60,335 nt of DNA from Patescibacteria group bacterium. Its GTDB lineage: Bacteria; Patescibacteriota; CPR2; UBA1875; JAMCYV01. Positions within the stretch are counted from its first letter, which is position 1; each line of letters begins with the position of its first letter. The position numbers were made by a program, and so were the translations under genes. Where the stretch lies: contig JAMCYV010000011.1 of assembly GCA_023473595.1 (NCBI GenBank), positions 1 to 60,335 of the forward strand. The letters are read 5' to 3'. The notes beneath the pieces are model-generated. The model was not told the DNA's origin. It did not search any database and saw nothing but the letters and a program-made list of their open reading frames with translations. Shown in pieces: positions 1-60,335 of this stretch.

Positions 1-69
1 ATCAGACATCAAGAAAAACGTAATCAAATCGATCCCCCTACTCTCTTTGACAAACTTCTAGACCAGTAG
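1..69 (+). CDS. 3' end of an unidentified upstream gene (partial, 22 codons plus TAG)
   Basis: Frame 1 is open from the window edge to TAG at 67-69 and is followed directly by hairpins. Too short to identify. Confidence 0.3.
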   Translation: MRHQEKRNQIDPPTLFDKLLDQ

Positions 70-120
70 CCGCCATATGGGCGGCAGATATAAATACCAC
101 CGGCTCGAGAGCCGGTGGTA
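69..120 (+). terminator. two tandem hairpins after the upstream stop codon
   Basis: gccgcc(69-74)/ggcggc(80-85), and a perfect 10-bp stem taccaccggc(95-104)/gccggtggta(111-120). The T tail is weak. Confidence 0.45.
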
Positions 121-271
121 GGTTATTCTTTTGGTTTACAAAATTAATTTTTGTACTATATTTAAATTATTTGCAGTAGGTTTTAGTCTTCGGCTATAAA
201 GGAGACCTTTGTTCCTTTACATATAAAATAATTGGTAGCAGCAAATATCTAATCAGGGGGATGAGGCAGAA

Positions 272-976
272 GTGGAAAAGTCGGCAGAGAAAATCGCGAA
301 AGCTAGTTCTTGGGAATTGCCGGAAGACAACAAATTCAGCAAAAATAAAAGACGAGTCTTTAAAGTAGCGGAGGTTGGAATCCTTGAGTTTATCAAGGAA
401 GAATCAAGCCGCCTGAAAAGAGGAGTTACGGCAGAGGAGGTAGCGGCAAAAAGAGGAAGCAGAAGCTTTGGGCTTTTGTATCTTCTGAAAGAGCGGGGTT
501 ACATCGTCCTTAAGAACAATCGATATAATCTGACCGAAGCCGGGCAAATCGAACTTACTCTTAATAAAAGAGTATTCGATCGGGAATTTTCAGCTCGGTT
601 GGGAACTTATTCCCAGAATGTTGAAGGGACTCTTGATGTTCCTTTTGACCTCGCTAAGGCGCTTTGTTTATCTCCCCTTTCGTTTGAAGTATTTCTGCAT
701 ATTACAGATCAGTTCAAAAAGGGGGAGGAAGTATCAAGAAGCGTTCTAGCGGCAAAATTTGGCAGAACATCTCTTCATCGAGGCGCGCCATATGAGATTT
801 TGGTGAAAGAAGGGTTTCTGATCGAAATTGGGGGGAAAGGAAACAGTTTGACTATTTATCAAGTCGGTTTTCCTCCTAAAAGGCCAATAGTGGAACAAAA
901 AAACCGATCAACAGGCATTAAATATACCGGTCGTTTCTGGATACCGCGCCAGGGTCTTGTCGTGATCGATCTGTAG
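272..976 (+). CDS. hypothetical protein, possibly two winged-helix-like modules
   Basis: 234-aa ORF with GTG start, preceded by gggggatgagg. Followed by a clean intrinsic terminator. No diagnostic motif recognised. Confidence 0.6.
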   Translation: MEKSAEKIAKASSWELPEDNKFSKNKRRVFKVAEVGILEFIKEESSRLKRGVTAEEVAAKRGSRSFGLLYLLKERGYIVLKNNRYNLTEAGQIELTLNKRVFDREFSARLGTYSQNVEGTLDVPFDLAKALCLSPLSFEVFLHITDQFKKGEEVSRSVLAAKFGRTSLHRGAPYEILVKEGFLIEIGGKGNSLTIYQVGFPPKRPIVEQKNRSTGIKYTGRFWIPRQGLVVIDL

Positions 977-980
977 TTTT

Positions 981-1007
981 GGAGCCCGAAGTCTCGGGCT
1001 CCTTTTT
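981..1007 (+). terminator. rho-independent terminator
   Basis: ggagcccga(981-989)/tcgggctcc(994-1002), loop agtc, then ttttt(1003-1007). Confidence 0.8.
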
Positions 1008-1024
1008 ACAAGCCTTAAGTTTTT

Positions 1025-2254
1025 TTGTATAATTTTTATGATATGCAATTAAATGAGCACCATCTATTAAAGCAGCATCTGTTTAGGCTAAAGCATACCG
1101 AGCTTAACGAGATTTATACTGTTCAGAGCCTAAGGGCTTTCTTTTTTTCACTGGTCTTTATTTTCATCCCTATCTACCTTTATAGAATCGGTTTTTCTCT
1201 CAATGAAATTTTTCTTTATTACACCTTTTTTTACGCTTTTGAAGCTTCTCTTGAATATCTCTCAACCCATTTTTTGGTTAAACTTGGGCCAAAGCACTGT
1301 ATAATTTTCAGTCTGCCTATTTCAGCTCTTAGTTTAGTTGCTTTATGGACTATTCCTTCTTACCATTGGCCGCTGTATCTTGTAGCTTTCTTAAACGCTC
1401 TCGGGATGGCTTTTTACTGGCAGGGATACCATTATGATTTTTCTAAGGTAAAGCATGCCGATAGGACAACCCAGGAGATAAGCAGGCTTTATATTGCACT
1501 TGCAATTCTAGGGGCAATCGCTCCTCTTTTAGGCGGGCTTATTGCTGAATATTTGGGGATGGGGCTTCTTTATATTATTGTTACTCTCGGTCTTTTAGCA
1601 GCAATTTTCCCGCTTTTTAAATCTCATGAACCCCATAGAAGGACTTTTATAGATCTTTCAAAAGTAAAGATTAAAAAGATTTTTATGGATCAGATTTCCT
1701 ATGCCAGTTATGGGATCGAAGGAGCAGCATCTGTGGTCCTTTGGCCGCTCTTTGTCTTTTTTATCGTCGGGAGCTATAAAAATGTAGGGCTAGTCACGAC
1801 TGCGGCTCTTATTCTTACTCTCTCTATCACTTATATTGTTGGTAAAAAAGCCGATAAGATGGTCAAGACTCGTTTTATTAAAACTGGAAGCTTTTTAACC
1901 GGCTTGACTTATTTTTTAAAGGCAGCGGCTGATTCTATAAGTCATGTTTTTGTTCTTAACATATTAACGAGTATCACTCATTCGCTTTTTAGCGCTTCTT
2001 GGGTAGCGGAATATTATCTTCATGCCGATGAAGAAGGCAGAGCTGAATATATTCTTCTTATGGAAATAGCAGTGGATTTAGGCAGAGTTGCTTATTTTCT
2101 GATGCTTTATTTCATAAGCTACTATTTGAGTATAAAAGTAGTGCTTGTTTTAGGGCTTGTTTTCGGGGGGATGTTCTCCTTTCTCATCGGCCTTATGCCG
2201 CCGGCTGAAAAAGAAATGAAACTGGCGGAGAATTTCAGCCCCGTTCCATCATAA
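1025..2254 (+). CDS. polytopic membrane protein, MFS-transporter-like
   Basis: 409-aa ORF, strongly hydrophobic with about 10-12 TM segments. The central loop VGKKADKMVKTR resembles MFS motif A. The TTG start at 1025 is uncertain; ATG at 1043 is an alternative. Confidence 0.6.
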   Translation: MYNFYDMQLNEHHLLKQHLFRLKHTELNEIYTVQSLRAFFFSLVFIFIPIYLYRIGFSLNEIFLYYTFFYAFEASLEYLSTHFLVKLGPKHCIIFSLPISALSLVALWTIPSYHWPLYLVAFLNALGMAFYWQGYHYDFSKVKHADRTTQEISRLYIALAILGAIAPLLGGLIAEYLGMGLLYIIVTLGLLAAIFPLFKSHEPHRRTFIDLSKVKIKKIFMDQISYASYGIEGAASVVLWPLFVFFIVGSYKNVGLVTTAALILTLSITYIVGKKADKMVKTRFIKTGSFLTGLTYFLKAAADSISHVFVLNILTSITHSLFSASWVAEYYLHADEEGRAEYILLMEIAVDLGRVAYFLMLYFISYYLSIKVVLVLGLVFGGMFSFLIGLMPPAEKEMKLAENFSPVPS

Positions 2255-2289
2255 TTGCTTAAGTTTATCTTTCTTACTATAATTGAAGT

Positions 2290-2664
2290 ATGGGATATAA
2301 GGCTTTTTTATCGATGGTAACAACAATGACAGTGATTTCAGGCTTAGCTTTTCTAACGGTTCTTTTTTCCTTGGCACCGGAAAAAGGTTTTTTAAGCCAG
2401 TTTGCCTTTTTTGCCAGTCTTTTCCTTTTTTCAGCCGGACTTTTAACGCTTGTGGGGTTTTACGGCCGACGTGTTATTTTTGGAAATGAAATTCTCTATG
2501 CCAACGTTAAAGTGGCCTTTAGACAAGCAATTTTTCTATCCCTTTACCTTATTTGTATTCTTGGCCTTAATTCTTATAAACTTTTAGCTTTTTGGGATGC
2601 AATTCTTTTATTTTTCTGTATAATATTATTAGAATTTTATTTTAAAACAAGAAAAATTTCTTAA
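2290..2664 (+). CDS. small integral membrane protein
   Basis: 124-aa ORF with about 4 hydrophobic segments, same strand and operon context. Confidence 0.55.
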   Translation: MGYKAFLSMVTTMTVISGLAFLTVLFSLAPEKGFLSQFAFFASLFLFSAGLLTLVGFYGRRVIFGNEILYANVKVAFRQAIFLSLYLICILGLNSYKLLAFWDAILLFFCIILLEFYFKTRKIS

Positions 2665-2684
2665 GGTTAATTAAAGGAGGAAAT

Positions 2685-3044
2685 ATGGGAATCTCATCTA
2701 GTTCGATAATAATTGTTCTTTTGCTTTGGTATGTTCTACTGGGGATTTATAATTTAGGATATCTTTTTGCAACCAAAAGAATAAAAGAAGTCAACTGGCC
2801 GAAATTTATTTTGAGTGTCCTTACTCTGACTTTTCTTTATGCTTTGGCCAGTTTTGTAACAATCGCTTTCTTCTCAAGCAGTTTCGCTCTTTTCGCTATA
2901 TTTAATACTTTGCTTCTTTTAGGGGTCGGTTTTATCGAAGGGTTTTATGTTTTAAAACAAAGGATGAACGAGGCAGCGATTTATTCAGTCATTTTTGTCG
3001 TTTTGTTCAGTCTTTTGTGGTACAAAATTCTTGGGCTTATTTAA
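2685..3044 (+). CDS. small integral membrane protein
   Basis: 119-aa ORF with RBS aaaggagg just upstream of the ATG. About 4 hydrophobic segments. Confidence 0.6.
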   Translation: MGISSSSIIIVLLLWYVLLGIYNLGYLFATKRIKEVNWPKFILSVLTLTFLYALASFVTIAFFSSSFALFAIFNTLLLLGVGFIEGFYVLKQRMNEAAIYSVIFVVLFSLLWYKILGLI

Positions 3045-3060
3045 AGAGGACTTATTTTTA

Positions 3061-4074
3061 ATGAAGCAGGAGATTGAAGGTTTAAGAGAGAGCTTTAGAA
3101 GCGATTTAGCTAAAGCTCGAGAGGAGAGGGAACTAGAGGCAACAAGGGTCAAATACCTTGGCCGTAAAGGCCTTTTGACTTTGATTTTGAAAAAAATTTC
3201 GGATCTTCCTTTGGATCAAAAGAAAGAGATCGGGAGTCTTGCAAATAGCCTCAAAAAAGAGATTACAGCGCTTTTAAATAAAAAGAAAAAGGATCTTGAA
3301 TCCCTGAAAGTTTCTAATTTACAAAAAGAAGCGATAGATATTACTGCTCCGGGATCTAAGTTTCCTTTGGGCCACCTGCATCCTGTAACCCAGGTTTTTG
3401 ATGATATTATCGAAATCTTCAAAAGGCTTGGTTTTTCTGTTGCCGAAGGCCCCGAGGTCGAAAGCGATTGGTATAATTTCCAAGCTTTGAATTTCCCCAA
3501 AGATCATCCGGCTAGGGACACCCAGGATACTCTTTTTGTTTCAGAAGAGATAGTCCTAAGGACCCAGACTTCGCCAGTCCAAATCCGTTATATGGAGGAA
3601 AACAAGCCGCCGATTCGGGTAGTTGCTCCAGGAAGAACTTATAGAAGAGACAGCGATGTCACTCATACCCCAATGTTTCATCAGCTTGAAGGGTTAGCGG
3701 TTAGCACAGACATTAGATTCTCTGACCTAAAAGGAACTCTGGAATATTTTGTTCACGAATTTTTCGGTTCGGAAAGAAAACTAAGATTCAGACCTCACTT
3801 TTTTCCTTTTACAGAACCCAGTGCTGAAGTGGATATTTCCTGCGGGATCTGTAACAGCAAGGGCTGTAGGGTTTGCAAGTTTTCCGGCTGGATTGAAGTC
3901 TTAGGGGCAGGGATGGTTCATCCCCAAGTTTTAAAAAATGGCGGGATTGATCCTAAAGTGTATCGGGGTTTTGCTTTCGGCTTGGGAATCGAGAGGTTGG
4001 CAATGCTTAAGTATAACATCGATGATTTAAGATTATTTTTTGAAAATGATTTAAGATTTTTGAAGCAGTTTTGA
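3061..4074 (+). CDS. pheS: phenylalanine--tRNA ligase alpha subunit
   Basis: Class II aaRS motifs FPKDHPARDTQDT, RTQTSPVQIRYM, GRTYRRD, FHQLEG, GAGMVHP, GFAFGLGIERLAM. ATG at 3061 is chosen over the ORF-track start 2995, which overlaps the upstream gene. Confidence 0.95.
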   Translation: MKQEIEGLRESFRSDLAKAREERELEATRVKYLGRKGLLTLILKKISDLPLDQKKEIGSLANSLKKEITALLNKKKKDLESLKVSNLQKEAIDITAPGSKFPLGHLHPVTQVFDDIIEIFKRLGFSVAEGPEVESDWYNFQALNFPKDHPARDTQDTLFVSEEIVLRTQTSPVQIRYMEENKPPIRVVAPGRTYRRDSDVTHTPMFHQLEGLAVSTDIRFSDLKGTLEYFVHEFFGSERKLRFRPHFFPFTEPSAEVDISCGICNSKGCRVCKFSGWIEVLGAGMVHPQVLKNGGIDPKVYRGFAFGLGIERLAMLKYNIDDLRLFFENDLRFLKQF

Positions 4075-4075
4075 G

Positions 4076-4147
4076 GTTAGGGATTAGGAAATAGGAAAAT
4101 AGGAAACTAGGGGATTAGGTAATTATGAAAATAGGGATTAAAAAGTA
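4076..4147. repeat. A/G-rich word repeats (tagga/attagg units) flanking the four-helix-bundle gene on the left
   Basis: ggttagggattaggaaataggaaaataggaaactaggggattaggtaatt. aggaaactag(4101-4110) is the perfect inverse of ctagtttcct(4511-4520). Confidence 0.6.
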
Positions 4148-4522
4148 ATGGCTAGTTTAGAAGATTTAAAAATTTATAAAATGGCATGTGATTTAGAAAA
4201 ATTTGTTTATGAATTGGTGATTTCATTTCCAAAAGAGGAAAAGTATCGTCAAATTGATCAAATGAAAAGATCCTCTGCATCGGTTTGCGATAATATTGCA
4301 GAAGGTTATGGTAAATTTAGTTTTCAAAGTAAAATTCAATCATTTTATGTTGCTAGAGGAGAAGCAATGGAAATAAAAAACCAATTGGAAAGGTCGATCA
4401 ATAAAAAGTTTGTTACCAAAAATAAAGCTGAAAATCTAATAAAAGGTTATACAGAATTAATAAAGGGTATTAATGGTTATATTAATTACTTGCGAAAGGA
4501 GAAGGAAAACCTAGTTTCCTAA
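4148..4522 (+). CDS. four-helix-bundle protein (23S rRNA intervening-sequence protein family)
   Basis: 124 aa. Family-typical pattern KIYKMACDL..V..L...FPKEEKY....Q..RS..SV..NIAEGYG...........ARGE..E. Confidence 0.8.
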   Translation: MASLEDLKIYKMACDLEKFVYELVISFPKEEKYRQIDQMKRSSASVCDNIAEGYGKFSFQSKIQSFYVARGEAMEIKNQLERSINKKFVTKNKAENLIKGYTELIKGINGYINYLRKEKENLVS

Positions 4523-4547
4523 TTAACTAATTCCCCATTTAACTAAT

Positions 4548-7379
4548 ATGAGAATACCGATTAATTGGCTTAAAGAATATGTGGATTTCAAACTGACGAC
4601 AGGGGAGCTTTCTGATAAATTAACGATGTCCGGGACGGAAAATGAGATCTTGAGCGAAGCGACGGCGATTGATCCGAATGTCATCGTGGCGGAAATCCTA
4701 GAGATCAAACCACATCCAAATGCCGACAAACTAAGGGTTGTGAGAGTTAGAATTTCAGATAAAGAGGAAAAGGAGATAGTCTGCGGAGCGGCAAACATCG
4801 AAGCCGGGCAGAAAGTGCCTTTAGCTTTGCCAGGTGCAAAATTCGGGGAATTTGAGATCGAAGAAACCGAAATAAGAGGGGTAAAGTCGCCGGGAATGCT
4901 TTGTTCGGAAAAAGAACTGGGGATTTCTGACCATGCGGAAGGGATTATGATTCTAGAACCGGATTCACCTGTCGGTGAAAGCTTGGCTAACATTTTAAGG
5001 GGCGGTAAAAATGTCTTAGAAGCGGAAATTACTCCAAATAGGGGTGATTGTCTTTCCATTATTGGGGTCGCTAGAGAGGTGGCGGCGGTAACAGGAAAGA
5101 GAATTAAGGATTTAGAATTTAGAATTAAGGAGTCTAAAGAAAGGGCGGAAGATTTTCTAAATATTAAAGTCGAGGAAAAAGAACTTTGTCCTCGGTATGT
5201 TGCAAGAGTAGTCAAAATTAAAAATAACGGCAAATCGCCGAAATGGATGCAGGAAAGATTAATTGAATCGGGGATAAGGCCTATAAGCATGGTCGTCGAC
5301 GTTACAAATTATGTCATGCTTGAAATGGGCCAACCTTTGCATGCTTTCGATTTTGATAAGTTAACAGTTAACAGTAAACAGAAAACAGAAATAATTGTTC
5401 GCAGAGCAAAGGATAATGAAATAATTAAAACTCTAGATGGAATTGAAAGAAAGCTAACAAAAGATGATTTGGTTATTGCTGATTTAAAGCAAGCTATTGC
5501 CGTTGCCGGGGTCATGGGCGGAGCCAATACAGAAGTTGATGAAAATACCAAAATGGTGATTCTAGAGTCAGCAGCTTTCGATAAAGTATCCGTTAGAAAG
5601 ACGGCCCAAAAGTTGAATTTAAGAAGCGAAGCTTCGAATCGATTTGAAAAAGGCATTCCTATATCTCTAAATGAAATGGCTATCGACCGGGCGGCATGGC
5701 TTTTAGCAGAAATTGCCGGCGGCGAGGTCATGTCCGGGCGGCTGGACGTCCTTTCCAAATGGATTTGGGTTCAGCATATAGGATTTAGAATCTCGAACTT
5801 TGAAAAGTTCTTGGGGGAAAGGGTCGAGGAAAAAAGGATTGTTGAGATTCTTAAATCTTTAGGCTTTGAAGCAGAAAAATTTGATATTAAAAAAGAAGCC
5901 AAAAAACACTTGGGGAAGCCTTATATTTATGGCGCCAGTTTCAGGACTCACGGAACTAATGCCTTTGATTGCTCCTATTTTACTGATTATATTTATTCTT
6001 TGATCGGTCTAAATATCGGCCACACAGCTCTCGATCAATTTGAAAATGGCAAGGAAGTAAAAGAAAAAGACTTAAAACCCGGCGACTTACTCTTCTACAT
6101 TGGTCACAATCCGAGGAAAAGCAAAAAATATCCCAAAGGCGTCGGACATGTCGGGCTTTACATAGGGGGCGGGGAAATAGTGGATTCTGTAAAGTTTGAA
6201 TATGATGAGAAAACTAAGACCTACAAAGAGAAGGGCCATCAGGCAGTCCATGAACAACCGGTAGAAATCTTTATGGAAAACCCTGAATTCTTGGGCGCCA
6301 GAAGATACTATGATGATTTAGATGATTTCATTGCGGTCGCTGTCCCTTGGTGGCGACTTGATGTTACTTTGGAAGAAGACCTCTATGAAGAAGTAACAAG
6401 AATTTATGGCTATAACAAGGTAAAAAGTACCTTGCCTATAGGGGAGCTCCCAAAGCCCAAGGATTTAGAAAAACTTTCTTTAGTTAAAAAAATAAGAGAG
6501 GTTTTAAAGGGAATTGGCTTTGCTGAAACTTACAATTATTCATTTATCGGCGAAGATTCATTTAAAGCGCTTGATTTAGATTTAAAAGACGCCGTCAAAA
6601 TCCAAAATCCGATTGCCAAAGATCTTGAATACATGAGAACTTTGCTTTTGCCTTCGCTTCTCTTAGATATTCAAAAAAACCAAGGCAATTTTGAGGCGAT
6701 TAAAATATTCGAGATCGCCCAAATCTACTTAAGCAAAGGAAAGATTGATTCCTTACCGGAAGAAATTCCGCATCTTGCCGGGGCTATTTTAGGAGGCGAA
6801 TCGCCAGGGATAAATTATAAAGAAGGGAAAGAATTCTATCAGATAAAGGGAGCGATCCAAAATATTGCTAAAGAGATTTTAGACAAAATTGATTTTGTTC
6901 CAGGAACAAATAAAAACCTTCATCCTTTTAGATCAGCTGATCTTTTAATCAAAGGCAAAAAGATCGGTTTTATAGGAGAAGTTAAACCAGATATTCTTCG
7001 AAAATTCGATATCAAAAAGAGGACTGCTATTTTTGAAATTGATCTTTCAACTATTTTAGAAATAGTAGGAAAAGAAAAAAGATTTGTTCCTTTCAGCCGC
7101 TATCCTTCTATTTCTAGAGATTTAGCCTTTGTTATAGGAAAAAACGTTCAGGTAAAGGATATACTTTCCGTGGTTGACCCAAAGAGCGACCTAGTCCAAA
7201 ATATTTCCATAAAAGACATATATTTTGGCAAGGAAATGGGCGAGAATAAGAAAAGCGTTCTTATAAATATTATCTACCAGGGAAAAGACAGAACCCTTGA
7301 AGAAAAAGAGATAGAAAACATTGAGAAGAAAGTTATTGAAAATGTTAGCCAAAAACTCCAGGGTACGCTAAGGGATTAG
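4548..7379 (+). CDS. pheT: phenylalanine--tRNA ligase beta subunit with an inserted NlpC/P60 domain
   Basis: N-terminal tRNA-binding OB fold (KPHPNADKLRVVRV). B5 consensus flanks FLGERVEEKRIVEILKSLGF and VAVPWWRLDVTLEEDLYEEVTRIYGYN. FDX-ACB-like C terminus. 943 aa, with a ~149-aa insert at 5883-6329. Confidence 0.95.
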   Translation: MRIPINWLKEYVDFKLTTGELSDKLTMSGTENEILSEATAIDPNVIVAEILEIKPHPNADKLRVVRVRISDKEEKEIVCGAANIEAGQKVPLALPGAKFGEFEIEETEIRGVKSPGMLCSEKELGISDHAEGIMILEPDSPVGESLANILRGGKNVLEAEITPNRGDCLSIIGVAREVAAVTGKRIKDLEFRIKESKERAEDFLNIKVEEKELCPRYVARVVKIKNNGKSPKWMQERLIESGIRPISMVVDVTNYVMLEMGQPLHAFDFDKLTVNSKQKTEIIVRRAKDNEIIKTLDGIERKLTKDDLVIADLKQAIAVAGVMGGANTEVDENTKMVILESAAFDKVSVRKTAQKLNLRSEASNRFEKGIPISLNEMAIDRAAWLLAEIAGGEVMSGRLDVLSKWIWVQHIGFRISNFEKFLGERVEEKRIVEILKSLGFEAEKFDIKKEAKKHLGKPYIYGASFRTHGTNAFDCSYFTDYIYSLIGLNIGHTALDQFENGKEVKEKDLKPGDLLFYIGHNPRKSKKYPKGVGHVGLYIGGGEIVDSVKFEYDEKTKTYKEKGHQAVHEQPVEIFMENPEFLGARRYYDDLDDFIAVAVPWWRLDVTLEEDLYEEVTRIYGYNKVKSTLPIGELPKPKDLEKLSLVKKIREVLKGIGFAETYNYSFIGEDSFKALDLDLKDAVKIQNPIAKDLEYMRTLLLPSLLLDIQKNQGNFEAIKIFEIAQIYLSKGKIDSLPEEIPHLAGAILGGESPGINYKEGKEFYQIKGAIQNIAKEILDKIDFVPGTNKNLHPFRSADLLIKGKKIGFIGEVKPDILRKFDIKKRTAIFEIDLSTILEIVGKEKRFVPFSRYPSISRDLAFVIGKNVQVKDILSVVDPKSDLVQNISIKDIYFGKEMGENKKSVLINIIYQGKDRTLEEKEIENIEKKVIENVSQKLQGTLRD

Positions 7380-7380
7380 A

Positions 7381-8988
7381 ATGAAACAAAAAAAAGCGAT
7401 TCTTTTAGATGGAATTTACGTCGACGAAGATAAATTCGAAGCGGTTAAAATTGAGAAAGAAAAAGAATCAGTCCCTAAAAAGAAGAGAGACATAAAGGAA
7501 AAGAAAGGTTCTCGAAAGAAATATTTCTTAAAGGCCATTACGGCGGTATTTTCAACAATTTTTTTTCTTTTAATTGCATTCTCACTTGGCATTTACTTCG
7601 GTTTCGGCAGTTTCTATAAAAATCAAGCCTTCCCCAGTGTCTACGTCTTGGGCCAGCATATCGGCGGCAAATATAAGCCAGAAGTTGAGAAAATCGTAAG
7701 AAAAGGTCTTGATGATACTAGAATCTACTTTCAGATAGACAAAAAAGAAGAATCAGTCAGCCTCTATGATTTAGGAGTCATTATAAATGCCGATGAGCTT
7801 GCCAGAGATTCCTTCAAAGTGGGAAGAACCGGAAAAATAACAGATGATTTTTTGAGCCGGCTTTCTTCCTTTGTTTACTGGCTTTCGCCTAAACTTTATG
7901 CAGGGAGTTTTGGTAAAAACACTGTAGATATTAACTACAACATCAATAGAGAAAAGTTGGAAGGCTTTTCGAAAACCCTTTTTGAAAAATACAAAAACCC
8001 CGGTAAAAACGCCTCAATCATAATAAAAGGCGTCGATGTCGAGGTATTGCCATCGCAGTATGGAGAAAAAATCATCACCGATACTCTTTCAGAACAAATA
8101 CGAATCGCTTTAAATGGGCTTAAAGAAGGAGACAAAGTAGTCTTAGGTCTCTCAAAGGAGAAAGTGGCGCCAAGCATCCAGGAAAACAATCTAGGGGAAA
8201 CCGTTGCTAAAACGAGAGTGATTATTAATAAAAATGTTGTTTTAAAGTTTGAAGAGAAAACTTACTCGCCTACCAAAGAGCAGATTGCGTCCTGGATCCT
8301 CTTCGAAGAGGCGAGCGGGATTCTAGTCCCTAAGGTTGCTCAAGAGAGCGTCGAAGCTTACTTAAATGAAGTTGCTAAAAATATCGATATTACTCCTATT
8401 AATAGGAAGATAAGGGTTGAAAACGGGGTAAAAGAAGTTGTTGAAGAAGAAGGAAAAGAAGGGAGGAGTCTTTTAGTCGTTGATGATGCTGCTAAATTAA
8501 AAACAGCATTAGAAGGCGGCGATCAAGATATTTATCAGAATCTAATTGTAGTGACCGTTTATCCAAAAGAGATTAGAAATGATGTTTTAATCGCCAATTG
8601 GGATAAATATATAGACATCAATGTTTCAACTCAGACCCTGGTAGCTTATGAAAAAGGCGGAGTCCAAGTAGGGAGTTGGGCAGTAACAACAGGGAAGGAA
8701 AGTACTCCGACACCTGTTGGGATTTGGCTTGTTCACGGTAAATCAGAAGTAACGAGAATGACCGGCGGAACACCTGGAATAGACTATTATGATCTCCCTA
8801 ACGTCCATTGGGTCACTTGGTTTAAGGGCGGGGGTTTTTCTATTCACGAAGCCTATTGGAGGAGCTCTTTTGGGGGAGCGGATTATGTCTGGAGCGGTTC
8901 CCATGGCTGTGTAAATGCGACTTATGATGCGGCTCTCTTTATCTATAATTGGGCACCAATCGGAACTCCGGTAATTGTCCATTATTAG
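7381..8988 (+). CDS. L,D-transpeptidase (YkuD domain) with N-terminal TM anchor
   Basis: C-terminal YkuD signature ..TPTPVGIW...............HE......GGADYVWSGSHGCVN. TM segment AITAVFSTIFFLLIAFSLGIYFGF. ATG lies 1 nt after the pheT stop. Confidence 0.9.
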   Translation: MKQKKAILLDGIYVDEDKFEAVKIEKEKESVPKKKRDIKEKKGSRKKYFLKAITAVFSTIFFLLIAFSLGIYFGFGSFYKNQAFPSVYVLGQHIGGKYKPEVEKIVRKGLDDTRIYFQIDKKEESVSLYDLGVIINADELARDSFKVGRTGKITDDFLSRLSSFVYWLSPKLYAGSFGKNTVDINYNINREKLEGFSKTLFEKYKNPGKNASIIIKGVDVEVLPSQYGEKIITDTLSEQIRIALNGLKEGDKVVLGLSKEKVAPSIQENNLGETVAKTRVIINKNVVLKFEEKTYSPTKEQIASWILFEEASGILVPKVAQESVEAYLNEVAKNIDITPINRKIRVENGVKEVVEEEGKEGRSLLVVDDAAKLKTALEGGDQDIYQNLIVVTVYPKEIRNDVLIANWDKYIDINVSTQTLVAYEKGGVQVGSWAVTTGKESTPTPVGIWLVHGKSEVTRMTGGTPGIDYYDLPNVHWVTWFKGGGFSIHEAYWRSSFGGADYVWSGSHGCVNATYDAALFIYNWAPIGTPVIVHY

Positions 8989-9102
8989 TAGAATCTAGAT
9001 CTAAGTCTTTAGAATCTGGATAAATAAAAAGCTTTTTACCATTTTCTTTTTTATTTCTTATATTTGATATGCTAAAATAAACTTGAGAATTAAGGAGAAA
9101 AA

Positions 9103-9522
9103 ATGTTAGACCTTAAGACTAATCCAGAGGAGGTCAATCCTCTTGGAGAAGAAGAAAATTTAAAAAGCGGTGAATTTCCGCTTCCAAGCCCTGAGAAAAA
9201 GGAGACGGAAGAAGTAATTGCTCCTGAACCGAATGTTATGCCAGCTGAAAAACCGCAAACTCAAGCACCGATTCCAAATATCCCGCCGGTAGTTTCTCCC
9301 CAAAAGCCATCAGGGGTTCAAAATCCCCAAACTTCGCCTCTACCCGTTGATAGTGAAGCTGAAGATACTGATAGTATTGAAAAGCCTTGGGTTGATAAGG
9401 CGGAGGAAATCATAAAAGACCACAAAAGCGATCCGTACACAGAAGAAGAAGACCATGAAAACTTAGAAATCGAATATCTCTCTAAAAGGTTTGGTAAAAA
9501 CATAAAAAAGGGCGACGATTAA
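9103..9522 (+). CDS. acidic, proline-rich hypothetical protein
   Basis: 139-aa ORF with RBS taaggag. E/P-rich low-complexity N half. No signal peptide or TM seen. Confidence 0.65.
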   Translation: MLDLKTNPEEVNPLGEEENLKSGEFPLPSPEKKETEEVIAPEPNVMPAEKPQTQAPIPNIPPVVSPQKPSGVQNPQTSPLPVDSEAEDTDSIEKPWVDKAEEIIKDHKSDPYTEEEDHENLEIEYLSKRFGKNIKKGDD

Positions 9523-9530
9523 CTTAAAAA

Positions 9531-12008
9531 ATGTTTATTACTCTTCTTATTTCAATAATTGTTCTTTCGGCAGCCGGTTTTGCAGGATTCTTTTTTTATA
9601 GAAAGAGCCGAAGCTGGCGGAAACAGATTGAAAGATCTCTAAAAATGGTCCCTTTTATAGTGAGAATTCCCCAATCTACAGGACAAGATAGGGCAGGGAA
9701 TAGGGATGAAAGAGAGATTGCCAAGGAACTTATCTCCAAAGCAGAAAATGTCTATTACTCCATTTATTCGACCTATAAGAAGGGGTTTAAGAATTTTATA
9801 GTTGGCCAAAAACATTTGGCAATCGAGATAGTAGCCCAAAAAGGGGAAATCTCTTTTTATTTTTCTGTGCCCATTACTTTAGTCGGACTTATTGAGAAGA
9901 CGATCACTTCCCAGTATTCGGAGGCGGTAGTAGAAGAGGCAGAGGAACATAATATTTTCTTTAAAGAACAAAACTTAAGAGATATTTATGGAGGCGAGTT
10001 TTCTTTAAGAAGAAAATCTATCTTTCCTTTAAAAACTTATGAGACGATTGATCTTGATCCTTTAGAAGCGATTACCAATTCTCTTAGCAAGCTCGAAGAG
10101 AAAGAAGGGGCGGCGATCCAAATTCTTATTCGACCGGCCGATCCTAAATTCGTAAAATCAGCGAAATATGTCGCCGACCGGATGCAAAAAGGCGAATATA
10201 AAGAAAAGTTTATGTTCTCTAAGGTAGCTAGGGAAATCGGAAAAGGGCTTTCAAATGCAGCGCTCAATAAACAGGAAGACTTTTCTAATAAACAAGCCAA
10301 ACAGCTGACTCCAGCTGAAGAAGAGACAATAAAAGCGATTCAAAACAAAGCATCAAAGCCGGTTTTTGAAACGGTTATAAGAGTCATAGTCTCTGCTTCT
10401 AGTCCGGTAAGGGGAGAAATGATCCAGAATGAAATTATCGGCTCCTTCCAGCAATTCAATGATTTTAATTTAAACCAATTAAAATTTGAGAGAGCCAAAG
10501 ACAAAGAAAGGCTGGTAACTGATTATATTTTTCGATTTTTCGGGTTCAGGAGTCAAATGATTTTAAATGCGGAGGAGCTAGCATCAATCTATCATTTGCC
10601 CAATTATTTGATTAGGACTCCTAATATTAAATGGCTGCCAGCCAAGAGGACAGCAGCTCCTGTGGCTTTGCCAAGCGAAGGGACTATCCTAGGCGAGACG
10701 GCTTTCAGAGGAGAAACCAGGGACATCCGGCTTTCTAATGAAGATCAAAAAAGGCATATCTACATTATCGGGCAGACCGGAACTGGTAAGACGAATATGA
10801 TGAAAAATATGATTCTTGATGAGATAAGCAAAGGCAACGGACTTTGCTACATCGATCCTCACGGGATGGACTTCCAAGATATTCTCTATAAAATTCCTAA
10901 GGAAAGGGCGGAAGATGTCGTTATTTTCGACGCTTCGGATGTCGAAAGGCCTTTAGGGCTTAATCTTTTTGAAGCAAAAACTATTGAAGAGCAAGATTTT
11001 GTTATCCAAGAGGCTATCCAAATGCTCTATAAGCTCTATGATCCAGGGCACACTGGAATAATGGGGCCGAGGTTCGAACATTGGTTTAGGAATGCGGCTC
11101 TTGCCATTATGGCCGATCCCAAGGGCGGGACGTTCCTGGAAGTTCCCAAAATCTTTACCGATGATAACTATTTGCAAGAAAAACTTAAGTATGTAAAAGA
11201 TCCAGTAGTTAGGAATTTCTGGCTTTCGGAAATGGCCCAGACAAATGAATTTCATAAGTCTGAAGTCTTGGGCTGGTTTGTCGGCAAATTCGGCGCTTTT
11301 ATGACAAATTCCACTATGCGAAACATTTTAGGGCAGGTCGAGACTTCCTTAAATTTACAGGAGATTATGGATAAGAAGAAAATTCTTTTAATTAATCTTG
11401 CCAAGGGCAAAGTCGGGGAGCTAAATATGTCGCTTTTAGGGATGATTTTAGTCTCCAAGATTCAAATGACGGCAATGAGCAGAGTGGGAATGCCCGAAGA
11501 CCAAATAGTTGATTTTACTCTCTATGTCGATGAATTCCAAAACTTTGCGACCGATTCTTTTGCCAGTATTCTATCTGAAGCCCGAAAATTCGGACTTCGA
11601 CTTGTTGTCGCTAATCAGTTCATAGGGCAATTAAAAGAAGAGATCAAAGATGCGGTTTTTGGGAATGTTGGCACTCTTGTTAGTTTCAGAGTCGGGCCGG
11701 AGGATGGGGAATTTATGGCCAAGCAATTTGAACCGGTCTTTAATACTTCTGATCTTATCAATATCGAAAACTACCATGCTTTCATTAAACTTATGGTAAG
11801 CGGAATGCCGACTAAGCCTTTCACCATGAAAGCCAAACCGCCTACGGGTACAGCTGATAAAGGAAGAGGGGAAGCAATAAGGCAGCTTGCACGTCTTAAA
11901 TACGGCCGGGCAAGGGAGATTGTTGATAAAGAAATTCAAGAAAAGCTTCAGATAGGAGGAAAGACTGAAGCTCCGATGGATGTTCCAAGGGATATAATGG
12001 GGGGCTAG
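9531..12008 (+). CDS. membrane-anchored P-loop ATPase of the TraD/VirD4/HerA (type IV coupling protein-like) superfamily
   Basis: N-terminal TM (LLISIIVLSAAGFAGFFFY), Walker A GQTGTGKT, IDPHG motif, Walker B FTLYVDEFQNF, then ARKFGLRLVVANQ. Confidence 0.85.
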   Translation: MFITLLISIIVLSAAGFAGFFFYRKSRSWRKQIERSLKMVPFIVRIPQSTGQDRAGNRDEREIAKELISKAENVYYSIYSTYKKGFKNFIVGQKHLAIEIVAQKGEISFYFSVPITLVGLIEKTITSQYSEAVVEEAEEHNIFFKEQNLRDIYGGEFSLRRKSIFPLKTYETIDLDPLEAITNSLSKLEEKEGAAIQILIRPADPKFVKSAKYVADRMQKGEYKEKFMFSKVAREIGKGLSNAALNKQEDFSNKQAKQLTPAEEETIKAIQNKASKPVFETVIRVIVSASSPVRGEMIQNEIIGSFQQFNDFNLNQLKFERAKDKERLVTDYIFRFFGFRSQMILNAEELASIYHLPNYLIRTPNIKWLPAKRTAAPVALPSEGTILGETAFRGETRDIRLSNEDQKRHIYIIGQTGTGKTNMMKNMILDEISKGNGLCYIDPHGMDFQDILYKIPKERAEDVVIFDASDVERPLGLNLFEAKTIEEQDFVIQEAIQMLYKLYDPGHTGIMGPRFEHWFRNAALAIMADPKGGTFLEVPKIFTDDNYLQEKLKYVKDPVVRNFWLSEMAQTNEFHKSEVLGWFVGKFGAFMTNSTMRNILGQVETSLNLQEIMDKKKILLINLAKGKVGELNMSLLGMILVSKIQMTAMSRVGMPEDQIVDFTLYVDEFQNFATDSFASILSEARKFGLRLVVANQFIGQLKEEIKDAVFGNVGTLVSFRVGPEDGEFMAKQFEPVFNTSDLINIENYHAFIKLMVSGMPTKPFTMKAKPPTGTADKGRGEAIRQLARLKYGRAREIVDKEIQEKLQIGGKTEAPMDVPRDIMGG

Positions 12009-12010
12009 CC

Positions 12011-12039
12011 TTGACATTTCTTAGTTTTTATGGTTAAAT
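12011..12039 (+). promoter_or_regulatory. candidate sigma70-type promoter for the coiled-coil gene
   Basis: ttgaca(12011-12016), 17-nt spacer, ttaaat(12034-12039). Confidence 0.35.
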
Positions 12040-12058
12040 AAGTGAAAAGTTAATTTTT

Positions 12059-14998
12059 ATGGCGAATCCCAATAAATTATCAAATCCTAATACTCAATTT
12101 GACGAGGCTAAAGTCTCCAAATTAGCCGATGGTGTTTATGATGCTTTGAAAAGTAGCGGGCAGGAGGAGACTGAAAAAGAGCTATTGAATCGTGGCCTCA
12201 TTGAAACTGAAATGCAAGGCAGTGATAAAGTGCCTAAAAGAGATGCAAGCGGCAATGTCGTTTTTGTAAAAAGTAAGGAAGAAGACGCTGAAGCTTATAA
12301 AAGAGGTCTCTCAAAATTTCGAAATTTTGATAGACAGGCTAATGATATGTTGGAACTTTTAAATAGTAAAAAGGGGGTAGATAGGCTAAAAAGAGCATTA
12401 ACAACTCAGCAATTAGTCGATTCGGAATTTAATAAATCTACAAAAGAGTGGGTTTCTATCCCTGATAATAATGGTAATTTAGTCTTTAAAGACAAAATTG
12501 TTGAAGACGCCTATAAAGAAGCCTATGAACTAAAAAAACAGGGCAAAAAGCCTGTCAAAGCGGTTCACCCAGCCTCGGAACCCTCACTTTCTAATAGTCC
12601 TGCGTCGTCAGAAAAAAGCTGGGATGAGAAGATGAAAGAACATGATAAATGGACAAAAGGTTTGGCTGAAAAACATGAAAAAGGTAGGGAAAAAGTAGAG
12701 CAGACAGAATATAAGAAAAATTTAGAAGCCATTGAAAAAGCTAAGAAGCTAAGCGATATTACTGATTATTTCAATGATCTGGCCTTAGAAACTGAAACCA
12801 ATGAACTGATTACTGCTGAAGAAAAACATTTTGAAAAGGGAGTTCCCATTGATACAGAGGGCGAGAAGTTATTTGCCGAGTTTAAAAAAAAGGCGCAGAC
12901 AATCGAAAGAAATAGGGTACAAGAGTTTGCAAAATCGAAAGTCGAAGAAATTTTTAAGGATGCTGCCGAAAACCCGTTCAACCTGACGGAAAAAATAGCC
13001 AAAACGAGAGCTCTTGATGCTTTGCCTTCAGATATCTTAAGATCCTTTTCTGATGAGGGGATAAAAAACCAAGTTCTAGAAGCTTTAGAAAAAGATATTT
13101 TTGAAATAAGTCCTCAAGGGGAAATTCGAATAGGTATAGATAAAGATGGCAACCAACTCCCGGAAGCGGTCGCTGCTTTTGAATTTCTAAAAACAGAGAC
13201 TAACTCTCTTATAACAAAAGAAGCTGTAGATGAAGCAGTTGAAAGAGGCGAAAATAGCAATTTGGGGATTTCTGATAAGCTGCAAGCCGTTTATAAAACT
13301 GTGGGTGAAAGCAATACTCTAAAAAGGCTTGAGCCAAAGGATATTTTGGAAAGTATTGGTGGTCAGCATCCTGAAATTAAAGATCGCATTCTTGCTCTCA
13401 TTGACCAAAAAGTCTTATCTATCGATGAAAATAGTGAAATAAAGCTAGCTAAAGATGCCGACGGCAGTGATTTATCTGGAGCAGTTGCAGCTTTAAATGA
13501 AATTGCAAAAGATACTCGAGAACTAATCGAAGCTCAGAATCGAGAAGAAATTCTGAACCCCATAACTATAAATAAAAGGACGGCCGAGAGAATGAATCAG
13601 CATCCTGTCGGCGAAGCCATGGCTAAATATTTGGATGACTTAAATTCAGAAAGGCTAAAGCTTGAAGCAGAGCTTGCCGGGAGATCCTGGCTTAAGATGC
13701 TTGGCGGTGAAAGCCGAAGCATAAAAGCTGAACTTAAAGAAAAAAAAGCAGATCTTAAGGAAATGACTAAACTTAAGGAAGAATGGCTTAGCCGAGAAGT
13801 AAGGTATATAAGACAATCAGTTGAAAACCAAGAAGAGCTTAGAAGACTTTTTGCTGAAAATCCGGATGGCAGATTTGACGACGAAACAGTTAAGAAGATT
13901 CTAAAGAACAATGCTAAAATGGCTTCTTCATGGAGAGAGATTCACGATGATCTCTTTTCAAGGATTATTACTGAAGGGGGTTTTGAGACTTCTCCTGAAT
14001 CAATCGAAGGCTATAAGGGGCCGTCTTCTGCCGAGATCTTATCCGAAAGCGAGGAAAAGGACGAAATTTTAGGAGAAATTCAAGCCGATATTATTAGCAA
14101 GTTAACTGATGCCGAATTAAGCAAAGAGGAAGCCCAAGATTTTATAAAAGACCAGGGCGGCGAATCGATCGCTTATCTTGCGATGGATAAAAAAGCTAGA
14201 AAAATCATGCTCGGCGATTTAAACGAGCTTTTATATAATATTGAAAATTATAAACCAGGCGAGATTTTCAATATTTTAGACATGCTAAAACAAAATGAAA
14301 AATTAGAGAAGCAGCACGATAATACTCTCAAGAGGGAAGTAAAAGGTAGAATCAGGAGCTTCAAAATTCAAGGATTCTTTAGAAGAAGGGAGAAAGAAGC
14401 AAAGCAGATTTTTCGTCGGACTCTTAATTCAACTGCTCAGGTAGAATACGACACTAAGCTTAAAGAAGTAATTGAAGAAGGTAAAAATAGGGCAACTGCC
14501 GGGACTTTGAGGTGGCTTGGCAAAAGGCATCAAGAGCTAAAAGGCATTCCGACAGAAGTTAGCTACGGGTATTCAAGTACGATGGACTTTCTAAATTCCG
14601 CTCTCCAATTTGTAGGTAATCTCGAAGTCGCCGGCAGACCGGTAGCAAGCGGAGTTTTTAATACTGAAGGCAGGGGAATTGAGCTAGGCCACGATCTAGA
14701 CAGAAAAAAACAAAGACTTCAGGACTTAAAGGCAGTTCGAGCGAGGCTTATTCAAAGCAGCAAAAGAAATGCCGAAAAAAGAGAGCTAGATGATCAGAAA
14801 AAAAAGAGAGCAAAAAATATTGCTAGAATCAAAAGAAAAAGAATAGAGGCTGGAAATCGAGCCGAACATGAAGCCCTTAGAGAACAAGAGGGGTACATTA
14901 CTGCGGAAGAAGAACTCCAAGCGCGACTTCAAGAATCAGCCGATTTCTTTAATAATTTAAAAGATTTATTAACGCCGACCAAAAAAGAAAATGAGTAA
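12059..14998 (+). CDS. very large K/E-rich coiled-coil protein, hypothetical
   Basis: 979-aa uninterrupted ORF, heavily charged. Internal ~65-aa duplication (about 13010-13225 and 13325-13540). Basic C-terminal tail. Confidence 0.8.
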   Translation: MANPNKLSNPNTQFDEAKVSKLADGVYDALKSSGQEETEKELLNRGLIETEMQGSDKVPKRDASGNVVFVKSKEEDAEAYKRGLSKFRNFDRQANDMLELLNSKKGVDRLKRALTTQQLVDSEFNKSTKEWVSIPDNNGNLVFKDKIVEDAYKEAYELKKQGKKPVKAVHPASEPSLSNSPASSEKSWDEKMKEHDKWTKGLAEKHEKGREKVEQTEYKKNLEAIEKAKKLSDITDYFNDLALETETNELITAEEKHFEKGVPIDTEGEKLFAEFKKKAQTIERNRVQEFAKSKVEEIFKDAAENPFNLTEKIAKTRALDALPSDILRSFSDEGIKNQVLEALEKDIFEISPQGEIRIGIDKDGNQLPEAVAAFEFLKTETNSLITKEAVDEAVERGENSNLGISDKLQAVYKTVGESNTLKRLEPKDILESIGGQHPEIKDRILALIDQKVLSIDENSEIKLAKDADGSDLSGAVAALNEIAKDTRELIEAQNREEILNPITINKRTAERMNQHPVGEAMAKYLDDLNSERLKLEAELAGRSWLKMLGGESRSIKAELKEKKADLKEMTKLKEEWLSREVRYIRQSVENQEELRRLFAENPDGRFDDETVKKILKNNAKMASSWREIHDDLFSRIITEGGFETSPESIEGYKGPSSAEILSESEEKDEILGEIQADIISKLTDAELSKEEAQDFIKDQGGESIAYLAMDKKARKIMLGDLNELLYNIENYKPGEIFNILDMLKQNEKLEKQHDNTLKREVKGRIRSFKIQGFFRRREKEAKQIFRRTLNSTAQVEYDTKLKEVIEEGKNRATAGTLRWLGKRHQELKGIPTEVSYGYSSTMDFLNSALQFVGNLEVAGRPVASGVFNTEGRGIELGHDLDRKKQRLQDLKAVRARLIQSSKRNAEKRELDDQKKKRAKNIARIKRKRIEAGNRAEHEALREQEGYITAEEELQARLQESADFFNNLKDLLTPTKKENE

Positions 14999-15389
14999 GA
15001 CAGAAGCCGATACAAAGAAACAAATAATATCTATCTTAAAAGAACAGCTTAATCTAGATGAAAAAACTGCTGATTCTTTAATACAAAAAATTGAAAAAAA
15101 TGGCTTAGATCCTGTTTTGCCAGAAATTATTTCCTTATATGACAAGCATATTGCGAAGGAAGAACAAGAAATTTCAAATACCGAAAAACAGACCGAGACC
15201 GAAAATGATTCAAAGTTTGAAAAATGGTTTGATGAAGAATACCAAAAAAGGTATGTCGAGCCGGAGACCAAAGACCAGGACAAAGCTCTGGAAGATCTGG
15301 ACAAAGAACTTACTGAAATTGAGTCGGATGTTAACCGAAAAATAGAGAAATTGAACCAGGATTTTAAAGCTAAAATATCTAGCAAATAA
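14991..15389 (+). CDS. acidic coiled-coil hypothetical protein
   Basis: 132-aa ORF. Its ATG overlaps the stop of the preceding gene (aaaATGAGTAA), suggesting translational coupling. Confidence 0.6.
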   Translation: MSKTEADTKKQIISILKEQLNLDEKTADSLIQKIEKNGLDPVLPEIISLYDKHIAKEEQEISNTEKQTETENDSKFEKWFDEEYQKRYVEPETKDQDKALEDLDKELTEIESDVNRKIEKLNQDFKAKISSK

Positions 15390-15414
15390 AGGGCAAAATT
15401 AGCTTTTAAAAAGT

Positions 15415-15443
15415 TTGCATTTTTTCCTTTAATTAGGTATAAT
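15415..15443 (+). promoter_or_regulatory. candidate gyrB promoter
   Basis: ttgcat(15415-15420), 17-nt spacer, tataat(15438-15443). The 14-mer attaggtataattt recurs upstream of the GIY-YIG gene at about 20734. Confidence 0.5.
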
Positions 15444-15450
15444 TTATACA

Positions 15451-15490
15451 GAAAATATGATTAGATTAAGGATCATATTTTCTTTTGTTG
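15451..15490 (+). promoter_or_regulatory. 5'-leader hairpin followed by a U tract (terminator-like)
   Basis: Perfect 11-bp stem gaaaatatgat(15451-15461)/atcatattttc(15472-15482), followed by ttttgttg. Confidence 0.45.
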
Positions 15491-15538
15491 AGGGCTTCTA
15501 GAGAAAGTTCCTTAAAGCCCAAAAAGGGAGGAAATTAA

Positions 15539-17920
<2,382 letters not shown>

Positions 17921-17926
17921 ATCCGC

Positions 17927-17980
17927 TGTCATTCTCGGGCTTGACCCGGGAATCCAGAGATTCCCGCTTTCGGGAATAAC
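17927..17980 (+). repeat. TGTCAT-hairpin dispersed element (copy a)
   Basis: tgtcattc, then hairpin attctcggg/cccgggaat, then a perfect attcccg-cttt-cgggaat hairpin. Lies 7 nt after the gyrB stop. Confidence 0.7.
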
Positions 17981-18136
17981 AAAAGAGGAATGAAAAGATA
18001 AAAATGAAAAGGAAAAAATACAACTAAAAATTCAAAATTATTCTTCGACCGGAGTGGAGAAGTACAATAATGTAGTTCTCGACAGGTTCGAACAATAATA
18101 GCTAGTAACTAGTGGCTAGCAACAAGAGATAAATAT

Positions 18137-20686
18137 ATGGCAGATAAATTAATTGAAGAAAATAATAATATTGGACAGCTAAAGCCTCAAGACATCTCGG
18201 AAGAGATGAAGAAGAGCTATCTTGATTATGCGATGAGTGTTATCGTCTCTCGAGCGCTTCCGGATGTCCGTGACGGCCTTAAGCCTGTTCACCGTCGGGT
18301 CCTTTACGCGATGAATAATATCGGTCTAAGGTCTACCGCCAAATTTAGGAAGTCGGCGACGATCGTCGGTGAGGTTTTAGGTAAATATCATCCCCATGGG
18401 GATGTTGCCGTTTACGATACAATCGTCCGAATGGCTCAGGATTTTTCTCTCCGATACCCGATGATCAACGGGCAGGGGAACTTCGGCTCGATGGACGGCG
18501 ACTCCGCAGCTGCGATGCGTTACACCGAAGCCAAGATGGCCAAAATTTCCGAAGAGATTTTGACAGACATCGATAAAGACACGGTTGATTTTGTGCCGAA
18601 CTACGACGGCACTTTAAAAGAGCCGGTCGTTCTTCCGTCAAAAGTCCCGACTTTGCTTTTAAACGGCCAAGAGGGTATTGCGGTCGGAATGGCGACCAAA
18701 ATCCCGCCTCATAACCTAGGGGAGCTTTGCGACGGTATTTGCCATTTGATTGATAATTCCGAAGCGACTATTGAGGATTTGATGCAGTTTGTTAAAGGGC
18801 CGGATTTTCCGACCGGCGGCGTTATCTACGATATTGCCGAGATTAAAAATGCCTACGGGACGGGAAAAGGCAGCATTATTACTCGGGCAGTAGCCGAAAT
18901 TGAGGAAGGCAAGAAAAACGATATGCGAATCGTTATTTCCGAGATCCCATATCAAGTAAACAAAGCCGGTCTTATTACTAAAATTGCAGAGCTAGTGAAA
19001 GAAAAGAAAATTCAAGGGATCGGCGACATTCGGGATGAATCAGATAGAAAGGACTCGGTCCGAATTATTATTGAGCTTAAAAAAGACGCCTATGCCAACA
19101 AGATTTTGAATCAGCTTTATAAGCTGACTCCGATGCAGACTTCTTATCATGTAAATATGCTGGCTTTGGTTGACGGCATTCAGCCTCAAGTCTTGACTCT
19201 TAAAATGATTTTTGAGGAATTCATTAAACACCGCCGAGTCGTTGTTCGCCGAAGGACAGAATTTGAGCTTAAGAAAGCCAAAGACAGGGCCCATATTTTA
19301 GAGGGGCTCTTAAAGGCGCTTAAAAATATCGACGCTGTTATTAAGACTATCAAAGCCTCGGCGACTAAAGAAATCGCCCATAAAAATTTAAAGAGCAAAT
19401 TTAAGCTGACGGCTATTCAGGCCCAGGCTATCCTCGATATGCGTCTTCAGGCTTTAGCCGGACTTGAAAGAAAGAAGATTGAAGATGAATACAAGGAACT
19501 TCAAAAAATCATTGCCGATTTGGAAGCAATTCTTAAAAACGAAAAAAAGATTTTAGACATTATTAAAAACGAACTTTTAGAAATTAAAAACAAATACGGC
19601 GATGAAAGAAGGACCAAAGTGATTAAAGGCAAGCTAGGGGAATTCACCGAAGCCGACTTGGTCCCGAATGAGACAGTCATTGTGGCTCTTACCAAAGGAA
19701 ATTATATTAAGCGAATTTTGGCTTCGACTTTCCGCCAGCAGCAGCGGGGCGGCAAGGGCGTCGTCGGAATGAGCACCAAAGAAGAGGATGTTTTGGAACA
19801 CATGGTCCTTACTCACAACCACGATGACATTATGTTCTTTACTAACCAGGGCCGGGTTTTCCGCTCCAAGGTTTATGAGATTCCGATGGCTTCAAGGATC
19901 GCCAAAGGTTCTCCAATTGTAAATTTCATCCAGCTTGCGCCGGAAGAAGTTGTAACCTCTGTCATTACCGTCACCAAGGATCAGAACGAAGGCGCTAAGT
20001 ACTTATTTATGTCGACTAAGAACGGAACGGTCAAGAAAGTGCCGATCGAACAATTTGCGAACGTCAGACGTTCAGGACTTATTGCGATTGGGCTTCAAAA
20101 AGGCGACCAGCTTCTCTGGGTCAAGGCGACAAACGGAAATGATGAAATTATTATGGCCTCAAAGTCTGGTCTCGCCAATAGATTCAAGGAAAAAGATGTC
20201 CGGCCAATGGGCCGAGCGGCTAGAGGCGTCCGGGGAATGCGACTCAAGAAAGACGATCAGCTGGTCGGTACCGATGTCATTATTCCAAAGGGCGAACTCT
20301 TGGTCATTATGGAAAACGGCTATGGGAAAAGGACGAATATCGATGAATTCAGTCCGCATCACAGAGGGGGAGTAGGAATGAAAGCAGCAGTTGTGACGCC
20401 AAAAACCGGAAATTTGTCAGATGTTAGAATTATTACCGAACTAAAAGAAGATCTAGTCGTGGTTTCGACTAAGGGCGTCATTATCCGCGTGCCTTTAGGC
20501 GGCATTTCCAAGATCGGGCGGGCGACTCAAGGGGTCCGAATTATGCGTCTCGGCGACGGCGACAAAGTCGCTTCTGTAACTTTGGTTGTGGAAGAAAAGA
20601 TTGAAGAAGAAGTGTCGAAAGAAGAAGGTTTAGGCGATTCTAAAGATAGCGACTTTAAAGCCCAAGAGCAAGAGAAGTTGATATAA
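18137..20686 (+). CDS. gyrA: DNA gyrase subunit A
   Basis: [36 protein letters not shown] (catalytic Tyr), C-terminal beta-pinwheel repeats, acidic tail. Confidence 0.97.
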
Positions 20687-20739
20687 GGAATTATTTTCGT
20701 TGTCATTGCGAGGAACGAAGCAATCTCTTTAATATTAGG

Positions 20740-20745
20740 TATAAT
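20740..20745 (+). promoter_or_regulatory. candidate -10 box (tataat) 5 nt before the GIY-YIG ATG
   Basis: attaggtataattt followed by ttttATGATG. The spacing implies a leaderless or near-leaderless mRNA. Confidence 0.35.
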
Positions 20746-20750
20746 TTTTT

Positions 20751-21041
20751 ATGATGAGTAAACAATATTATATCTATATAATGACTAATAAAACTAATTC
20801 TGTACTTTATACAGGGGTAACTAATGATCTAAAAAAGAGGGTTTATCAGCATAGGGAAAAGTTAACAGAAGGTTTTACTAAAAAATATAACGTTAATAAA
20901 CTAGTTTATTTTGAGATTTTTAAAGACGTAAGAAGCGCTATATCAAGAGAGAAACAGATCAAAGGCGGGCCTCGGCAAAAGAAAATTGACCTCATTCAGT
21001 CTCTAAATCCAGATTGGAATGAACTTTATTTAGAGCTTTAG
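20751..21041 (+). CDS. GIY-YIG nuclease family protein (short, UPF0213/YhbQ-like)
   Basis: YYIYIMTNKTNSVLYTGVTNDLKKRVYQH ... REKQIKG, the GIY-YIG core. 96 aa. Confidence 0.85.
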   Translation: MMSKQYYIYIMTNKTNSVLYTGVTNDLKKRVYQHREKLTEGFTKKYNVNKLVYFEIFKDVRSAISREKQIKGGPRQKKIDLIQSLNPDWNELYLEL

Positions 21042-21378
21042 ATTGCTTCGTCGTCTCTCCTCGCAATGACAAAAAGTGTTAAGTCGGGTAAAAGGTTGCT
21101 ATAATAAAAGATAAAGTTAGAAAGCCATTTATAAATCTTACGGGGGAAATAAATGGCGGATTTACAAAAACTAGAACAGGAAATAAAGGTGATTGTGGAA
21201 AGGAACAAAAGGGGAAAGCTAAATAAATAGAAATAACCCTCCAGCCTCTTGACAGAAAATAGATAAAAATTTGACAATCAAATCTTCCTTTCTCTAATCC
21301 GCGCGAATAAGCGAAAGGTATACATTCTAAGAAAGTCAGAATATCATTTAGATGGTTTCTTAATCTTCGGATAGATAT

Positions 21379-21729
21379 TTATTTCTCTTTTACAAACTGG
21401 ACTTTGTTTTTGTCGGGGTCGGTGATAGAGAAGTTTGGAGCCCAGGTGGCATCATCAACTAGTTCTTTTAGAAAAGTTATATTTGGATTAGATTTTAATT
21501 TATTATAAGTTTCTTTAATGTTTTCTACTGAAATAAAAACGGTTTGAGCTCCAGGGATTTCTCGGTCTTCTTTCTTTTGTTTAATTCCTAGTCTGGCGCC
21601 GTTTGGAAAGATAAAAGAGACAAATTTGCTATCTTGAATGTATTCAACTTCGAAACCAAGAGTATCCCTATAAAAGGGGATGACTTTTTCTATATCATTG
21701 GTGTAAAAGACGGCGCTATGGAGGTTCAT
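21379..21729 (-). CDS. VOC/glyoxalase-bleomycin-resistance fold protein
   Basis: 116 aa. VFYTNDIEKVIPFYRDTLGFEV ... ITDPDKNKVQF pattern typical of the VOC fold. Confidence 0.7.
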   Translation of the reverse strand: MNLHSAVFYTNDIEKVIPFYRDTLGFEVEYIQDSKFVSFIFPNGARLGIKQKKEDREIPGAQTVFISVENIKETYNKLKSNPNITFLKELVDDATWAPNFSITDPDKNKVQFVKEK

Positions 21730-21739
21730 TTTGGGAGCT

Positions 21740-22201
21740 TTAATTTACATTAAGATTGTGAGGATAGATTGTCGATGGGACTTTATATTTCAAGATTTCT
21801 GTATCGCTCATCGAACCATTGCCAGACCAAATCTTTGTCCATTGATCATTTATTTTTTTAAGTATTATCATAGCTCCGCCCCCGCCCCCGCCAATGCTGC
21901 AGTTAGCAAACTCACCATTTTGATTCCAAACATAAGCTAGTTGTTTTAGGGAGACTTCAGAAACTGCTGGCTGAGCACAAACGGATTTTATATCTTCAAG
22001 ATCATTTTTTGAAGGGGTTGTTGTAGTTTCCTTTTTAGCAGAATTAACATTTGCAATCCTGTTTTCCAATTCTGTCTTTTGGACCTCAAAAGTTTTCTTG
22101 TTTTCTTTAGCCCTTTGATCCATCAGATACCAGACTTCTCCGGCTGCGGCAAAGGTAAAAATAGGGAAAACGATTGACGTAATAATTAGTGCTTTTTTCA
22201 T
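21740..22201 (-). CDS. membrane-anchored or secreted hypothetical protein
   Basis: Start chosen at MKKALIITSIVFPIFTFAAAG (signal/anchor) with RBS gaagga. The ORF-track start 22294 adds an unlikely leader. Contains a GGGGGG run. Confidence 0.6.
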   Translation of the reverse strand: MKKALIITSIVFPIFTFAAAGEVWYLMDQRAKENKKTFEVQKTELENRIANVNSAKKETTTTPSKNDLEDIKSVCAQPAVSEVSLKQLAYVWNQNGEFANCSIGGGGGGAMIILKKINDQWTKIWSGNGSMSDTEILKYKVPSTIYPHNLNVN

Positions 22202-22477
22202 TTTAAATCCTTCATTAACTTCCTTAAGCATAACAAAAAAGCTTTTGATATGCAATAACCTTAAAATTCCTCTTGACAGGATAAGGATTATCAAATAATA
22301 TTTGGTTATTCCTTTTGGTTAATTCCAAGAGAAACTGACACAAAAACAAAGAAAACAATCCGCCTAACTTTTTTTAAAGTTATTCGGACAAGAAGTTGAT
22401 ACCCTTGACCTATGAATGCCATAGGCTTCGGTAAGCTTGCATTTATGGGGATTTTGAGCCAGAGGCTCAATAGGTAA

Positions 22478-22568
22478 AAACCGATCACTTTTCTTTCAGT
22501 GTAAAAGGAAAAAGGCAACTTTTTGTTGTCTAAAAATAGTTGCTGGAAGGAGGGTGATCGGCTTTTAT
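22478..22568 (+). ncRNA. candidate structured RNA or leader element (nested hairpins)
   Basis: aaaaccgatcac pairs with gtgatcggctttt. uuuucuuuc pairs with ggaaggagg via G-U pairs, which work only on the + strand. Inner stem gcaactttt/aaaatagttgc. Confidence 0.25.
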
Positions 22569-22689
22569 AAAATCAAAAATCAAAAATAATAAATAAAATC
22601 AATTACTAATTAACCAATTTCAGTCAAAGGCTGATCGTCCTCTGGACGAAACTGATCAACTAATGCGGAGGGTAGGAGGAAAAGAAAAG

Positions 22690-24333
22690 ATGAAAAAATT
22701 TAAAAAGAAAATTGCAGTTCTTACTAGCGGGCTTTTGATAGTCCAACTTATGATGTTGGGTATGGTATTGCCGGTAAAAACTTTTGCCGCTGATTATCAA
22801 GCTCCGGCAGCTAGCCAAAAAGACGACAGCGATATTTCAGCTACAAGCTTTAATTATGTAAAAGCTAACGACGATCATGGAAGCCACATCGGGGCTAGTA
22901 AAACTCTGAAGGTTGATACCTTTGATGTTTCAGCCATTGACGAGAATGAAATAAAGGGTGTTAGTCTAAAAATAAAATACAAGACAGAATCAGATTATGA
23001 TGGGACTGAAGCTATTAAATACGGGTTAGAAGGAGAAGAGCTTGCTGATTCTAAAATTATCCCTACTTCTAATTCTCTTTATGTAACAGAAGAGTTTGAT
23101 CTTTTCTCCCAGGGGATTGACACCAAAGAAGAGATCGGCGATTTGGATGTTAGCTTTACTAATAATTCTGCAAACGAAGAAAGCGGCGATGTTTTGATCG
23201 ATTATCTCTGGGTAGAGGTAACGACTAATGAGATTCCACAAGTTATATTAACCAACAAACCAGATACCCTCTCAAATGAAACCGAAGCAACGTTCAGTTG
23301 GGTTGGGATGGACGACGTTACCCCTCAGGAAGATCTATTATACTCTTACAGATTAGACGAAGGAGATTGGACCGATTACGCAAGTGGCATGGAATCAACC
23401 CTTACCGACCTTAACGAAGGGAGTCATAAATTCGATTTGAGAGTTATCGACGAAGATTCTAATCTCTCGATGGTTAGCTATGAATGGGAGATTGATGCGA
23501 CTACTCCGGATTTTACAGCCAAAGTTACTCCTGTTCTTGCCAATAGTCAGACCAAGACCGTTAATTTTTCTATCACTCCTTCTGAAGAAGTAAAAGACGT
23601 TATCCCGGTAGAATCTTTGGCAATTCCGGTAAAGGCCTTGGAATACGGTGTTAACCTAAAGGTAGAAGGGGACGGAACCATGCCTTTTGAAAAAATCCTT
23701 CATAAGGATGCAAAAGGCAATTATTCTTTTGATTACCTTATCCGAAGCAAAGGCGATAAGGAGATAAACTTTACTATCTTTGCCTTTGACCTGGCAGGGA
23801 ATGAGGGGAAATATGAAGGTTCGTTTAATCTTGACACTGTCGCTCCTGGAAAAATAACCGGACTAAGGTCGGTAGTTGGAAACGCCAAAGCCGAATTCAG
23901 CTGGGTAAACCCAACCGATTTAGACCTTGCTGGAATTCGAGTGGTAAGAAACGATGGGATAGGATCTAATCTAGGAAAAGTAAACGTCTTTACCGACACT
24001 ACAGTTAAAAACGACACTACCTACACTTATAGCTTCTATGCTTATGATATAGCTGGAAATATTGGCGAAGCAGTAGTAGCTACAGTCACTCCAAAAGCAC
24101 CGGTTGTTGCCCAGGCAGCAGTAGTAGATGTAGCCCCCGTTACTGAACTTGTCCCTCCTGTAAATGAGGAGATTAAAGCAGCGACTGAAGAAAATAATGA
24201 TACCAGCGAAAATAAAGACGTTGAAGTTAAAGAGACAAAGAAACTTCCAACCTGGAGCATTATTCTTCTTATTATCCTTTTAGGAATTGCAGCTTATCTC
24301 TTCTATACCCAGACGCCAAAAGAAAACAAATAA
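22690..24333 (+). CDS. cell-surface protein with Ig/FN3-like domains, N-terminal signal/anchor and C-terminal TM
   Basis: MKKFKKKIAVLTSGLLIVQLMMLG signal. FN3-like SWVNPTDLDLAGIRVVRNDG...YTYSFYAYDIAGN. C-terminal TM WSIILLIILLGIAAYLFY. ggagga RBS favours 22690 over 22663. Confidence 0.8.
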   Translation: MKKFKKKIAVLTSGLLIVQLMMLGMVLPVKTFAADYQAPAASQKDDSDISATSFNYVKANDDHGSHIGASKTLKVDTFDVSAIDENEIKGVSLKIKYKTESDYDGTEAIKYGLEGEELADSKIIPTSNSLYVTEEFDLFSQGIDTKEEIGDLDVSFTNNSANEESGDVLIDYLWVEVTTNEIPQVILTNKPDTLSNETEATFSWVGMDDVTPQEDLLYSYRLDEGDWTDYASGMESTLTDLNEGSHKFDLRVIDEDSNLSMVSYEWEIDATTPDFTAKVTPVLANSQTKTVNFSITPSEEVKDVIPVESLAIPVKALEYGVNLKVEGDGTMPFEKILHKDAKGNYSFDYLIRSKGDKEINFTIFAFDLAGNEGKYEGSFNLDTVAPGKITGLRSVVGNAKAEFSWVNPTDLDLAGIRVVRNDGIGSNLGKVNVFTDTTVKNDTTYTYSFYAYDIAGNIGEAVVATVTPKAPVVAQAAVVDVAPVTELVPPVNEEIKAATEENNDTSENKDVEVKETKKLPTWSIILLIILLGIAAYLFYTQTPKENK

Positions 24334-24342
24334 AGTTTAAAA

Positions 24343-24376
24343 GAAGCGCCCCGACATTACGTCGGGACGCTTCTTT
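24343..24376 (+). terminator. rho-independent terminator
   Basis: gaagcgccccgac(24343-24355)/gtcgggacgcttc(24361-24373) with one mismatch, then ttt. Confidence 0.7.
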
Positions 24377-24429
24377 GCTTGATTAAAACTTTCCCCAAAA
24401 GTAAAATATAATTAATTAAAAAATAAGAG

Positions 24430-24993
24430 ATGAGGTTAAAAAGTATTTCATCAGTCTTTTATGTTAGTCCCCAATCGATCTCTCCGGAAAAAACATTGGA
24501 AGCTATGGAAATTCCAACAGGAAGCAAAGTGGTCGACTTCGGGGCAGGGATCGGTTTCTGGACTATTCCCTTGGCGAAGATAGTCGGAAGGAATGGCAAA
24601 GTCTATGCGCTTTCTGCTAACGACGATTTTTTCAATTTTTTGGAAAAGAAAATAAGCTACCTAGGACTTAATAATGTTGAAGTAGTAAGATTCAGCTTGG
24701 AGGAGGGTAATATCCCTGTTAAAGAAAAGGCGGATCTTGTGGTTCTCGCCAATGTTCTCCATGTCATTAGAAATCGCGAAGAGGCTTTAAAAAGGGCTAA
24801 AAAACTGCTTAATAAAAATGGCCGAGTCTTAGTTGTTGATTATCTTAGAATAAGGACGCTTTTTGGGCCGCCGATTGAATACCGAATGTCAGAGGAGGAA
24901 GTAATCATTTTAGCTGAAAAGGTTGGTCTTAGATTTAAATGTACGGTTGATGTCGCCAAAAATCACTATGGCTTAATTTTTGAAAATCAATAA
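24430..24993 (+). CDS. class I SAM-dependent methyltransferase
   Basis: Motif I VVDFGAGIGFWT and post-I acidic residue pattern. 187 aa. Confidence 0.8.
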   Translation: MRLKSISSVFYVSPQSISPEKTLEAMEIPTGSKVVDFGAGIGFWTIPLAKIVGRNGKVYALSANDDFFNFLEKKISYLGLNNVEVVRFSLEEGNIPVKEKADLVVLANVLHVIRNREEALKRAKKLLNKNGRVLVVDYLRIRTLFGPPIEYRMSEEEVIILAEKVGLRFKCTVDVAKNHYGLIFENQ

Positions 24994-25006
24994 AAGAAAG
25001 GAGCAT

Positions 25007-25177
25007 ATGAAGGAAGAAAAAAAGAAAAAAGAAAGCCAGGAAGTAAATGAAGAAGAAGATCTGAAAATTTGCGACAAATGCGGTTCAAAATTGGTTGAAG
25101 AAGAGGGCGAATGGTTTTGCCCAAATTGCGACGCAACCATCGACTTTTTTGGTGATTCTGACGAAGAAGAACTTTAG
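25007..25177 (+). CDS. small acidic zinc-ribbon protein
   Basis: CDKCGS...CPNC (two CxxC pairs). RBS aaaggag before ATG 25007. The ORF-track start 24980 overlaps the upstream gene. Confidence 0.6.
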   Translation: MKEEKKKKESQEVNEEEDLKICDKCGSKLVEEEGEWFCPNCDATIDFFGDSDEEEL

Positions 25178-25179
25178 CG

Positions 25180-25593
25180 ATGAAAGAAAGGCTCTTCCAA
25201 ATCTTGAGTTACGATTATTTCTTTAAGGAACCTACTTCCTTTCCATATTTAAAGTGGCAATTAATCTTCTTTGGCATTATTCTTGCTTTTGCCTTTGGCT
25301 TTAAATTTTACCAGTTATTTAATATTAGCGAGAAAGACCCGAGGCGGCCTTTTTTTAAGGTTCTTTTCTGGGGATCTTTCACTTCCTCACTTTTGGGATT
25401 TCTTTTTATCTTCTTCAGAACCCAGGAACTCCCGACTTTTTCTATAAGATTTTTTTACTACCTAAACATTTTAATCCTTCTAATTTTCTCTCTTAGTTCC
25501 TTTGTATACTTCAAAAAGAAGATGCCATCGAAGGTTCTTAAATATAAAGAGACAATGCGAAAAGAGAAGTGGCTGCCTAAGAAAAAACGCTAA
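25180..25593 (+). CDS. integral membrane protein
   Basis: 137-aa ORF with about 4 hydrophobic segments and a basic C terminus. Confidence 0.6.
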   Translation: MKERLFQILSYDYFFKEPTSFPYLKWQLIFFGIILAFAFGFKFYQLFNISEKDPRRPFFKVLFWGSFTSSLLGFLFIFFRTQELPTFSIRFFYYLNILILLIFSLSSFVYFKKKMPSKVLKYKETMRKEKWLPKKKR

Positions 25594-25609
25594 GTTATAA
25601 CAAATCTTC

Positions 25610-25638
25610 TTGACTTAGGGGTATTTTTCAGGTAATAT
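25610..25638 (+). promoter_or_regulatory. candidate 16S rRNA promoter
   Basis: ttgact(25610-25615), 17-nt spacer, taatat(25633-25638). Confidence 0.5.
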
Positions 25639-25730
25639 TATCTTAGTTAAATTTTAAAAAGAAATACGAAAAAACTAATTCCCTCCCAGAAGAAGGGAGA
25701 GAAAGTTTTCTTTGTGGTCTTTTAAGGAAC

Positions 25731-25757
25731 TTTGACAGCCGAATATTGATAGAAAGC
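25731..25757 (+). promoter_or_regulatory. 5' strand of the pre-16S processing stem
   Basis: tttgacagccgaatattgatagaaagc is complementary (26/27) to 27957-27983. Confidence 0.7.
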
Positions 25758-25914
25758 AGCTCTTAGCCTTTTTTAAAGGCTAAAATCAAGTAAACAATTT
25801 CAACGAGTTTTTTAGTTTTCAAAACTAAAAACAAACTCTTTTTTGGAGAATTTTTCATCCTACGGATGACCAACCGAAGGTTGGCAGCCTAGTTTGAATT
25901 ACTTTCCATTCTTT

Positions 25915-25957
<43 letters not shown>

Positions 25958-26072
25958 TTAACACATGCAAGTCGTATGCATTTAGGTGCATGGCGAACTG
26001 GTGAGTAGTACATTGGAATCTGCCCCCATCACGGGGATAACCCGCCGAAAGGCGGGATAATACCCGATAGCC

Positions 26073-26207
26073 CCAGCACATATTTGTCATTAATTTGCTA
26101 ACAAAGACGATTCTTGCAAATCTTGTTCTATTACCTCAGGTGTAGAAATCTAGATCAAAATGGCTCATTCGCAAATTAATAAGTCTTTGATGACAAATAT
26201 GTGCTGG
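26073..26207 (+). other. 16S insertion 1 (V2 / helix 9-10 region), ORF-less long hairpin
   Basis: Perfect 18-bp closing stem ccagcacatatttgtcat(26073-26090)/atgacaaatatgtgctgg(26190-26207), between conserved gataatacccgatag and gtaaagttccggcgg. Confidence 0.85.
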
Positions 26208-26281
26208 GTAAAGTTCCGGCGGATGGGGAGGAGCCTTTGTCCTATCAGCTTGTTGGTGGGGTAACGGCCTACCAAGGCTAT

Positions 26282-26316
<35 letters not shown>

Positions 26317-26329
26317 TTGGGACTGAGAT

Positions 26330-26360
<31 letters not shown>

Positions 26361-26477
26361 AGGAATCTTCCGCAATGGGCGCAAGCCTGACGGAGCAACG
26401 CCGCGTGAAGGATGACGGCCTTCGGGTTGTAAACTTCTTTTCTCTGGGAAGATTATGACGGTACCAGAGGAATAAGC

Positions 26478-26521
<44 letters not shown>

Positions 26522-26685
26522 AAGCGTTATCCGGAATTACTGGGCGTAAAGAGTGTGTAGGTGGTGGTCTAAGTCAGATGTTAAATCTCTGGGCTTAACT
26601 CAGAGGCTGCATCTGATACTGGATTGCTAGAGACAAGAAGAGGTAAGCGGAATTCTCGGTGTAGCAGTTAAATGCGTAGATATCG

Positions 26686-26718
<33 letters not shown>

Positions 26719-26752
26719 TCTTGTTCTGACACTGAGACACGAAAGCGTGGGG

Positions 26753-26783
<31 letters not shown>

Positions 26784-26858
26784 CGCTGTAAACGATGCCT
26801 ACTGGCTGTGGGTTTCGACGACCTCGAGATCCGTAGCGAAGCTAACGCGTTAAGTAGG

Positions 26859-26926
<68 letters not shown>

Positions 26927-27023
26927 ACACGTGGTTTAATTCGACTCTAAGCGAAGAACCTTACCGAGGCTTGACATCCTGGGAACCCCGGCGAAAGTCG
27001 GGGGTGCCTTCGGGAACCCAGTG

Positions 27024-27066
<43 letters not shown>

Positions 27067-27139
27067 AGGTTAAGTCCTTTAACGAGCGCAACCCTTGCTC
27101 TGTGTTGTATGTTTCACAGAGGACTGCCCTGGTCAACGG

Positions 27140-27174
<35 letters not shown>

Positions 27175-27403
27175 TCTTACGCCTCGGGCTACACACATGT
27201 TACAATGGCTAGCACAATGGGTCGCGAACCCGCGAGGGGAAGCTAATCTCATCAAAACTAGTCCCAGTTCGGATTGAAGGCTGCAATTCGCCTTCATGAA
27301 GTCGGAATCGCTAGTAACCGTGGGTCAGCAATACCACGGTGAATACGTTCTCGGGTCTTGTACACACCGCCCGTCACACCACGAAAGTTGGTAACATCCG
27401 AAA

Positions 27404-27540
27404 CCCCGCACATATTTTCGATCCAAAACTGCCCAATTTGTCCTAAATATAGTTAGTTTTGATTTGGGCAAAGTGTGGCAAAAGTAAATTATAATTGCAA
27501 AGAGTTTTGGCAGGACAAATTATCGAAACTATGTGCGGGG
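27404..27540 (+). other. 16S insertion 2 (tip of helix 44), ORF-less extended helix
   Basis: ccccgcacat(27404-27413)/atgtgcgggg(27531-27540) closing stem, with further internal pairing (ttcgat/atcgaa, aatttgtcct/aggacaaatt). Confidence 0.85.
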
Positions 27541-27630
27541 TGAAGATGGGACCAGCGATTGGGGTGAAGTCGTAACAAGGTATCCGTAGGGGAATCTGCG
27601 GATGGATCACCTCCTTTCTAAAGGAGAAAT

Positions 27631-27939
27631 CCCGCACCTTTTAGCCCTTGTCGTGAGATTTGTGTAAAATAGCTTTATGTTCTATGTCTATGTATTAAAA
27701 AGCAAAAAAGATCAAAGCATTTACATCGGCTACACGACGGATTTAAGAGGTAGATTTGCTTCTCATAATAACGGTTCTAATAAATCAACCAAAGAAAAGA
27801 AACCATGGGAACTTATCTATTATGAAGCATTCAAAGACCGAACGTTGGCAAAGGAGAGAGAAATTAATCTGAAATATTATGGGAAATCTCTTGGACAACT
27901 TAAAAGAAGGATAGGTCTTTGAGGGTTAAAAGGTGCGGG
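27631..27939 (+). mobile_element. GIY-YIG cassette in the 16S 3' spacer, bounded by a 17-nt inverted repeat
   Basis: cccgcaccttttagccc(27631-27647) against gggttaaaaggtgcggg(27923-27939), 16/17 complementary. Confidence 0.6.
27677..27922 (+). CDS. GIY-YIG nuclease family protein (second copy)
   Basis: FYVYVLKSKKDQSIYIGYTTDLRGRFASHN ... KEREINLK. 81 aa. Confidence 0.8.
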   Translation: MFYVYVLKSKKDQSIYIGYTTDLRGRFASHNNGSNKSTKEKKPWELIYYEAFKDRTLAKEREINLKYYGKSLGQLKRRIGL

Positions 27940-27956
27940 ACAATCCTAGAGGTCGC

Positions 27957-27983
27957 GCTTTCTATCAATATTGGGCTGTCAAA
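27957..27983 (+). promoter_or_regulatory. 3' strand of the pre-16S processing stem
   Basis: gctttctatcaatattgggctgtcaaa pairs with 25731-25757. Confidence 0.7.
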
Positions 27984-28134
27984 TAATTAACAATTCATAC
28001 TTAACAGTAATCGGCAAACAGGGAACATTTCATTGAAAAAATGACTCATAAGAGCTATAATGTTATCTGTTAGTTGCTTACTGTTTTTTGTTTGCTCTCG
28101 ATTTTGAATTATTAATTGATAATTGTTATATTTC

Positions 28135-28211
28135 GGGCGTGTAGCTCAGTTGGTTAGAGCGCGTCACTGATAATGACGAGGTCCCTGGTTCAAATCCAGG
28201 CACGCCCACCA
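28135..28211 (+). tRNA. tRNA-Ile (GAT), CCA encoded
   Basis: Cloverleaf gggcgtg/cacgccc, anticodon loop ctGATaa, T loop ttcaaat. Confidence 0.95.
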
Positions 28212-28217
28212 TAAAGT

Positions 28218-28481
28218 ATGAGCGAACTTTTGCAAAGAATAATTTACGGCTCCTTGGGAATAATCTTCGGCGTTGTCTTGGTTTGGAAATCCCATGAGAT
28301 CGTGAACAATGTCGGCCACAATTATTGGGCCGAAGAACATTTAGGCGAAGGAGGAACCTACAATTTGGTAAGGTTTCTCGGGGTTTTCTTAATGTTTGTC
28401 TTTTTTGCATATATGATAGGAAAATTGGGGGTAGTTTATTTGGCTGTATCAAAGTTTTTCAGAAATCTGATAGGAAGTTAA
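28218..28481 (+). CDS. small two-TM membrane protein encoded between tRNA-Ile and tRNA-Ala
   Basis: 87-aa ORF with two clear hydrophobic segments. ATG lies 6 nt after the tRNA, with no obvious RBS. The antisense 108-aa ORF is R/P-rich and overlaps the tRNA. Confidence 0.4.
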   Translation: MSELLQRIIYGSLGIIFGVVLVWKSHEIVNNVGHNYWAEEHLGEGGTYNLVRFLGVFLMFVFFAYMIGKLGVVYLAVSKFFRNLIGS

Positions 28482-28499
28482 AGAATTGTTAATTATTAT

Positions 28500-28575
28500 G
28501 GGCCCGTAGCTTAGCTGGTAGAGCGCCTGCTTTGCAAGCAGGAGGTCAGGAGTTCGAATCTCCTCGGGTCCACCA
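28500..28575 (+). tRNA. tRNA-Ala (TGC), CCA encoded
   Basis: gggcccg/cgggtcc acceptor with G3:U70, anticodon loop ttTGCaa. Confidence 0.95.
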
Positions 28576-28604
28576 AAGCAAGAGCAAATTTTTATGATAA
28601 ATTG

Positions 28605-28634
28605 AAAAACCCTAGGCAGTAACCTAGGGTTTTT
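28605..28634. terminator. bidirectional hairpin between tRNA-Ala and the convergent P-loop gene
   Basis: aaaaaccctagg(28605-28616)/cctagggttttt(28623-28634), a perfect 12-bp stem with A and T runs on both sides. Confidence 0.75.
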
Positions 28635-29928
28635 CCCTCCAAACCGAGTTTAAGACTTCTCGGCTTTTTTTGTCTTCCTCCAGGAAATGGTTGGGAATGT
28701 ACTGGAAAAGGAGGGCACGGGCGAGAAACTCGAGATATGAATCCCAATTTCTAAGTTTCCTCTTTACTCCGACTAATCTCCCGGTGGTGTAGTGGGAATT
28801 GTAGTATTTTACCAGGGATTCCGGCTTGTCTTCTTCGAGGAGGAGGTAGCTTCTTGCTTCGGCGACATTCTTAATCCCGAAGCTTTTTAAGAGGTTTCGC
28901 CACTCGTTTACCTTCTGCCAGTCGGAAGTAATGATGAGCGCCATATCGATTGTAGAGAGGAGAAGATGAGTTATCTCGTCGATCTTTCCTGGGAGATCGA
29001 CAAAGATAATGTTTTCGGTGAGGCTTTCAAGTTGGACAAGAGCTGGGTAGACTTTTTCAATCTCCCATTTTGTCTTCAAGTCCTTGTGTCGTTCCCGATC
29101 GGTGCCAAGCCCAACGTTAATGAGTTCCAGAGTTGGGCTCCCCAAATCCAAGTCGATGCTACCAACGTTAATCTTAAGGTTGCTGAAATCTGGCCGGCTT
29201 AAAAGCGAGTCCAGTATAACTCGGATTTCGCTAGTGATCGTGGCACAAGAAGTGCTCTTGCCGGAACCGGGTGGTCCGCAAGCCGCGATCCTAATTTGTC
29301 TGTTCTCGAGAAGCCGAACTTTCTCTTCTTCGAAAATCACTCTTTCTACGCCGGTAATTTTCCCGCCTTTCCCAAAGGTATCCCAGGTTGGGATAGTTGT
29401 GTAGTGAAGATTGCGGTCATTCATTACGATGGGAAGCGGTTCCAGACTAGCAGGGGACGGTTCTGGAAGAGCTCTTAGAAGCTCATCAAGAGAGCTTGCG
29501 ATCTTAAGGCAATTGTCTAGCAGGTTGCAGAAGTCGCCTAGGGTTGTAGTCATCGGATTGTAGAAGCATTTGATGTAGTGTTTGAACAGCTTGGGCGAAA
29601 GTCTTCTTCTCGTAAGCTTTTCTTCTACAATCTTTACAACATGGCACTGGGTTGCGTAATAGATAATCTCTCGCGCCAACTTACCTTCCTTGTCCGGTAA
29701 GTTTCGGGAGATTCTATGAAGCTTATGCGCCAGGTCATTGCCAAAGAGGCAGAAAGTAGAAGTTCGAGAGAAAGTTTCAATTGCTTTCACACTTAGCTTC
29801 TCTTTCCTTGCCACCACGACGTTCTCATCAAGCAGGTTTAACCTATGAAGCAGCCAAAAACCAACGGCTGCTAAAAGGCTAGGCTTCTTTGGTACTATTA
29901 CCACGCGTATGGTTTTCAACCACTCCAC
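28624..29928 (-). CDS. P-loop NTPase with a ~210-aa unknown N-terminal domain
   Basis: Walker A ACGPPGSGKST. Downstream IIFVDLPG (Walker B or dynamin-like DxxG). 434 aa. Looks more GC-rich than its surroundings by eye. Confidence 0.8.
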   Translation of the reverse strand: MEWLKTIRVVIVPKKPSLLAAVGFWLLHRLNLLDENVVVARKEKLSVKAIETFSRTSTFCLFGNDLAHKLHRISRNLPDKEGKLAREIIYYATQCHVVKIVEEKLTRRRLSPKLFKHYIKCFYNPMTTTLGDFCNLLDNCLKIASSLDELLRALPEPSPASLEPLPIVMNDRNLHYTTIPTWDTFGKGGKITGVERVIFEEEKVRLLENRQIRIAACGPPGSGKSTSCATITSEIRVILDSLLSRPDFSNLKINVGSIDLDLGSPTLELINVGLGTDRERHKDLKTKWEIEKVYPALVQLESLTENIIFVDLPGKIDEITHLLLSTIDMALIITSDWQKVNEWRNLLKSFGIKNVAEARSYLLLEEDKPESLVKYYNSHYTTGRLVGVKRKLRNWDSYLEFLARALLFQYIPNHFLEEDKKSREVLNSVWREKP

Positions 29929-30076
29929 CTCCTAAGATTTGTACTACTGTCTTTTGTAAATGTGCACTTTCTGTTTTGTTTGTGCGGTAATTATAGCATA
30001 ATAATAATCTTATGGGAATACTAAATTCCTGGTAACTAAAACTTCTTTTTGTGTTATGATTTGCATTGAGATTTAA

Positions 30077-30152
30077 GGGCCTGTAGCTCAGTTGGCAGAG
30101 CGCCGCATTCGCATTGCGGAGGTCGTCGGTTCAACTCCGATCAGGTCCACCA
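30077..30152 (+). tRNA. tRNA-Ala (CGC), CCA encoded
   Basis: gggcctg/caggtcc acceptor with G3:U70, anticodon loop ttCGCat. Confidence 0.93.
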
Positions 30153-30186
30153 AACTTCGCTCTTTGAGCTTCGCTTGGCAAGCCCA
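30153..30186 (+). repeat. GC-rich repeat of the gagctWcgcttggSRRgcc type
   Basis: aaacttcgctctttgagcttcgcttggcaagccc. A related copy gagctacgcttgggggccag lies in the tRNA array near 38850. Confidence 0.5.
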
Positions 30187-30268
30187 AGACTTATGAGTTT
30201 AAAAAAGAAGATTGAAAAAGCTAAAGAATAGTGCTATTAAATAATAAAATAATGTTTGGAAAGAATTA

Positions 30269-31003
30269 ATGCATACATCAATTGAATTGGAAAAAGAAGC
30301 TCAAGAGTTAGGTATCTCATTAAGTAAAGTACTTGAAATAGTTGAAAAAGTGCGTCCATATACTATGGTCCCTGATATAAGCCAATGTTTTAATATTTTT
30401 TCGGTCATTAGAGCAATTAGAAACAAACAGAAAGGAATAATTGTTGAATGCGGAGCCTGGAAAGGAGGAAGCGGGATGGCAATGCTTTTGGCTCAGAAAG
30501 AATTTTTTGGCAAAGTAATCAAGCCGGTTTATCTTTTGGATAGTTTTGAAGGCTTGCCTCCAGCGAAAGAAATAGACGGCCCGTTGGCAAAAAAATGGCA
30601 AAAGGATACAAAATCTCCAGGGTACTATGATAATTGCATTGCTTTAATAGATGATGTTAAAAAGGCTTTGGTTGACTTCGGTTTCTCCGAGGGGGATTTT
30701 TATCTTATTAAGGGATGGTTTGATAAAACCGTTCCCCTTCTGGCCAAAAAATTAAGATTTAAAAAAATAGCTCTTTTAAGGCTCGACGGCGACTGGTATG
30801 ATTCCACAAAAATCTGTTTGGAAAATTTGTCTCCTTTGGTATCTAAAGGCGGAATTGTAATTCTTGACGACTATTATGCCTGGGATGGATGCTCCATTGC
30901 CGTTCACGAATATCTCGGGGGCAACAAGCTGTCGTATAGGATCAAGCCTATAGGTAATTTCATGGGTGCTTATTTCTATCAAAAAAGCAGAGATATTAAA
31001 TGA
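30269..31003 (+). CDS. TylF/MycF-family (macrocin-type) O-methyltransferase
   Basis: ECGAWKGGSGMAM, LLDSFEGLP, LRLDGDWYDST...GGIVILDDY, characteristic of the family. Confidence 0.8.
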   Translation: MHTSIELEKEAQELGISLSKVLEIVEKVRPYTMVPDISQCFNIFSVIRAIRNKQKGIIVECGAWKGGSGMAMLLAQKEFFGKVIKPVYLLDSFEGLPPAKEIDGPLAKKWQKDTKSPGYYDNCIALIDDVKKALVDFGFSEGDFYLIKGWFDKTVPLLAKKLRFKKIALLRLDGDWYDSTKICLENLSPLVSKGGIVILDDYYAWDGCSIAVHEYLGGNKLSYRIKPIGNFMGAYFYQKSRDIK

Positions 31004-31124
31004 TTAAAAAATTAAAATTGTCTTTCTGATTTAAGTACTATAGTTTTTCTTTTTGCTCCTATGTCGAAAAAGATACTATTTTGATATTATTTCTCTTGTT
31101 TTAAGTTTATATTAGAATGATGAG

Positions 31125-32207
31125 ATGGAAACTGATTTAAGAAACAAAATTGACTTTTTAGTCGAAAAAAGCAAGGAAGTTCTTTTAGATTGCTGTCTTC
31201 CAAATGGAGCGATAGTTGCAGCAAATTCTAAAGCTTCTTATTTCCCCAAAGAAGCCAAGGATTATTTTTTTGTTTGGCCAAGGGATGGAGCGTATATTTG
31301 TCTAGCGTTAAGTACTTTAGACATCAAGGATGAACAATGTAGGTTTTTCAATTGGCTTACAAAAATAGAGGATTGGCAAAAAACAGGTTTATTTTTTGAG
31401 AGATATAATATAGATGGTTCTCTTTCGCATGACAAAACCGTAAGCTTTCACAGATTTCAGCCTGATCAAACAGGAATAGTTCTTTTAGCAATTGCAAATT
31501 ATTTAAAAACAAATCTAAAAAAGAGTGATGACTATTATGAACTTATAATAAAGTCAGCTCATAGTTTATGTAAGACTTGGGAGAAAGATCATTTTAATAG
31601 AATTACTAATGATCTTTGGGAAGAGAGAGATACTGATCCAGATCCAAAAGATAATTTTTCATATTCGCTTGGAGCTTGCATTGCCGGTCTTTTAGCGGCA
31701 AATGAATTATTTCCAAGCAATTTATTTAAAGAGATGGCTTTCAGGATGGAAGAAGTTTTAGTGAAGAGTGCAAAAAGAAAGGGCTATTTTTATCGATCAT
31801 TCAGAAATAAAAGCGACGAAAGAATCGATACTAGTCTTTTAGGCCTTATCTGGCCGTTTGAAATATTAAAACCAGATGATCCATTGGCGGTTAAAACCGT
31901 GGCATTAATTGAACAGAAATTAGTCCAAGATTATGGTGTCTATCGCTATGAAAATGATAAATATAGTGGCTGGGTTCCCAATGGCTATGATGAGAGAGAA
32001 GGCGCCGGGTTTTGGCCACTTCTTAATTTCTGGATGACTATTATTCTTTCTAAAATGAATAGAAAAGAAGAAGCGATGAAATATTTTAATAAAGTTCTTG
32101 AGTCTATAGATTTGAAGAAAGGTTTTATTCCAGAACAGATTTTTGATAATGATATTCAAGTATCTGTTTCGCCACTAGCCTGGAGCCATGCAATGTTTAT
32201 TATTTAA
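31125..32207 (+). CDS. glycoside hydrolase family 15 (glucoamylase-like) catalytic domain protein
   Basis: WPRDGAY, DLWEER, SPLAWSHAMFI motifs. Confidence 0.8.
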   Translation: METDLRNKIDFLVEKSKEVLLDCCLPNGAIVAANSKASYFPKEAKDYFFVWPRDGAYICLALSTLDIKDEQCRFFNWLTKIEDWQKTGLFFERYNIDGSLSHDKTVSFHRFQPDQTGIVLLAIANYLKTNLKKSDDYYELIIKSAHSLCKTWEKDHFNRITNDLWEERDTDPDPKDNFSYSLGACIAGLLAANELFPSNLFKEMAFRMEEVLVKSAKRKGYFYRSFRNKSDERIDTSLLGLIWPFEILKPDDPLAVKTVALIEQKLVQDYGVYRYENDKYSGWVPNGYDEREGAGFWPLLNFWMTIILSKMNRKEEAMKYFNKVLESIDLKKGFIPEQIFDNDIQVSVSPLAWSHAMFII

Positions 32208-32292
32208 ACAAAGGAACTAAAAGCCTTGAATTGTTCTAAAATTTAAGATATAAATACTTCCGAAATTTAGGGGTTGATAATTTAAGAATGTA

Positions 32293-32318
32293 GTCGGTTC
32301 GACTCCGATCAGGCACCA
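32293..32318 (+). repeat. fragment duplicating the 3' end (T arm plus acceptor) of tRNA-Ala(CGC)
   Basis: gtcggttcgactccgatcagg-cacca against the tRNA gtcggttcaactccgatcaggtccacca (30125-30152). Confidence 0.75.
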
Positions 32319-32361
32319 AAATGATTTCTTTTGAAGTCATTTTTTGTTTATTTAAGGCCTA

Positions 32362-32390
32362 TTGACGTATTTTTTAAAAAACCTTATGCT
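32362..32390 (+). promoter_or_regulatory. candidate promoter for the beta-propeller gene pair
   Basis: ttgacg(32362-32367), 17-nt spacer, tatgct(32385-32390). Confidence 0.35.
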
Positions 32391-32425
32391 ATTTATGCAA
32401 ATTAAAAATTAATAATGAAGGCAAA

Positions 32426-33559
32426 ATGAAGAAAATTTTTTATAAATTAAAGGCACCTTTCATTTTTTTATTAACACTAATTTTTACCTTTTTGTTAGCG
32501 ACTCCAGTTTCGGCGTTGCCATTTACGCCTTATGCGGTAGGAGTGAGTAGTGCGACCAATTCTTCAGTCAACGGTTGGAGTATGCAAAACACAAAATTTG
32601 TGGTCTCAGGGCTTTTTGACGGCATCGGCGGCGCTGATTTGGCTGCAGTCTATGATTATGGCAATAATAATATGGGGATTATTCTTCTCCCTGAAGGGAA
32701 TGTTAGCCAGGCAAGAACTATCTATCTAACCGGCGCCCACAATTGGGACATGCAAAAGACCAAATTTGTAACGGCTGGGGATTATGATGGTGATTTGATT
32801 TCTGACATTGCAATTTTATATGATTATGGGAATAACGATTTAGGGATTTGGGTTTTCTCCGGCGGTGTCAGCCCATCCTTGTATTACAAGAGCGGACCAA
32901 ATAATTGGAACCTTGGAAGTACTAAGTTTGTCGCTTCTGGAAATTATGATGGCGGCAGCCCAGCTACTACTGATATCACAGTAATGTATGATTACGGTAA
33001 TAATAAAATGGGCATCTGGAATTTTCTTTCTAGCGGGTCAAGTTTTCTTCCTGAATTAAACTACTATAGCAATAGCTGGAATATAACTAGCACAAAGTTC
33101 TTCCTCTCATACGATTTCTTAGGCGACGGATATAACGATATTGCTGCAGTCTATGACTATGGCAATAATGATATGGCTATTTGGGTCTTTGATGCTGACC
33201 CTAGAGGAAATAGATATATCCCTTCAATCTATTTTAGGAGCGGGACAGGGAATTGGTCTCTTAAGAACACTAAATTTGCTACCATCGGTGTTGTCCCGAT
33301 GATTACAATGGTTTACGATTATGGCAACAACAATATGGGGATTTGGAATTTCTATAATCTGGCTCCAGGTAGTTTTACGCCGGCTCTTGGCTATATCAGC
33401 GGGTCTGGTCATTGGAGTGTAGAGAACACTAAATATTTCTATGATGGCCTCTTCCTTAATGTCGATAGTCCATTAGGCGCTGCTGCCTTTTATGATTATG
33501 GGAACAGTACTATAGGTATTTGGAAATTCTCTTATGCGCTTTCAGGCCCTCCACTTTAA
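32426..33559 (+). CDS. secreted repeat protein, FG-GAP/VCBS-like beta-propeller (six YDYGNN repeats)
   Basis: Signal peptide. Six units of NW.(L/M)..TKF..(S/A)GD(Y/F)(D/N)GD...D(I/L)A.(V/M)YDYGNN.MGIW.F. Confidence 0.8.
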   Translation: MKKIFYKLKAPFIFLLTLIFTFLLATPVSALPFTPYAVGVSSATNSSVNGWSMQNTKFVVSGLFDGIGGADLAAVYDYGNNNMGIILLPEGNVSQARTIYLTGAHNWDMQKTKFVTAGDYDGDLISDIAILYDYGNNDLGIWVFSGGVSPSLYYKSGPNNWNLGSTKFVASGNYDGGSPATTDITVMYDYGNNKMGIWNFLSSGSSFLPELNYYSNSWNITSTKFFLSYDFLGDGYNDIAAVYDYGNNDMAIWVFDADPRGNRYIPSIYFRSGTGNWSLKNTKFATIGVVPMITMVYDYGNNNMGIWNFYNLAPGSFTPALGYISGSGHWSVENTKYFYDGLFLNVDSPLGAAAFYDYGNSTIGIWKFSYALSGPPL

Positions 33560-33579
33560 ATAATAAATAAAGGGGTAGA

Positions 33580-34707
33580 ATGAAAAGAAAATTAAATCAA
33601 TTAAAGATGTCTTTGGTTCTGTCTACGACCATTCTTTTTATTTTTTCGCTGGCGGTGCCAGCTTCGGCAGCACCCATAAGTCCGAACTTTATTGTTCGTG
33701 TTGGCAGTGCTACCAACTCGACTGTAGGCGGTTGGAATATGCAGAGTACTAAATTTACTGTCTCCGGAAATTTTGATAATAGTTTAGGGGCTGATCTGGC
33801 GGTTATATATAATTATGGCAATAATAATATGGGGATTATTATTATCCCTGAAGCGAAAGTGTCGCAAGCAACAACGATATATTTAACTGGTAATTATAAT
33901 TGGGATCTTACTAAAACTAAATTTGTGATTGCAGGAGACTATAACGGTGATCTTGTTTCTAATATTGCAGCTGTCTATGATTACGGAAATAACGACATGG
34001 GAATCTGGATCTTCTACAATGGGTTTTTGCCTACTTTAGTGTATAAAAGCGGTTCCGGCAACTGGAATCTCCAAAATACTAAATTTGTTGAATCTAGCAA
34101 TTTTTCAAATGATTATGGCGATTATGAAGACCTAGCAATGATGTACGATTATGGCGATAACAAGATGGGCATATGGAACTTTATTTCAAATGGCGCTACT
34201 TTTGTGCCAAAATTTGCCTTCTATAGTAATAACTGGAATATTAACAAAACAAAATTTGTTGTTTCTGATGATTATACAGGGGATTTCAGCGGCGACTTAG
34301 CAGCCATCTATGATTATGACAACAACGATATGGGGATATGGGTTTTCCAGGGGGATCCGGTGCAAGGGACTTTTACACCTTCATTGTTTTACAAAACTGG
34401 GCCGGGAAACTGGTCTCTAGCTAACACGAAATTTGTAAGTTCGGGATTGCCTGAAATTGTGATGATGTATGATTATGGCAACAATAATATGGGGATTTGG
34501 GATTTTTATCTCACTGCTCCAGGTGTATTTAGTCCATTCCTTCTTTATATTAGCGGGTCCGGGAACTGGAGCGTTACAAACACCAAAACCTTTACAGAAA
34601 GCGCCTTCTTTAATCCTTATGGCCCGTATGGAATAGCTTCGTTGTATGATTATGGCAATAATACGATCGGAATCTGGATCTTCGGTTATCAATCCGTAAT
34701 ACCATAG
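33580..34707 (+). CDS. secreted repeat protein, tandem paralogue of the preceding gene
   Basis: Same signal peptide and six-repeat architecture, collinear with 32426-33559. Confidence 0.8.
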   Translation: MKRKLNQLKMSLVLSTTILFIFSLAVPASAAPISPNFIVRVGSATNSTVGGWNMQSTKFTVSGNFDNSLGADLAVIYNYGNNNMGIIIIPEAKVSQATTIYLTGNYNWDLTKTKFVIAGDYNGDLVSNIAAVYDYGNNDMGIWIFYNGFLPTLVYKSGSGNWNLQNTKFVESSNFSNDYGDYEDLAMMYDYGDNKMGIWNFISNGATFVPKFAFYSNNWNINKTKFVVSDDYTGDFSGDLAAIYDYDNNDMGIWVFQGDPVQGTFTPSLFYKTGPGNWSLANTKFVSSGLPEIVMMYDYGNNNMGIWDFYLTAPGVFSPFLLYISGSGNWSVTNTKTFTESAFFNPYGPYGIASLYDYGNNTIGIWIFGYQSVIP

Positions 34708-34765
34708 TATAAAAACTTTAGTTCTTATCTTTTAAAAAAGTCTTCTACTAGGCTAATCTTTAAGT

Positions 34766-36286
34766 ATGAATACAACTTTAGCGAAGAAGATTAAGATTTT
34801 ACCGAAAACTTCTGGAGTCTATCTTTACCGCGATAAAAACAAGCGTATTATTTATGTCGGAAAAGCGGTTAACCTAAAAAGCCGAGTCTCTTCGTATTTT
34901 CAAAAAACTCTGAATTATCTGCCGAAGACTGTTCAACTTATTAAAGAAATTGAGAGTTTAGAGTGGATTGAGACGGAGTCGGAGGTTGGGGCTCTTCTTC
35001 TTGAATCAGAACTTATAAAGAGATATCAGCCAAAGTTCAATGTTGAATGGCGGGATAATAAAAATTACCTCTTCCTTAAAATCCCTAAAGAGGATTTCCC
35101 AATGCCTGGGTTTGTTCGTTATCCGTCAGATGATAAGGCCACCTATTTTGGGCCGTATATCGATGCCACGGCTGTTCGTCAGGTTTTAAAGCTTCTTAGA
35201 AAAAGTTTCCCTTTCAGAAGCAAAGGCGATCTTAAAGCTAAAAAAGCTTGTCTTTATTATCACTTAAGGCAGTGTCCGGGAGTCTGTATTGAAGCCATTT
35301 CTAAAAGCGATTATCAGAAAAACATCCGTAAAATTATTCAGTTCTTTGAGGGCAAGAGTGAGAAGATGAAGAAAGAGTTTGAGAAAGAAATGAAAAAAGC
35401 GGCCAGGGAAAAAAATTTCGAAAAAGCGGCTTACTTCCGCAATGTCATCTTTAATTTAGAAAGAATCGACCAGATTCATATCTTAAAAAAAGAAGATTTC
35501 TCCAAGACCGACCATGCTCTTTATGGGCTTCAAAAGGAACTGGGATTAAAAAAAGTTCCCAGAAGAATCGAATGTTATGATATTTCCAATATCCAGGGGA
35601 AGTATGCCGTTGGCTCAATGGTTGTCTTTGAAAACGGTCTTCCGGCTAAAGAAAATTACCGCAAGTTTAAAGTAAAAAAAATAAAAGGACCGGATGATCC
35701 GGCGATGATCGGAGAAATTATAAAAAGGAGGTTTGAAAAAGATTGGGAGCTTCCTCAACTTATTGTTGTCGACGGAGGAAAACTTGACCCGCTAGAAAGA
35801 AAAAATGAATTTAAGGGATTAAAAATTAATATTCCTCTAATCGGCCTTGCTAAAAGATTTGAGGAGATATATACTGTCATCCCGACTAAAGTGGAAGGGT
35901 CTCTTGGTAAGTTTACCCTGAGCGAAGTCGAATGGGCCCGGGATGACAATCCACGTTTTAAGAAAATAATTTTGCCAAAGAATTCTGAAAGCCTCTATCT
36001 TTTACAGAGGATAAGGGATGAAGCCCATCGGTTTGCGATCACATACTTTAGAGAAACTCACAAGAAAGAGGCTAGAAAGTCAGGTTTGGATGATATATCT
36101 GGGATTGGGCCCAAGACTAAGAAAAAATTATTGAAAGAATTTGGTTCGATTGTCAAAATAAAAGAGGCAAGTGAGTCGAAAATTGCTAAAATAATAGGAG
36201 AGAAGAAGGCTAAAATTATTAAACTGTCATTCCGGGCTGCCGAAAGTTGGCCTTTTCCTCCAGATTCTGAATCTAGTTCAGAATGA
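34766..36286 (+). CDS. uvrC: excinuclease ABC subunit C (short form) with repeat-derived segments
   Basis: N-terminal GIY-YIG GVYLYRDKNKRIIYVGKAVNLKSRV, RIECYDISN, LLQRIRDEAHRFAI, C-terminal HhH GIGPKTKKKLLKEFGS. Confidence 0.93.
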   Translation: MNTTLAKKIKILPKTSGVYLYRDKNKRIIYVGKAVNLKSRVSSYFQKTLNYLPKTVQLIKEIESLEWIETESEVGALLLESELIKRYQPKFNVEWRDNKNYLFLKIPKEDFPMPGFVRYPSDDKATYFGPYIDATAVRQVLKLLRKSFPFRSKGDLKAKKACLYYHLRQCPGVCIEAISKSDYQKNIRKIIQFFEGKSEKMKKEFEKEMKKAAREKNFEKAAYFRNVIFNLERIDQIHILKKEDFSKTDHALYGLQKELGLKKVPRRIECYDISNIQGKYAVGSMVVFENGLPAKENYRKFKVKKIKGPDDPAMIGEIIKRRFEKDWELPQLIVVDGGKLDPLERKNEFKGLKINIPLIGLAKRFEEIYTVIPTKVEGSLGKFTLSEVEWARDDNPRFKKIILPKNSESLYLLQRIRDEAHRFAITYFRETHKKEARKSGLDDISGIGPKTKKKLLKEFGSIVKIKEASESKIAKIIGEKKAKIIKLSFRAAESWPFPPDSESSSE

Positions 36287-36288
36287 CA
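36225..36288 (+). repeat. TGTCAT element forming the last ~20 codons and the stop of uvrC
   Basis: tgtcattccg at the left end, ttctgaa-tctag-ttcagaa hairpin, then cagaatgaca at the right end (termini 9/10 inverse). Confidence 0.65.
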
Positions 36289-36435
36289 ATTAGTAAAATG
36301 AAAAATTTCGAAGAAATCGAAAAGGAGATAAGGAAGAAAGAGGAGAAAAAAATCCGGAAAAAAGATAAAATCTCCGGAAAAAGCGTTTTTCTCTTAAAAA
36401 AACTGATCGAAAGGAAAAAGAAAAAACGATCTTAA
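36283..36435 (+). CDS. possible 50-aa lysine-rich small protein, coupled to uvrC
   Basis: ATGA overlap with the uvrC stop. MTISKMKNFEEIEKEIRKKEEKKIRKKDKISGKSVFLLKKLIERKKKKRS. Below the ORF-track size cut-off. Confidence 0.3.
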   Translation: MTISKMKNFEEIEKEIRKKEEKKIRKKDKISGKSVFLLKKLIERKKKKRS

Positions 36436-36501
36436 ACTAGGCTAAAGAAAAAGTAGATCAGGTTGTAAGGAGGCTTAAAATCTGCTATACTTTCAGTTAT
36501 T

Positions 36502-36726
36502 ATGAGTAGAATTTTTCAATTAATCGAAGTTTTTTCGGCCATTACTTTAATAGCCTCTATCCTGCTCCAGCAGAGGGGTACCGGTCTTTCCAGCATCTTC
36601 GGTGGAGAAGGAAGCTCTTATCGAACTAAAAGAGGAGCTGAAAAGTTTCTATTTTGGACCACGATTATTATGGCTATAGTTTTCTTTGGAACAACGTTCT
36701 TGTCTCTTGTATTATTCGCTAAATAA
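36502..36726 (+). CDS. secG: preprotein translocase subunit SecG
   Basis: 74 aa, two TM segments, LLQQRGTGLSSIFGG signature. Confidence 0.85.
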   Translation: MSRIFQLIEVFSAITLIASILLQQRGTGLSSIFGGEGSSYRTKRGAEKFLFWTTIIMAIVFFGTTFLSLVLFAK

Positions 36727-36727
36727 A

Positions 36728-38458
36728 GTGGATTTCAAAAAAGTACAACGTGTCATTCAAAAAGAGATTTTCAGACTAAAGGGACTCGAACCCTCGGATC
36801 TAAAGAGGGAAATTATTATTGTCTTAAAAAAACTACCGGACATTGTCCACCTGAAACAGTTGGTTTTTTTCTCGGTAATATTCTCTGTTGTTATCCTGGT
36901 CCTTTTTTTCCAAAGTTTTTCTTCACTTAAAAATTATTATTCATTGGCCAAACCTTCCTATAGCGGCAGTTATACAGAGGGAATAATCGGAGAAGTGAAG
37001 GGGATAAATCCGATCTTTTCAATTGTAAACCCGACGGAGGATGATGTTGTAACTCTTGTTTTTTCAGGTCTTACAAAGATAAACAGCAAAGGGCAGGTAG
37101 AGGGGGATTTGGCGGAAAAATGGCAGATGTCGCCGGACGGGAAAGTTTTCCAATTTAAGCTAAAGAAAAATATAAGGTGGCATGATGGAGTGCCCCTAAA
37201 TTCTGATGATGTTATTTTTACGATAAATGCCATCCAAAACCCAGATGCTAGAAGCCCTTACTTCTACTCTTGGCGGGGGGTCCAAGTTCAAAAAGACGGT
37301 TCGGATTCGGTAAGGATAACTTTAGCAAGCCCGCTCCCGTCATTTATTTACAATACAACGGTTGGGATTCTTCCAAAGCATCTTTTGGAAAAAATCCCGG
37401 CCAAAAGTCTAAAGCTTGCAGAATTTAACCAGGCTCCGATAGGCTCCGGACCTTACGTCTTCAGTAAGATTGAGAAACGCAAGGATTCCTCTGAAATTAC
37501 GCTTCTAGCAAATGATGATTATTATCAGAAAAAGCCGTATATTCAGACAGTAAAATTCAAGACCTACAAGGATGAAAGCAGCCTAACAAACGGCTATTTG
37601 AAGAAGGAAATCCAAGGGATTTCCAGGATTTCGCTCCTTAACTATGAAAACGCTTTGAAATTAAAAGATATCAAACTTTATATAAAAAGACCGGCAGAAT
37701 ATACGGCGCTCTTTTTCAATGAAAAGAAAGAGATCTTAAAGGATATAAATATCAGGCAGGCGCTGGCAGGATCAGTTGATAAGGGAGAGATTGTAAAATC
37801 TTTGCCTTTAGGTTTAACCGTCCAAGACGGGCCGATTTTAGCCGGGAATCTAGGCGGACTCAAGAAAAAAGAGGTTACAGTTGCCCTTGCCGATGCTAGA
37901 GGTCTTTTGGAAAAGAGCGGCTGGAAACTGGGAGGGAATGTTTATAAAAAGGACGGCGTGGAATTGAAATTAGACCTTGTTTTCTTGGATAATGAAGAGT
38001 TTAGGAAAGTAGCGGAAATTATAAAAAACGATTGGTCTAAACTAGGAGTAAATATTAATTTGAAGCCAGTATCGTTAAACGATTTAGAAAAAGATTATAT
38101 TCGGCCAAGAAATTACGACATTCTTCTTGTTAACGAGAATGTTGGTAATGCAAATGATCTTTATTCATTCTGGGCTTCCAGCGAAAAGCTGGATCCGGGC
38201 CTAAATCTTTCGTTTTTCGAGAACCAAAAGGTGGATAAATATTTGGAGTTTGCAAGAGAAGCGATTGATGAGGCGAGAAAAGCAGAAATGCTTAAAAAAG
38301 CGCAAGAGATTCTTTTTGAAGAAAAGCCGGCAGTTTTTCTCTACTCTTCGCCTTTTATTTATGGTGTTTCTTCAGAAATCGGCGGTATTGATATTAAAAA
38401 AATTGCAAACCCTAAAGATCGCTTCGCAAATATTACCGATTGGTATGTAGTGAAATAG
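36728..38458 (+). CDS. ABC transporter substrate-binding protein, family 5 (peptide/nickel type), TM-anchored
   Basis: IRWHDGVPLNSDDVIFTI and overall SBP_bac_5 layout. GTG at 36728 chosen because the TTG at 36686 overlaps secG. Confidence 0.8.
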   Translation: MDFKKVQRVIQKEIFRLKGLEPSDLKREIIIVLKKLPDIVHLKQLVFFSVIFSVVILVLFFQSFSSLKNYYSLAKPSYSGSYTEGIIGEVKGINPIFSIVNPTEDDVVTLVFSGLTKINSKGQVEGDLAEKWQMSPDGKVFQFKLKKNIRWHDGVPLNSDDVIFTINAIQNPDARSPYFYSWRGVQVQKDGSDSVRITLASPLPSFIYNTTVGILPKHLLEKIPAKSLKLAEFNQAPIGSGPYVFSKIEKRKDSSEITLLANDDYYQKKPYIQTVKFKTYKDESSLTNGYLKKEIQGISRISLLNYENALKLKDIKLYIKRPAEYTALFFNEKKEILKDINIRQALAGSVDKGEIVKSLPLGLTVQDGPILAGNLGGLKKKEVTVALADARGLLEKSGWKLGGNVYKKDGVELKLDLVFLDNEEFRKVAEIIKNDWSKLGVNINLKPVSLNDLEKDYIRPRNYDILLVNENVGNANDLYSFWASSEKLDPGLNLSFFENQKVDKYLEFAREAIDEARKAEMLKKAQEILFEEKPAVFLYSSPFIYGVSSEIGGIDIKKIANPKDRFANITDWYVVK

Positions 38459-38531
38459 CTATAGATTGAACTCGTTTTCGTTGACTTTTAGGCTAAATTT
38501 AAGTATAATTTCTTTGTTATACAAAGCTCAC

Positions 38532-38618
38532 GCGGACGTGGCGGAATTGGTATACGCGCAAGCTTGAGGTGCTTGTGGGAGTAATCCTGTGGAGGTTCAA
38601 GTCCTCTCGTCCGCACCA
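38532..38618 (+). tRNA. tRNA-Leu (GAG), CCA encoded
   Basis: gcggacg/cgtccgc acceptor, loop ttGAGgt, long variable arm. Confidence 0.92.
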
Positions 38619-38663
38619 TTTTTTAATTGTCAATTGTCAATTATTAATTAATAATTATTGAAG

Positions 38664-38740
38664 GGGCGCTTAGCTCAGTTGGCTAGAGCGACTGGTTTAC
38701 ACCCAGTAGGTCATAGGTTCGAGTCCTATAGCGCCCACCA
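38664..38740 (+). tRNA. tRNA-Val (TAC), CCA encoded
   Basis: gggcgct/agcgccc acceptor, loop ttTACac. Confidence 0.92.
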
Positions 38741-38939
38741 TTTTTCGCCACAGCGAAAAATGCCCTTCCGAAGCTTTAGCGGAGGAGGGCAATTAACACT
38801 TAGAGCAACTTTAAAAAAAGGCTTCAAATGGCAGGCCAAAAATTGTCTGAGCTACGCTTGGGGGCCAGTAAAATTGGGAGCGAAGTTTGTCCTTCGTAGC
38901 TTTAGCGGAGAATGGACATTATAATATAAATCAATATAT
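38741..38939. repeat. GC-rich palindromic repeats between tRNA genes
   Basis: gcccttccgaagctttagcggaggagggc and gtccttcgtagctttagcggagaatggac share ccttcNNagctttagcggag. The region also contains gagctacgcttgggggccag. Confidence 0.6.
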
Positions 38940-39015
38940 GCCGAGATAGCTCAGTTGGTAGAGCACAGGACTGAAAATCCTGGTGTCCCCGGTTCGATCC
39001 CGGGTCTCGGCACCA
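38940..39015 (+). tRNA. tRNA-Phe (GAA), CCA encoded
   Basis: gccgaga/tctcggc acceptor, loop ctGAAaa. Confidence 0.95.
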
Positions 39016-39016
39016 T

Positions 39017-39091
39017 GCGGGTGTCGTATAGTGGTTATTACATGGCCTTGCCAAGGCTAAAACGGCGGTTCGATTCCGCTCACCCGCTCCA
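39017..39091 (+). tRNA. tRNA-Gly (GCC), CCA encoded
   Basis: gcgggtg/cacccgc acceptor, loop ttGCCaa. Starts 1 nt after tRNA-Phe. Confidence 0.9.
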
Positions 39092-39119
39092 TAAGATAAA
39101 AGTATGAGTGGGGCCTTTT

Positions 39120-39245
39120 TAGGAGAGGTTCTCACCCTGCGGGCGATCAGCCGTAGGCTGAGAATCCCGTTTCCCGCTCCAATTTATATTTGGCCTCGTG
39201 GCGGATCCGCCTTCGCCAGAGGCTTCGTTCGGACAAGGTGGCTTA
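39120..39245. repeat. GC-rich palindromic repeats between tRNA-Gly and tRNA-Cys
   Basis: gttctcaccctgcgggcgatcagccgtaggctgagaatc, and ggcggatccgccttcgccagaggcttcgttcggacaaggtggc. Confidence 0.5.
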
Positions 39246-39252
39246 TATTTAT

Positions 39253-39326
39253 GGCGTTGTGGCCGAGTAGCTAGGCAACGGTCTGCAAAACCGTTTACCC
39301 GGGTGCAAATCCCGGCAACGCCTCCA
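39253..39326 (+). tRNA. tRNA-Cys (GCA), CCA encoded
   Basis: ggcgttg/caacgcc acceptor, stem acggt/accgt, loop ctGCAaa. Confidence 0.9.
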
Positions 39327-39394
39327 AGGTTCAACAAAGTTGAACGCTTGTAGCTAATAGCTATTGGTTACTGGCTACAAGTAATCGATTCTTT

Positions 39395-39481
39395 GCCGCG
39401 GTGGCGGAACCGGTATACGCGCATGACTTAAAATCATGTGACCGAAAGGTCTTGGGAGTTCGAGTCTCCCCCGCGGCACCA
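39395..39481 (+). tRNA. tRNA-Leu (TAA), CCA encoded
   Basis: gccgcgg/ccgcggc acceptor, loop ctTAAaa, long variable arm. Confidence 0.92.
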
Positions 39482-39508
39482 TAGAAATTTAAAGATAGAA
39501 AGATATCT

Positions 39509-39859
39509 ATGTCTAAACCAAGTAAAATTTTTTTAGGATTGGCGACTATTTGGCCAGTAATTTATATGTTTATTTTTATGGCTTTTATATTTAGCCAGAT
39601 TTTTATCGCTCAAATTAGCGGGGGTGAACCAGCGTTAGAGATTTTTTTCTTCATCTTTATCCTTCATTTTTTAACAATAATTGAAATATTTGTTCTCTTA
39701 ATCATTTATGTTAGGGATGTTTTCAAAAATCCTGCGATTATTCAAGAGAAAAAAACTCTTTGGGCTGTGGTTTTGTTTCTTGGCAATATGATTGCGATGC
39801 CTGTTTATTGGTATCTCTATATTTGGCAGGAGCCGGCTAAAAACCCCAATAGCTCTTAA
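39509..39859 (+). CDS. small membrane protein (PLD-N-like C-terminal motif)
   Basis: 116 aa, 3 TM segments. LWAVVLFLGNMIAMPVYWYLY resembles the cardiolipin-synthase N-terminal type motif. Confidence 0.6.
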   Translation: MSKPSKIFLGLATIWPVIYMFIFMAFIFSQIFIAQISGGEPALEIFFFIFILHFLTIIEIFVLLIIYVRDVFKNPAIIQEKKTLWAVVLFLGNMIAMPVYWYLYIWQEPAKNPNSS

Positions 39860-39863
39860 TCAA

Positions 39864-40466
39864 TTATTGTTTTCCTTCAAACCTTTTTTCAACCTCTTCC
39901 CAATTCAAAATATTCCAAAAAGCATCGATAAATTTTTTCTTTTCGCTTTTATAGTCTAAGTAATAAGCATGCTCCCACATGTCCAAAACTAGAAGGATAT
40001 AATCGGTAGGATAGAGGACATCATTATGTTTCTCAATTTGATTTATAAAAAGCCTCTTGGTCAGCCAATCGTAGGAGAGAGTAGTCCAGCCGGGGCCTTC
40101 AATCGTTGAAGCGGCATCGGAAAATTCTTTTTTAAACCTTTCAAAACTGCCGAACTCCTTATCAATTGCTTCTTTCAAATTTCCTTCAGGCTCTTTTCTT
40201 ACTTCCTTTTCCGGTCCCATATTCTCCCAGAAAAGGGAATGAAGAATCACTCCGCCAATATTAAAAGAAAGGGCTTTAAGCTCTGCTTTCTGATCAATTT
40301 CTAGATTTTCTTTTCTGGCACTTTCTAGCTTCTCTAATATTTTATTGGCCGCATCCACATAAGCTTTGTGATGTTTATCGTGATGTATCCGAAGCTGTTC
40401 TTCAGAAATATACGGTTTCAAGGCATTATAATCATACTTTAAATCCGGTAGGATAAAATATTCCAT
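39864..40466 (-). CDS. sod: Fe/Mn superoxide dismutase
   Basis: HHDKHHKAYV and DMWEHAYYLDY metal-ligand motifs. 200 aa. Confidence 0.93.
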   Translation of the reverse strand: MEYFILPDLKYDYNALKPYISEEQLRIHHDKHHKAYVDAANKILEKLESARKENLEIDQKAELKALSFNIGGVILHSLFWENMGPEKEVRKEPEGNLKEAIDKEFGSFERFKKEFSDAASTIEGPGWTTLSYDWLTKRLFINQIEKHNDVLYPTDYILLVLDMWEHAYYLDYKSEKKKFIDAFWNILNWEEVEKRFEGKQ

Positions 40467-40529
40467 TATTTTCTTTAAATAGCTTAAGGCTCTTACTTCA
40501 TTTCTGCTTTAGTAAGAGCCTTTTTACTT

Positions 40530-40769
40530 TTATTCTTCTTCTCCACCTTCTTCTTCGCCTCCTCCTTCAGCTTCTCCACCTTCCATTCCCAGGGCTTTTT
40601 TAACCTCATCAGCAGAATTGTAAGTCCCTTCAGGGAGATTATTCATTACCCAATTTTTATCCTCGTCTGGAACATCCGACATCCCATTGCAGGCTTGTTT
40701 TATGTCAGCGGCTGTGGCCGGGTATTCAACGTGATTTTCGATGTGTTCCTTGACTTTCTCTCGATCCAT
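40530..40769 (-). CDS. DUF2795-like small protein with acidic G/E tail
   Basis: HVEYPATAADIKQAC...VPDEDKNWVMNNLPEGTYNSADEV pattern. RBS aggagg before the ATG at 40769. Confidence 0.6.
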   Translation of the reverse strand: MDREKVKEHIENHVEYPATAADIKQACNGMSDVPDEDKNWVMNNLPEGTYNSADEVKKALGMEGGEAEGGGEEEGGEEE

Positions 40770-40787
40770 TTTTTCACCTCCTTTCAA

Positions 40788-41069
40788 CTATTTTGTTAAT
40801 TCATCGACCTCATTCTTACCGTTTTCAAGCTCTTTCTTCTGCTCCTCATCAATTCTTAAAAGCAAGGTTTGAAATTCACCAACATGAGTTTTTTCTTCAT
40901 TAGAAATGTCTGCCATAACCTTTCTAATATTTTCATTGTCTGACATTGTTGCTAGCTGATTATAAAGATTTATGGCATCGAGTTCGGAAATTATTCCCAC
41001 TCTTAAAATCTCCTTATCAACATCCTCTTTGGCTATTTTGGAAATGTCGATTGGTAAGCCTGAAATCAT
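40788..41069 (-). CDS. small ferritin-like / rubrerythrin-type protein (EncFtn-like)
   Basis: SELDAINLYNQ ... ISNEEKTHVGEF (ExxH di-iron-type motif). 93 aa. Confidence 0.55.
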   Translation of the reverse strand: MISGLPIDISKIAKEDVDKEILRVGIISELDAINLYNQLATMSDNENIRKVMADISNEEKTHVGEFQTLLLRIDEEQKKELENGKNEVDELTK

Positions 41070-41132
41070 GAATTTTAATATAACTTATCCTACTTAACAT
41101 TTTGATTGGATAACTTTACAAATATTTATTTA

Positions 41133-41141
41133 TGCTATAAT
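41133..41141 (+). promoter_or_regulatory. candidate extended -10 promoter (tgctataat)
   Basis: It overlaps the ORF-track ATG at 41140, which argues that the true start of the LysM gene is ATG 41167. Confidence 0.4.
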
Positions 41142-41166
41142 GGTATTTGTTAAACGAGCGCTATCT

Positions 41167-41637
41167 ATGTTTAAAAAGAAAGCAGAAGAGGAAGTACCTA
41201 AGAAGAATATTCCCAAACTTTCTAAAGAATTCAAAGAAGAAATAGAAAACCAGCACAAATTCAAAGTTTCCCATGTCATCTGGCCTGTCTTAAGCCTCTT
41301 CATTCTTTCAATGCTTGGCATCTACATTTATTCAAACTATATTATAAATAACAGCGGCACGGTAATAGATAGAAAATCACCGGACGAAAAAATCCAATCC
41401 AAGCCTGAAGTGAAGGAGGAGCAAACTCCGGCTGCCACTACTCCTACTCCGGCAACAGTCGAGCCGCCGAAGCCGCAGGCACCCCAATATATCGAATATA
41501 TTGTTAAACAAGGAGACACTTTGAGCGGGATTGGCCAGACTTACCAGGTCTATATAAGCGAGATTTTGAGTGCTAATCCGGGCCTCGCCCAAGATGATTT
41601 GAAGATCGGCCAAGTAATTAAGATACCAAAGAAATAA
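41167..41637 (+). CDS. TM-anchored LysM domain protein
   Basis: C-terminal LysM YIVKQGDTLSGIGQTYQVYISEILSANPGL..DDLKIGQVIKIP. One TM segment and a Pro/Thr-rich linker. Confidence 0.8.
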   Translation: MFKKKAEEEVPKKNIPKLSKEFKEEIENQHKFKVSHVIWPVLSLFILSMLGIYIYSNYIINNSGTVIDRKSPDEKIQSKPEVKEEQTPAATTPTPATVEPPKPQAPQYIEYIVKQGDTLSGIGQTYQVYISEILSANPGLAQDDLKIGQVIKIPKK

Positions 41638-41706
41638 TTCAAAAGTCAAAAATAAAAAGTAAAAATTTATAAGTCGCTTCGCGACAATTTTATTAAAGGA
41701 GGAAAG

Positions 41707-42270
41707 ATGAGTATATTAACAATTATTTTAATAATTCTCGGAGTCGTTCTTTTGGCCCTTATTTTTATGTTCAATAGTCTTGTCAGGACCAAGAACAGGG
41801 TTGAAGAGGCTTGGAATGACATTAAAATTCAACTTAAAAGACGGTTTGAGCTTATCCCAGACCTTATGAAGTCGGTTCAGGCGGCAATTAAGCTTGATGA
41901 AAAGCTTCTAACCCAAATTACAAAGCTAAGAAGCCAAGCAGGAGACTTGGAAAATGGTTCGCCGGCCGAAAGAGCCAAGACAGAAAACGCTTTAGGAGAT
42001 GCTTTGGGTGCGCTTAAAATCCAAGTTGAAGCTTATCCTGATATTAAGTCTCATACTGAAATCAGTCAGTTTATGTCTGAACTTACCGACACCCAGGATA
42101 AAATCATGGCCAGTCAGAGGTTCTATAACGGCATGGTTCGAGACTTTAATACCAAGATTCAAGTTTTCCCAACCAATCTTTTTGCCGGGATGATGGGATT
42201 TAAGGGTTATGAGTTCTTCGAAGTTCCCGAAAGCGAACAAAAGAAGCCAGAAGTTCAGCTAGAGGTCTAG
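41707..42270 (+). CDS. lemA: LemA family protein
   Basis: N-terminal TM plus FNSLVRTKNRVEEAWNDIKIQLKRRFELIPDLM. RBS aaaggagg. Confidence 0.9.
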   Translation: MSILTIILIILGVVLLALIFMFNSLVRTKNRVEEAWNDIKIQLKRRFELIPDLMKSVQAAIKLDEKLLTQITKLRSQAGDLENGSPAERAKTENALGDALGALKIQVEAYPDIKSHTEISQFMSELTDTQDKIMASQRFYNGMVRDFNTKIQVFPTNLFAGMMGFKGYEFFEVPESEQKKPEVQLEV

Positions 42271-42278
42271 GTTACATA

Positions 42279-42317
42279 TCTACGAATAAGGATACAAATC
42301 CTACTAATATTACGAAT
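42279..42317 (+). repeat. tacgaat-word repeat, left flank of the GxxExxY gene
   Basis: tacgaataaggatacaaatcctactaatattacgaat. Homologous to 50822-50857 and inverse to 42709-42765. Confidence 0.65.
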
Positions 42318-42319
42318 AA

Positions 42320-42706
42320 ATGCTTAGAGAACGAACAAAGCTTATCTAACCGGAATTAAGCTATAAGATAGTTGGTATTCTATTTGAAGCTCACAATGAG
42401 CTTGGCGGTCATTTGAAGGAGAAACATTACCAGCGGGCAATAAGCAAACTATTTAAAGAAAAAGGAATAAATTTTCAAGAGCAGTTCGCTATACCAATAA
42501 AATTAAAAGAAAAAGAGGTTGGCAAGTATTTTTTTGACTTTCTAGTTGAAGATAAAGTGGTTTTAGAAATTAAAGTAGGGCGATTAAAAAGGACATATTT
42601 TGATCAATTGCATTCGTATGTCAAGGCGTCGGGTAAGAAATTAGGGATTTTAGCAATATTTACCGAAAACGAAGTGAAATTTCGTAGAATCCTAAATCTC
42701 TATTAA
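42320..42706 (+). pseudogene. GxxExxY (PD-(D/E)XK-like) family gene interrupted by an in-frame TAA
   Basis: ATG 42320 ... TAA 42347-42349, then in the same frame PELSYKIVGILFEAHNELGGHLKEKHYQRAI ... FDFLVEDKVVLEIK. The family N terminus lies upstream of the only usable start (TTG 42413). Confidence 0.55.
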
Positions 42707-42708
42707 TG

Positions 42709-42765
42709 ATTTGTAATATTTGTATGATTCGTATTATGATTAGTAGATTCGTAATTAATTAGTAG
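42709..42765 (-). repeat. tacgaat-word repeat, right flank (inverse orientation)
   Basis: atttgtaatatttgtatgattcgtattatgattagtagattcgtaattaattagtag contains the inverse words attcgta, attagtag and atttgtat. Confidence 0.6.
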
Positions 42766-42769
42766 TGTT

Positions 42770-43666
42770 ATGTATAAACAAGTTGATTCCAACAAGAGGA
42801 AAACGATATTTTTTATGGGGTTTTTCCTCATTTTCATTATCTTTCTGGGATGGGTCTTCTCTCGTGCCTTAGGAAGCTCCTTTATCTTGTATCTGGCAAT
42901 TTTTATCAGCATTGTCCAAGCTTTCATCAGCTATTTTTATTCAGACAAAATTGCCTTAGCTATTTCGAAAGCCAGAAAAATTGAAGAAAAGGACAATCCG
43001 AAACTTTATCATATAGTTGAAAATCTTTCGATAACGGCCGGCCTACCGATGCCTAAAGTCTATATTATAGAAGATCTGGCGCCAAATGCCTTTGCGACCG
43101 GAAGAAATCCAGAACACTCGGCGGTAGCGGTGACGACAGGGCTTCTGGAAAAATTAGAGCGGCCGGAACTCGAAGGGGTTATCTCCCATGAACTTTCCCA
43201 TGTCGGTAACTATGATATCCGTTTGGCAACAGTGATTGTAGTTTTGGTCGGAATAGTCGTCCTAATGTCCGATCTTTTTTTTAGGATTAGCTTCTGGGGA
43301 GGGGGAGATGATGATAGCGATAATAATCAACTACAGTTCTTTTTTCTAGCGGTGGGCGTCGTTTTAGCCCTGCTTTCGCCGCTCTTTGCCACCCTGATCC
43401 AGCTTGCAGTCTCAAGGAAAAGGGAATTTCTGGCTGATGCAAACGGAGCACTTCTTACACGCTATCCGGAGGGATTGGCGAGGGCGCTTGAAAAAATCTC
43501 AGCTGATCCCAAACCTCTTCGAGTTGCAAATAAAGCAACAGCACATCTTTTTATAACCAATCCTTTGAAAGAGCACAAAGGCAGTATGAGAGGCTGGTTC
43601 TCCGGTCTTTTCGATACCCACCCGCCGGTAGAAGAAAGAGTAACTCGATTACGCCAGATGACGTAA
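42770..43666 (+). CDS. htpX: HtpX-like M48 zinc metalloprotease
   Basis: HELSHVGNYD zinc motif, 4 TM layout, C-terminal THPPVEERV. Confidence 0.92.
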   Translation: MYKQVDSNKRKTIFFMGFFLIFIIFLGWVFSRALGSSFILYLAIFISIVQAFISYFYSDKIALAISKARKIEEKDNPKLYHIVENLSITAGLPMPKVYIIEDLAPNAFATGRNPEHSAVAVTTGLLEKLERPELEGVISHELSHVGNYDIRLATVIVVLVGIVVLMSDLFFRISFWGGGDDDSDNNQLQFFFLAVGVVLALLSPLFATLIQLAVSRKREFLADANGALLTRYPEGLARALEKISADPKPLRVANKATAHLFITNPLKEHKGSMRGWFSGLFDTHPPVEERVTRLRQMT

Positions 43667-43764
43667 TCTTGAATTTCTAAATCCTAATTACTAATTTCTA
43701 AACAAATCCTAAATTCAAATATCCAAAAACTTATTGTTCGAGCGAAATTGAGAACTACTCATTG

Positions 43765-43812
43765 TGTCATTCTCGCCCTTCTTTGTCATCCCCGCGAAAG
43801 CGGGGATCCAGA
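43765..43812 (+). repeat. TGTCAT-hairpin element (copy d, two heads)
   Basis: tgtcattctcgcccttctt, then tgtcatcc, then a perfect 8-bp hairpin atccccgc-gaaa-gcggggat. Confidence 0.65.
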
Positions 43813-43962
43813 AACTCCGGAAGGCTAAACTCCAGCAGGAATCCAGAAAACAATTAAAAATAGCCTCAAAAAGGTATTTTTTTGGTATAATGTGGCTGTG
43901 GAATAAAACCAGCAGAAATTTAGGGAGGTTGATGCCCAGTATATTTAATATTAAGGAAAATA

Positions 43963-44664
43963 ATGGCTTATGAAGAAAGTTTAAAAATTGCAATTATAGC
44001 GGCTTTATCAGGCGGTTTAGCTATCTTTATTTTTGAGAGATTATCATCTTTGATGAGAAGAATATTGGAAAGAAAAATCAGACATTACAATTCAATAGTG
44101 TTTTATGAGGGGCAACTTAATAATAACCTATCTCGTTTGTATGATATTCTTTTCACAATACCTAATATAACTAAGCATTTGAAAGATGGTAATATTACCT
44201 GGAACAATCTTAGAATAATTGAATTTGATGGGTCTTTACTAAAAAACATCTATTCCGAGAAGCTTAGAAATACCTTGGGCTCTTATGAAGTTGATCAATA
44301 TAAATTAAACGATGATCTTGAAAGTCTAATGAATGGCTATCAAGAAATAAAACAAGCATTGATTCAAAAAAATATTAAGCATGAAGAGTACTCGGTTAAT
44401 TGCGAGTCATTTATTAAGAACCTAGATTTAATTTACAAATTCACAGAGATGACAATTCAGACGTTACTAGATGCACTAACGGATGTAAGATTGCGAATAA
44501 AAACCGATAATCCTAGAACTAGTATTTTTATTAAAAAAATAATAATGAATGGACTAAAAGAATATACAAAAGAGGAATTCAAGATGGAAAGAAAAAAATT
44601 AGATAGAGAGATTGATGAAGCAAGCACTACTCGGAAGAAAGAAATAGATAAAATACTTAAGTAA
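43963..44664 (+). CDS. hypothetical protein with N-terminal TM and helical body
   Basis: 233-aa ORF, AT-rich. TM IAIIAALSGGLAIFIF. No recognisable motif. Confidence 0.6.
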   Translation: MAYEESLKIAIIAALSGGLAIFIFERLSSLMRRILERKIRHYNSIVFYEGQLNNNLSRLYDILFTIPNITKHLKDGNITWNNLRIIEFDGSLLKNIYSEKLRNTLGSYEVDQYKLNDDLESLMNGYQEIKQALIQKNIKHEEYSVNCESFIKNLDLIYKFTEMTIQTLLDALTDVRLRIKTDNPRTSIFIKKIIMNGLKEYTKEEFKMERKKLDREIDEASTTRKKEIDKILK

Positions 44665-44747
44665 AAAACAAGAATTAAGGAATAAAAGCAAAGGAATTTA
44701 TAGATTTTATTATGCAGAAAAAATGAAAGTAGTAAGAAAGGAATAAT

Positions 44748-45411
44748 ATGAAAGAGGTATACATAAGATTTATGGCACCCGTTATCCCCCAGACAGCCGA
44801 TCAGCTATTTAGGGTCTTTGACCAAATAGTTCAACAAAAAGTTGAAAGAGTGCATTTGCTCATTTCTTCACCTGGTGGACAAGTTTTCCATGGCCTTTCC
44901 ATATATAACTTTTTAAAAGGTTCTCCTATTGAAATTTATACTTATAATTTCGGTAGTGTTGACTCTATTGCTGGTGTAATATTCTGTGCCGGAAAACAAA
45001 GATATTCAGTTCCTCATGCACGTTTTTTAATACATAGTGTCAGCATGAACTTTCAAGGAGCTGCCAGGTTTTGATGAGAATAGTTTAGGGGAGAGCTTAA
45101 AATCGCTTAAAATCGATCAAGAAAATGTTGCAAAAGTAATAGCGGACACATGCGGAAAGTCTGTAAAAGAAGTTGAAATAACTATGAACGACAGAACTAC
45201 CTTGAACCCTACTAAAGCAAAGGAATACGGTCTTGTGCATGAAATTAAGTCCCAGCTTTTCCCCGAAAATGTAGTAATGTATACAATTTATGAGCCACAA
45301 CAAGGTCAAGTAGTGACTCAGCCTGGGGTGATAATATCTCAACCAGAAGTTTTGCCAGTTCAAAATATTGATGGTAATAATTTTGGCAGGATCAATAATA
45401 TTACTAAATGA
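44748..45411 (+). pseudogene. ClpP-fold serine protease-like gene split by a frameshift
   Basis: Frame 0 reads ..LLISSPGGQVFHGLSIY..FGSVDSIAG..ARFLIHSV..GAARF then TGA (45072). Frame +1 continues FDENSLGESLKSLKIDQENVAKVIAD...TLNPTKAKEYGLVHEI. Confidence 0.6.
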
Positions 45412-45426
45412 AAAAAGCATTAAATA
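45405..45426 (+). repeat. 22-nt direct repeat copy 1 (taaatgaaaaaagcattaaata)
   Basis: Identical to 46735-46756. A 17-nt core recurs at 46218-46234. Confidence 0.85.
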
Positions 45427-45433
45427 AATCAGA

Positions 45434-46222
45434 ATGAAAATAATGACCTACAATATTTATGATGGAGGGAAGGAAGGACTTGAACCAGTTATTGAGGCTG
45501 TTAAAGATGTGTCACCTGACTTTTTAACGATAAATGAGGCGAACGGTTTTGAAGAAAAAAGAAAACTGGAATATTTTGCCAAAAAAACCAAAATGCCGTA
45601 TTACAAACTTTCCTTATGTGGCGAGGAAGCTGATGATGCTTTATGGCATGTTGCGGTATTTTCCAGACTACCATTTAAGGAAGTAAGGGAAATCAAACCC
45701 TTAATGCGTGCGGGAATCTTGGCGGTCATAGATTCTAATTTTGGTGAAATCGCAATAATTGGAGCACATTTAGCGCCCTTTAAAGAGGATATGCGGATAA
45801 CGGAAGTTGATCTAATTGCAAAAGAACTGGAAAAATATCCGAATAGAGTGTTGATGGGGGACATGAATGCATTGTCGCCGGATGATGGTTACGAGGAGGA
45901 CCTAGTAAAAGGGTTCAATGAAATTCAGCTGGCGAAATTCACCAGGAGAGGAATACTTAATGAGAACAAGCTTCTGTTTGATGCAATAAGAAAAATCAAA
46001 AAACTCGGATATATAGATGCAGCTCTTTTATTTGGCAAGGAAAAAGAATTTACCGCGCCTACAGCAATAAAAAAAGACTCGGCTCATAATAACATGAGAC
46101 TAGACTATATTTTTATTTCCGAATTTTTGAAAAATAAGGTAAAAGATTACGAAGTTGTTAAAAACGAATTAACCGAAAAAGCCTCGGATCATTATCCGGT
46201 AGTTGTGGAGTTGGGAGAATGA
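45434..46222 (+). CDS. endonuclease/exonuclease/phosphatase (EEP) family protein
   Basis: MKIMTYNIYDGG at the N terminus, GDMNAL, C-terminal SDHYPVVVEL. Confidence 0.85.
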   Translation: MKIMTYNIYDGGKEGLEPVIEAVKDVSPDFLTINEANGFEEKRKLEYFAKKTKMPYYKLSLCGEEADDALWHVAVFSRLPFKEVREIKPLMRAGILAVIDSNFGEIAIIGAHLAPFKEDMRITEVDLIAKELEKYPNRVLMGDMNALSPDDGYEEDLVKGFNEIQLAKFTRRGILNENKLLFDAIRKIKKLGYIDAALLFGKEKEFTAPTAIKKDSAHNNMRLDYIFISEFLKNKVKDYEVVKNELTEKASDHYPVVVELGE

Positions 46223-46737
46223 AAAAAGCATTAATTATTCACGGATCGGATGGCAGCCCAATAGATCATTGGTATGAAAATGAAAAGAAGGAGCTAGAAA
46301 AGCTCGGATATTCTGTTTTGATTCCCCAGATGCCAAATCCTTCTAATCCTAAGCAAGATGAATGGGTAAGTGCAATAAATGATATAACTCTTACAGAGCA
46401 TTCTTTGTTGATGGGGTTCAGTTTGGGAGGAACAGCTATTTTAAAATTTTTAGAACAATCTGCGCAAAGAATGAACACTGTTATTCTGATAGCTACTCCA
46501 ATTGATGATATAGGAGCAGATCAGTTAAATAATTTTTTTGGTAAATTTAATTTTCAAAAAATAAAAGGCAAAGCCGATAAGTTCGTAGTTATTAACCAAG
46601 ATAAAGATCCTATGATTCCCGTAGAACAAGGGTATAAACTAGCAAAGGAACTAGGCGTAGCCCTTAATCTGGTTGCTGGCAATAATCACTTTCTTTCTCC
46701 AAATATTGATTTGGCTATCATTAACAAAAATATTTAA
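46219..46737 (+). CDS. alpha/beta serine hydrolase, YdeN/RBBP9-like
   Basis: GFSLGG nucleophile elbow, about 170 aa. ATGA overlap with the EEP gene. Confidence 0.75.
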   Translation: MKKALIIHGSDGSPIDHWYENEKKELEKLGYSVLIPQMPNPSNPKQDEWVSAINDITLTEHSLLMGFSLGGTAILKFLEQSAQRMNTVILIATPIDDIGADQLNNFFGKFNFQKIKGKADKFVVINQDKDPMIPVEQGYKLAKELGVALNLVAGNNHFLSPNIDLAIINKNI

Positions 46738-46756
46738 ATGAAAAAAGCATTAAATA
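46735..46756 (+). repeat. 22-nt direct repeat copy 2
   Basis: taaatgaaaaaagcattaaata, identical to 45405-45426. Confidence 0.85.
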
Positions 46757-46757
46757 G

Positions 46758-46784
46758 ATTCCTTGGTTTGCGACAAGGAATGAC
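46758..46784 (-). repeat. TGTCAT-hairpin element in inverse orientation
   Basis: attccttg-gtttgcga-caaggaat followed by gaca. Confidence 0.5.
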
Positions 46785-46852
46785 AAGGGATAGAAATTAA
46801 AAGCACAGATTAAATAGTTTTGTTTTTTACTTTTAAATTTTGAATTTTTAAC

Positions 46853-47275
46853 GTGTTTCTCACTAACCACACATTAGTAGCGTCGGCGATTGCAGTCTCC
46901 TTTCCGGAGCCGTCTCTTGTCGTCCCTTTGGCCTTTGGAAGCCATTTTATTCTCGATGCCTTGCCTCATTATGGCTTGAAAATTGGTAACAATCGTAAAA
47001 AACATGGAATAACAGGGGCGATCGATGCCTTAATTGCCATAAGTATCGCCATCTTTTTTTGCTTTCTTTTCCCTCAAAAAATACTTTTAATTCTTTTGGC
47101 TTCCTTTTTCGCCGCCTTGCCTGACCTGAACCAGGTTTTATGGGTGTTTACTGGCATTAAATGGCCTAAAAAATATTGGGATTTTCATGAGGCCATCCAG
47201 CGCTATGAATCCAAAAAAGGTATATTAATTGAGATTATTTTTGCCCTCATTCTTCTTTTTTTAATCATTAGGTAA
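46853..47275 (+). CDS. small membrane protein (possibly YdjM/DUF457-like)
   Basis: 140-aa ORF with GTG start and about 4 TM segments. GSHFILDALPHYG motif. Confidence 0.5.
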   Translation: MFLTNHTLVASAIAVSFPEPSLVVPLAFGSHFILDALPHYGLKIGNNRKKHGITGAIDALIAISIAIFFCFLFPQKILLILLASFFAALPDLNQVLWVFTGIKWPKKYWDFHEAIQRYESKKGILIEIIFALILLFLIIR

Positions 47276-47311
47276 GTTTAAGTTTGCCCTAAGATAGGCT
47301 ATAATCTAAGC

Positions 47312-50004
<2,693 letters not shown>

Positions 50005-50009
50005 AGCCA

Positions 50010-50035
50010 AAGGACGGCGTTTTCTCACCGTCCTT
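50010..50035. terminator. hairpin between convergent genes
   Basis: aaggacgg(50010-50017)/ccgtcctt(50028-50035). Confidence 0.55.
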
Positions 50036-50038
50036 AAA

Positions 50039-50446
50039 TCATGGCTTTCCAAACAGGAAGCGGAACAAGAGCACGAGGGCTGTGATTATGGCACCGTAAA
50101 ATAAAACGGGGCCGAGAGCTATTATGTTCTTCAATGCGTAGATTAGAGTGAGAACAAGAAGAATAATCACTATCAATTTCCCTATTATTTTTATCACAGC
50201 TTTGGCTTCAGGAATTCTTCTATAAGCCGCTATAATTATCCCAATAAAAAGAAGCGGCCAGAAAAGGTAAGTGAGAAAAAATGACAAAAGCCATCCTAAA
50301 ATCGGCCCTAGAAATCCTGCAAGCATTGTAACGATTATTGCCAAGATTATTATCCACCACCAATTCCTGCTTAGAAATTCCCATACTTTATCATTTTCTG
50401 AAGAATTCAAGCCAGCTCCTTTCTCTAGAAATTGGCTCGATCTCAT
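50039..50446 (-). CDS. integral membrane protein
   Basis: 135-aa ORF with 4 hydrophobic segments, convergent with ligA. Confidence 0.6.
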   Translation of the reverse strand: MRSSQFLEKGAGLNSSENDKVWEFLSRNWWWIIILAIIVTMLAGFLGPILGWLLSFFLTYLFWPLLFIGIIIAAYRRIPEAKAVIKIIGKLIVIILLVLTLIYALKNIIALGPVLFYGAIITALVLLFRFLFGKP

Positions 50447-50517
50447 CTTATTACAAAATAGCCGATTTAGTATCGTTTAACTTTTTAAATAAGAGTTTTC
50501 AAGGTATAATGTGGAAG

Positions 50518-50811
50518 ATGGTTAAAATTTCAAAGGAAGAAGTCGAAAATATTGCCAAACTGTCGCGGATTTCCTTGACTGAAGAGGAGAAAGCAAAGTA
50601 TCAGACTGAACTCTCCTCTATTTTGGAGTGGGTCGAAAAATTAAATGAAGTTAATACAAATGGGGTGCAGCCGACTGGCCAAATTACCGGGCTCTTTAAT
50701 ATTTTAGATTCTGACGAAGTCGAAAAATGCGACATATCACGTGAAGAAATTTTAAAAAATGCGCCAGAAAAGAAAGATGGGTTTATTAAGGTCAAAAAGG
50801 TATTGGAATAA
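50518..50811 (+). CDS. gatC: Asp/Glu-tRNA amidotransferase subunit C
   Basis: MVKISKEEVENIAKLSRISLTEEEKAKYQTELSSILEWVEKLNEV. tataat at 50505-50510. The long ORF-track N-terminal extension (50338) overlaps the antisense membrane gene. Confidence 0.88.
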   Translation: MVKISKEEVENIAKLSRISLTEEEKAKYQTELSSILEWVEKLNEVNTNGVQPTGQITGLFNILDSDEVEKCDISREEILKNAPEKKDGFIKVKKVLE

Positions 50812-50821
50812 GCAACGAATT

Positions 50822-50857
50822 TACGAATTCAATACAAATCATACGAATATTACGAAT
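50822..50857 (+). repeat. solo tacgaat-word repeat
   Basis: tacgaattcaatacaaatcatacgaatattacgaat, collinear with 42281-42317. Confidence 0.65.
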
Positions 50858-50894
50858 GGAAGAAATAAAAACAAAAACGCATAATTTTTCAACA

Positions 50895-51006
50895 CGTCAT
50901 CCTGAACTTGCCTGCCCGATCGTAGTCAGGCGAAGGCGGGATTCAGGACCCACAACTATCTTTTTTAGATTAAATAATAGATTCCAAATCAAGTTTGGAA
51001 TGACAA
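50895..51006 (+). repeat. TGTCAT-type element with inverse termini (copy e)
   Basis: gtcatcctgaa...ttcaggac hairpin, then attccaaa-tcaag-tttggaat followed by gaca. Fills the gatC-gatA spacer. Confidence 0.6.
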
Positions 51007-51016
51007 GTTAGAGCTT

Positions 51017-52498
51017 ATGAAACTTAATGAGTTAGACATAGTACAGGCGGCGGAGGGGCTAAAGAAAGGCGAGTTTAGTTCGGTTGATTTGACGCAGGTT
51101 TGTTTGGAGGTGATAAAAAAGTTGAATCCGGAAATCAATGCTTTTATTACTATTACAGAAGATTTGGCTTTAAATCAGGCGAAAGAGAGCGATGCCAGGC
51201 GGAAAATGGGAAACTCAAGGGGTATTCTGGATGGGATTCCGGTAGCTATAAAAGACAATATTGCTGTGAAAGATTACCCGACAACAGCCGCTTCGAAGAT
51301 TTTGGAAAATTATATTACTGTTGAAGACGCCTTTGTTATAAAAAAACTCAAAGAAGCTGGGGCAGTCATTTTAGGGAAGACTAATCTTGATGAATTCGCC
51401 TGCGGCGGCTCGACAGAGACTTCTTACTTTGAGACGACTAAAAATCCTATTGATCATTCAAGGGTTCCGGGCGGTTCTTCTGGTGGCTCGGCAGCGGCTG
51501 TGGCAGCCGACATGTGTATTTATGCAATTGGTTCGGACACCGGCGGATCAATCCGCCAGCCAGCTTCATATTGCGGGATTGTGGGCTTAAAGCCGACTTA
51601 TGGGGCGGTCTCACGGAATGGGCTTTTTGCGATGGCTTCAAGTTTGGATCAAATTGGCCCTTTAACTAAAACTGTCGAAGATGCTTTCATTGTTTTAAAA
51701 GAATTAGCAAAATATGATGAAAAAGACAGTACTTCGAATAAAAAAGGCGAGGAAACTATTCAAAAAATTGTTGATTTGAAGGGGGTTAAAGGGCTTAAAG
51801 TAGGCATTTTAAAGCAAGGAAAGGTAGCAAACGTTCAAGCAGGAATAAAAAATGATTTGGAGAAGGCGGTTCAAAAATTAAAAGCGGCGGGGGCTCAAGT
51901 TACCGAATTAAATCTTCCGATTCTCGATTATGCCTTGGCAGTCTATTACATCTTGATGCCGGTAGAAGTGAGTTCGAATTTAGGCCGTTATGACGGGATA
52001 AAGTACGGTTACTCCGTAGCCCTCCTTCGCGACGCTACGGAAGGGCAAGCAAGTAGCAAGGAAACAGTAGCAAGGAATTTGGAGGAAGTTTACTTCAAGA
52101 CGAGAGCGGAAGGCTTCGGAGATGAAGTAAAGCGCCGAATTATGCTGGGAGCTTATGCCTCTTCGGCAGGATATTTTGACCAGTATTATTTAAAAGCCCA
52201 AAAAGTGAGAGCGATTATCAAGAAAGAAATTGATGATGCTTTCAAAAAATTCGACTGTCTTCTTTTACCGACAACACCGACGACAGCCTTTAAAATCAGC
52301 GAGAAAACCAAAGACCCAATCATGATGTATTTGGAAGACATATTTACGGTACCGGCGAATATTGCCGGGATTCCTGGAATTAGTGTTCCTTTTGGCAAGG
52401 AAGGGAATCTGCCTTTTGGAATTCAAGTTTTAGGGCCAGAGTTCGGTGAAGAGAAACTATTGAATGTAGCCAAGGCTTTGGAGGAAGCAGATGGGTAA
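51017..52498 (+). CDS. gatA: Asp/Glu-tRNA amidotransferase subunit A
   Basis: Amidase signature GGSSGGSAAAVA, GSDTGGSIRQPA, EGFGDEVKRRIMLG. Confidence 0.96.
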   Translation: MKLNELDIVQAAEGLKKGEFSSVDLTQVCLEVIKKLNPEINAFITITEDLALNQAKESDARRKMGNSRGILDGIPVAIKDNIAVKDYPTTAASKILENYITVEDAFVIKKLKEAGAVILGKTNLDEFACGGSTETSYFETTKNPIDHSRVPGGSSGGSAAAVAADMCIYAIGSDTGGSIRQPASYCGIVGLKPTYGAVSRNGLFAMASSLDQIGPLTKTVEDAFIVLKELAKYDEKDSTSNKKGEETIQKIVDLKGVKGLKVGILKQGKVANVQAGIKNDLEKAVQKLKAAGAQVTELNLPILDYALAVYYILMPVEVSSNLGRYDGIKYGYSVALLRDATEGQASSKETVARNLEEVYFKTRAEGFGDEVKRRIMLGAYASSAGYFDQYYLKAQKVRAIIKKEIDDAFKKFDCLLLPTTPTTAFKISEKTKDPIMMYLEDIFTVPANIAGIPGISVPFGKEGNLPFGIQVLGPEFGEEKLLNVAKALEEADG

Positions 52499-53237
52499 GG
52501 CTCAAAAACTAAAAATTCAAAGAAGGGAAGAAGAAAGAGAGCGAGGACTAAAGAAAGCAGCCAGAAAAAAGTTCATTTTTAAGCTTTTTAGTGCTGTATT
52601 TTTGAGTCTTGTTATCGCTAGCATCTCTTTTATCGGCTATAAACGCTTTATTTCGCCGAGGCTAGCAAAAAACGAACCTACTAAAAACATTCAGAGCTAT
52701 AAAACAGGCGATCGAACTTATTCTCAAACTCCGGAAATGCAAATAGATATTAGTAAAAAGTATACCGCTCTTTTTGAAACAGATATGGGAAGTTTTAAAG
52801 TTGAGCTTTCAGCCGATAAAGCTCCAAAAACGGTTAATAATTTTGTTGTTTTAGCAAAAGATAAATTTTATGACGATCTGACTTTTCATCGGATTGTAAA
52901 GGATTTTATAATCCAAGGCGGGGACCCCAAAGGCGACAGCAGTGGAGGCCCAGGATATAGATTCGACGACGAGCCTATTTCAGGCGATTATACTCCCGGG
53001 ACAGTTGCGATGGCTAATTCAGGCAAAAACACCAACGGTTCGCAATTTTTCATAATGACAGGCGATTACTCTCAAGGCAAATTGCCGAAAGACTATGTTA
53101 TATTTGGGAATGTCTCCGAAGGGATGGAAATTGTGAAAAAAATAGCTGAAACAGAAGTCGAAAAAAATAGCCAAGGAGAGGACTCCAAACCCAAAACCCC
53201 GGTTAAAATCAATAAAATTACAATAGAGGAGAAATAA
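52491..53237 (+). CDS. TM-anchored cyclophilin-type peptidyl-prolyl isomerase
   Basis: FHRIVKDFIIQGGDP, GTVAMANSGKNTNGSQFFI. N-terminal TM segment. Confidence 0.92.
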   Translation: MGKAQKLKIQRREEERERGLKKAARKKFIFKLFSAVFLSLVIASISFIGYKRFISPRLAKNEPTKNIQSYKTGDRTYSQTPEMQIDISKKYTALFETDMGSFKVELSADKAPKTVNNFVVLAKDKFYDDLTFHRIVKDFIIQGGDPKGDSSGGPGYRFDDEPISGDYTPGTVAMANSGKNTNGSQFFIMTGDYSQGKLPKDYVIFGNVSEGMEIVKKIAETEVEKNSQGEDSKPKTPVKINKITIEEK

Positions 53238-53662
53238 TGTTTTATCCAATTTTGATTATATTAATTTTAGGAATCGGTTTAATTCTTTGGATACAAAAAA
53301 AAGAGAAGGTTGCTCCTCAAACAAAATTGAATAAAAAAATTGTTCAAAATAAATGGCTGGATATCGAGGAATATCTTAAATCGGGAGGAAATGATAATTT
53401 GAGGCTTGCAGTTCTAGAGGCTGATAAACTATTTGACTTCTGTCTCAAGGCGATTACCGGTAAAAACAATATCTCAATGGCAGAGAGGCTTAAAATAACC
53501 CAAAAGAAATTCCCTAATTGGCAGGTCTATCAAGAGGTATGGGAGGCGCACAAACTGAGGAACAGGCTGGTTCACGAGCTTGAGGGGATGACTTTTGAAA
53601 CGGAAGCAAAGAAAGCAATCGAAAAGTTCAAAAAAGGCCTTATCGCTTTAAATATGTTGTAG
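53237..53662 (+). CDS. TM-anchored hypothetical protein
   Basis: 141 aa. Core LAVLEADKLFDFCLK resembles MAVIETDKILRFVLK of the 56010 gene. Confidence 0.6.
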   Translation: MFYPILIILILGIGLILWIQKKEKVAPQTKLNKKIVQNKWLDIEEYLKSGGNDNLRLAVLEADKLFDFCLKAITGKNNISMAERLKITQKKFPNWQVYQEVWEAHKLRNRLVHELEGMTFETEAKKAIEKFKKGLIALNML

Positions 53663-53704
53663 TAAACCTTGATTTTAAAGCACCTTTAAAAAGATAATCA
53701 GAAC

Positions 53705-54193
53705 ATGACCAAAGGAAAAATGCCTGAAAAACTTTACAACTCGCTTAAGTCTTATCTTGATCAAGATGAAAAGATGATTGACATCCTAAGAGAGACTTTT
53801 GTTCCGCACTTCGACTTTAGATGGTTAGTGCTTACAAATAAAAGCGTTATTATAGCCATAAGAGAGCTTTTTAACTATAAATTCGTCGATTTCCACTTGA
53901 GAAACATAGACATTAATTTAGAATATGGGTTTTTATACGATCAGCTCGAATTTGGGTCGATGGGCAAAAATTATAGAGCTCAATTTTACGTTTTTCAAAG
54001 AGGGAAAACGCTCGATTTCTTTAAAAAGATGAAAGAGCAAGCCAAAATAATAAGTGAAGGTAAAGAAAAGAAGAAACCGCCTTCTGACCCGATAGAATTA
54101 ATAAAGGAATTAACTAAACTTTTAAAAAGAGGTATCATAACAAAGCAGGAATTTGAAAAGAAGAAGGAAGAATTATTAAAAAAGATAAAATGA
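53705..54193 (+). CDS. PH-like domain protein with C-terminal SHOCT motif
   Basis: C-terminal LIKELTKLLKRGIITKQEFEKKKEELL is SHOCT-like. Confidence 0.6.
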   Translation: MTKGKMPEKLYNSLKSYLDQDEKMIDILRETFVPHFDFRWLVLTNKSVIIAIRELFNYKFVDFHLRNIDINLEYGFLYDQLEFGSMGKNYRAQFYVFQRGKTLDFFKKMKEQAKIISEGKEKKKPPSDPIELIKELTKLLKRGIITKQEFEKKKEELLKKIK

Positions 54194-55668
54194 CAAAATA
54201 CGAAACGGTAATAGGATTGGAGATCCATATTCAGCTTAAGACAAAGTCGAAGATGTTCTGCCGCTGTGATAATTTTTCAGTGAAAGCCGAACCAAATACA
54301 AACATTTGTCCGGTCTGTTTAGGGATGCCCGGGACTCTTCCAAAAGCTAATAAGAAAGCGATTGAATGGCTTTATCTTTTAGGTATTGCTTTAAATGGAA
54401 AAATCAGAGACGGTTTCCAATTTGAAAGGAAAAACTACTATTATCCGGATCTGCCAAAAGCTTACCAGATAACCAGTTCTACTGATAAGCCGGTCGACGG
54501 CGGTTTTCTGGAATTAGAAATTGACAGAGAAACTAGAAAAGTTGAGTTAGACCATATTCACCTTGAAGAAGACGCCGGAAAACTCGTTCATGGCGGAGAT
54601 GATTATAGCTTAGTTGATTTAAACAGGGCAGGGACGCCTCTTATAGAACTTGTTACTAAGCCTGATATTCGTTCGCCAAAAGAAGCAAAGACCTTTGTCC
54701 AAAGGTTAAGAGCGATTGTTAGATATTTGGGTATCTCTTATGCCAATATGGAAGAAGGAAATTTAAGGTGTGATGCTAATATCTCTCTAAGGAAAGCGGG
54801 AGGGAAACTTGGAGAGAAAGTAGAAATTAAAAATCTTAACTCTTTTAAAATGCTTGAGCGAGCTTTGGAATATGAAGAGAAAAGGCAGTCAGAAATCCTA
54901 GAACTGAACAAAAAAATTATTCAAGAAACAAGAGGTTGGGATGACGCTAAAGGGAAGACTCTGCCCCAAAGATTAAAAGAGGAAACTCAGGATTATCGCT
55001 ATTTTCCGGAACCGGATCTGCCGCCTATCTTGGTAGGGAAAACGGAAAAAAACGGTGAATTTTTAATAGGCGAAATTAAAAATAAATTACCAGAATTACC
55101 AGCTGAAAAAGAAAAGAGATTTGAAAAAGAATACGGACTATCTAGGGCTGATGCCAAGATTCTAACCGCAGAAATAGAAATTGCTAGGTTTTTTGAACAA
55201 ACAGTCGGTGCCATTGAAGAAACCGATAAATCTGCTGAAGAAATGAGAAGGTATGCTAAAAAAGCGGCCAATTGGATCTTAACCGAGCTTTTTTATAAGA
55301 TGAAAGAAAAAGACGAAGATATTACTAAGATTAAGATTATTCCTTTTCACTTAGCTTCTTTAATTGATCTTATAGAGAGCGGTCAAATCTCCGGGAAAAT
55401 TGCCAAAGAGATCTTTAACGAAATGTATGAGACGGGGAAAGAACCGGAAAATATCATTAAGGAAAAAGGCTTGGAGCAAATTACTGGCCTAGAAGAACTA
55501 GAGAAAATAATTAAAGAAGTTATAAGTAATAATCCAAAATCGGTTGAAGACTATAAAAAAGGCAAAGAGGCGGCTTTGGGGTATCTTGTTGGTCAAGTAA
55601 TGAAAGAGACCAAAGGGAAAGCAAATCCACAAGCTGTTAACGAGATTTTAAAACAAAAATTAGTTTAA
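54190..55668 (+). CDS. gatB: Asp/Glu-tRNA amidotransferase subunit B
   Basis: YETVIGLEIHIQL, CPVCLGMPGTLP, NRAGTPLIE, GNLRCDANISL, C-terminal GatB/YqeY domain. Confidence 0.96.
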   Translation: MTKYETVIGLEIHIQLKTKSKMFCRCDNFSVKAEPNTNICPVCLGMPGTLPKANKKAIEWLYLLGIALNGKIRDGFQFERKNYYYPDLPKAYQITSSTDKPVDGGFLELEIDRETRKVELDHIHLEEDAGKLVHGGDDYSLVDLNRAGTPLIELVTKPDIRSPKEAKTFVQRLRAIVRYLGISYANMEEGNLRCDANISLRKAGGKLGEKVEIKNLNSFKMLERALEYEEKRQSEILELNKKIIQETRGWDDAKGKTLPQRLKEETQDYRYFPEPDLPPILVGKTEKNGEFLIGEIKNKLPELPAEKEKRFEKEYGLSRADAKILTAEIEIARFFEQTVGAIEETDKSAEEMRRYAKKAANWILTELFYKMKEKDEDITKIKIIPFHLASLIDLIESGQISGKIAKEIFNEMYETGKEPENIIKEKGLEQITGLEELEKIIKEVISNNPKSVEDYKKGKEAALGYLVGQVMKETKGKANPQAVNEILKQKLV

Positions 55669-55701
55669 TTTCTACTTTTTGGCAGCAAAACCCTCCTTTT
55701 T

Positions 55702-55726
55702 TGTCATCCTGAACTTGATTCAGGAT
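55702..55726 (+). repeat. TGTCAT-hairpin element (copy f)
   Basis: tgtc, then a perfect 8-bp hairpin atcctgaa-cttga-ttcaggat. Lies 34 nt after the gatB stop. Confidence 0.75.
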
Positions 55727-56009
55727 CTATAGTTCCATTATTTACTTTCTGGCAGCAGAAAGCTTCCAGGCTTGTGTCGTTCCAGATAGTAGTCGAAGAA
55801 TCTGTTTTCATTCTACTTTTGAGTGACCAAAAGTAGCAAAAGTCACCGACGACGCTCAAAAATAGAGTAAGACTAATAAAAATTTCTCGCTTAAAACCTG
55901 AACCACTTCGTTAAAGCAGGATTTTATCCCGACTAAAGCCGGGATCGCTCGAGATTTTTAAGTCTTACTAGCTATTTTCTCGCTATTGTCGGGTTATGTT
56001 AGAATAAGA

Positions 56010-56633
56010 ATGATGAAAATTATTAAATATGATGATTATTGGAGCGAAGTAGAAGCTTGTATGGCTGAAAGGACAGCTGTCGGCTATAAGATGGCTGTGA
56101 TTGAAACCGATAAGATCCTTCGTTTTGTCCTAAAACAAAAAGGCTATCCAGGGAAAGATTTGCGTCAGCAGATCTTGCTAGCTGGTTGGCGATTGGAAGA
56201 TAAAAAGGGACTTGAAAAAGCCCTAGAGAAAAGAGACGAGATAGTAAATAACCTTGAATACCGGCTTTCTACTTTCGAAGCCGAGGATGCTGTTAAAGCT
56301 TATAGGGAAGCAATCCTTCATTTTACAAGCAAGAAAACTCTTAAAATAAAAGCACGGATTGTTATGTATTACAACCATTATTTGTCTATAAGAAGCACTT
56401 TTTTACAAAGAAGCTTAGTTTTAATATTTGTCTTCTTTCTTTTGGTTAAGTTTTTAAGCTCGACAGAAGTAGGCAAGTCAGTTTCTTTTTATGTGGTAAA
56501 AGCTTCAGATTTCATCTTTAGCTGGTTTTTGGTTTTTGCTCTTCTAGGCATTGCCCTTCTAGTTATTGTCATTTCAAGCTTTCTTTATTTTGAAAAAAGC
56601 AAAACTAGGATAAAAGAAGATAATCTTGATTGA
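56010..56633 (+). CDS. hypothetical protein with C-terminal TM segments
   Basis: ATG at 56010 preferred to the TTG at 55986. Shares an A(V/I)(L/I)E(A/T)DK(L/I) core with the 53237 gene. Confidence 0.6.
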   Translation: MMKIIKYDDYWSEVEACMAERTAVGYKMAVIETDKILRFVLKQKGYPGKDLRQQILLAGWRLEDKKGLEKALEKRDEIVNNLEYRLSTFEAEDAVKAYREAILHFTSKKTLKIKARIVMYYNHYLSIRSTFLQRSLVLIFVFFLLVKFLSSTEVGKSVSFYVVKASDFIFSWFLVFALLGIALLVIVISSFLYFEKSKTRIKEDNLD

Positions 56634-56732
56634 AAGCTAACAAGCGGTTTGCTAGAATAAAATAAGAAAAAAGGACTTTAAGAACTTTAAGGAGGTTTTC
56701 TTTAAAGTTTTTATTCTTTTTAAGAGTAAAAA

Positions 56733-59700
56733 ATGACAGATTTTGTTCACTTACATGTTCATACCCATTACTCGCTTCTAGATGGAATGTGCAAGATCCC
56801 TGATCTTTTGGATAAGGCAAAAGGGCTTGGGATGGATGCTCTTGCTATTACCGACCATGGAGTTATGTACGGGGCAATTGAATTTTACCAGGAAGCGAAA
56901 AAAAGGGACATGAAGCCGATAATCGGCTTCGAGGCCTACATCGCTCCTAGAAAACTTACCGATAAAACCCCAAGAGTGGACGGCCGGCCTAGCCACCTGA
57001 CTCTCTTAGCTCAAAATTTAGATGGCTACAAAAACTTAATCAAGCTCACGACTATCGCTCATCTAGAAGGCTACTATTATCGGCCGAGAATTGATAAAGA
57101 AGTTTTAAAAGAAAACTCCAAGGGGATTATCGCTCTTTCAGGGTGCGCTAACGGTGAAATCGCTAGATACCTTTTAGAAGGGGATTATGATTCGGCCAAA
57201 AAAACAGCTTCAGAATTTAAAGAAATTTTTGAAAAAGGCAATTTTTACTTAGAGATGCAGTTCGTTCAGAAGGAGTGGCCGGATCAAATTAAAATAAATG
57301 AGGGGTTAAAAAAAATCGCTCATGAATTAGATTTGCCTTTGGTAGCGACTTCGGATGTTCATTATATAAATAAAGATGATGCCGAAGCCCAAGACGTTCT
57401 TCTATGTCTCCAAACCGGCACTTTTGCTGATGATGAGGACCGAATGAGAATGCCGGGCGATTGGTCGCTTCTTTACTCCGAAATAAAAGAATGTTTCAAA
57501 GATATGCCCGAAGCCCTAAAAAATACCGTAAAAATTGCAGAAAAATGCAATCTAGAACTAGAACTTGGCAAATATCAGATCCCAATTTTTGAAGTCCCAA
57601 AAGGCAAAACCACTAAATTTTACTTAGAAGAACTGGTTCATACAGGCTTAAAAGAAAAATATAAAAATATTACCCGAGAGATCAAAGAGAGGTGTGAATA
57701 TGAACTCTCAATTATTGAAAAAATGGGCTTTGAAGGCTACTTCCTTGTCGTCTGGGATTATGTCAAATGGGCCAAAGACAATGGGATAGTTGTGGGGCCG
57801 GGAAGAGGATCAGCCGCTGGAAGCATAGTCGCTTATGCCTTAGATATTACCGAAATCGACCCTTTGCCTTATGATCTTCTCTTTGAAAGGTTTTTAAACC
57901 CCGATAGAATCTCTATGCCTGATATTGATATGGATTTTGCCGATGATAGAAGAGATGAGGTTCTAAAATATGTCACCGAAAAATACGGCCGAGATCATGT
58001 AGCCCAAATTATTACCTTTGGGACAATGAAGGCCAGGAATGCGATCCGTGATACCGGCCGAGTTTTGGGCTTTAGTTATAACGAAGTGGATGCTATTGCC
58101 AAAATGGTGCCAGAAGTCATTAATATCAAATTAAAAGACGCTTTAGACCAATCGCCGGATTTGAAGGCAGAGTACAGAAATGACCCGAAGGTTAAGCATT
58201 TAATAGATATTGCAATGAGGCTAGAAGGGGTTACTAGACACGCCTCGACTCATGCTGCCGGGGTCATTATTTCTAAGGATCCCTTGATAGAACAGGTCCC
58301 GCTTCAAAAAAGCACTCGTGGTGACGATGTTATAAATACCCAATATGAGATGGATCCGTTAGAAAGCTTGGGCCTTATTAAAATGGACTTTCTAGGGCTT
58401 TCCAATCTAACAATCATCAAAAATGCCTTGAGGATTATTAAAAAAGTTTATGGGGAAGAGATTGATATAGATCATCTGTCATTGGATGATAAAAAAACTT
58501 ACGAACTTCTTTCCAGGGGTGATACGACGGGCGTGTTCCAGTTTGAATCGTCCGGTATGAAGAGGTACTTGAGAGACTTAAAGCCGTCAAATTTTGAAGA
58601 CATTACAGCAATGGGCGCGCTTTACCGTCCGGGGCCCTTAAATTCAGGGATGGTTTCTGAATTTATCGACCGAAAACACGGCCGCAAGAAAATTAGCTAT
58701 CCACATCCAATAATGGAACATGCGTTAAGTAATACCTACGGGGTTATTGTCTACCAGGAGCAGGTTATCCAGCTTTCAAAAGATATGGCTGGTTTTACTG
58801 GTGGCGAGGCTGATAACTTGAGAAAAGCGGTGGGTAAGAAGATTCAGAAGCTCATGAAGGAGCAGAGACAGAAATTCATTGAAGGCTGTGTTAAAAATGG
58901 ATTAACTAAAAAGTTGGCAGAGGATACATTTCTCTCAATCGAAAAGTTTGCCGAGTATGGGTTTAATAAATCCCATGCAGCTTGTTATGCATTAATTTCT
59001 TACCAGACGGCTTATCTTAAGGCTTACTTTCCATCAGCTTTTATGGCCGCCCTTATGACAAGCGACTATTCGAATATCGATAAAATCGCCAGCGAAATCG
59101 ATGAATGCCGCAAAATCGGGATTGAAGTCCTTCCTCCAGATGTAAACGAAAGTTTTGCCGAGTTTGCGGTAGTCAAAGACACAGGAAAAATAAGATTTGG
59201 CCTTAAGGCAGTGAAAAATGTTGGTGAAGGAATCATTAAAGCTATTGAAGAAGCAAGGAAGACTGGCGGCAAATTCAAAAGCATCGATGATTTTGTAAGA
59301 AGAGTCGATGCTAAGGAAATTAATAAAAAGGTAATGGAATCCTTGATAAAATGCGGCACTTTCGATTCCTTGGCCGAGAGAGAAGATCTCCTCTTTAATC
59401 TGGAAAAGATTCTAGGGTTTGCTACTAAAGCTCAAAAGGACCAGTCGTCGGGCCAGATCGACCTTTTTGGCGGTAACGGTTACCATTTGCCTGGTTTTGA
59501 AATTATAAAGTCCAAGCAGAGACTGAGGAAAAAAGAAAAGCTTGATTGGGAAAAAGAGCTTTTAGGCATTTATATTTCCGACCATCCTTTGAAGGAATAT
59601 TCAGGCATTTTAGAAAAAGAAGGGGCGATAAAATGCTCAGAGCTTTTAGAACATTTAGATGATAAGGAAGTGAAAGTCGGCGGAGTCATTACTTCTGTAC

Positions 59701-60182
59701 TGAAGAAATATACTAGAAACAAAGAAGCAATGCTTTTTATAAGGCTTGAAGATATGGTTTCAAGCGTAGAGCTCATTGTTTTCCCCAAGACCCTTCAAAA
59801 ATATCCTACTAGGTTTAGAGAAGGCAATATTGTCGTAGTTCAGGGTAATATCAATACCAAAGATAACGAGCCAAAGGTTTTAGTTGATTCAATAAGGGAA
59901 CTGGCCCTAGAGCAAAAAACTTATGAGACAGCTCCGACGGATGATATTGTCATTAGAGAGGCTGATTCGATTAAAATATATGTTCCCAAAGGAGTCGGAC
60001 AGCAAAAGCTTGAGCTTTTAAAGGAAATTCTTGCTAAAAATAAGGGGGACATAGAGACTTTTGTTTTTATTCCGAACGGTGAAGAGACTAAGAAAGTGAA
60101 GTTGCCTTTTGGGACGAACTTTCAAGAAGATATGGTTCAAGAAATTGAAAATTTGTTTAAAAGAGAAATAGGCGTTTCTTAA
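56733..60182 (+). CDS. dnaE: DNA polymerase III alpha subunit
   Basis: PHP domain FVHLHVHTHYSLLDG, GPGRGSAAGSIVAY, PDIDMDF, FNKSHAACYA, C-terminal OB fold. Confidence 0.97.
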   Translation: MTDFVHLHVHTHYSLLDGMCKIPDLLDKAKGLGMDALAITDHGVMYGAIEFYQEAKKRDMKPIIGFEAYIAPRKLTDKTPRVDGRPSHLTLLAQNLDGYKNLIKLTTIAHLEGYYYRPRIDKEVLKENSKGIIALSGCANGEIARYLLEGDYDSAKKTASEFKEIFEKGNFYLEMQFVQKEWPDQIKINEGLKKIAHELDLPLVATSDVHYINKDDAEAQDVLLCLQTGTFADDEDRMRMPGDWSLLYSEIKECFKDMPEALKNTVKIAEKCNLELELGKYQIPIFEVPKGKTTKFYLEELVHTGLKEKYKNITREIKERCEYELSIIEKMGFEGYFLVVWDYVKWAKDNGIVVGPGRGSAAGSIVAYALDITEIDPLPYDLLFERFLNPDRISMPDIDMDFADDRRDEVLKYVTEKYGRDHVAQIITFGTMKARNAIRDTGRVLGFSYNEVDAIAKMVPEVINIKLKDALDQSPDLKAEYRNDPKVKHLIDIAMRLEGVTRHASTHAAGVIISKDPLIEQVPLQKSTRGDDVINTQYEMDPLESLGLIKMDFLGLSNLTIIKNALRIIKKVYGEEIDIDHLSLDDKKTYELLSRGDTTGVFQFESSGMKRYLRDLKPSNFEDITAMGALYRPGPLNSGMVSEFIDRKHGRKKISYPHPIMEHALSNTYGVIVYQEQVIQLSKDMAGFTGGEADNLRKAVGKKIQKLMKEQRQKFIEGCVKNGLTKKLAEDTFLSIEKFAEYGFNKSHAACYALISYQTAYLKAYFPSAFMAALMTSDYSNIDKIASEIDECRKIGIEVLPPDVNESFAEFAVVKDTGKIRFGLKAVKNVGEGIIKAIEEARKTGGKFKSIDDFVRRVDAKEINKKVMESLIKCGTFDSLAEREDLLFNLEKILGFATKAQKDQSSGQIDLFGGNGYHLPGFEIIKSKQRLRKKEKLDWEKELLGIYISDHPLKEYSGILEKEGAIKCSELLEHLDDKEVKVGGVITSVLKKYTRNKEAMLFIRLEDMVSSVELIVFPKTLQKYPTRFREGNIVVVQGNINTKDNEPKVLVDSIRELALEQKTYETAPTDDIVIREADSIKIYVPKGVGQQKLELLKEILAKNKGDIETFVFIPNGEETKKVKLPFGTNFQEDMVQEIENLFKREIGVS

Positions 60183-60213
60183 ACATAAGTTGTCTCGAAC
60201 CTTAGATTTCTAT

Positions 60214-60238
60214 TGTCATTCCGGACTTGATCCGGAAT
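60214..60238 (+). repeat. TGTCAT-hairpin element (copy g)
   Basis: tgtc, then a perfect 8-bp hairpin attccgga-cttga-tccggaat. Lies 32 nt after the dnaE stop. Confidence 0.75.
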
Positions 60239-60255
60239 CCAAACCTAAAAATTAC

Positions 60256-60335
60256 TAAGAACTAAATTCTAATAACTAATAAAATCCTAATTTTTAAATT
60301 TTAAACATTTATTAGTTATTAGAATTTAGTTCTTA
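60256..60335. repeat. 28-bp perfect palindrome running to the window edge
   Basis: taagaactaaattctaataactaataaa(60256-60283) against tttattagttattagaatttagttctta(60308-60335), with a 24-nt loop. Confidence 0.85.

Follow-up and report, generated by a model that had tools for sequence, protein, structure and literature searches.

Few known proteins are as strongly conserved as the aminoacyl-tRNA synthetases, and lineage-specific catalytic domains within them have repeatedly marked new biology (editing, signalling and lipid aminoacylation). The window considered here, which is the whole stretch of 60,335 nucleotides that was analysed, carries pheT, the gene for the β-subunit of phenylalanyl-tRNA synthetase (PheRS). 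A sequence-only reading had proposed that a complete NlpC/P60 cysteine-hydrolase domain splits the B5 domain of the encoded protein. What is this segment, is it likely to be active, and what could a cell-wall-type peptidase do inside a tRNA synthetase?

Architecture of the PheT protein

The genes and protein segments concerned are listed below.

3061..4074, + strand: pheS, PheRS α-subunit, the partner of pheT (Pfam tRNA-synt_2d, E = 2e-102, and Phe_tRNA-synt_N)
4548..7379, + strand: pheT, PheRS β-subunit, 943 amino acids (NCBI MCL5093724.1), with the bacterial PheT domain set plus the insert
PheT residues matched by Pfam: tRNA_bind 45-144, B3_4 214-391, B5 592-622, tRNA_synthFbeta 626-833, FDX-ACB 850-942
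5748..5882, + strand: B5 part 1, residues ~401-445 (strand-helix-helix-strand), holding the hydrophobic motif L402/W405/I406/W407/Q409/H410/G412
5883..6329, + strand: NlpC/P60 (MEROPS C40) cysteine peptidase domain, residues 446-594, 149 amino acids (Pfam, AF2, Foldseek and a clean alignment gap)
6330..6422, + strand: B5 part 2, residues 595-625 (strand, then helix), with invariant P600, R603, D605, D611, E614 and E615

The pheT reading frame contains a single stop, the terminal TAG at 7377-7379, and its continuity over 943 codons, the extent of the insert and both junctions are as first described: FLGERVEEKRIVEILKSLGFEAEKF ends at nucleotide 5882 and IAVAVPWWRLDVTLEEDLYEEVTRIYGYN begins at nucleotide 6330. 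The whole protein scores 769.7 bits against TIGR00472 (pheT_bact; equivalog cut-off 402.65) with B1-B8 complete, and its AF2 model (pLDDT 92) resembles PheRS β-chains (Foldseek, E down to 1e-77). In the window pheS directly precedes pheT, as it lies upstream in 63/63 sufficiently long GTDB loci; a tRNA-Phe gene was found, and the window showed no second pheT (open reading frame list; single NlpC-bearing frame). Judged by its sequence, the pheT product is a normal bacterial PheRS β-subunit in which the aminoacylation-related domains are intact. We infer an active (αβ)2 enzyme that charges tRNA-Phe, and a cytoplasmic location for PheRS and its insert. Canonical β-subunits (Escherichia coli 3pco_B, Thermus thermophilus 1pys_B and Staphylococcus haemolyticus 2rhq_B) share the eight domains and the editing residues with the window's PheT. 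The window type differs from them by 147-149 inserted residues and a remodelled first B5 strand; no solved or characterised PheRS has a domain in the B5 hairpin, where E. coli has four residues.

The TIGR00472 match is broken into two stretches, the first of which stops at residue 445, and the Pfam B5 profile aligns only over positions 37-67 of 67, at residues 592-622. Residues ~446 to 591 form a clean gap in the alignment with 42 insert-less PheTs. By alignment, the insertion site falls between β437 and β442 of E. coli PheT, and within B5 it lies in the β2-β3 hairpin. The insert alone matches Pfam NLPC_P60 (PF00877) with E = 3.3e-15 (56.4 bits; gathering score 23) and gives partial matches to NCBIfam NlpC/P60 models (E 1e-15 to 1e-5); Pfam and NCBIfam profile searches returned no family other than NlpC/P60-type peptidases. 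An AF2 model of the insert alone (pLDDT 95.2, pTM 0.90) matches solved NlpC/P60 catalytic domains with a Foldseek probability of 1.00 and TM ~0.8 (7cfl, 6b8c, 8i2e and 7v6u); the neighbours include Acd24020, SagA, LytE, MepS and YkfC (TM ~0.8). The topology is papain-like α+β and non-permuted, with an N-terminal helix carrying the Cys followed by a β-sheet carrying the His (AF2, Foldseek). As modelled, the insert folds as an independent domain. The proposed interruption of B5 by a complete NlpC/P60 domain is thus borne out by profile search, structure prediction, structural comparison and alignment, at a level well above coincidence.

B5 part 1 comprises strands 409-414 and 441-444 and helices 415-422 and 428-437. 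The residues of its hydrophobic motif occur in 64-100% of the 78 insert-bearing PheTs of the window's Saccharimonadia type, as against 0-4% of 27 close insert-less PheTs, and L402/W405/I406/W407 stand where insert-less proteins have K/E/D. In this lineage a B5 strand that lies exposed has become hydrophobic (Trp-x-Trp), a change that points to rigid docking of the insert on B5. In the PheT model the junctions have pLDDT 97-98, with linkers of ~2 and ~7 residues. B5 has been described as a DNA-binding-like domain with no direct part in aminoacylation (PMC10880493), and its fold as DNA/RNA-binding-like (PMC3275996).

Active site, distribution and age of the insert

The candidate catalytic residues and their S1 neighbours are the following.

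5922..5924, + strand: Tyr459, oxyanion/S1 tyrosine of the 'PY.xG' motif, equivalent to YkfC Tyr226 (78/78 and 39/39)
5967..5975, + strand: Asp474-Cys475-Ser476, the nucleophile between S1 residues (YkfC Asp237 and Ser239), conserved in both types as counted below
6147..6149, + strand: His534, catalytic general base (78/78 and 39/39)
6183..6185, + strand: Asp546, third triad member, equivalent to YkfC His303 (counts below)

Cys475, His534 and a polar Asp had been named as putative catalytic residues, and the codons are confirmed (TGC 5970-5972, CAT 6147-6149 and GAT 6183-6185 for Asp546). Both Cys475 and His534 are present in every one of 117 insert-bearing PheTs, of which 78 are Saccharimonadia-type and 39 belong to a second set (36 Parcubacteria-type and 3 divergent). 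The third position, Asp in the window, is H62/D8/E3/M3/N1/T1 in the Saccharimonadia type and H32/N3/Y1 in the Parcubacteria type; it is polar (His/Asp/Glu/Asn/Gln) in 110/117.

A γ-D-Glu S1 pocket has been defined by YkfC Tyr226, Asp237 and Ser239, a hydrophobic residue at 228 and a small residue at 257 (Xu et al. 2010, PMC2954226), and the PheT inserts have all of these. In the Saccharimonadia type, D474, C475 and Y477 are present in 78/78 and S476 in 74/78, position 461 (hydrophobic 228 of YkfC) is F/W/Y/L/M and position 494 (small residue 257) is S/A/C/T. In the second set, the Cys and Ser are found in 39/39 and the Asp in 37/39 (2 Asn). The Parcubacteria type alone has the Tyr, Ser and small residue in 36/36, the Asp in 34/36 and Y32/F2/H2 at position 461. 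Arg255 of YkfC is highly conserved and lies in the hydrogen-bond network of the active site (PMC2954226). The corresponding position 492 is Arg in 36/36 of the Parcubacteria type but His40/Tyr34/Phe4 in the window lineage. Tyr477 is invariant and specific to that lineage, whereas canonical enzymes carry Gly there. Given these two changes, of Arg255 to His/Tyr/Phe and of the DCSG Gly to Tyr, the window-lineage pocket may be retuned to a different substrate. Together, the conserved residues suggest thiol-dependent amidase activity of the insert. Taken alone, the architecture and the catalytic competence of the domain are very likely correct.

The architecture is not unique to one genome, an idea that the whole-protein search led us to reject: it is a lineage-wide trait. 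PF00877 lies inside PheT in 78 independent Saccharimonadia-type clusters (36-56% identical), and ~39 Parcubacteria-type or divergent PheTs have the insert at the same point; the Parcubacteria/Terrybacteria type is a second PheT type, devoid of B2. The insert occurs in PheT of 70 GTDB species genomes, mostly Saccharibacteria/Saccharimonadia, and in ~30 PheT-sized representatives at the 50% level. The survey of orthologues that the sequence-only reading had proposed shows a recurring insertion point with conserved Cys and His, and not a common linker devoid of them.

Mean pairwise identity is higher for the insert (0.56) than for the remaining PheT (0.46), and insert and host distances correlate (r = 0.73). 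In reciprocal profile scoring, the PheT inserts of the other lineage outrank stand-alone NlpC/P60 proteins. These observations suggest an old insertion, probably one event early in Patescibacteria, and a domain that purifying selection would have held as an active enzyme. Its composition (GC 0.40 against 0.39 for the host gene), its co-divergence and its exclusive match to NlpC/P60-type families led us to reject recent horizontal acquisition or a mobile element. The distribution among close relatives is patchy; the insert is lost or was never present in many of them, and is therefore dispensable for PheRS function. In a neighbour-joining tree of insert-excised PheT, a crude, midpoint-rooted distance tree that we do not trust for gain and loss counts, insert-bearing and insert-less proteins are intermixed, and those without the insert that nest among the others carry no remnant of the Trp-x-Trp interface.

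Hydrolytic domains placed inside another domain and conserved within a lineage are also seen in other synthetases, such as the CP1 editing domain of LeuRS/IleRS/ValRS and INS of ProRS (PMC13114784). CP1 and INS are tRNA-directed, have synthetase-specific folds and are universal or near-universal in their families, whereas the PheT insert is a papain-like peptidase of the cell-wall type that is confined to part of Patescibacteria and has probably been lost more than once. Pfam annotation in public protein sets already tags NlpC/P60 in these PheTs automatically. We found no description of NlpC/P60 in any PheRS in the searchable literature, in agreement with the initial impression that the architecture was undescribed.

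Candidate functions of the insert

Our best reading of the whole, substrate class included, is that of an active cytoplasmic γ-D-glutamyl-type amidase in PheRS; we put it forward tentatively, at slightly less than even confidence. A complete papain-like NlpC/P60 (C40) amidase domain sits in the β2-β3 hairpin of the winged-helix-like B5 domain; in it, Cys475 would be the nucleophile, His534 the base and Asp/His546 the orienting residue. Because the γ-D-glutamyl S1 residues are kept, the most likely chemistry would be thiol-dependent hydrolysis of a γ-D-Glu-(Lys/DAP)-type amide. Since PheRS is cytoplasmic, the likely substrates would be cell-wall-derived stem peptides that these auxotrophic, host-dependent cells import or recycle, in the manner of cytoplasmic YkfC or DPP VI; by this analogy, the substrate class is probably cell-wall peptides. 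PheRS may serve as host by providing constitutive co-expression on an essential scaffold, or may link wall-peptide turnover to tRNA-Phe charging in a regulatory manner.

YkfC (3h41) has the same non-permuted P60 fold as the insert (Foldseek E 2e-8), the Cys-His-His/Asp triad and the Tyr/Asp/Ser/small S1 residues that bind γ-D-Glu. Such cytoplasmic NlpC/P60 muropeptide peptidases, with their role in intracellular murein-peptide recycling, are the precedent (PMC2954226, PMC9928106). The insert differs from YkfC in being embedded in an aminoacyl-tRNA synthetase and in having no SH3b-like domain (Pfam search of PheT). In the YkfC/DPP VI subfamily, SH3b closes S2 and the conserved Asp256 binds the free L-Ala amine. 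The insert, with no SH3b and with Thr/Ser at the equivalent position 493, thus falls outside this subfamily, although it may work on similar peptides. SH3b also limits the substrates of YkfC to free peptides. A DL-endopeptidase free of this limit in the cytoplasm could attack UDP-MurNAc-peptide precursors, which counts against the amidase reading.

The best sequence and structure matches of the insert are secreted peptidoglycan DL-endopeptidases (Clostridioides difficile Acd24020, Enterococcus faecium SagA, Bacillus subtilis LytE/CwlO, E. coli MepS and Mycobacterium tuberculosis RipA/B/C), with TM 0.81-0.83 for 7cfl, 0.83 for 6b8c and 0.82 for 8i2e; its nearest stand-alone sequence relatives are of this type (up to 41% identity). 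These enzymes have signal peptides and canonical Y-x-W-G-G and F-D-C-S-G motifs. By contrast, the PheT inserts have Y-x-[YFW]-G-A-[SK] and no export signal. Their loop ahead of the Cys is ~4 residues longer, and the Gly is replaced by Tyr in the window lineage and by Ser in the Parcubacteria type.

An alternative that we regard as unlikely is a ligand sensor or regulator that binds, and maybe slowly turns over, muropeptides or another small amide, and thereby tunes PheRS or a moonlighting nucleic-acid binding by B5. The presumed rigid attachment to B5 by way of a hydrophobic interface that has co-evolved, the nucleic-acid-binding-like character of a B5 with no assigned aminoacylation role (PMC3275996, PMC10880493) and the retained binding-pocket residues would suit it. 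However, the strict conservation of Cys and His in 117/117 is a demand of catalysis and not of binding, binding-only relatives such as RipD have lost these residues (description of 4jxb), and the PheT catalytic and editing domains show no insert-associated changes comparable to those of B5. A non-catalytic, RipD-like binding module was rejected on the Cys/His invariance. A sensor, if real, would tie translation to the state of the cell wall or of host contact.

We also consider it improbable that the module acts on PheRS products, as a thiol hydrolase or acyltransferase on aminoacyl-tRNA or aminoacyl-adenylate. It could do so as a second editing site, as a D-aminoacyl- or N-acyl-aminoacyl-tRNA deacylase, or by passing Phe, via a thioester, to an acceptor, for instance a wall peptide. 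The module sits physically within the B1-B5 'editing module' of PheRS, presumably in rigid contact with it, and two pocket-adjacent residues have changed lineage-specifically. The NlpC/P60 superfamily includes acyltransferases that act through a Cys thioester, namely its LRAT-like members; the topology of the insert is the non-permuted P60 one, not the LRAT type. The average insert is more basic than the remaining protein (median pI 8.5 in the Saccharimonadia type and 9.7 in the Parcubacteria type), which would also fit proximity to RNA; that of the window is near neutral (pI 6.4). The γ-D-Glu S1 residues are kept, the Parcubacteria-type pocket is wholly canonical, Arg included, and B5 is reported to have no part in aminoacylation (PMC10880493). 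The residues of the B3/4 post-transfer editing site, N254, H265 (E. coli H265), G324 (G318) and E340 (E334), do not vary, whether the insert is there or not; H265, G324 and E340 are invariant in all 120 aligned sequences, in which A362, the equivalent of E. coli β A356, is Ala/Ser. The editing site being intact, there is no gap to fill, and we rejected the insert as a stand-in for a degraded editing domain. Overall, the sequence evidence somewhat disfavours action on aminoacyl esters. Its most specific form is a long shot: a thioester would form between Cys475 and Phe, or an amino acid that is mis-activated or of the D form, drawn from tRNA-Phe or the adenylate. The acyl group would then be hydrolysed, which would make the module a second, thiol-based proofreading site, or be transferred to a γ-D-Glu wall-peptide amine. 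Action on aminoacyl-tRNA, if true, would represent synthetase-associated chemistry of a new class, and Phe transfer to wall peptide would, in CPR bacteria, connect the charging of tRNA with the chemistry of cell-wall peptides by a ribosome- and Fem-independent route.

The sequence-only reading had further coupled the insert to the neighbouring L,D-transpeptidase (PG_binding_4 and YkuD), whose ATG at 7381 indeed lies 1 nt past the pheT stop. YkuD follows the insert-bearing pheT in 48/60 GTDB loci with enough downstream sequence. However, the order pheT-YkuD-x-DUF8128 is also found in 3/4 insert-less relatives examined, gyrB takes the place of YkuD at both Parcubacteria-type insert-bearing loci, and YkuD is absent at one distant insert-bearing Saccharimonadia-type locus. 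Moreover, we read the N-terminal hydrophobic stretch of the YkuD protein as a membrane anchor that would place it outside the cell, away from cytoplasmic PheRS. A cell-wall unit of insert and transpeptidase coupled to PheRS is thus very improbable, and we rejected the functional coupling on synteny and on the second lineage.

Despite the unusual architecture and patchy distribution, an artefact or decaying relic (an assembly chimera, as had been feared, a mobile or intein-like element, or an inactive remnant) is practically excluded by an in-frame insert whose position is shared by >110 independent clusters, which come from a range of samples and assemblers (NCBI, JGI, ENA and Logan assemblies), together with its host-like GC, co-divergence, better conservation than the host, invariant catalytic residues and purely NlpC/P60-type family matches.

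Implications for Patescibacteria

The insert is a clean phylogenetic marker and a cause of mis-annotation, some insert-bearing pheT genes being annotated as 'C40 family peptidase' or as 'hypothetical protein'. As a target it is open to testing too, since E-64 and similar Cys-directed inhibitors work on YkfC-type enzymes. Patescibacteria are ultra-small and host-dependent, and have to obtain amino acids and the building blocks of the wall by scavenging. Two branches of this group, deeply separated from each other, have long retained a putatively active cysteine peptidase of the cell-wall type inside an essential translation enzyme. If it is a muropeptide amidase, it would provide an unusually housed salvage step in organisms without the usual recycling genes.

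An NlpC/P60 domain inside the B5 domain of PheT

The pheT gene of the window encodes a PheRS beta subunit whose B5 domain is interrupted by 149 residues of NlpC/P60 type (residues 446–594, nt 5883–6329). The features of the gene are as follows:

4548–7379, + strand: pheT, PheRS beta subunit, ORF of 943 aa (NCBI MCL5093724.1, 'Patescibacteria group bacterium')
5748–5783: Trp-x-Trp motif (KWIWVQHIG), residues 401–412, in the first B5 strand
5970–5972, + strand: TGC, putative catalytic Cys475 of the insert
6147–6149, + strand: CAT, His534 of the insert
6183–6185, + strand: GAT, Asp546 of the insert

In the window sequence, the B5-like FLGERVEEKRIVEILKSLGFEAEKF has its last nucleotide at 5882 and IAVAVPWWRLDV... 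begins at 6330; re-reading confirmed all coordinates given in the sequence-only reading, as well as the start of the following gene 1 nt beyond the pheT stop. Pfam finds the full bacterial PheT domain set plus NLPC_P60 at residues 456–548 (for the insert alone, E = 3.3e-15 and 56 bits; cut-off, 23), and only the second half of B5 is matched (positions 37–67 of 67, residues 592–622). The TIGR00472 (pheT_bact) match of 770 bits is likewise split in two, its first piece extending to residue 445. When aligned with E. coli PheT, the extra segment falls between beta437 and beta442. The GC content is 0.40 for the insert and 0.39 for the host gene. Two antisense ORFs that overlap pheT in a mechanical listing (4523–5290, − strand, 255 aa; 5309–5758, − strand, 149 aa) are most likely a by-product of plus-strand codon composition, and coding by them is unsupported.

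A whole-protein search retrieved, besides the protein itself, 77 other 90%-identity clusters of 908–1030 aa and 36–56% identity, all with PF00877 amid the PheT domains. The clusters derive from assemblies of NCBI, JGI, ENA and Logan, which rules out an assembly chimera. Cys475 and His534 are invariant in all 78 insert-bearing proteins, as are Y459, G462, F473, D474, Y477, D480, G491, G501, G512, D513, Y538, G540 and G583; at position 546, 62 have His, 8 Asp (the window included), 3 Glu, 3 Met, 1 Asn and 1 Thr. Residues ~446–591 form a clean gap in 42 insert-less PheTs of ~770–805 aa. With one genome scanned per species, the insert occurs in 70 GTDB species, most of which carry the label Candidatus Saccharibacteria or Saccharimonadia. 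When 1.84 billion representatives were searched exhaustively with a profile, ~30 PheT-sized ones of this type were recovered. The same search returned several proteins of 400–1200 aa (P0157, P0175 and P0181–P0183) with 4–18 separate partial NlpC/P60 matches each; these are apparently NlpC/P60 proteins of tandem-repeat build, with no relation to PheT.

Mean pairwise identity is 0.56 for the insert and 0.46 for the rest of PheT (B3/4, 0.61; catalytic-like module, 0.35; B8, 0.33), and the divergence of insert and host is correlated (r = 0.73). To judge from these alignments, the insert has largely co-diverged with the synthetase, under purifying selection at least equal to that on its host.

The full-length AF2 model has a mean pLDDT of 92, with ten-residue blocks of 85–98 in the insert and of 98 and 97 at the junctions. 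The B5 elements are kept on either side (strand 409–414, helices 415–422 and 428–437 and strand 441–444 before the insert; strand 594–599 and helix 609–620 after it), and their order places the module in the beta2–beta3 hairpin, with linkers of ~2 and ~7 residues. Modelled alone from its own alignment, the insert reaches a pLDDT of 95.2 and a pTM of 0.90 and superposes on the catalytic domains of the peptidoglycan DL-endopeptidases Acd24020 (7cfl), SagA (6b8c), LytE (8i2e), MepS, CwlO and YkfC (3h41), with a target-normalised TM of ~0.8 on single-domain entries; a profile search of PDB sequences gave the same set.

Outside the insert, the positions that best separate insert-bearers from their close insert-less counterparts are all B5 positions; the editing, catalytic-like and anticodon-binding domains gave no comparably strong insert-associated signal. 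L402, W405, I406, W407, Q409, H410 and G412 are each present in 64–100% of insert-bearers and 0–4% of insert-less proteins, which have Lys, Glu, Asp or Gly at these positions, and F445, A596 and W601 follow a similar pattern. In the Saccharimonadia type, the Trp-x-Trp motif marks the insert perfectly. An exposed B5 strand has turned hydrophobic in insert-bearers, which, together with the short, high-confidence junctions of the model, indicates that the module is probably fixed in its orientation on B5 and does not hang on a floppy tether. The host of the insert is a permissive one.

A second lineage and the origin of the insertion

The exhaustive profile search also returned an unexpected second class, proteins of 776–876 aa in which NlpC/P60 matches once, near residues 340–480. 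According to Pfam, these are PheTs without the B2 tRNA_bind domain, in which NLPC_P60 likewise splits B5. One query of this Parcubacteria type retrieved ~35 such clusters, with source names of Parcubacteria or Terrybacteria, beside many insert-less relatives of ~680 aa (Nealsonbacteria, Pacebacteria, Minisyncoccales). Some records of insert-bearers read 'hypothetical protein', 'beta subunit-related protein' or 'C40 family peptidase'; since the genes directly follow pheS, they are probably bona fide pheT, misnamed in NCBI. Parcubacteria-type PheT is entirely without B2 (noted for P0287, P0308, P0309, P0380 and P0419; loci L077 and L078).

The insertion point is identical in both types. Unlike the Saccharimonadia type, the Parcubacteria type has no Trp-x-Trp motif, and its domain is preceded by ~8 additional residues that probably form a helix. 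Both types share Y-x-[YFW]-G-A-[SK] and a pre-Cys loop ~4 residues longer than that of canonical Y-x-W-G-G NlpC/P60 proteins. In reciprocal per-domain profile scoring, the inserts of the other lineage outscored the retrieved stand-alone NlpC/P60 proteins in both directions, the short high scorers being PheT fragments. The shared motif, the long loop and these scores fit a single old insertion into Patescibacteria PheT, which would have been followed by patchy loss; transfer of pheT may also be a source of the distribution. In an NJ distance tree too crude to count the events, the insert-less PheTs P0072, P0093 and P0121 fall inside the insert-bearing clade. They are without the Trp-x-Trp motif, so either the insert was not lost recently in them or the tree misplaces them.

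Gene neighbourhood and other features of the window

The order in the window is pheT–YkuD–orf–TrwB-like–orf–gyrB–gyrA, the last orf being a 979-aa ORF without a Pfam match. Its further features are:

3061–4074, + strand: pheS
4148–4522, + strand: 23S_rRNA_IVP family protein (PF05635), 124 aa, E = 2e-28, between pheS and pheT
9531–12008, + strand: TrwB/DUF8128-like coupling-protein ATPase
25911–27617, + strand: 16S rRNA match, 1707 nt against a 1533-position model
28135–28575: span listed for tRNA-Ile and then tRNA-Ala, after the 16S rRNA
28624–29928, − strand: 434-aa ORF without a Pfam match, after these tRNAs
38532–39481, + strand: six tRNA genes (Leu, Val, Phe-GAA, Gly, Cys, Leu)

The coupling to the neighbouring L,D-transpeptidase proposed from sequence was not borne out by locus comparison. 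Of 60 insert-bearing GTDB loci that extend far enough, 48 do have YkuD after pheT, but it follows pheT equally in the insert-less P0112, P0117 and P0122; one insert-bearing Saccharimonadia-type locus lacks it, and in both Parcubacteria-type insert-bearing loci gyrB takes its place. The insert-less P0072 has no YkuD after pheT. The insert has no tie to this neighbour, and the window order is the Saccharimonadia elaboration of a pheT–gyrB neighbourhood. Whether or not they carry the insert, Saccharimonadia-type loci conserve the TrwB/DUF8128-like gene one or two genes downstream of pheT (54 of 70 GTDB loci); it is listed for loci L002, L004, L005, L079 and L080.

The 23S_rRNA_IVP protein, which also has a weak bAvd-like match, recurs between pheS and pheT in loci L002/L003; tblastn with the window's protein found no copy there in the 70 GTDB loci. 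Other related loci have unannotated ORFs of 106–132 aa, which lie directly between pheS and pheT in insert-less loci and immediately before pheS in the remainder. The span of the 16S match implies that the gene contains ~170 nt of additional sequence, a common feature in CPR bacteria, and an rRNA search of the whole window gave no 23S rRNA elsewhere in it. The tRNA-Phe (GAA) is the cognate substrate of the window's PheRS.

Active site, probable substrate and meaning

[quoted passage not shown] In the window's lineage, the pocket residues correspond to Y459 (78/78), D474 (78/78), S476 (74/78), F/W/Y/L/M at 461 and S/A/C/T at 494. This lineage departs from the canonical pocket in having His, Tyr or Phe for Arg255 and an invariant Tyr for the Gly of D-C-S-G, whereas the pocket of the Parcubacteria type is fully canonical, Arg included; all 36 such sequences have the Cys, His, Tyr, Ser and Arg, and 34 have the Asp. 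On these residues, the most economical reading is that the insert would be a thiol amidase whose substrate, a gamma-D-glutamyl amide, is a cell-wall stem peptide.

A role directed at tRNA or the adenylate, in proofreading or in aminoacyl transfer through a thioester, would suit the lineage-specific changes adjoining Cys475 and the tendency of the inserts to be basic, and we consider it improbable. Substitution for a decayed editing site is rejected: N254 and the equivalents of E. coli beta H265, G318 and E334 do not vary, whether the insert is there or not (the equivalent of A356 in B3/4 is Ala or Ser).

Full-text literature searches found no description of an NlpC/P60 domain in PheRS or any other synthetase. 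The architecture is visible in automatic Pfam annotation, where naming is confused by it. Both families are well known; what is new is their combination and its conservation, of interest to workers on synthetases, NlpC/P60 enzymes and CPR biology. A stem-peptide amidase on PheT would have a cytoplasmic substrate, because PheT lacks the signal peptide present in all its nearest stand-alone relatives. Cytoplasmic enzymes of murein-peptide recycling are known, among them B. subtilis YkfC, DPP VI and Chlamydia YkfC (PMC2954226, PMC9928106). Cleavage by the insert would be a sensible salvage step for auxotrophic epibionts.

Follow-up and report, generated by a model that had tools for sequence, protein, structure and literature searches.

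The region between an L,D-transpeptidase gene and gyrB in this genome of an ultrasmall bacterium (Patescibacteria) is probably a mosaic operon, in which a conserved core of two genes (A and B) is followed by a lineage-restricted add-on (C and D). B encodes an ATPase of the TraD/VirD4/HerA superfamily with a membrane anchor, and its place in the T4CP lineage is highly probable. C and D form a narrow-lineage orphan pair, which may be cargo, accessories or bystanders of B.

Organization of the Locus

The window, i.e., the whole stretch of DNA analysed (60,335 nucleotides), contained the plus-strand ORFs A, B, C and D where the original prediction had placed them, and they are genuine genes forming one operon (Table 1). 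The spacers were 8 nt (A–B) and 50 nt (B–C), and the end of C overlapped the ATG of D by 8 nt (junction AATGAGTAA). The coordinates and spacers agree with the predicted set of four co-directional, closely spaced genes running from the L,D-transpeptidase to gyrB. Among the four products, only that of B possessed a hydrophobic segment (aa 2–23). The remaining window ORFs of at least 120 aa were searched against Pfam, and the window was scanned with Rfam and ARAGORN. The surroundings were of housekeeping type, including pheS/pheT, gyrA, 16S rRNA, tRNAs, uvrC, ligA, gatCAB and dnaE. No Pfam match to VirB4, relaxase or pilin families was found in these ORFs, although a few of them had no Pfam match at all, and the predicted absence of such genes from a housekeeping context was borne out.

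The promoter-like site 5' of A, with AAGGAG between it and the ATG of A, is the likely candidate for the operon promoter, and the site before gyrB would mark the downstream boundary of the operon. In the B–C spacer, a −35 hexamer without mismatches was read off the sequence together with a plausible −10; the site was missing from the consensus scan because its −10 has no A at position 2. It is a candidate internal promoter possibly serving C–D. No plus-strand terminator-like site was found in the intergenic spacers from A through D, and both plus-strand matches lay within the coding sequence of B.

Table 1. Features of the operon and its flanks (positions in the window).
Feature	Position	Strand	Description
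YkuD L,D-transpeptidase	7381–8988		5' flank; Pfam YkuD 5e-20
Promoter-like site 5' of A	9035..9064	+	TTTACC, 18 nt, TATATT; consensus match only
Gene A	9103..9522	+	139 aa
Conserved region of A	9319–9519	+	C-terminal ~65 aa
Gene B	9531..12008	+	825 aa; DUF8128-type, VirD4/TrwB-like P-loop ATPase, very probably T4CP lineage
TM anchor of B	9534..9599	+	N-terminal, aa 2–23; maximum Kyte–Doolittle 19-residue window 2.33 at aa 3
DUF8128 α/β domain of B	9642..10670	+	aa ~38–380; precomputed PF26449, AF2 secondary structure
ATPase domain of B	10683..11840	+	aa ~385–770; alignment, AF2, Foldseek to TrwB
Walker A of B	10770–10793	+	GQTGTGKT, aa 414–421; family alignment
IDPHG of B	10851–10865	+	aa 441–445; family alignment
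Walker B of B	11523–11546	+	YVDEFQNF, aa 665–672; family alignment
Putative internal promoter, B–C spacer	12011..12039	+	−35 TTGACA (12011–12016), 17 nt, TTAAAT (12034–12039)
Gene C	12059..14998	+	979 aa
Conserved core of C	13316–14668	+	aa ~420–870; family alignment
C-terminal helix of C	14672–14971	+	aa 872–971, ~100 residues, within net-basic region
Gene D	14991..15389	+	132 aa
Promoter-like site for gyrB	15414..15443	+	TTTGCA, 18 nt, TATAAT; consensus match only
gyrB	15545–17920		3' flank

Architecture and Fold of B

In the AF2 model of B (pLDDT 79), a helix of residues 2–37 spans the N-terminal anchor. The basic residues YRKSRSWRK follow the TM helix, so that most of B should be cytoplasmic by the positive-inside rule. 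The DUF8128 domain had a disordered loop (aa 226–255), and its profile gave no significant relatives in the PDB and local Pfam. The core residues of the three ATPase motifs were invariant in a 20-sequence family alignment. Moreover, the model showed an all-α insertion (aa ~485–614) where T4CPs have their all-α domain. Pfam matches were TrwB_AAD_bind (2.5e-9) and DUF87 (7.6e-8). The best curated models belonged to T4CP families, namely SXT_TraD (2e-11), TrbC (9e-11) and CD1115 VirD4-like (5e-9), with VirB4, HerA and FtsK/EccC models ranking behind; these T4CP models matched the P-loop region only or scored under the cut-off, which counts against the T4CP reading. DotL and TrwB came first in the PDB profile search. 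With Foldseek, the model gave TM scores of 0.61–0.64 on TrwBΔN70 and ~0.54 on Cagβ and DotL, and further matches were VirB4 and HerA. Profile searches and Foldseek agreed with the predicted coupling-protein/HerA-like ATPase, whose TM segment, Walker A, IDPHG and Walker B were all present.

TrwB (R388), TraD, VirD4, Cagβ and DotL have, like B, a RecA-like domain, Walker A and B motifs and the all-α insertion. However, canonical T4CPs usually have two TM helices and B has one; B also possesses the extra DUF8128 domain of ~340 aa from the membrane anchor to the ATPase, and sequence identity was 14–16%. The single helix and the extra domain count against a classic T4CP reading. VirB4 (TrwK) and HerA belong with B to the ASCE/FtsK-HerA superfamily (Foldseek E 3e-13 and 3.5e-12, respectively), and the VirB4–B alignments cover ~900 columns, so VirB4 likewise has an N-domain-plus-ATPase layout. 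However, the global TM score was only ~0.3 for these two, and NCBIfam models reached 17–19 bits against cut-offs of 590–970. A NurA partner was absent.

Distribution and Plasmid Relatives of B

A total of 4,711 homologs of B were found, and more than 517 B-family loci occurred in reference genomes of Saccharimonadia, Microgenomates, Parcubacteria, Berkelbacteria and Peregrinibacteria. The identity of B to its counterpart in a related locus (L082) was 68%, equal to that of GyrB (68%). According to a published survey (Quiñonero-Coronel et al. 2025, PMC12102498), T4CP homologues occur in 2,918 of 3,035 Patescibacteria genomes and VirB4 in 2,417; only 148 of the 5,713 T4CP homologues are near virB4. 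These homologues (DUF8128 PF26449 proteins) are similar to B in architecture and length (~820–845 aa), with 50–68% identity to many, and they are likewise chromosomal, relaxase-less and usually distant from virB4. B itself showed no substantive difference from them, and the description of the ATPase as an orphan peculiar to this genome did not hold, since the same family is present in nearly all Patescibacteria and is already in the literature under the name of T4CP homologues. The passages of PMC12102498 covered here mention neither the conserved small partner 5' of B nor the variable slot 3' of it nor the C–D pair.

Plasmid homologs were also found, and 86 plasmid records covered at least 80% of B in tblastn. 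A homolog from Shouchella and Peribacillus plasmids, with both DUF8128 and ATPase domains, aligned to aa 64–771 of B (BLASTP 7e-53); WP_248290882.1, the DUF87/DUF8128 ATPase of Shouchella clausii plasmid NZ_CP012476.1, had 25% identity. The gene order on the Bacillaceae plasmids was PriCT primase, B homolog, Replic_Relax relaxase, and then TcpC, TcpE and an AAA_10 VirB4-type ATPase. The homolog thus sits where a Tcp-like, Gram-positive conjugation module has its coupling protein, whereas B has no such neighbours. Furthermore, the N-terminus of WP_248290882.1 lacked a B-like hydrophobic stretch by eye and the protein had a long acidic C-terminal tail, while B is chromosomal and TM-anchored. The family membership, distribution and plasmid ancestry of B are thereby shown; the gene structure and synteny of its locus are likewise shown. 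The plasmid context is in agreement with the reported origin of the Patescibacterial T4SS, which was traced to monoderm MPF-FATA systems (PMC12102498).

Gene A as a Candidate Partner of B

The product of A was acidic and Pro-rich as predicted (pI 4.4, 14% Pro), with a low-complexity, Pro-rich N-terminal half. Its conserved C-terminal region, with the helical motif IEKxWVxKAxxI...DPY...YLKKRFG, was 57% identical to the L082 homolog, and A had no match in Pfam. In 28 Saccharimonadia-type loci a homolog of A lay directly 5' of B, usually 0–20 nt apart, and this sequence family was restricted to Saccharimonadia-type genomes. In 77 of 80 loci a small co-directional ORF ended at most 300 nt 5' of B, and this is the sole pairing with B kept phylum-wide. 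In other classes, different small-protein families occupied the position of A; the likeness to A that was seen is one of position, which counts against an A–B core. A is put forward as a candidate, lineage-specific adaptor or regulator of B, in the manner of CagZ on Cagβ. CagZ is small, and its gene adjoins that of the coupling ATPase Cagβ. The title of PDB entry 8dol names CagZ as a regulator of the Cagβ ATPase. The parallel goes no further than analogy; CagZ and A showed no similarity in sequence, and A appears largely disordered from its composition.

Genes C and D

C had a pI of 5.6, 25% K+E and no TM segment, and D was acidic as predicted (pI 4.7) and K/E-rich. The AF2 model of C (mean pLDDT 58.6) was nearly all α-helix, with helices of 50–100 residues and low confidence in the N-terminal ~190 aa. 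The predicted basic tail of C stood in part: a basic region lies at aa ~750–950 and the last 100 aa have a net charge of +8, whereas that of the final 30 is −4. The last 100 aa were net-positive in all seven C-family members. No match to C was found in Pfam or PDB sequences, nor at E <= 0.001 in a fold search with the model, and the suggested filament or cytoskeletal role is unsupported. The homolog search for C gave 6 matches among 1.84 billion representatives. Among 5.8 billion proteins, a profile search for D gave no more than 5 members; all of them adjoined a C homolog, which makes D an obligate companion of C in the genome. Against a 75–78% identical homolog, dN/dS was 0.12 (C) and 0.09 (D), indicating that both are real genes.

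Three metagenomic contigs (L088, L093 and L094) had the order YkuD, A-like, B, C-homolog, D-like, as in the window, which continued into gyrB in L093 and L094. Two contig-truncated loci (L083 and L087) were consistent with the A-B-C-D order. The expected co-occurrence of the four genes in relatives was thus observed. However, in L089 C–D adjoined a PilB-type ATPase, and no B homolog was detected within the 18 kb of that locus. In addition, the B–gyrB slot of L082, L086, L084, L081 and L015 (GyrB identity 68–71%) held unrelated genes or none. Where the slot was occupied, the genes encoded either a membrane protein (935/1170 aa) together with a DUF5663 protein or acidic proteins of 353/399 aa. 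A to D as one dedicated four-part machine was therefore rejected, since C–D is confined to a narrow lineage, occurs away from B and is absent from equally related genomes.

Possible Roles of B and of the C–D Pair

B has a single N-terminal membrane helix, the DUF8128 domain and an all-α insertion in its RecA-like nucleotide-binding domain. On the analogy of TrwB, DotL and Cagβ, it would assemble into a hexameric ring anchored in the membrane. The ring would spend ATP to recruit a protein or DNA and thread it toward a membrane channel. The lineage of B goes back to coupling proteins of monoderm conjugation modules; in Patescibacteria it has become a chromosomal gene that is near-universal, inherited vertically and without a relaxase. 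The likeliest partner would be a Patescibacterial MPF-FATA-type T4SS encoded elsewhere in the genome, and we infer with nearly even confidence that B works with it as a coupling-type translocase ATPase. Several observations count against this coupling. No T4SS gene was found in the window, nor in the 10 kb on either side of B across 87 loci. The neighbours recurring beside B belonged to DNA metabolism and not to secretion. In Saccharimonadia they were gyrB/gyrA and a ComM-like Mg-chelatase, whereas Parcubacteria had dnaX and ribonucleotide reductase and Microgenomates a Xer-type tyrosine recombinase. In S. epibionticum, the T4SS was essential by Tn-seq and the T4CP homologue (a candidate B ortholog) was not, and T4CP homologues are rarely near virB4 and commoner than VirB4 (PMC12102498).

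The neighbours recurring in three class-level contexts, the core-gene-like conservation of B, the excess over VirB4 and the Tn-seq result would also suit a chromosomal DNA translocase without T4SS, exapted as a motor that resembles FtsK/SftA or is tied to repair and that would help to segregate chromosomes, resolve dimers or manage topology, with C, given its long helices and basic region, as a nucleoid-associated or structural partner. FtsK motor domains and SftA are typically non-essential in Tn-seq as well. The authors of PMC12102498 keep such exaptation as a possibility. We consider it unlikely for B, because a separate ftsK is annotated in TM7x (PMC10768705), the FtsK_SpoIIIE Pfam match was sub-threshold (18.9 vs 24 bits) and on the P-loop only, no FtsK γ domain was detected in the Pfam scan, and a single TM helix is predicted for B instead of a multi-TM N-terminal domain. 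Moreover, the nearest homologs beyond the phylum are conjugative coupling proteins, and the neighbours vary by class and may only reflect an origin-proximal location, common to the T4SS cluster (PMC12102498). A motor of anti-phage defence, of HerA type or like mad8 of MADS, is most improbable. PADLOC mad8 matched the whole ATPase domain (2.3e-16, aa 406–752) and several HerA and DndH models matched weakly, but common superfamily ancestry accounts for these matches. A, C and D matched no PADLOC model above noise, no nuclease, sirtuin or methyltransferase partner was adjacent, and the near-universal presence, vertical inheritance and gyrB-like conservation of B are unlike defence islands. Coupling to a T4SS is thus preferred for B, with the co-inherited C (large, cytoplasmic, all-α and basic in its C-terminal region) and D (small and acidic) as accessory factors or cargo of B or merely co-transcribed neighbours in the variable slot. 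A functional tie of C/D to B is rather doubtful; their separation in L089 and absence from equally related genomes count against it. It is quite possible, if somewhat short of even, that C–D is an independent lineage-specific module, e.g., a cytoplasmic scaffold protein and partner, residing by chance in a recombination-prone slot and co-transcribed or served by its own promoter. The L089 arrangement, the differing slot occupants at the same GyrB distance and the promoter hexamers in the B–C spacer favour this, as does the gene 3' of B not being conserved phylum-wide. Long B homologs end in Pro/Ala-rich tails instead of C-like domains, and therefore no Rosetta-stone fusion is found. However, the spacers are short and free of plus-strand terminator-like sites, and L088, L093 and L094 keep B, C and D in this order although the identity of C has fallen to 22–25%.

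Gene Organization of the A–D Cluster

The four ORFs of the cluster were recovered where the original prediction had put them, between a YkuD/PG_binding_4 L,D-transpeptidase gene on one side and gyrB/gyrA on the other. The spacers were 8 nt (A–B) and 50 nt (B–C), and the final codons of C contained the ATG of D, in AATGAGTAA. Promoter-like sites were found upstream of A, together with an AAGGAG box, and upstream of gyrB. The intergenic spacers of the cluster held no + strand terminator-like site, and the two + strand matches both lay within B. A–D is a real operon. Because a perfect TTGACA followed after 17 nt by TTAAAT was present in the B–C spacer, C–D may additionally use a transcription start of its own.

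A, C, and D were acidic and had no hydrophobic segments, and B had a single one. The dN/dS values against a 75–78% identical homolog were 0.12 for C and 0.09 for D, and purifying selection acts on both. The remaining genes of the window were housekeeping genes, including pheS, pheT, 16S rRNA, tRNAs, uvrC, ligA, gatCAB, and dnaE. No type IV secretion system (T4SS), relaxase, or pilin family was matched anywhere in the window, in agreement with the absence of T4SS components noted earlier.

Coordinates of the cluster and of other features in the window and related loci
Feature	Sequence	Position	Strand	Length	Source
A	Window	9103–9522	+	139 aa	ORF listing
B	Window	9531–12008	+	825 aa	ORF listing
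C	Window	12059–14998	+	979 aa	ORF listing
D	Window	14991–15389	+	132 aa	ORF listing
23S rRNA-intervening-sequence protein gene	Window	4148–4522			PF05635, 2e-28
pheT	Window	4548–7379		943 aa	
gyrB	Window	15545–17920			
16S rRNA gene	Window	25911–27617		1,707 nt	
tRNA-Ile, tRNA-Ala	Window	28135–28575			
Long B homolog	L001	730–5436			
Two DUF8128-type ATPase genes	L024	1242–~5800			
gyrB with intein	L086	7211–10774		1,187 aa	Pfam Intein_splicing
DUF8128 ORF and ATPase gene	L092	8770–12937		382 aa; 994 aa	
23S rRNA-intervening-sequence protein gene	L093	4258–4629			

Domain Architecture and Structure Model of B

By Pfam and NCBIfam, B belonged to the FtsK/HerA/VirD4 superfamily, and models of type IV coupling proteins (T4CPs) scored highest, with matches confined to the surroundings of the P-loop or under the cut-off. 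TrwB_AAD_bind reached 37 bits (cut-off 20.5), yet over only model positions 8–43 of 387, TraG-D_C scored 20.4 (cut-off 22), and T4SS-DNA_transf did not match the window's B. The NCBIfam T4CP models all stayed at or below 43 bits, their cut-offs being 250–800, and B passed no curated T4CP model of Pfam or NCBIfam over most of the model's length. According to published supplementary data, the CONJScan t4cp1 profile matches members of the B family at high coverage.

A large-database search with B gave 4,711 matches, the best being 50–68% identical and ~820–845 aa long. Nearly all of these best homologs carried PF26449 (DUF8128) together with TrwB_AAD_bind, DUF87, or T4SS-DNA_transf. In precomputed Pfam annotation, PF26449 was assigned to the window's B and to nearly all of the best 120 of the 4,711 homologs, and B has DUF8128 N-terminal to its P-loop ATPase domain. 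The DUF8128 domain alone had no detectable relatives in PDB or in the Pfam copy searched (which lacked the PF26449 model), and a literature search for DUF8128 found no papers.

In a 20-sequence alignment, the Walker A motif GQTGTGKT (G414–K420), DPHG (442–445), and DEFQNF (667–672) were all invariant; the nucleotide-binding domain of B is RecA-like, and both its Walker motifs (A and B) are conserved. The profile search against PDB found DotL (2.7e-7) and TrwB (1e-6). The AF2 model (pLDDT 79) began with an N-terminal helix and continued with the α/β DUF8128 domain (aa ~38–380), a RecA-like domain into which an all-α segment was inserted (aa ~485–614), and a short helical C-terminus. In Foldseek, the model matched TrwBΔN70 with a TM-score of 0.61–0.64 (target-normalised) over ~415–460 columns, and Cagβ and DotL with ~0.54; the all-α insertion and a TrwB-like overall fold were thus both present. 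The call of a TraD/VirD4-like ATPase was upheld by the family models, the PDB profile search, and Foldseek. However, classic T4CPs typically have two membrane helices and lack DUF8128, whereas the anchor of B was one hydrophobic helix (aa 2–23) followed by the extra DUF8128 domain.

Other family identities were not borne out for B. For HerA/DUF87, DUF87 scored 33 bits (cut-off 23.2) only over aa 403–479, the NCBIfam HerA model gave 17 bits (cut-off 970), no NurA-like neighbour was found, and the N-domain was the α/β DUF8128 rather than a HAS-type β-barrel. For FtsK/SpoIIIE, the FtsK_SpoIIIE score of 18.9 bits was under the cut-off of 24 and covered just aa 403–430, there was a single membrane helix rather than a multi-helix N-terminus, and the γ-domain had no match. 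NCBIfam VirB4_plasma gave 19 bits (cut-off 590). VirB4 (3e-13) and HerA were matched in Foldseek at E-values similar to those of the T4CPs, but with a global TM-score of just ~0.3. In addition, PADLOC mad8 matched B alone among the four proteins (2.3e-16), with no credible PADLOC match for A, C, or D; a MADS/HerA-type defence motor was rejected on context and distribution, the surrounding genes being housekeeping.

Distribution and Plasmid Ancestry of B

In a scan of GTDB species, each represented by one genome, more than 517 B-family loci were found, of which 80 were retained, from Saccharimonadia, Microgenomates, Parcubacteria, Berkelbacteria, and Peregrinibacteria. Quiñonero-Coronel et al. 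(2025, PMC12102498) report that, of 3,035 genomes of Patescibacteria, 2,918 carry VirD4-type T4CP homologues (5,713 in total, just 148 of them near virB4) and 2,417 carry VirB4. They also report that the S. epibionticum T4CP homologue was non-essential in Tn-seq, unlike the T4SS, and state that exaptation of the T4CP homologues "cannot be ruled out". An essential Patescibacterial T4SS cluster without a recognisable coupling protein or relaxase has been described (Wang et al. 2023, PMC10633639). Since few homologues lie near virB4 and this cluster lacks a coupling protein, the "orphan" placement is the norm for the family of B. Between the window and the related locus L082, B and GyrB were each 68% identical, and by this comparison B appears as conserved as GyrB.

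The tblastn search of B against PLSDB matched 383 plasmid records, and in 86, mainly from Bacillaceae, Streptomyces, and haloarchaea, one place covered at least 80% of B. The homolog on Shouchella clausii/Peribacillus plasmids aligned in one HSP to aa 64–771 of B (E 7e-53), spanning the DUF8128 and ATPase domains. The gene order there was a PriCT primase, the homolog, a Replic_Relax relaxase, and then TcpC, TcpE, and an AAA_10 VirB4-type ATPase; in a Gram-positive conjugation module, the place of the Bacillaceae homolog is that of the coupling protein. Linkage to relaxase and/or VirB4-type genes was found only in these Bacillaceae plasmid homologs. On Natrinema plasmids, the DUF8128 part was an ORF of its own upstream of a TraM-recognition/T4SS-DNA_transf ATPase, directly 5' of it on N. 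pellirubrum pNATPE01 (L092), and this arrangement is a split form of the architecture of B. TIR-domain genes and a ComEC/Rec2 gene were also seen near the latter locus.

With full-length plasmid homologs in the coupling-protein position, B is very probably of T4CP-lineage origin. Such an origin fits the MPF-FATA ancestry that has been reported for the T4SS of Patescibacteria.

In four loci (L024, L025, L026, and L059), two DUF8128-type ATPase genes were in tandem or close together, in line with published figures of about two T4CP homologues per genome. Such pairs could possibly form hetero-oligomers.

Upstream Gene and Variable Downstream Slot

In 77 of the 80 loci, a small co-directional ORF ended no more than 300 nt before the start of B, and the small upstream ORF and B form a phylum-wide module. 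The family of A itself was found in 28 Saccharimonadia-type loci, usually abutting B, and its conserved part was the C-terminal ~65 aa. In other classes, small-protein families distinct from A stood at the same position; homology of these proteins to A was not borne out, as iterated profile search and BLAST clustering kept the families separate. A would act as an adaptor or regulator of B.

In 87 loci, the 10 kb on either side of B contained no homologs of plasmid conjugation genes, and no universally conserved partner stood downstream of B across the phylum. The recurrent neighbours were gyrB/gyrA and a ComM-like Mg-chelatase in Saccharimonadia, dnaX and ribonucleotide reductase in Parcubacteria, and a Xer-type recombinase in Microgenomates, and these are class-specific DNA-transaction genes.

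The slot between B and gyrB, filled by C–D in the window, was compared in genomes equally distant from it by GyrB identity (68–71%). It held a protein of 935/1,170 aa, TM-like in stretches towards its C-terminus, and a DUF5663 protein in L082 and L086, 399/353-aa acidic proteins in L084 and L081, a PKD-domain membrane protein and a 190-aa protein in L009 and L019, and nothing in L015. The large or acidic proteins of L082, L086, L084, and L081 were considered as diverged homologs of C and rejected by BLASTP, phmmer, and hhalign; likewise, neither C nor D was related to the other slot occupants in BLAST, phmmer, or hhalign comparisons. In L082 and L086, the large slot protein had hydrophobic, Gly/Ala-rich TM-like stretches in its C-terminal half (by eye from the consensus), whereas C had none. 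Moreover, ~17 Saccharimonadia loci (L003–L034) shared a conserved two-gene module in the slot, encoding a ~190-aa protein with a C-terminal membrane helix and a 520–870-aa membrane protein with PKD/DUF11 surface repeats. It was usually on the opposite strand, and co-directional in L009 and L019.

Properties and Distribution of C and D

C and D are orphans. C had two matches in a word-indexed database and six by exhaustive HMMER (1.84 billion representatives), and its family shares a core at aa ~420–870. The D-family profile found five proteins among 5.8 billion, every one adjoining a C homolog. None of the seven members of the C family matched Pfam, the sequence profile gave no significant match to PDB, and tblastn with C against plasmids gave no match. 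The AF2 model of C (pLDDT 58.6; core 70–89) was all-α with helices of up to 100 residues, and Foldseek found no PDB match at E ≤ 0.001. The last 100 aa were net-positive in 7/7 members, the whole proteins being mostly acidic. A relationship of D to the DUF5663 small proteins was rejected (hhalign probability 0.1%). A short repeated element was also seen in C, at aa ~60–70, 131–145, 350–372, and 453–480: a β-hairpin, xGxIxLxxDxDGNxLxxAxxAL, with β-strands in the AF2 model, and then a helix. The internal repeat was revealed by a BLAST match of C aa 333–479 to the N-terminus of the L083 homolog.

Absence of the four genes together from relatives would have told against their forming a unit, and their co-occurrence was found in three. 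The order YkuD, A-like gene, B, C homolog, and D-like gene was followed by an S8 peptidase gene in L088 and, as in the window, by gyrB in L093 and L094. C–D was present in L083 and L087, contigs ending within the locus, the latter additionally with gyrB. In L089, C–D adjoined a PilB-type ATPase, and a B homolog was not found within that 18-kb locus. C–D is a co-inherited, narrow-lineage pair, often though not always linked to B.

A C-like domain fused to B was sought among B homologs of 940–1,570 aa and rejected: the extra sequence was unlike C, being Pro/Ala-rich and disordered, with the short conserved motifs GSSFLDDWL and LSIxDITGG. Since long B homologs carry such tails and not C-like domains, fusions give no evidence of a B–C link. 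The tails were C-terminal in the homologs of L001 and P0111–P0120, where GSSFLDDWLAKR and LSIxDITGG could be docking motifs.

Possible Roles of the Cluster

Patescibacteria are dependent on host cells. Their T4SS is reported to be essential in the single species tested (PMC12102498). It is added here that full-length homology links the ubiquitous "orphan" ATPase with coupling proteins from conjugation modules of Gram-positive plasmids, that a small upstream partner gene almost always accompanies it, and that the downstream slot is variable, its occupants (C and D here) being candidate accessory factors or cargo. The advance is incremental, as the ATPase family was already described and the window's B is a further member; the results narrow experiments in cultivable Saccharibacteria.

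B would be a membrane-anchored hexamer coupling ATP hydrolysis to the recruitment or translocation of macromolecules. Tentatively, we consider that this translocase activity most likely serves a distantly encoded T4SS. Action of B in chromosomal DNA transactions, for which the class-specific neighbours are the main evidence, seems unlikely; these neighbours could also reflect an origin-proximal location, and in TM7x ftsK is annotated separately (PMC10768705), which argues against such a role.

The dedicated four-part, filament-based system of the original prediction found only partial support, in that A–D co-occur in some relatives. However, C–D occurs without B in L089, and equally distant genomes carry unrelated slot occupants or none. 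C–D may be neighbours unrelated to B, and a role as accessories or cargo of B is nearly as likely. It is quite improbable that the slot is a variable cassette of effector and chaperone, with large proteins made in the cytoplasm having A–B as their receptor and motor. C would then be the cargo, its conserved basic C-terminal region resembling positively charged C-terminal T4SS signals, and D, a small acidic protein whose start codon overlaps the end of C, would be its chaperone. In sister lineages, the cargo would be the 935/1,170-aa protein with its DUF5663 partner or the 350–400-aa highly acidic proteins. If true, the slot would hold fast-diversifying effectors of the epibiotic lifestyle, exported via the distant T4SS.

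Other Features of the Window and Related Loci

At 1,707 nt, the window's 16S rRNA gene is longer than its 1,533-position model, a difference that suggests insertions. Next to it come tRNA-Ile and tRNA-Ala; in the whole window, Rfam found no 23S rRNA, and the rRNA genes therefore appear unlinked. The 23S rRNA-intervening-sequence protein gene lies between pheS and pheT in the window and between YkuD and the A-like gene in L093, indicating that it moves within the syntenic block.

In the window's GyrB, the conserved start QIQVLEGL is preceded by a ~115-aa lysine-rich N-terminal extension, and the C-terminal domain by an acidic, Glu-rich insertion (aa ~690–720). The GyrB of L087 has an N-terminal extension too, and that of L086 contains an intein.

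A Patescibacteria-type locus was also found on contigs deposited as Gammaproteobacteria, Bathyarchaeia, Sulfotelmatobacter, Methylomirabilota, and Limisphaerales; such deposits, including L016, L017, L028, L031, L035, L061, and L062, are probably mis-binned or mislabelled MAG records.

In the PheRS β-subunit encoded by the window's pheT, an NlpC/P60 cell-wall peptidase domain is inserted at aa ~456–548, between B3_4 and B5 (Pfam NLPC_P60 7.4e-14; score 52 bits, cut-off 23). It is unusual for a peptidoglycan hydrolase domain to lie within an aminoacyl-tRNA synthetase subunit.

Follow-up and report, generated by a model that had tools for sequence, protein, structure and literature searches.

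Several families of palindromic elements are co-transcribed with bacterial genes, namely Correia/NEMIS in Neisseria, ERIC in enterobacteria, REP/BIME in E. coli and the Rickettsia palindromic elements (RPEs), of which Correia is cut by RNase III and RPEs are tolerated inside functional genes. Correia elements show TA duplication and conserved interiors, and REPs are units of 20-40 nt with a conserved 5' tetranucleotide, moved by RAYT, whose genes lie between the same palindromes. GIY-YIG homing endonucleases may be free-standing or intron-borne; those of the I-TevI type have a long DNA-binding domain and reside in self-splicing introns, and a perfect stem of about 19 bp is a classical substrate of RNase III. 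In rRNA genes, intervening sequences (IVSs) of roughly 100-400 nt occur in ORF-less and ORF-bearing versions and are regarded as selfish, being tolerated since they are cut from the precursor (PMC4990558). In the candidate phyla radiation (CPR, Patescibacteria), about half of the 16S genes and four fifths of the 23S genes carry insertions, and the short ORF-less ones are unexplained (PMC11270868); those that are not introns are termed 'uncharacterized' in the same study, which suggests RNase III-cut IVSs for them and also records GIY-YIG ORFs in non-intron insertions of CPR rRNA (PMC11270868). According to PMC9297842, which cites Brown 2015 on this point, transcripts are predicted to lack most of the CPR rRNA insertions. 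CPR RNase P RNA has large extensions of peripheral helices, which have been described only as diverged structure (Lui 2021, PMC8172020).

Here we investigated a hairpin at the tip of 16S rRNA helix 44 (h44) in a 60,335-nt stretch of Patescibacteria DNA, referred to below as the window. The object is an IVS-like and MITE-like palindromic insertion, and on balance we consider it probable that it is a non-autonomous member of a palindromic hairpin family of Patescibacteria, which would have spread in connection with nuclease cassettes and would be excised by RNase III. To judge from the sequences, this hairpin family of palindromic insertion elements of Patescibacteria/CPR appears to be previously undescribed, and our full-text literature search found no paper on a shared terminal stem, on copies in RNase P RNA or spacers, or on a link between ORF-less and GIY-YIG-bearing insertions. 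The features of the locus and the RNase P RNA sites of family members are collected in Table 1.

Table 1. Features of the 16S rRNA locus in the window and family members in RNase P RNA genes of other loci
Feature	Position or site	Strand	Remarks
16S rRNA host gene	25911-27617	+	1707 nt including both hairpins; Rfam RF00177, 1502.8 bits, full length
Sister element, 137-nt hairpin in 16S helix 9 (V2)	26072-26208	+	Basal stem CCCAGCACATATTTGTCAT (19-22 bp)
ORF-less hairpin element at h44 tip	27404-27540	+	137 nt; replaces tip of 16S helix 44
h44 element basal stem, 5' arm CCCCGCACATATTTTCGAT	27404-27422	+	First 15 nt are the family consensus
h44 element basal stem, 3' arm ATCGAAACTATGTGCGGGG	27522-27540	+	One mismatch against the 5' arm
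Hairpin-bracketed GIY-YIG cassette	27630-27940	+	Starts 12 nt past the 16S 3' end, in the 16S-tRNA spacer
Cassette arms	TCCCGCACCTTTTAGCCCT 27630-27648; AGGGTTAAAAGGTGCGGGA 27922-27940	+	19-bp inverted repeat
81-aa GIY-YIG nuclease ORF (UPF0213-like)	27677-27922	+	Pfam GIY-YIG, E=1.2e-18
L034	RNase P RNA P3 and P12		Stem present (Rfam alignments, sequence)
L041	RNase P RNA P3, P9 and junction between P2 and P4 3' strands		Stem present (Rfam alignments, sequence)
L008	RNase P RNA P2/P4 junction		Stem present (Rfam alignments, sequence)

In a focused Rfam alignment of the 16S 3' domain, GAAACCCCG-CACAUA is followed by an insert of 116 nt and then by AUGUGCGGGGUGAAG, which places the insert between model positions 1438 and 1439, i.e., at the tip of h44. 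In this alignment, CCGAAACCCCG-CACAUA precedes the 116 unaligned nucleotides and AUGUGCGGGGUGAAG comes after them. The palindromic block itself, from CCCC to GGGG, measures exactly 137 nt (27404-27540), in agreement with the original prediction of a second insertion of about 137 nt at this tip. Folded alone, the element forms one long imperfect hairpin (-49.5 kcal/mol, z=-6.8), also as proposed, and in context it is predicted to stack on the retained lower two thirds of h44. Its flanks are GAAA on the left and TGAAG on the right, without a direct repeat, and it resembles an IVS in that the tip of a variable helix is replaced and a long double-stranded stem closes the insertion. Searching 27395-27950 against Rfam at E<=5 returned SSU rRNA only, with no intron or other family matching the h44 element; group I and group II introns were rejected, as no covariance model matched and a ribozyme core would not fit into 137 nt.

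The distal tip of h44 is often or usually missing in CPR bacteria (PMC9297842), therefore we regard the block as an addition. The insertion touches this distal tip only and leaves the decoding end of the helix unaffected, so that its significance for the decoding centre had been overstated. The cccc and gggg at its borders, earlier taken for host flanks, belong to the element, because intergenic copies and the comparison of filled and empty RNase P sites show them to be its own ends. Among the nine contexts of GIY-YIG homologues first examined, none adjoins an intact h44 and none provided a relative's 16S gene with an empty or filled h44; in L071 the 16S 3' end is present, but an intron interrupts the gene at about position 1400.

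The first insertion in the same gene, CCCAGC...GCTGGG, spans exactly 137 nt (26072-26208), the same length as the h44 copy, and folds at -45.9 kcal/mol (z about -7). By our reading of the Rfam alignment in E. coli numbering, its site appears to be the hairpin just 5' of the conserved UAAAG, i.e., helix 9 (h9) in V2, and the position assigned to it earlier has been corrected accordingly. The two hairpins have a common basal stem (CCCNGCACATATTT / TATGTGCNGGG), with 13 of the terminal 14 nt identical at the 5' end and 12 of 14 at the 3' end. The 14-mer CCCMGCACATATTT, allowing at most one mismatch, matches the 60-kb window at the four arms and nowhere else, giving four matches against 0.03 expected, and none of 100 shuffles reached four; the shared ends are therefore not a by-product of AT-richness, and the common terminal motif that had been pointed out is real. 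The 109-nt interiors are 24% identical, and their local alignment in either orientation stayed at shuffle level (p=0.39 and 0.82), which disposes of a reverse-orientation similarity between the two insertions. A pairwise and structural comparison thus found arms and length shared and both copies folding, with unrelated interiors, so that the two are not recent duplicates. The original prediction of one mobile family that landed twice in this gene is partly supported, namely as regards the family and its signs of DNA mobility, and its rejection of independent helix expansions was correct, since the basal stem defines a sequence family present in many places and genomes.

The h9 interior resembles that of the L041 copy in RNase P P9 (p=0.001), and the h9 copy, L034 P12 and L008 have a layout in common, consisting of a stem of about 19 bp, a 5' bulge of 11-12 nt and a CAAAGAC/GTCTTTG stem. 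The h44 interior showed no significant similarity to any of the stable-RNA copies compared (best z about 0), and a grouping by eye of h44 with the L041 P3 and junction copies as a 'subfamily 2' (bulge CCAAAAC, then an AATTT stem) was discarded as not significant. We would thus place the h44 copy in the family on the basis of its 15-nt arm, its length and its position.

The family was defined by a basal stem of the form CCC(A/C)GCACATATTT.../...AAATATGTGC(T/G)GGG, 14-21 bp long and strictly Watson-Crick, around a variable interior of about 70-110 nt. This CCCNGCACATATTT family comprises more than 30 stem-closed hairpins of 67-144 nt from Patescibacteria genomes and metagenomes, the lengths being 125-144 nt plus one 67-nt copy. 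We scanned 185,579 species genomes, one per bacterial or archaeal species, with the pattern GCACATATTT-N(97-127)-TATGTGCNGGG and obtained 17 loci. Six lie in Patescibacteria/Paceibacterota/Niyogibacteria genomes, and each of these also carries a 5' CCC/CCT and a perfect inverted repeat of 17-21 bp, neither of which the pattern required; the other 11 possess neither and are chance matches. About 20 more true members came from a metagenome scan, and shorter or variant copies from a relaxed local search. The contig of the window itself was returned by neither the genome scan nor the metagenome scan. On viral contigs we found two chance matches to one arm only, without the partner arm. The search for the boundary motif thus recovered copies in other genomes and metagenomes and none in the other 58 kb of the window, where a possible degenerate copy at 51787-51898 lies inside gatA and is a chance match. 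The h44 copy shows the family features, with a consensus 5' arm, a complementary 3' arm, a length of 137 nt, no ORF and a single long hairpin. Its arm at 27404-27418, CCCCGCACATATTTT, is identical to those of L008, L012, L021b and L035, and its terminal inverted repeats measure 19 bp with one mismatch, those of other copies being perfect over 17-21 bp.

The family colonizes stable-RNA genes at helix tips and in linkers (in 16S rRNA h9 and h44, and four sites in RNase P RNA, namely P3, P9, P12 and the P2/P4 junction) as well as transcribed operon spacers. Spacers with copies include rplX/rplE, rpsG/fusA, rpsM/rpsK/rpsD, rplC/rpsJ, rplK/nusG, ssb/rpsR, gatC/gatA, mraZ/rsmH and others. All 19 spacer copies have the same polarity with respect to transcription, lying between ...AAACCTTTA on the left and TGCTCAAT... 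on the right, and the spacer copies directly abut two other strong hairpins, forming three-hairpin arrays upstream of start codons. A second type of hairpin (CCCAGCACTCAGCA...TGCTGAGTGCTGGG) occupies the array slot between AACCTTTA and TGCTCAAT at L004 1432-1525 and L046 7171-7265, therefore the slot takes different hairpins that share only CCCAGCAC. The 205-nt gatC-gatA spacer of the window holds a different, G+C-rich hairpin (CATCCTGAACTTGCCTGCCC...GGCGGGATTCAGGA, 50890-50951), unlike the gatC-gatA spacer of L007, which contains a CCCAGCACATATTT family member. A 3' flank of U(A/G)A(A)G(G) type recurs at 16S h9, 16S h44 and RNase P P12 and P9 and is missing at P3 and the P2/P4 junction, so that the target preference proposed for the element is only suggested by the four sites that have it.

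Four types of result indicate that the family moves at the DNA level, as far as sequence comparison can reveal. In an alignment of four related RNase P genes, none of the four sites was uniform, each being occupied in part of the genes and empty in the rest. At P3 and P12, where the empty sites are comparable, the native hairpin tip was replaced rather than split and no target-site duplication arose; such duplications were found at none of the more than 25 copies. Copies occur in either orientation, as illustrated by the P3 and junction copies of L041, which reach 72% identity only after one of them has been reverse-complemented (z=9). They can also be multi-copy and near-identical: at six loci with different neighbouring genes the copies differ by 0-2 of 125 nt, and a copy from another genome differs from these six by 12-13 nt. 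Across 26 distinct copies and 20 basal pairs, 93% of the stem cells are paired, both partners have changed in 13 of the 20 pairs, and there are hardly any one-sided (G-U) changes. Arms that co-vary almost without G-U are more readily explained as a DNA palindrome than as an RNA stem maintained by folding alone.

No transposase was found, and the search for an autonomous partner with the same ends yielded only GIY-YIG cassettes with partly matching ends (CCCCGCAC and a shared 3' subterminal block). The nuclease encoded by the window cassette matches PDB entries 1zg2 and 1ywl, both UPF0213 proteins, and has 644 homologues, the named ones mostly from Patescibacteria; the outer end of this cassette, CCCGCAC, matches the ends of the 16S hairpins. 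Of 13 small GIY-YIG ORFs examined, 12 are bracketed by inverted repeats of 13-22 bp with outer ends CCCC(N)CAC. Stems related to the family (CCCCGCACC...) bracket small GIY-YIG genes at the very RNase P sites used by ORF-less copies, i.e., P3 in L077 (the closest homologue), P12 in L057 and the P2/P4 junction in L054, where the cassette flanks (GATAGATGGTCATC and ACAGAACCCGG) are exactly those that hold an ORF-less copy in L008. Other GIY-YIG cassettes abut the 5' ends of tRNA genes. In L062, L066, L071 and L072 (around 2480-2780 each), the tRNA begins with the GGGG of the right arm, and an incomplete copy of its 5' end (e.g., GGGGTGATTAG) precedes the left arm.

A block A(A/G)GTCTTTG(A) is situated exactly 18-20 nt from the 3' end in the ORF-less copies at window h9, L041 P9, L034 P12 and L008, and at the same position in the window, L054 and L077 cassettes it constitutes the last ORF codons and the stop, which suggests that at least the ORF-less subgroup carrying the block arose from cassettes by internal deletion. 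Between ORF-less copies and cassettes the resemblance does not extend beyond roughly the 5'-terminal 8 nt and the 3'-terminal 30 nt, and whole-interior alignments of the two were not significant apart from the 3' subterminal block. The encoded protein of about 84 aa has no obvious DNA-recognition domain, and to our knowledge GIY-YIG proteins do not act as transposases. Two further hairpins were observed: in L078 (about 1845-1930) an ORF-less hairpin (CCCCTATACTAATTGAGCAG...CTGCTCGATTAGTATAGGGG) directly follows a GIY-YIG cassette with related arms (CCCCCACACTAAT...), and 16S helix 9 of L007 (893-967) holds a hairpin of 75 nt whose closing stem, CCCCTCAC.../...GTGAGGGG, is of the type seen in many GIY-YIG cassettes.

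Several other features of these loci were recorded. The 16S gene of the window is followed (27617-30152), after the cassette, by tRNA-Ile(GAT), an 87-aa ORF (28218-28481), tRNA-Ala(TGC), a minus-strand gene for a 434-aa P-loop protein and tRNA-Ala(CGC). The 137-aa protein upstream of the 16S gene has no homologue besides itself. Rfam detected no 23S gene anywhere in the 60-kb window, and the rRNA genes appear to be unlinked here, an arrangement described in many CPR bacteria (PMC8172020). Within 950 nt at 38532-39481 there is a group of six tRNA genes (Leu, Val, Phe, Gly, Cys, Leu), and at 60256-60335 a perfect inverted repeat of 28 nt (TAAGAACTAAATTCTAATAACTAATAAA), the loop of which measures 24 nt, touches the window end. 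L007 contains a tRNA gene (1807-1908) between 12-bp inverted repeats, CCCCCACACCAT/ATGGTGTGGGGG. In L066, a 239-aa ORF for a RAYT-like Y1 (HUH) transposase (1566-2337) lies in the rRNA-operon spacer between REP-like palindromes, and the interrupted 16S gene upstream of it has group II intron domains and a LAGLIDADG ORF.

How such elements may spread and be tolerated can be outlined from these comparisons. The ORF-less hairpins would descend from, or move together with, cassettes that carry the nuclease of about 84 aa, which would make a break that is then filled by copying or gene conversion; such a break-and-repair route would account for the replacement of native sequence in the absence of a duplication. 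The h44 element would be co-transcribed in pre-16S rRNA, where its stem of about 19 bp would form double-stranded RNA, most likely cut by RNase III. The hairpin would then be lost in the manner of a classical rRNA IVS, and the 16S rRNA would carry nicks at h9 and at the tip of h44, with the decoding part of h44 presumably untouched. We prefer such IVS-like excision because the stem is an RNase III-type substrate and because CPR insertions are described as mostly absent from transcripts (PMC9297842, PMC11270868). A bolder proposal, which we put forward tentatively and rate below an even chance, is that these hairpins represent a new mobile class, a DNA hairpin whose autonomous form would carry nothing but a minimal GIY-YIG nuclease of about 84 aa between strictly complementary arms with CCCC(N)CAC outer ends. 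Its ORF-less derivatives would repeatedly have taken the place of helix tips in 16S rRNA and RNase P RNA, probably also in 23S rRNA, and filled operon spacers, and the arms would double as an RNA processing stem that lets the host RNA survive.

Hairpin excision has to be weighed against retention of the element in mature 16S as an expansion segment, the conserved stem of which would bind a lineage-specific protein. Eukaryotic ES3S and ES12S occupy the regions corresponding to V2 and the h44 tip and offer an analogue, and retention would accommodate the use of one stem in two stable RNAs at five to six solvent-exposed helix positions and the conservation, across genomes, of the stem sequence beyond its pairing. 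We nevertheless think retention unlikely, as the interiors are unconstrained, both orientations occur, sites are filled or empty among close relatives, many copies lie in mRNA spacers, and strict Watson-Crick arms without G-U are atypical of stems selected as RNA; moreover, the published transcript comparisons point to mature rRNA that lacks most CPR insertions (PMC9297842). The polarity shared by all 19 intergenic copies, the three-hairpin arrays upstream of start codons and the bracketing of the L007 tRNA gene (1807-1908) and of GIY-YIG ORFs by similar stems would also be expected if CCCNGCAC were a host ribonuclease signal that releases tRNA, mRNA and spacer units and not selfish mobile DNA. 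This seems rather improbable to us, since it accounts neither for copies inside mature-RNA helices and inverted copies within one RNase P gene nor for differences of 0-2 nt at six loci, the ORF-end remnant and the missing G-U. The uniform spacer polarity and the stem-bracketed tRNA could nonetheless point to a role of the stems at the RNA level, and the processing and mobile readings can coexist in a mobile element with its own processing stem.

A classical MITE (miniature inverted-repeat transposable element), mobilized by a DDE or HUH transposase that acts in trans and binds the terminal inverted repeats, with the GIY-YIG genes as unrelated passengers, would share the perfect terminal inverted repeats of 17-21 bp, the length of 125-144 bp and the multi-copy, near-identical members, and a RAYT-like Y1 transposase ORF does adjoin the GIY-YIG cassette in L066. 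That ORF is flanked by a different palindrome, GAGGGTCWGACCCTC; it was discarded as the mobilizer for this reason, and so was movement as REP/BIME by RAYT, no other RAYT-like ORF having been seen. Together with the lack of target-site duplication at more than 25 copies, the absence of any transposase gene with such ends among those seen and the replacement rather than interruption of native hairpins, this renders the MITE explanation quite improbable. The unrelated interiors of the two 16S hairpins would fit independent helix expansions with ends that became similar by chance or convergence in AT-rich sequence, an idea refuted by the excess of the 14-mer (4 against 0.03 expected) and by identical arms in dozens of elements of other genomes, and to which we assign practically no weight.

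Altogether, we retain the reading of the h44 hairpin as a member of a mobile palindromic family, which can be placed among the known systems as follows. Like Correia/NEMIS, ERIC and RPEs, its members are palindromes of 100-150 bp in transcribed regions that form long RNA hairpins, and the BIME-like mosaics of several hairpins resemble the three-hairpin spacer arrays; unlike Correia, the family shows no duplication and has variable interiors. We know of no Correia, ERIC, REP or RPE element with GIY-YIG cassette ends or with systematic occupancy of rRNA and RNase P helices. With I-TevI it has in common that a GIY-YIG domain is encoded inside an insertion in a conserved gene, but here a bare catalytic domain of about 84 aa (UPF0213-like) sits inside a plain hairpin. 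As in the rRNA IVSs of Salmonella 23S helix 25/45 and Coxiella burnetii (PMC4990558), a helix tip is replaced, the stem is long, and filled and empty sites are sporadic. Unlike in IVSs, one stem sequence is used at two sites of 16S, at four of RNase P RNA and in mRNA spacers, and the associated ORF encodes a GIY-YIG nuclease rather than the S23p / 23S_rRNA_IVP protein. The 'uncharacterized' CPR insertions of Brown 2015 and Tsurumaki 2024 (PMC11270868) come from the same organisms and are likewise shorter than 200 bp, ORF-less, non-intron and located at helix tips; the two surveys are not known to describe a terminal stem common to the insertions, a connection of ORF-less with GIY-YIG forms, or copies beyond rRNA. 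The extensions described by Lui 2021 (PMC8172020) concern the same bacteria and the same type of helices, and a repeated sequence or a relation to rRNA insertions is not noted there.

A searchable terminal stem thus ties together rRNA insertions, RNase P helix extensions, abundant intergenic hairpins and very common small GIY-YIG genes, and replaces a descriptive oddity by a model that can be tested, in which a selfish element has adapted to life inside essential structural RNAs. In practice, it allows the inserts to be recognized and masked during annotation and alignment of CPR rRNA and RNase P genes and in the design of primers for them. If the model is true, a GIY-YIG-hairpin class would explain a large share of the short rRNA insertions of CPR bacteria and of the helix extensions in their RNase P RNA.

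Follow-up and report, generated by a model that had tools for sequence, protein, structure and literature searches.

Judged by its sequence, the family of dispersed TGTCAT hairpins described here belongs to the published family of CGTC-tagged REPs and Ssn-related motifs (SRM), which includes the Neisseria dRS3/NTS repeats. The repeats are neither a new RNA motif nor a new class of MITE; they were published in 2013 and the corresponding enzyme in 2025. Taken as a whole, the best explanation for the hairpins is that they are SRM that are linked to small nucleases of the Ssn type and that occur both in IS-like cassettes and as non-autonomous derivatives, and we regard this explanation as very probable. 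The DNA that we analyzed is positions 1-60,335 of contig JAMCYV010000011.1 from a Patescibacteria group bacterium (GCA_023473595.1), and we refer to this whole stretch of 60,335 nt as the window. The assembly that holds it comprises 774,855 bp in 33 contigs, of which the window is contig 1, with a GC content of 38.6% and an estimated completeness of 84.6%. A crude longest-ORF gene call gives a coding share of 88%.

The NTS of Neisseria, CGTCATTCCCGCGMAVGCGGGAATCYRG, is an oriented form of dRS3, and a broader set of "Ssn-related motifs" has been described along with it (Chenal et al., Nat Commun 2025, PMC11893778). These motifs flank ssnA, a gene for a 94-aa single-domain GIY-YIG protein of family cd10448. 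SsnA binds the hairpin solely as top-strand ssDNA, cuts a few nucleotides 5' of the tag, and is inactive on dsDNA and RNA. The identity of the loop is dispensable for SsnA; exchanging the palindrome while keeping the hairpin abolishes its activity (PMC11893778).

Hairpin copies in the window and in the genome

By reading the sequence directly, we found a TGTCAT hairpin element or a recognizable variant at each of the nine sites named in a preliminary description of this DNA. The window contains 14 occurrences of the octamer TGTCATYC, compared to an expectation of 2.19, and none of 100 shuffles reached this count. Of the copies that were all said to start with TGTCAT(T/C)C and to run into a hairpin, those at 20701 and 21071 are of an ATTGC...GCAAT variant, and the element at 43765 is a truncated head only. 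Several copies had also been said to lie close behind the stop codons of large genes, and this is the case for gyrB (7 nt), gyrA (15 nt), dnaE (32 nt) and gatB (34 nt), all of which we verified with Pfam.

The focal hairpin, TGTC-ATCCTGAA-CTTGA-TTCAGGAT-C, is found on the + strand at 55702-55726, downstream of gatB (54190-55668). Annotated as 55699..55732, it scores 43.9 bits (E = 2.3e-9) with the covariance model described below, R1, and its calculated folding energy as ssDNA is -6.4 kcal/mol. The dnaE-side hairpin, TGTC-ATTCCGGA-CTTGA-TCCGGAAT-C, lies on the same strand at 60214-60238 (annotated as 60211..60244), downstream of dnaE (56733-60182), with a score of 43.2 bits and a folding energy of -8.5 kcal/mol. 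As ssDNA, both hairpins fold with a z score of about -3.9. They share the CTTGA loop and an 8-bp stem and differ at stem positions 3, 5 and 7, each change being compensated in the 3' arm, in agreement with the preliminary description.

The remaining copies are more varied. Upstream of gatA (51017-52498) lies a convergent dimer at 50895..51008, which consists of a long-loop copy on the + strand (approximately 50895-50952), with a GC-rich inner hairpin inside its CTTGA loop, and a short CTTGA copy on the - strand (50975-51008). Single copies are found at 46758..46785 on the - strand (ATTCCTTG-tcgcaaac-CAAGGAAT, the copy denoted 46784) and at 43765..43813 on the + strand, where a truncated GTCAT head (43765-43783) is followed by an NTS-like copy, GTCATCCCCGCGAAAGCGGGGATCCAG (43781-43813, the copy denoted 43784), that fits the published SRM pattern. 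The gene uvrC (34766-36286) is associated with two elements. A convergent dimer at 36222..36291, with a weak + copy and a strong - copy, overlaps its last codons and stop, and a decayed tag-outward pair, GTCATCCCG...CGGGATGAC, sits in frame within it at 35875..35948, where it was found by pattern only and missed by the model. Behind gyrB (15545-17920) lies a + copy (17924-17959) with a decayed inverse partner (17954-17984); the model gives this pair (17924..17984) E values of 0.004 and 0.79. Within gyrB itself, a decayed head and stem on the - strand (17652..17672) resembles the ATCCCGAGCTTGTCGAGGGAT type that flanks the ssn gene on contig C20.

The copy behind gyrB is one of five with the form ATYCTCGGG-CTTGA-CCCGGGRAT (17924-17959; C7:8227-8262, C25:24182-24217, C26:5763-5798 and C17:5392-5427), and all five carry a T.G pair at stem position 5. 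Since a T.G pair corresponds to a C.A mismatch on the opposite strand, this fits the folding of one specific DNA strand.

To place these copies in a genomic context, we counted GTCAT tags followed within 24 nt by a perfect stem of at least 7 bp. The genome has 62 of them, whereas 30 dinucleotide shuffles averaged 1.0 and never gave more than 6. We then built R1 from 52 short copies (alignment A2) and scanned the 775-kb genome and related genomes, which was the check proposed in the preliminary description. Many further copies were returned: 114 matches at E<=1 in this genome, 95 of them at E<0.01, and up to at least 146 matches in a relative. Adding long-loop copies found by pattern to the covariance-model set brings the total to approximately 110, and the density in this 0.78-Mb genome is approximately one copy per 7-8 kb.

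In the 52 aligned copies, GTCAT and the 3' ATC are invariant, and the base preceding GTC is mostly T (consensus TTGTCAT). Five of the eight stem pairs have changed on both sides, which amounts to 99 cells, a value that none of 500 shuffles reached; controls in which the alignment was slid collapse. The covariation that had been reported from two copies thus stays beyond chance in the larger alignment. Since the 52 seeds were picked for perfect stems, the percentage of paired positions was fixed in advance, and the information lies solely in the variety of pair types.

The claim that structure rather than sequence is maintained has to be qualified, as the stems belong to a small number of recurrent classes. 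One class combines ATYC with TGAA, CGGA, CAAA or CTGG and has the loop CTTGA, another has ATTCCCGC or ATTCCTGC with a GNRA loop, and a third has ATTCTGG with loops of 14 or 25 nt. Approximately 20 genomic copies have the form GTCATTCCCGC-GNRA-GCGGGAATC. Further hairpin types include ATTGC...GCAAT and ATCCCGAG..., and loops of 28, 39, 44 and 51 nt occur, the 44- and 51-nt forms having a conserved insert inside the CTTGA loop. Because the stem classes recur and because exchange of the palindrome costs SsnA its activity (PMC11893778), the covariation looks like subfamily diversification, plausibly together with cognate Ssn paralogues, rather than free compensatory drift.

The long loops are modular. 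The same 23-nt insert (CT-attcctttagaaatataatcagt-TGA, approximately 10 copies) is found in the CTTGA loop across different stems, and an alternative GC-rich inner hairpin of approximately 30 nt (6 copies) is likewise found in the CTTGA loop of differing stems. Sites with long loops include 50895-50952 in the window as well as C6:138, C10:41161, C19:20851, C30:2789, C5:4146, C11:32704 and others. Such shared inserts suggest loop-targeted insertion or recombination between copies.

Neighboring copies show a strong preference for one geometry, with 23 convergent, 2 tandem and no divergent arrangements. In each of the 23 gene-less dimers the tags face outward, which is the same geometry as that of the nuclease cassettes described below. 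In the 13 convergent dimers confirmed by the covariance model, the two tails touch or overlap, with a spacing of -6 to +11 nt, and dimer tails often make a palindromic junction such as ATCTTAAGAT.

Most copies (84/110) lie outside ORFs of at least 100 aa; 26/110 lie inside such ORFs, 13 on each strand, as assigned by a crude longest-ORF caller, with seven of the proteins verified by Pfam. Pfam domain matches run through the inserted peptides (e.g. VILATGRRPESKDSSQAGMT), indicating that these are genuine in-frame inserts. A Pfam domain spans the insert in a MiaB-like radical-SAM enzyme, the MPG glycosylase, DinB and the prepilin peptidase. In TruB the hairpin insert splits TruB_N, and in a PPDK-like enzyme the insert falls between the PPDK_N and PEP-utilizers domains. 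We compared one such site, a loop of the 3-methyladenine DNA glycosylase MPG (C11:33394-34083), with that of its orthologues L083-L093. The loop is empty in four relatives, and in other orthologues it holds different SRM-like peptides, e.g. CHSRESGNPE and LCHSD.... These different fills of a single loop point to repeated independent insertion at what would be an insertion hot spot.

Ssn nuclease genes and their flanking hairpins

A search of the genome with PF01541 gave 13 GIY-YIG matches, one of which is UvrC. Six of the matching ORFs encode 95-118 aa and group tightly, with 43-57% identity to the first member (alignment A1) and PF01541 as their sole Pfam match. As a reference, we used the NTS-flanked 94-aa protein found in two 2.17-Mb N. 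gonorrhoeae records. A tblastn search of a plasmid collection with one of the Ssn-like proteins matched both records at 56.7% identity, and the gonococcal gene has CGTCATTCCCGCTCAGGCGGGAATCC directly 3' of it and NTS copies around its locus. The six proteins are 43-57% identical to this gonococcal SsnA orthologue, with E values from about 7e-26 to 7e-37. Chenal et al. count proteins with E<1e-10 as Ssn, and by this standard all six are Ssn. NCBIfam and PDB sequence searches with the small GIY-YIG proteins returned nothing specific.

The member in the window is a 96-aa single-domain GIY-YIG nuclease gene, ssn (20751..21041, + strand), that scores 69 bits with PF01541 and shares 46% identity with the gonococcal SsnA orthologue (E = 4e-30). 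It sits exactly between two copies of the hairpin. The left one, GTC-ATTGC-GAGGAACGAA-GCAAT-C (20698..20730, + strand), begins behind gyrA (18137-20686), and the right one, also of the ATTGC type, is inverse (21040..21074, - strand) and overlaps the ssn stop codon. This arrangement supports the suggestion, one of three made in the preliminary description, that the hairpins are recognized by the small nucleases whose genes lie nearby. The same arrangement is seen at all six ssn genes: a + hairpin lies upstream, a - hairpin overlaps or follows the stop codon, and the tags point outward. For the cassettes on C15, C10 and C23, both flanking hairpins are confirmed by the covariance model, and 288-290 nt separate them. 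Hairpin types vary from cassette to cassette. A search for target-site duplications around these cassettes gave nothing consistent.

The other six GIY-YIG ORFs, of approximately 80 aa, are 29-37% identical to gonococcal SsnA (E of 1e-5 to 1e-9), and we did not count them as Ssn. They have no GTCAT hairpins and adjoin tRNA genes or the 16S gene. One of them (27677-27922, 81 aa, 29% identical to gonococcal SsnA) directly follows the 3' end of the 16S gene and is bracketed by a 19-nt inverted repeat (27630-27648 / 27922-27940, 95% complementary), with the GTCAT hairpin absent. The 16S gene itself (25911-27617) spans 1707 nt compared to a model of 1533 positions, indicating approximately 170 nt of insertion. 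The other five lie between tRNA or tRNA-like genes (C4:11660-12567, C8:14706-14951, C15:8938-9195 and C29:986-1186), and some of the tRNA-like sequences beside them look interrupted by GC-rich hairpins. A pattern search for a link between these hairpins and the GC-rich long-loop insert matched only the six SRM-loop copies.

We next compared hairpins and nuclease genes across 41 Patescibacteria genomes. With a cutoff of E<=0.001, the covariance model matches between 0 and at least 146 sites per genome, with counts saturating near 150. Members of a single genus can differ greatly: genus g5 has counts of 7, 43 and 105, and genus g13 has counts of 5 and 0. Genes of the Ssn class (E<=1e-25) number 0-8 per genome, some of them with internal stops. 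The number of hairpins rises with the number of Ssn genes (Spearman rho of 0.81, uncorrected for phylogeny), and ssn is present in 14 of the 15 genomes with at least 20 hairpins and in none of the nine without hairpins.

The association extends to other phyla. Among 80 loci that encode the closest homologues of the window Ssn, a generic tag-plus-hairpin scan, run without a shuffle control, finds the gene flanked by a GTC-tagged hairpin at 67, and at 43 of these on both sides. These loci span Cyanobacteria, Nitrospirota, Chloroflexota, Ignavibacteria, Planctomycetota, Omnitrophota, Patescibacteria and others. R1 gave few matches at them because it models ATYC stems only. Most of their hairpins have the form GTC-ATTGC-GAG...GAA-GCAAT-C, the type that flanks the window ssn, which indicates that the protein clade and the hairpin type travel together.

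Proposed mechanism and alternative explanations

In anatomy, each element consists of an oriented GTC tag and a 7-9-bp palindrome that starts with ATYC and encloses a short loop, followed by an ATC tail at the 3' end. The hairpin is expected to form in ssDNA, and by analogy with SsnA an Ssn protein is predicted to bind its top strand and to cut a few nucleotides 5' of the tag. Homologues and gene adjacency are thus the basis on which we predict cleavage, strand specificity and the pairing of paralogues with hairpins in this genome. The ssn cassettes would be IS-like autonomous units, and the dimers and singletons would be non-autonomous derivatives of them that spread through nicking by Ssn followed by host repair or replication. 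As a side effect, Ssn may cut hairpin-bearing ssDNA, for example DNA that enters the cell via ComEC and DprA, which would parallel the ssDNA restriction of transformation in Neisseria.

More tentatively, we propose a specific version of this mechanism that we consider possible, though on balance doubtful. Ssn cassettes and tag-outward dimers may form a working autonomous/non-autonomous pair in which a single-strand-specific GIY-YIG nuclease replaces a transposase, each paralogue has its own hairpin subfamily, and elements have repeatedly entered, in frame, the same permissive loops of MPG, TruB, DinB, a UvrD-like helicase, UvrC and GyrB.

The alternative that survives best is that the hairpins are host-domesticated marks. 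Hairpins and Ssn paralogues would then be selected as an ssDNA restriction code that limits recombination around marked genes, and the copies would have spread by slow duplication or recombination and not through Ssn mobility. N. meningitidis SsnA does reduce transformation by NTS-bearing DNA approximately 5-fold (PMC11893778), the genome encodes ssDNA uptake functions (ComEC, DprA, a ComF-like protein and a prepilin peptidase), and core genes such as gyrB, gyrA, gatB and dnaE are flanked by hairpins. We nevertheless think this alternative rather unlikely. The wide swings in copy number within genera, such as g5, the stop codons within some relatives' ssn copies, the in-frame insertions in essential enzymes, including the independent fills of one MPG loop, and the IS-like geometry of the cassettes all look like selfish spread and decay.

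A second alternative is that the hairpins act at the RNA level as factor-independent terminators, as 3' stabilizers against exonucleases or as RNase processing sites, in which case the covariation would keep an RNA stem. Several copies do lie in sense orientation 7-35 nt past stop codons, and of the 24 single copies that have an upstream stop no more than 60 nt away, 21 point the same way as the gene. Many REPs have also been suggested to be transcribed (PMC3733652). The orientation bias, however, stems partly from cassette ends that were counted as single copies. An intrinsic terminator requires a GC-rich hairpin followed by a U/T tract, and we rejected this candidate because the sequence has no T run after the hairpins at 55726, 60238 and 17957; the lack of U tracts had already been remarked upon. 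An Rfam 15 scan of the window matched only 16S rRNA and tRNAs. Furthermore, approximately a quarter of the copies lie inside ORFs, equally on both strands, the two copies of a dimer face opposite ways, RNA is left untouched by the homologous nuclease (PMC11893778), and across genomes the abundance of the family follows that of a gene for a DNA nuclease. An RNA-level function is therefore improbable, and the suggestion that these are RNA-processing or stability elements finds no support here.

The remaining alternative, a classical REP/REPIN mobilized by a RAYT (an IS200/IS605-type Y1 transposase), we reject as extremely improbable, since, even though the oriented tag and hairpin, the dimers and the high copy number resemble REP/BIME/REPIN and the genome has one Y1_Tnp-like ORF (C8:9729-10400), the tag is GTC and not GTAG, that single Y1 ORF lacks GTCAT hairpins and is flanked by an unrelated palindrome of its own, TTACAAAGGACGGACCTTTGTAA (7 genomic copies), the GTCAT hairpins precisely flank six GIY-YIG genes, and no RAYT flanked by CGTC repeats was found in the 2013 survey (PMC3733652).

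The IS200/Y1-transposase-like ORF encodes 223 aa, and at its locus (C8:9440-10440) the TTACAAAGGACGGACCTTTGTAA palindrome both flanks the ORF and sits in frame within it, accounting for six of the seven genomic copies. This ORF and its palindrome may be a small, separate REP/RAYT-like pair.

Returning to the Ssn-linked explanation, the idea that the hairpins are a REP-like family is borne out by the oriented tag and hairpin, the dimers and the approximately 100 genomic copies. Four features go beyond both published papers, namely that most copies escape the published pattern, that there are several stem and loop subfamilies, that the tags of all 23 gene-less dimers face outward, and that approximately a quarter of the copies lie within ORFs, in frame in housekeeping genes where this was checked. 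Six paralogues in one genome and modular long loops are further local features. Six natural nuclease-hairpin pairs, together with long-loop variants, in a single small genome offer a specificity panel for the ssDNA-cutting tools that have been proposed from Ssn. Mobilization by Ssn could be tested at the in-frame copies that lie in genes for repair and replication, whose sites are filled in some relatives and empty in others. If the autonomous/non-autonomous pair is real, it would be one of the main sources of lineage-specific insertions in proteins, which are typical of these reduced genomes.

Comparison with known systems

The REP/REPIN-RAYT system resembles the family described here in its combination of an ssDNA hairpin with an oriented tag, in having an enzyme gene between inverted copies, and in having gene-less dimers as the spreading unit. 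The two differ in the tag (GTAG there, GTC here) and in the enzyme, since an HUH Y1 transposase can rejoin strands whereas a GIY-YIG nuclease only cuts. The separate palindrome of this genome's single Y1 gene further distinguishes the two.

The Rickettsia palindromic elements (Ogata et al. 2000), as they are cited in PMC3733652, are likewise palindromes that are tolerated in frame in housekeeping proteins of a reduced-genome bacterium. In that account, most classical RPEs are longer, and RPE-4 and RPE-6 are the only ones equated with CGTC repeats. The host lineage is also a different one.

The closest match at the level of the repeats is provided by the "CGTC-tagged REPs," under which name the repeats later linked to SsnA were catalogued (Di Nocera, De Gregorio & Rocco, BMC Genomics 2013, PMC3733652). 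These have 8-9-bp stems, 4-5-nt loops and a 3-nt tail and occur mostly as dimers of one orientation. Neisseria CGTC-1 is dRS3, and R. conorii CGTC-1 and CGTC-4 are RPE-6 and RPE-4. Intragenic in-frame units concentrate in replication and repair genes, and no dedicated transposase was identified (PMC3733652). The family described here has the same GTC tag and 3-nt tail, stems of 7-9 bp, CTTGA or GNRA loops, one dominant dimer orientation, and heterodimers. In-frame copies are found here in UvrC, a UvrD-like helicase, DinB, GyrB, MPG and TruB, and TruB is interrupted both here and in R. conorii (PMC3733652). Among the differences, GTC is mostly preceded by T here and not by C, the long-loop variants exceed the stated loop of 4-5 nt, and Patescibacteria are not among the five phyla listed in PMC3733652. 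The 2013 paper also identified no dedicated enzyme, whereas here, as in Chenal et al., an Ssn gene lies between the repeats.

At the level of the nuclease and its motif, the closest match is the Ssn/SRM system (PMC11893778). The published SRM pattern, HGTCWYN(0-2)YYVSBRHN(0-5)WNVSBRGN(0-2)RNCYNB, is a search heuristic that was built from 29 genomes. We searched for it in the genome and found 22 sites compared to 1.2 in shuffles, an enrichment of approximately 18-fold that covers approximately a fifth of the family. In the window, the copies at 17927 and 43784 match this pattern and the focal copy does not. Given that the pattern misses most of the copies here, the reach of the family has probably been under-counted.

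The Ssn/SRM system differs from ours in several respects. Its main text does not include the phylum of our host, a Patescibacteria genome of 0.78 Mb. Here there are six paralogues with differing types of flanking hairpin, only approximately 20% of copies fit the published degenerate pattern, some variants have loops of 28-51 nt, and approximately a quarter of copies are intragenic compared to 2% in N. meningitidis. The likenesses are nonetheless extensive. Both systems have an oriented (C)GTCAT tag, a palindrome of approximately 8 bp, a loop of 4-5 nt and a 3' C, as can be seen by comparing the window copy at 43784, TGTCATCCCCGCGAAAGCGGGGATCCAG, with the published NTS, CGTCATTCCCGCGMAVGCGGGAATCYRG. 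Both have a single-domain GIY-YIG gene of approximately 95 aa with the motif on both flanks, both have many gene-less copies (hundreds in Neisseria), and in both the abundance of the motif is tied to the presence of the gene.
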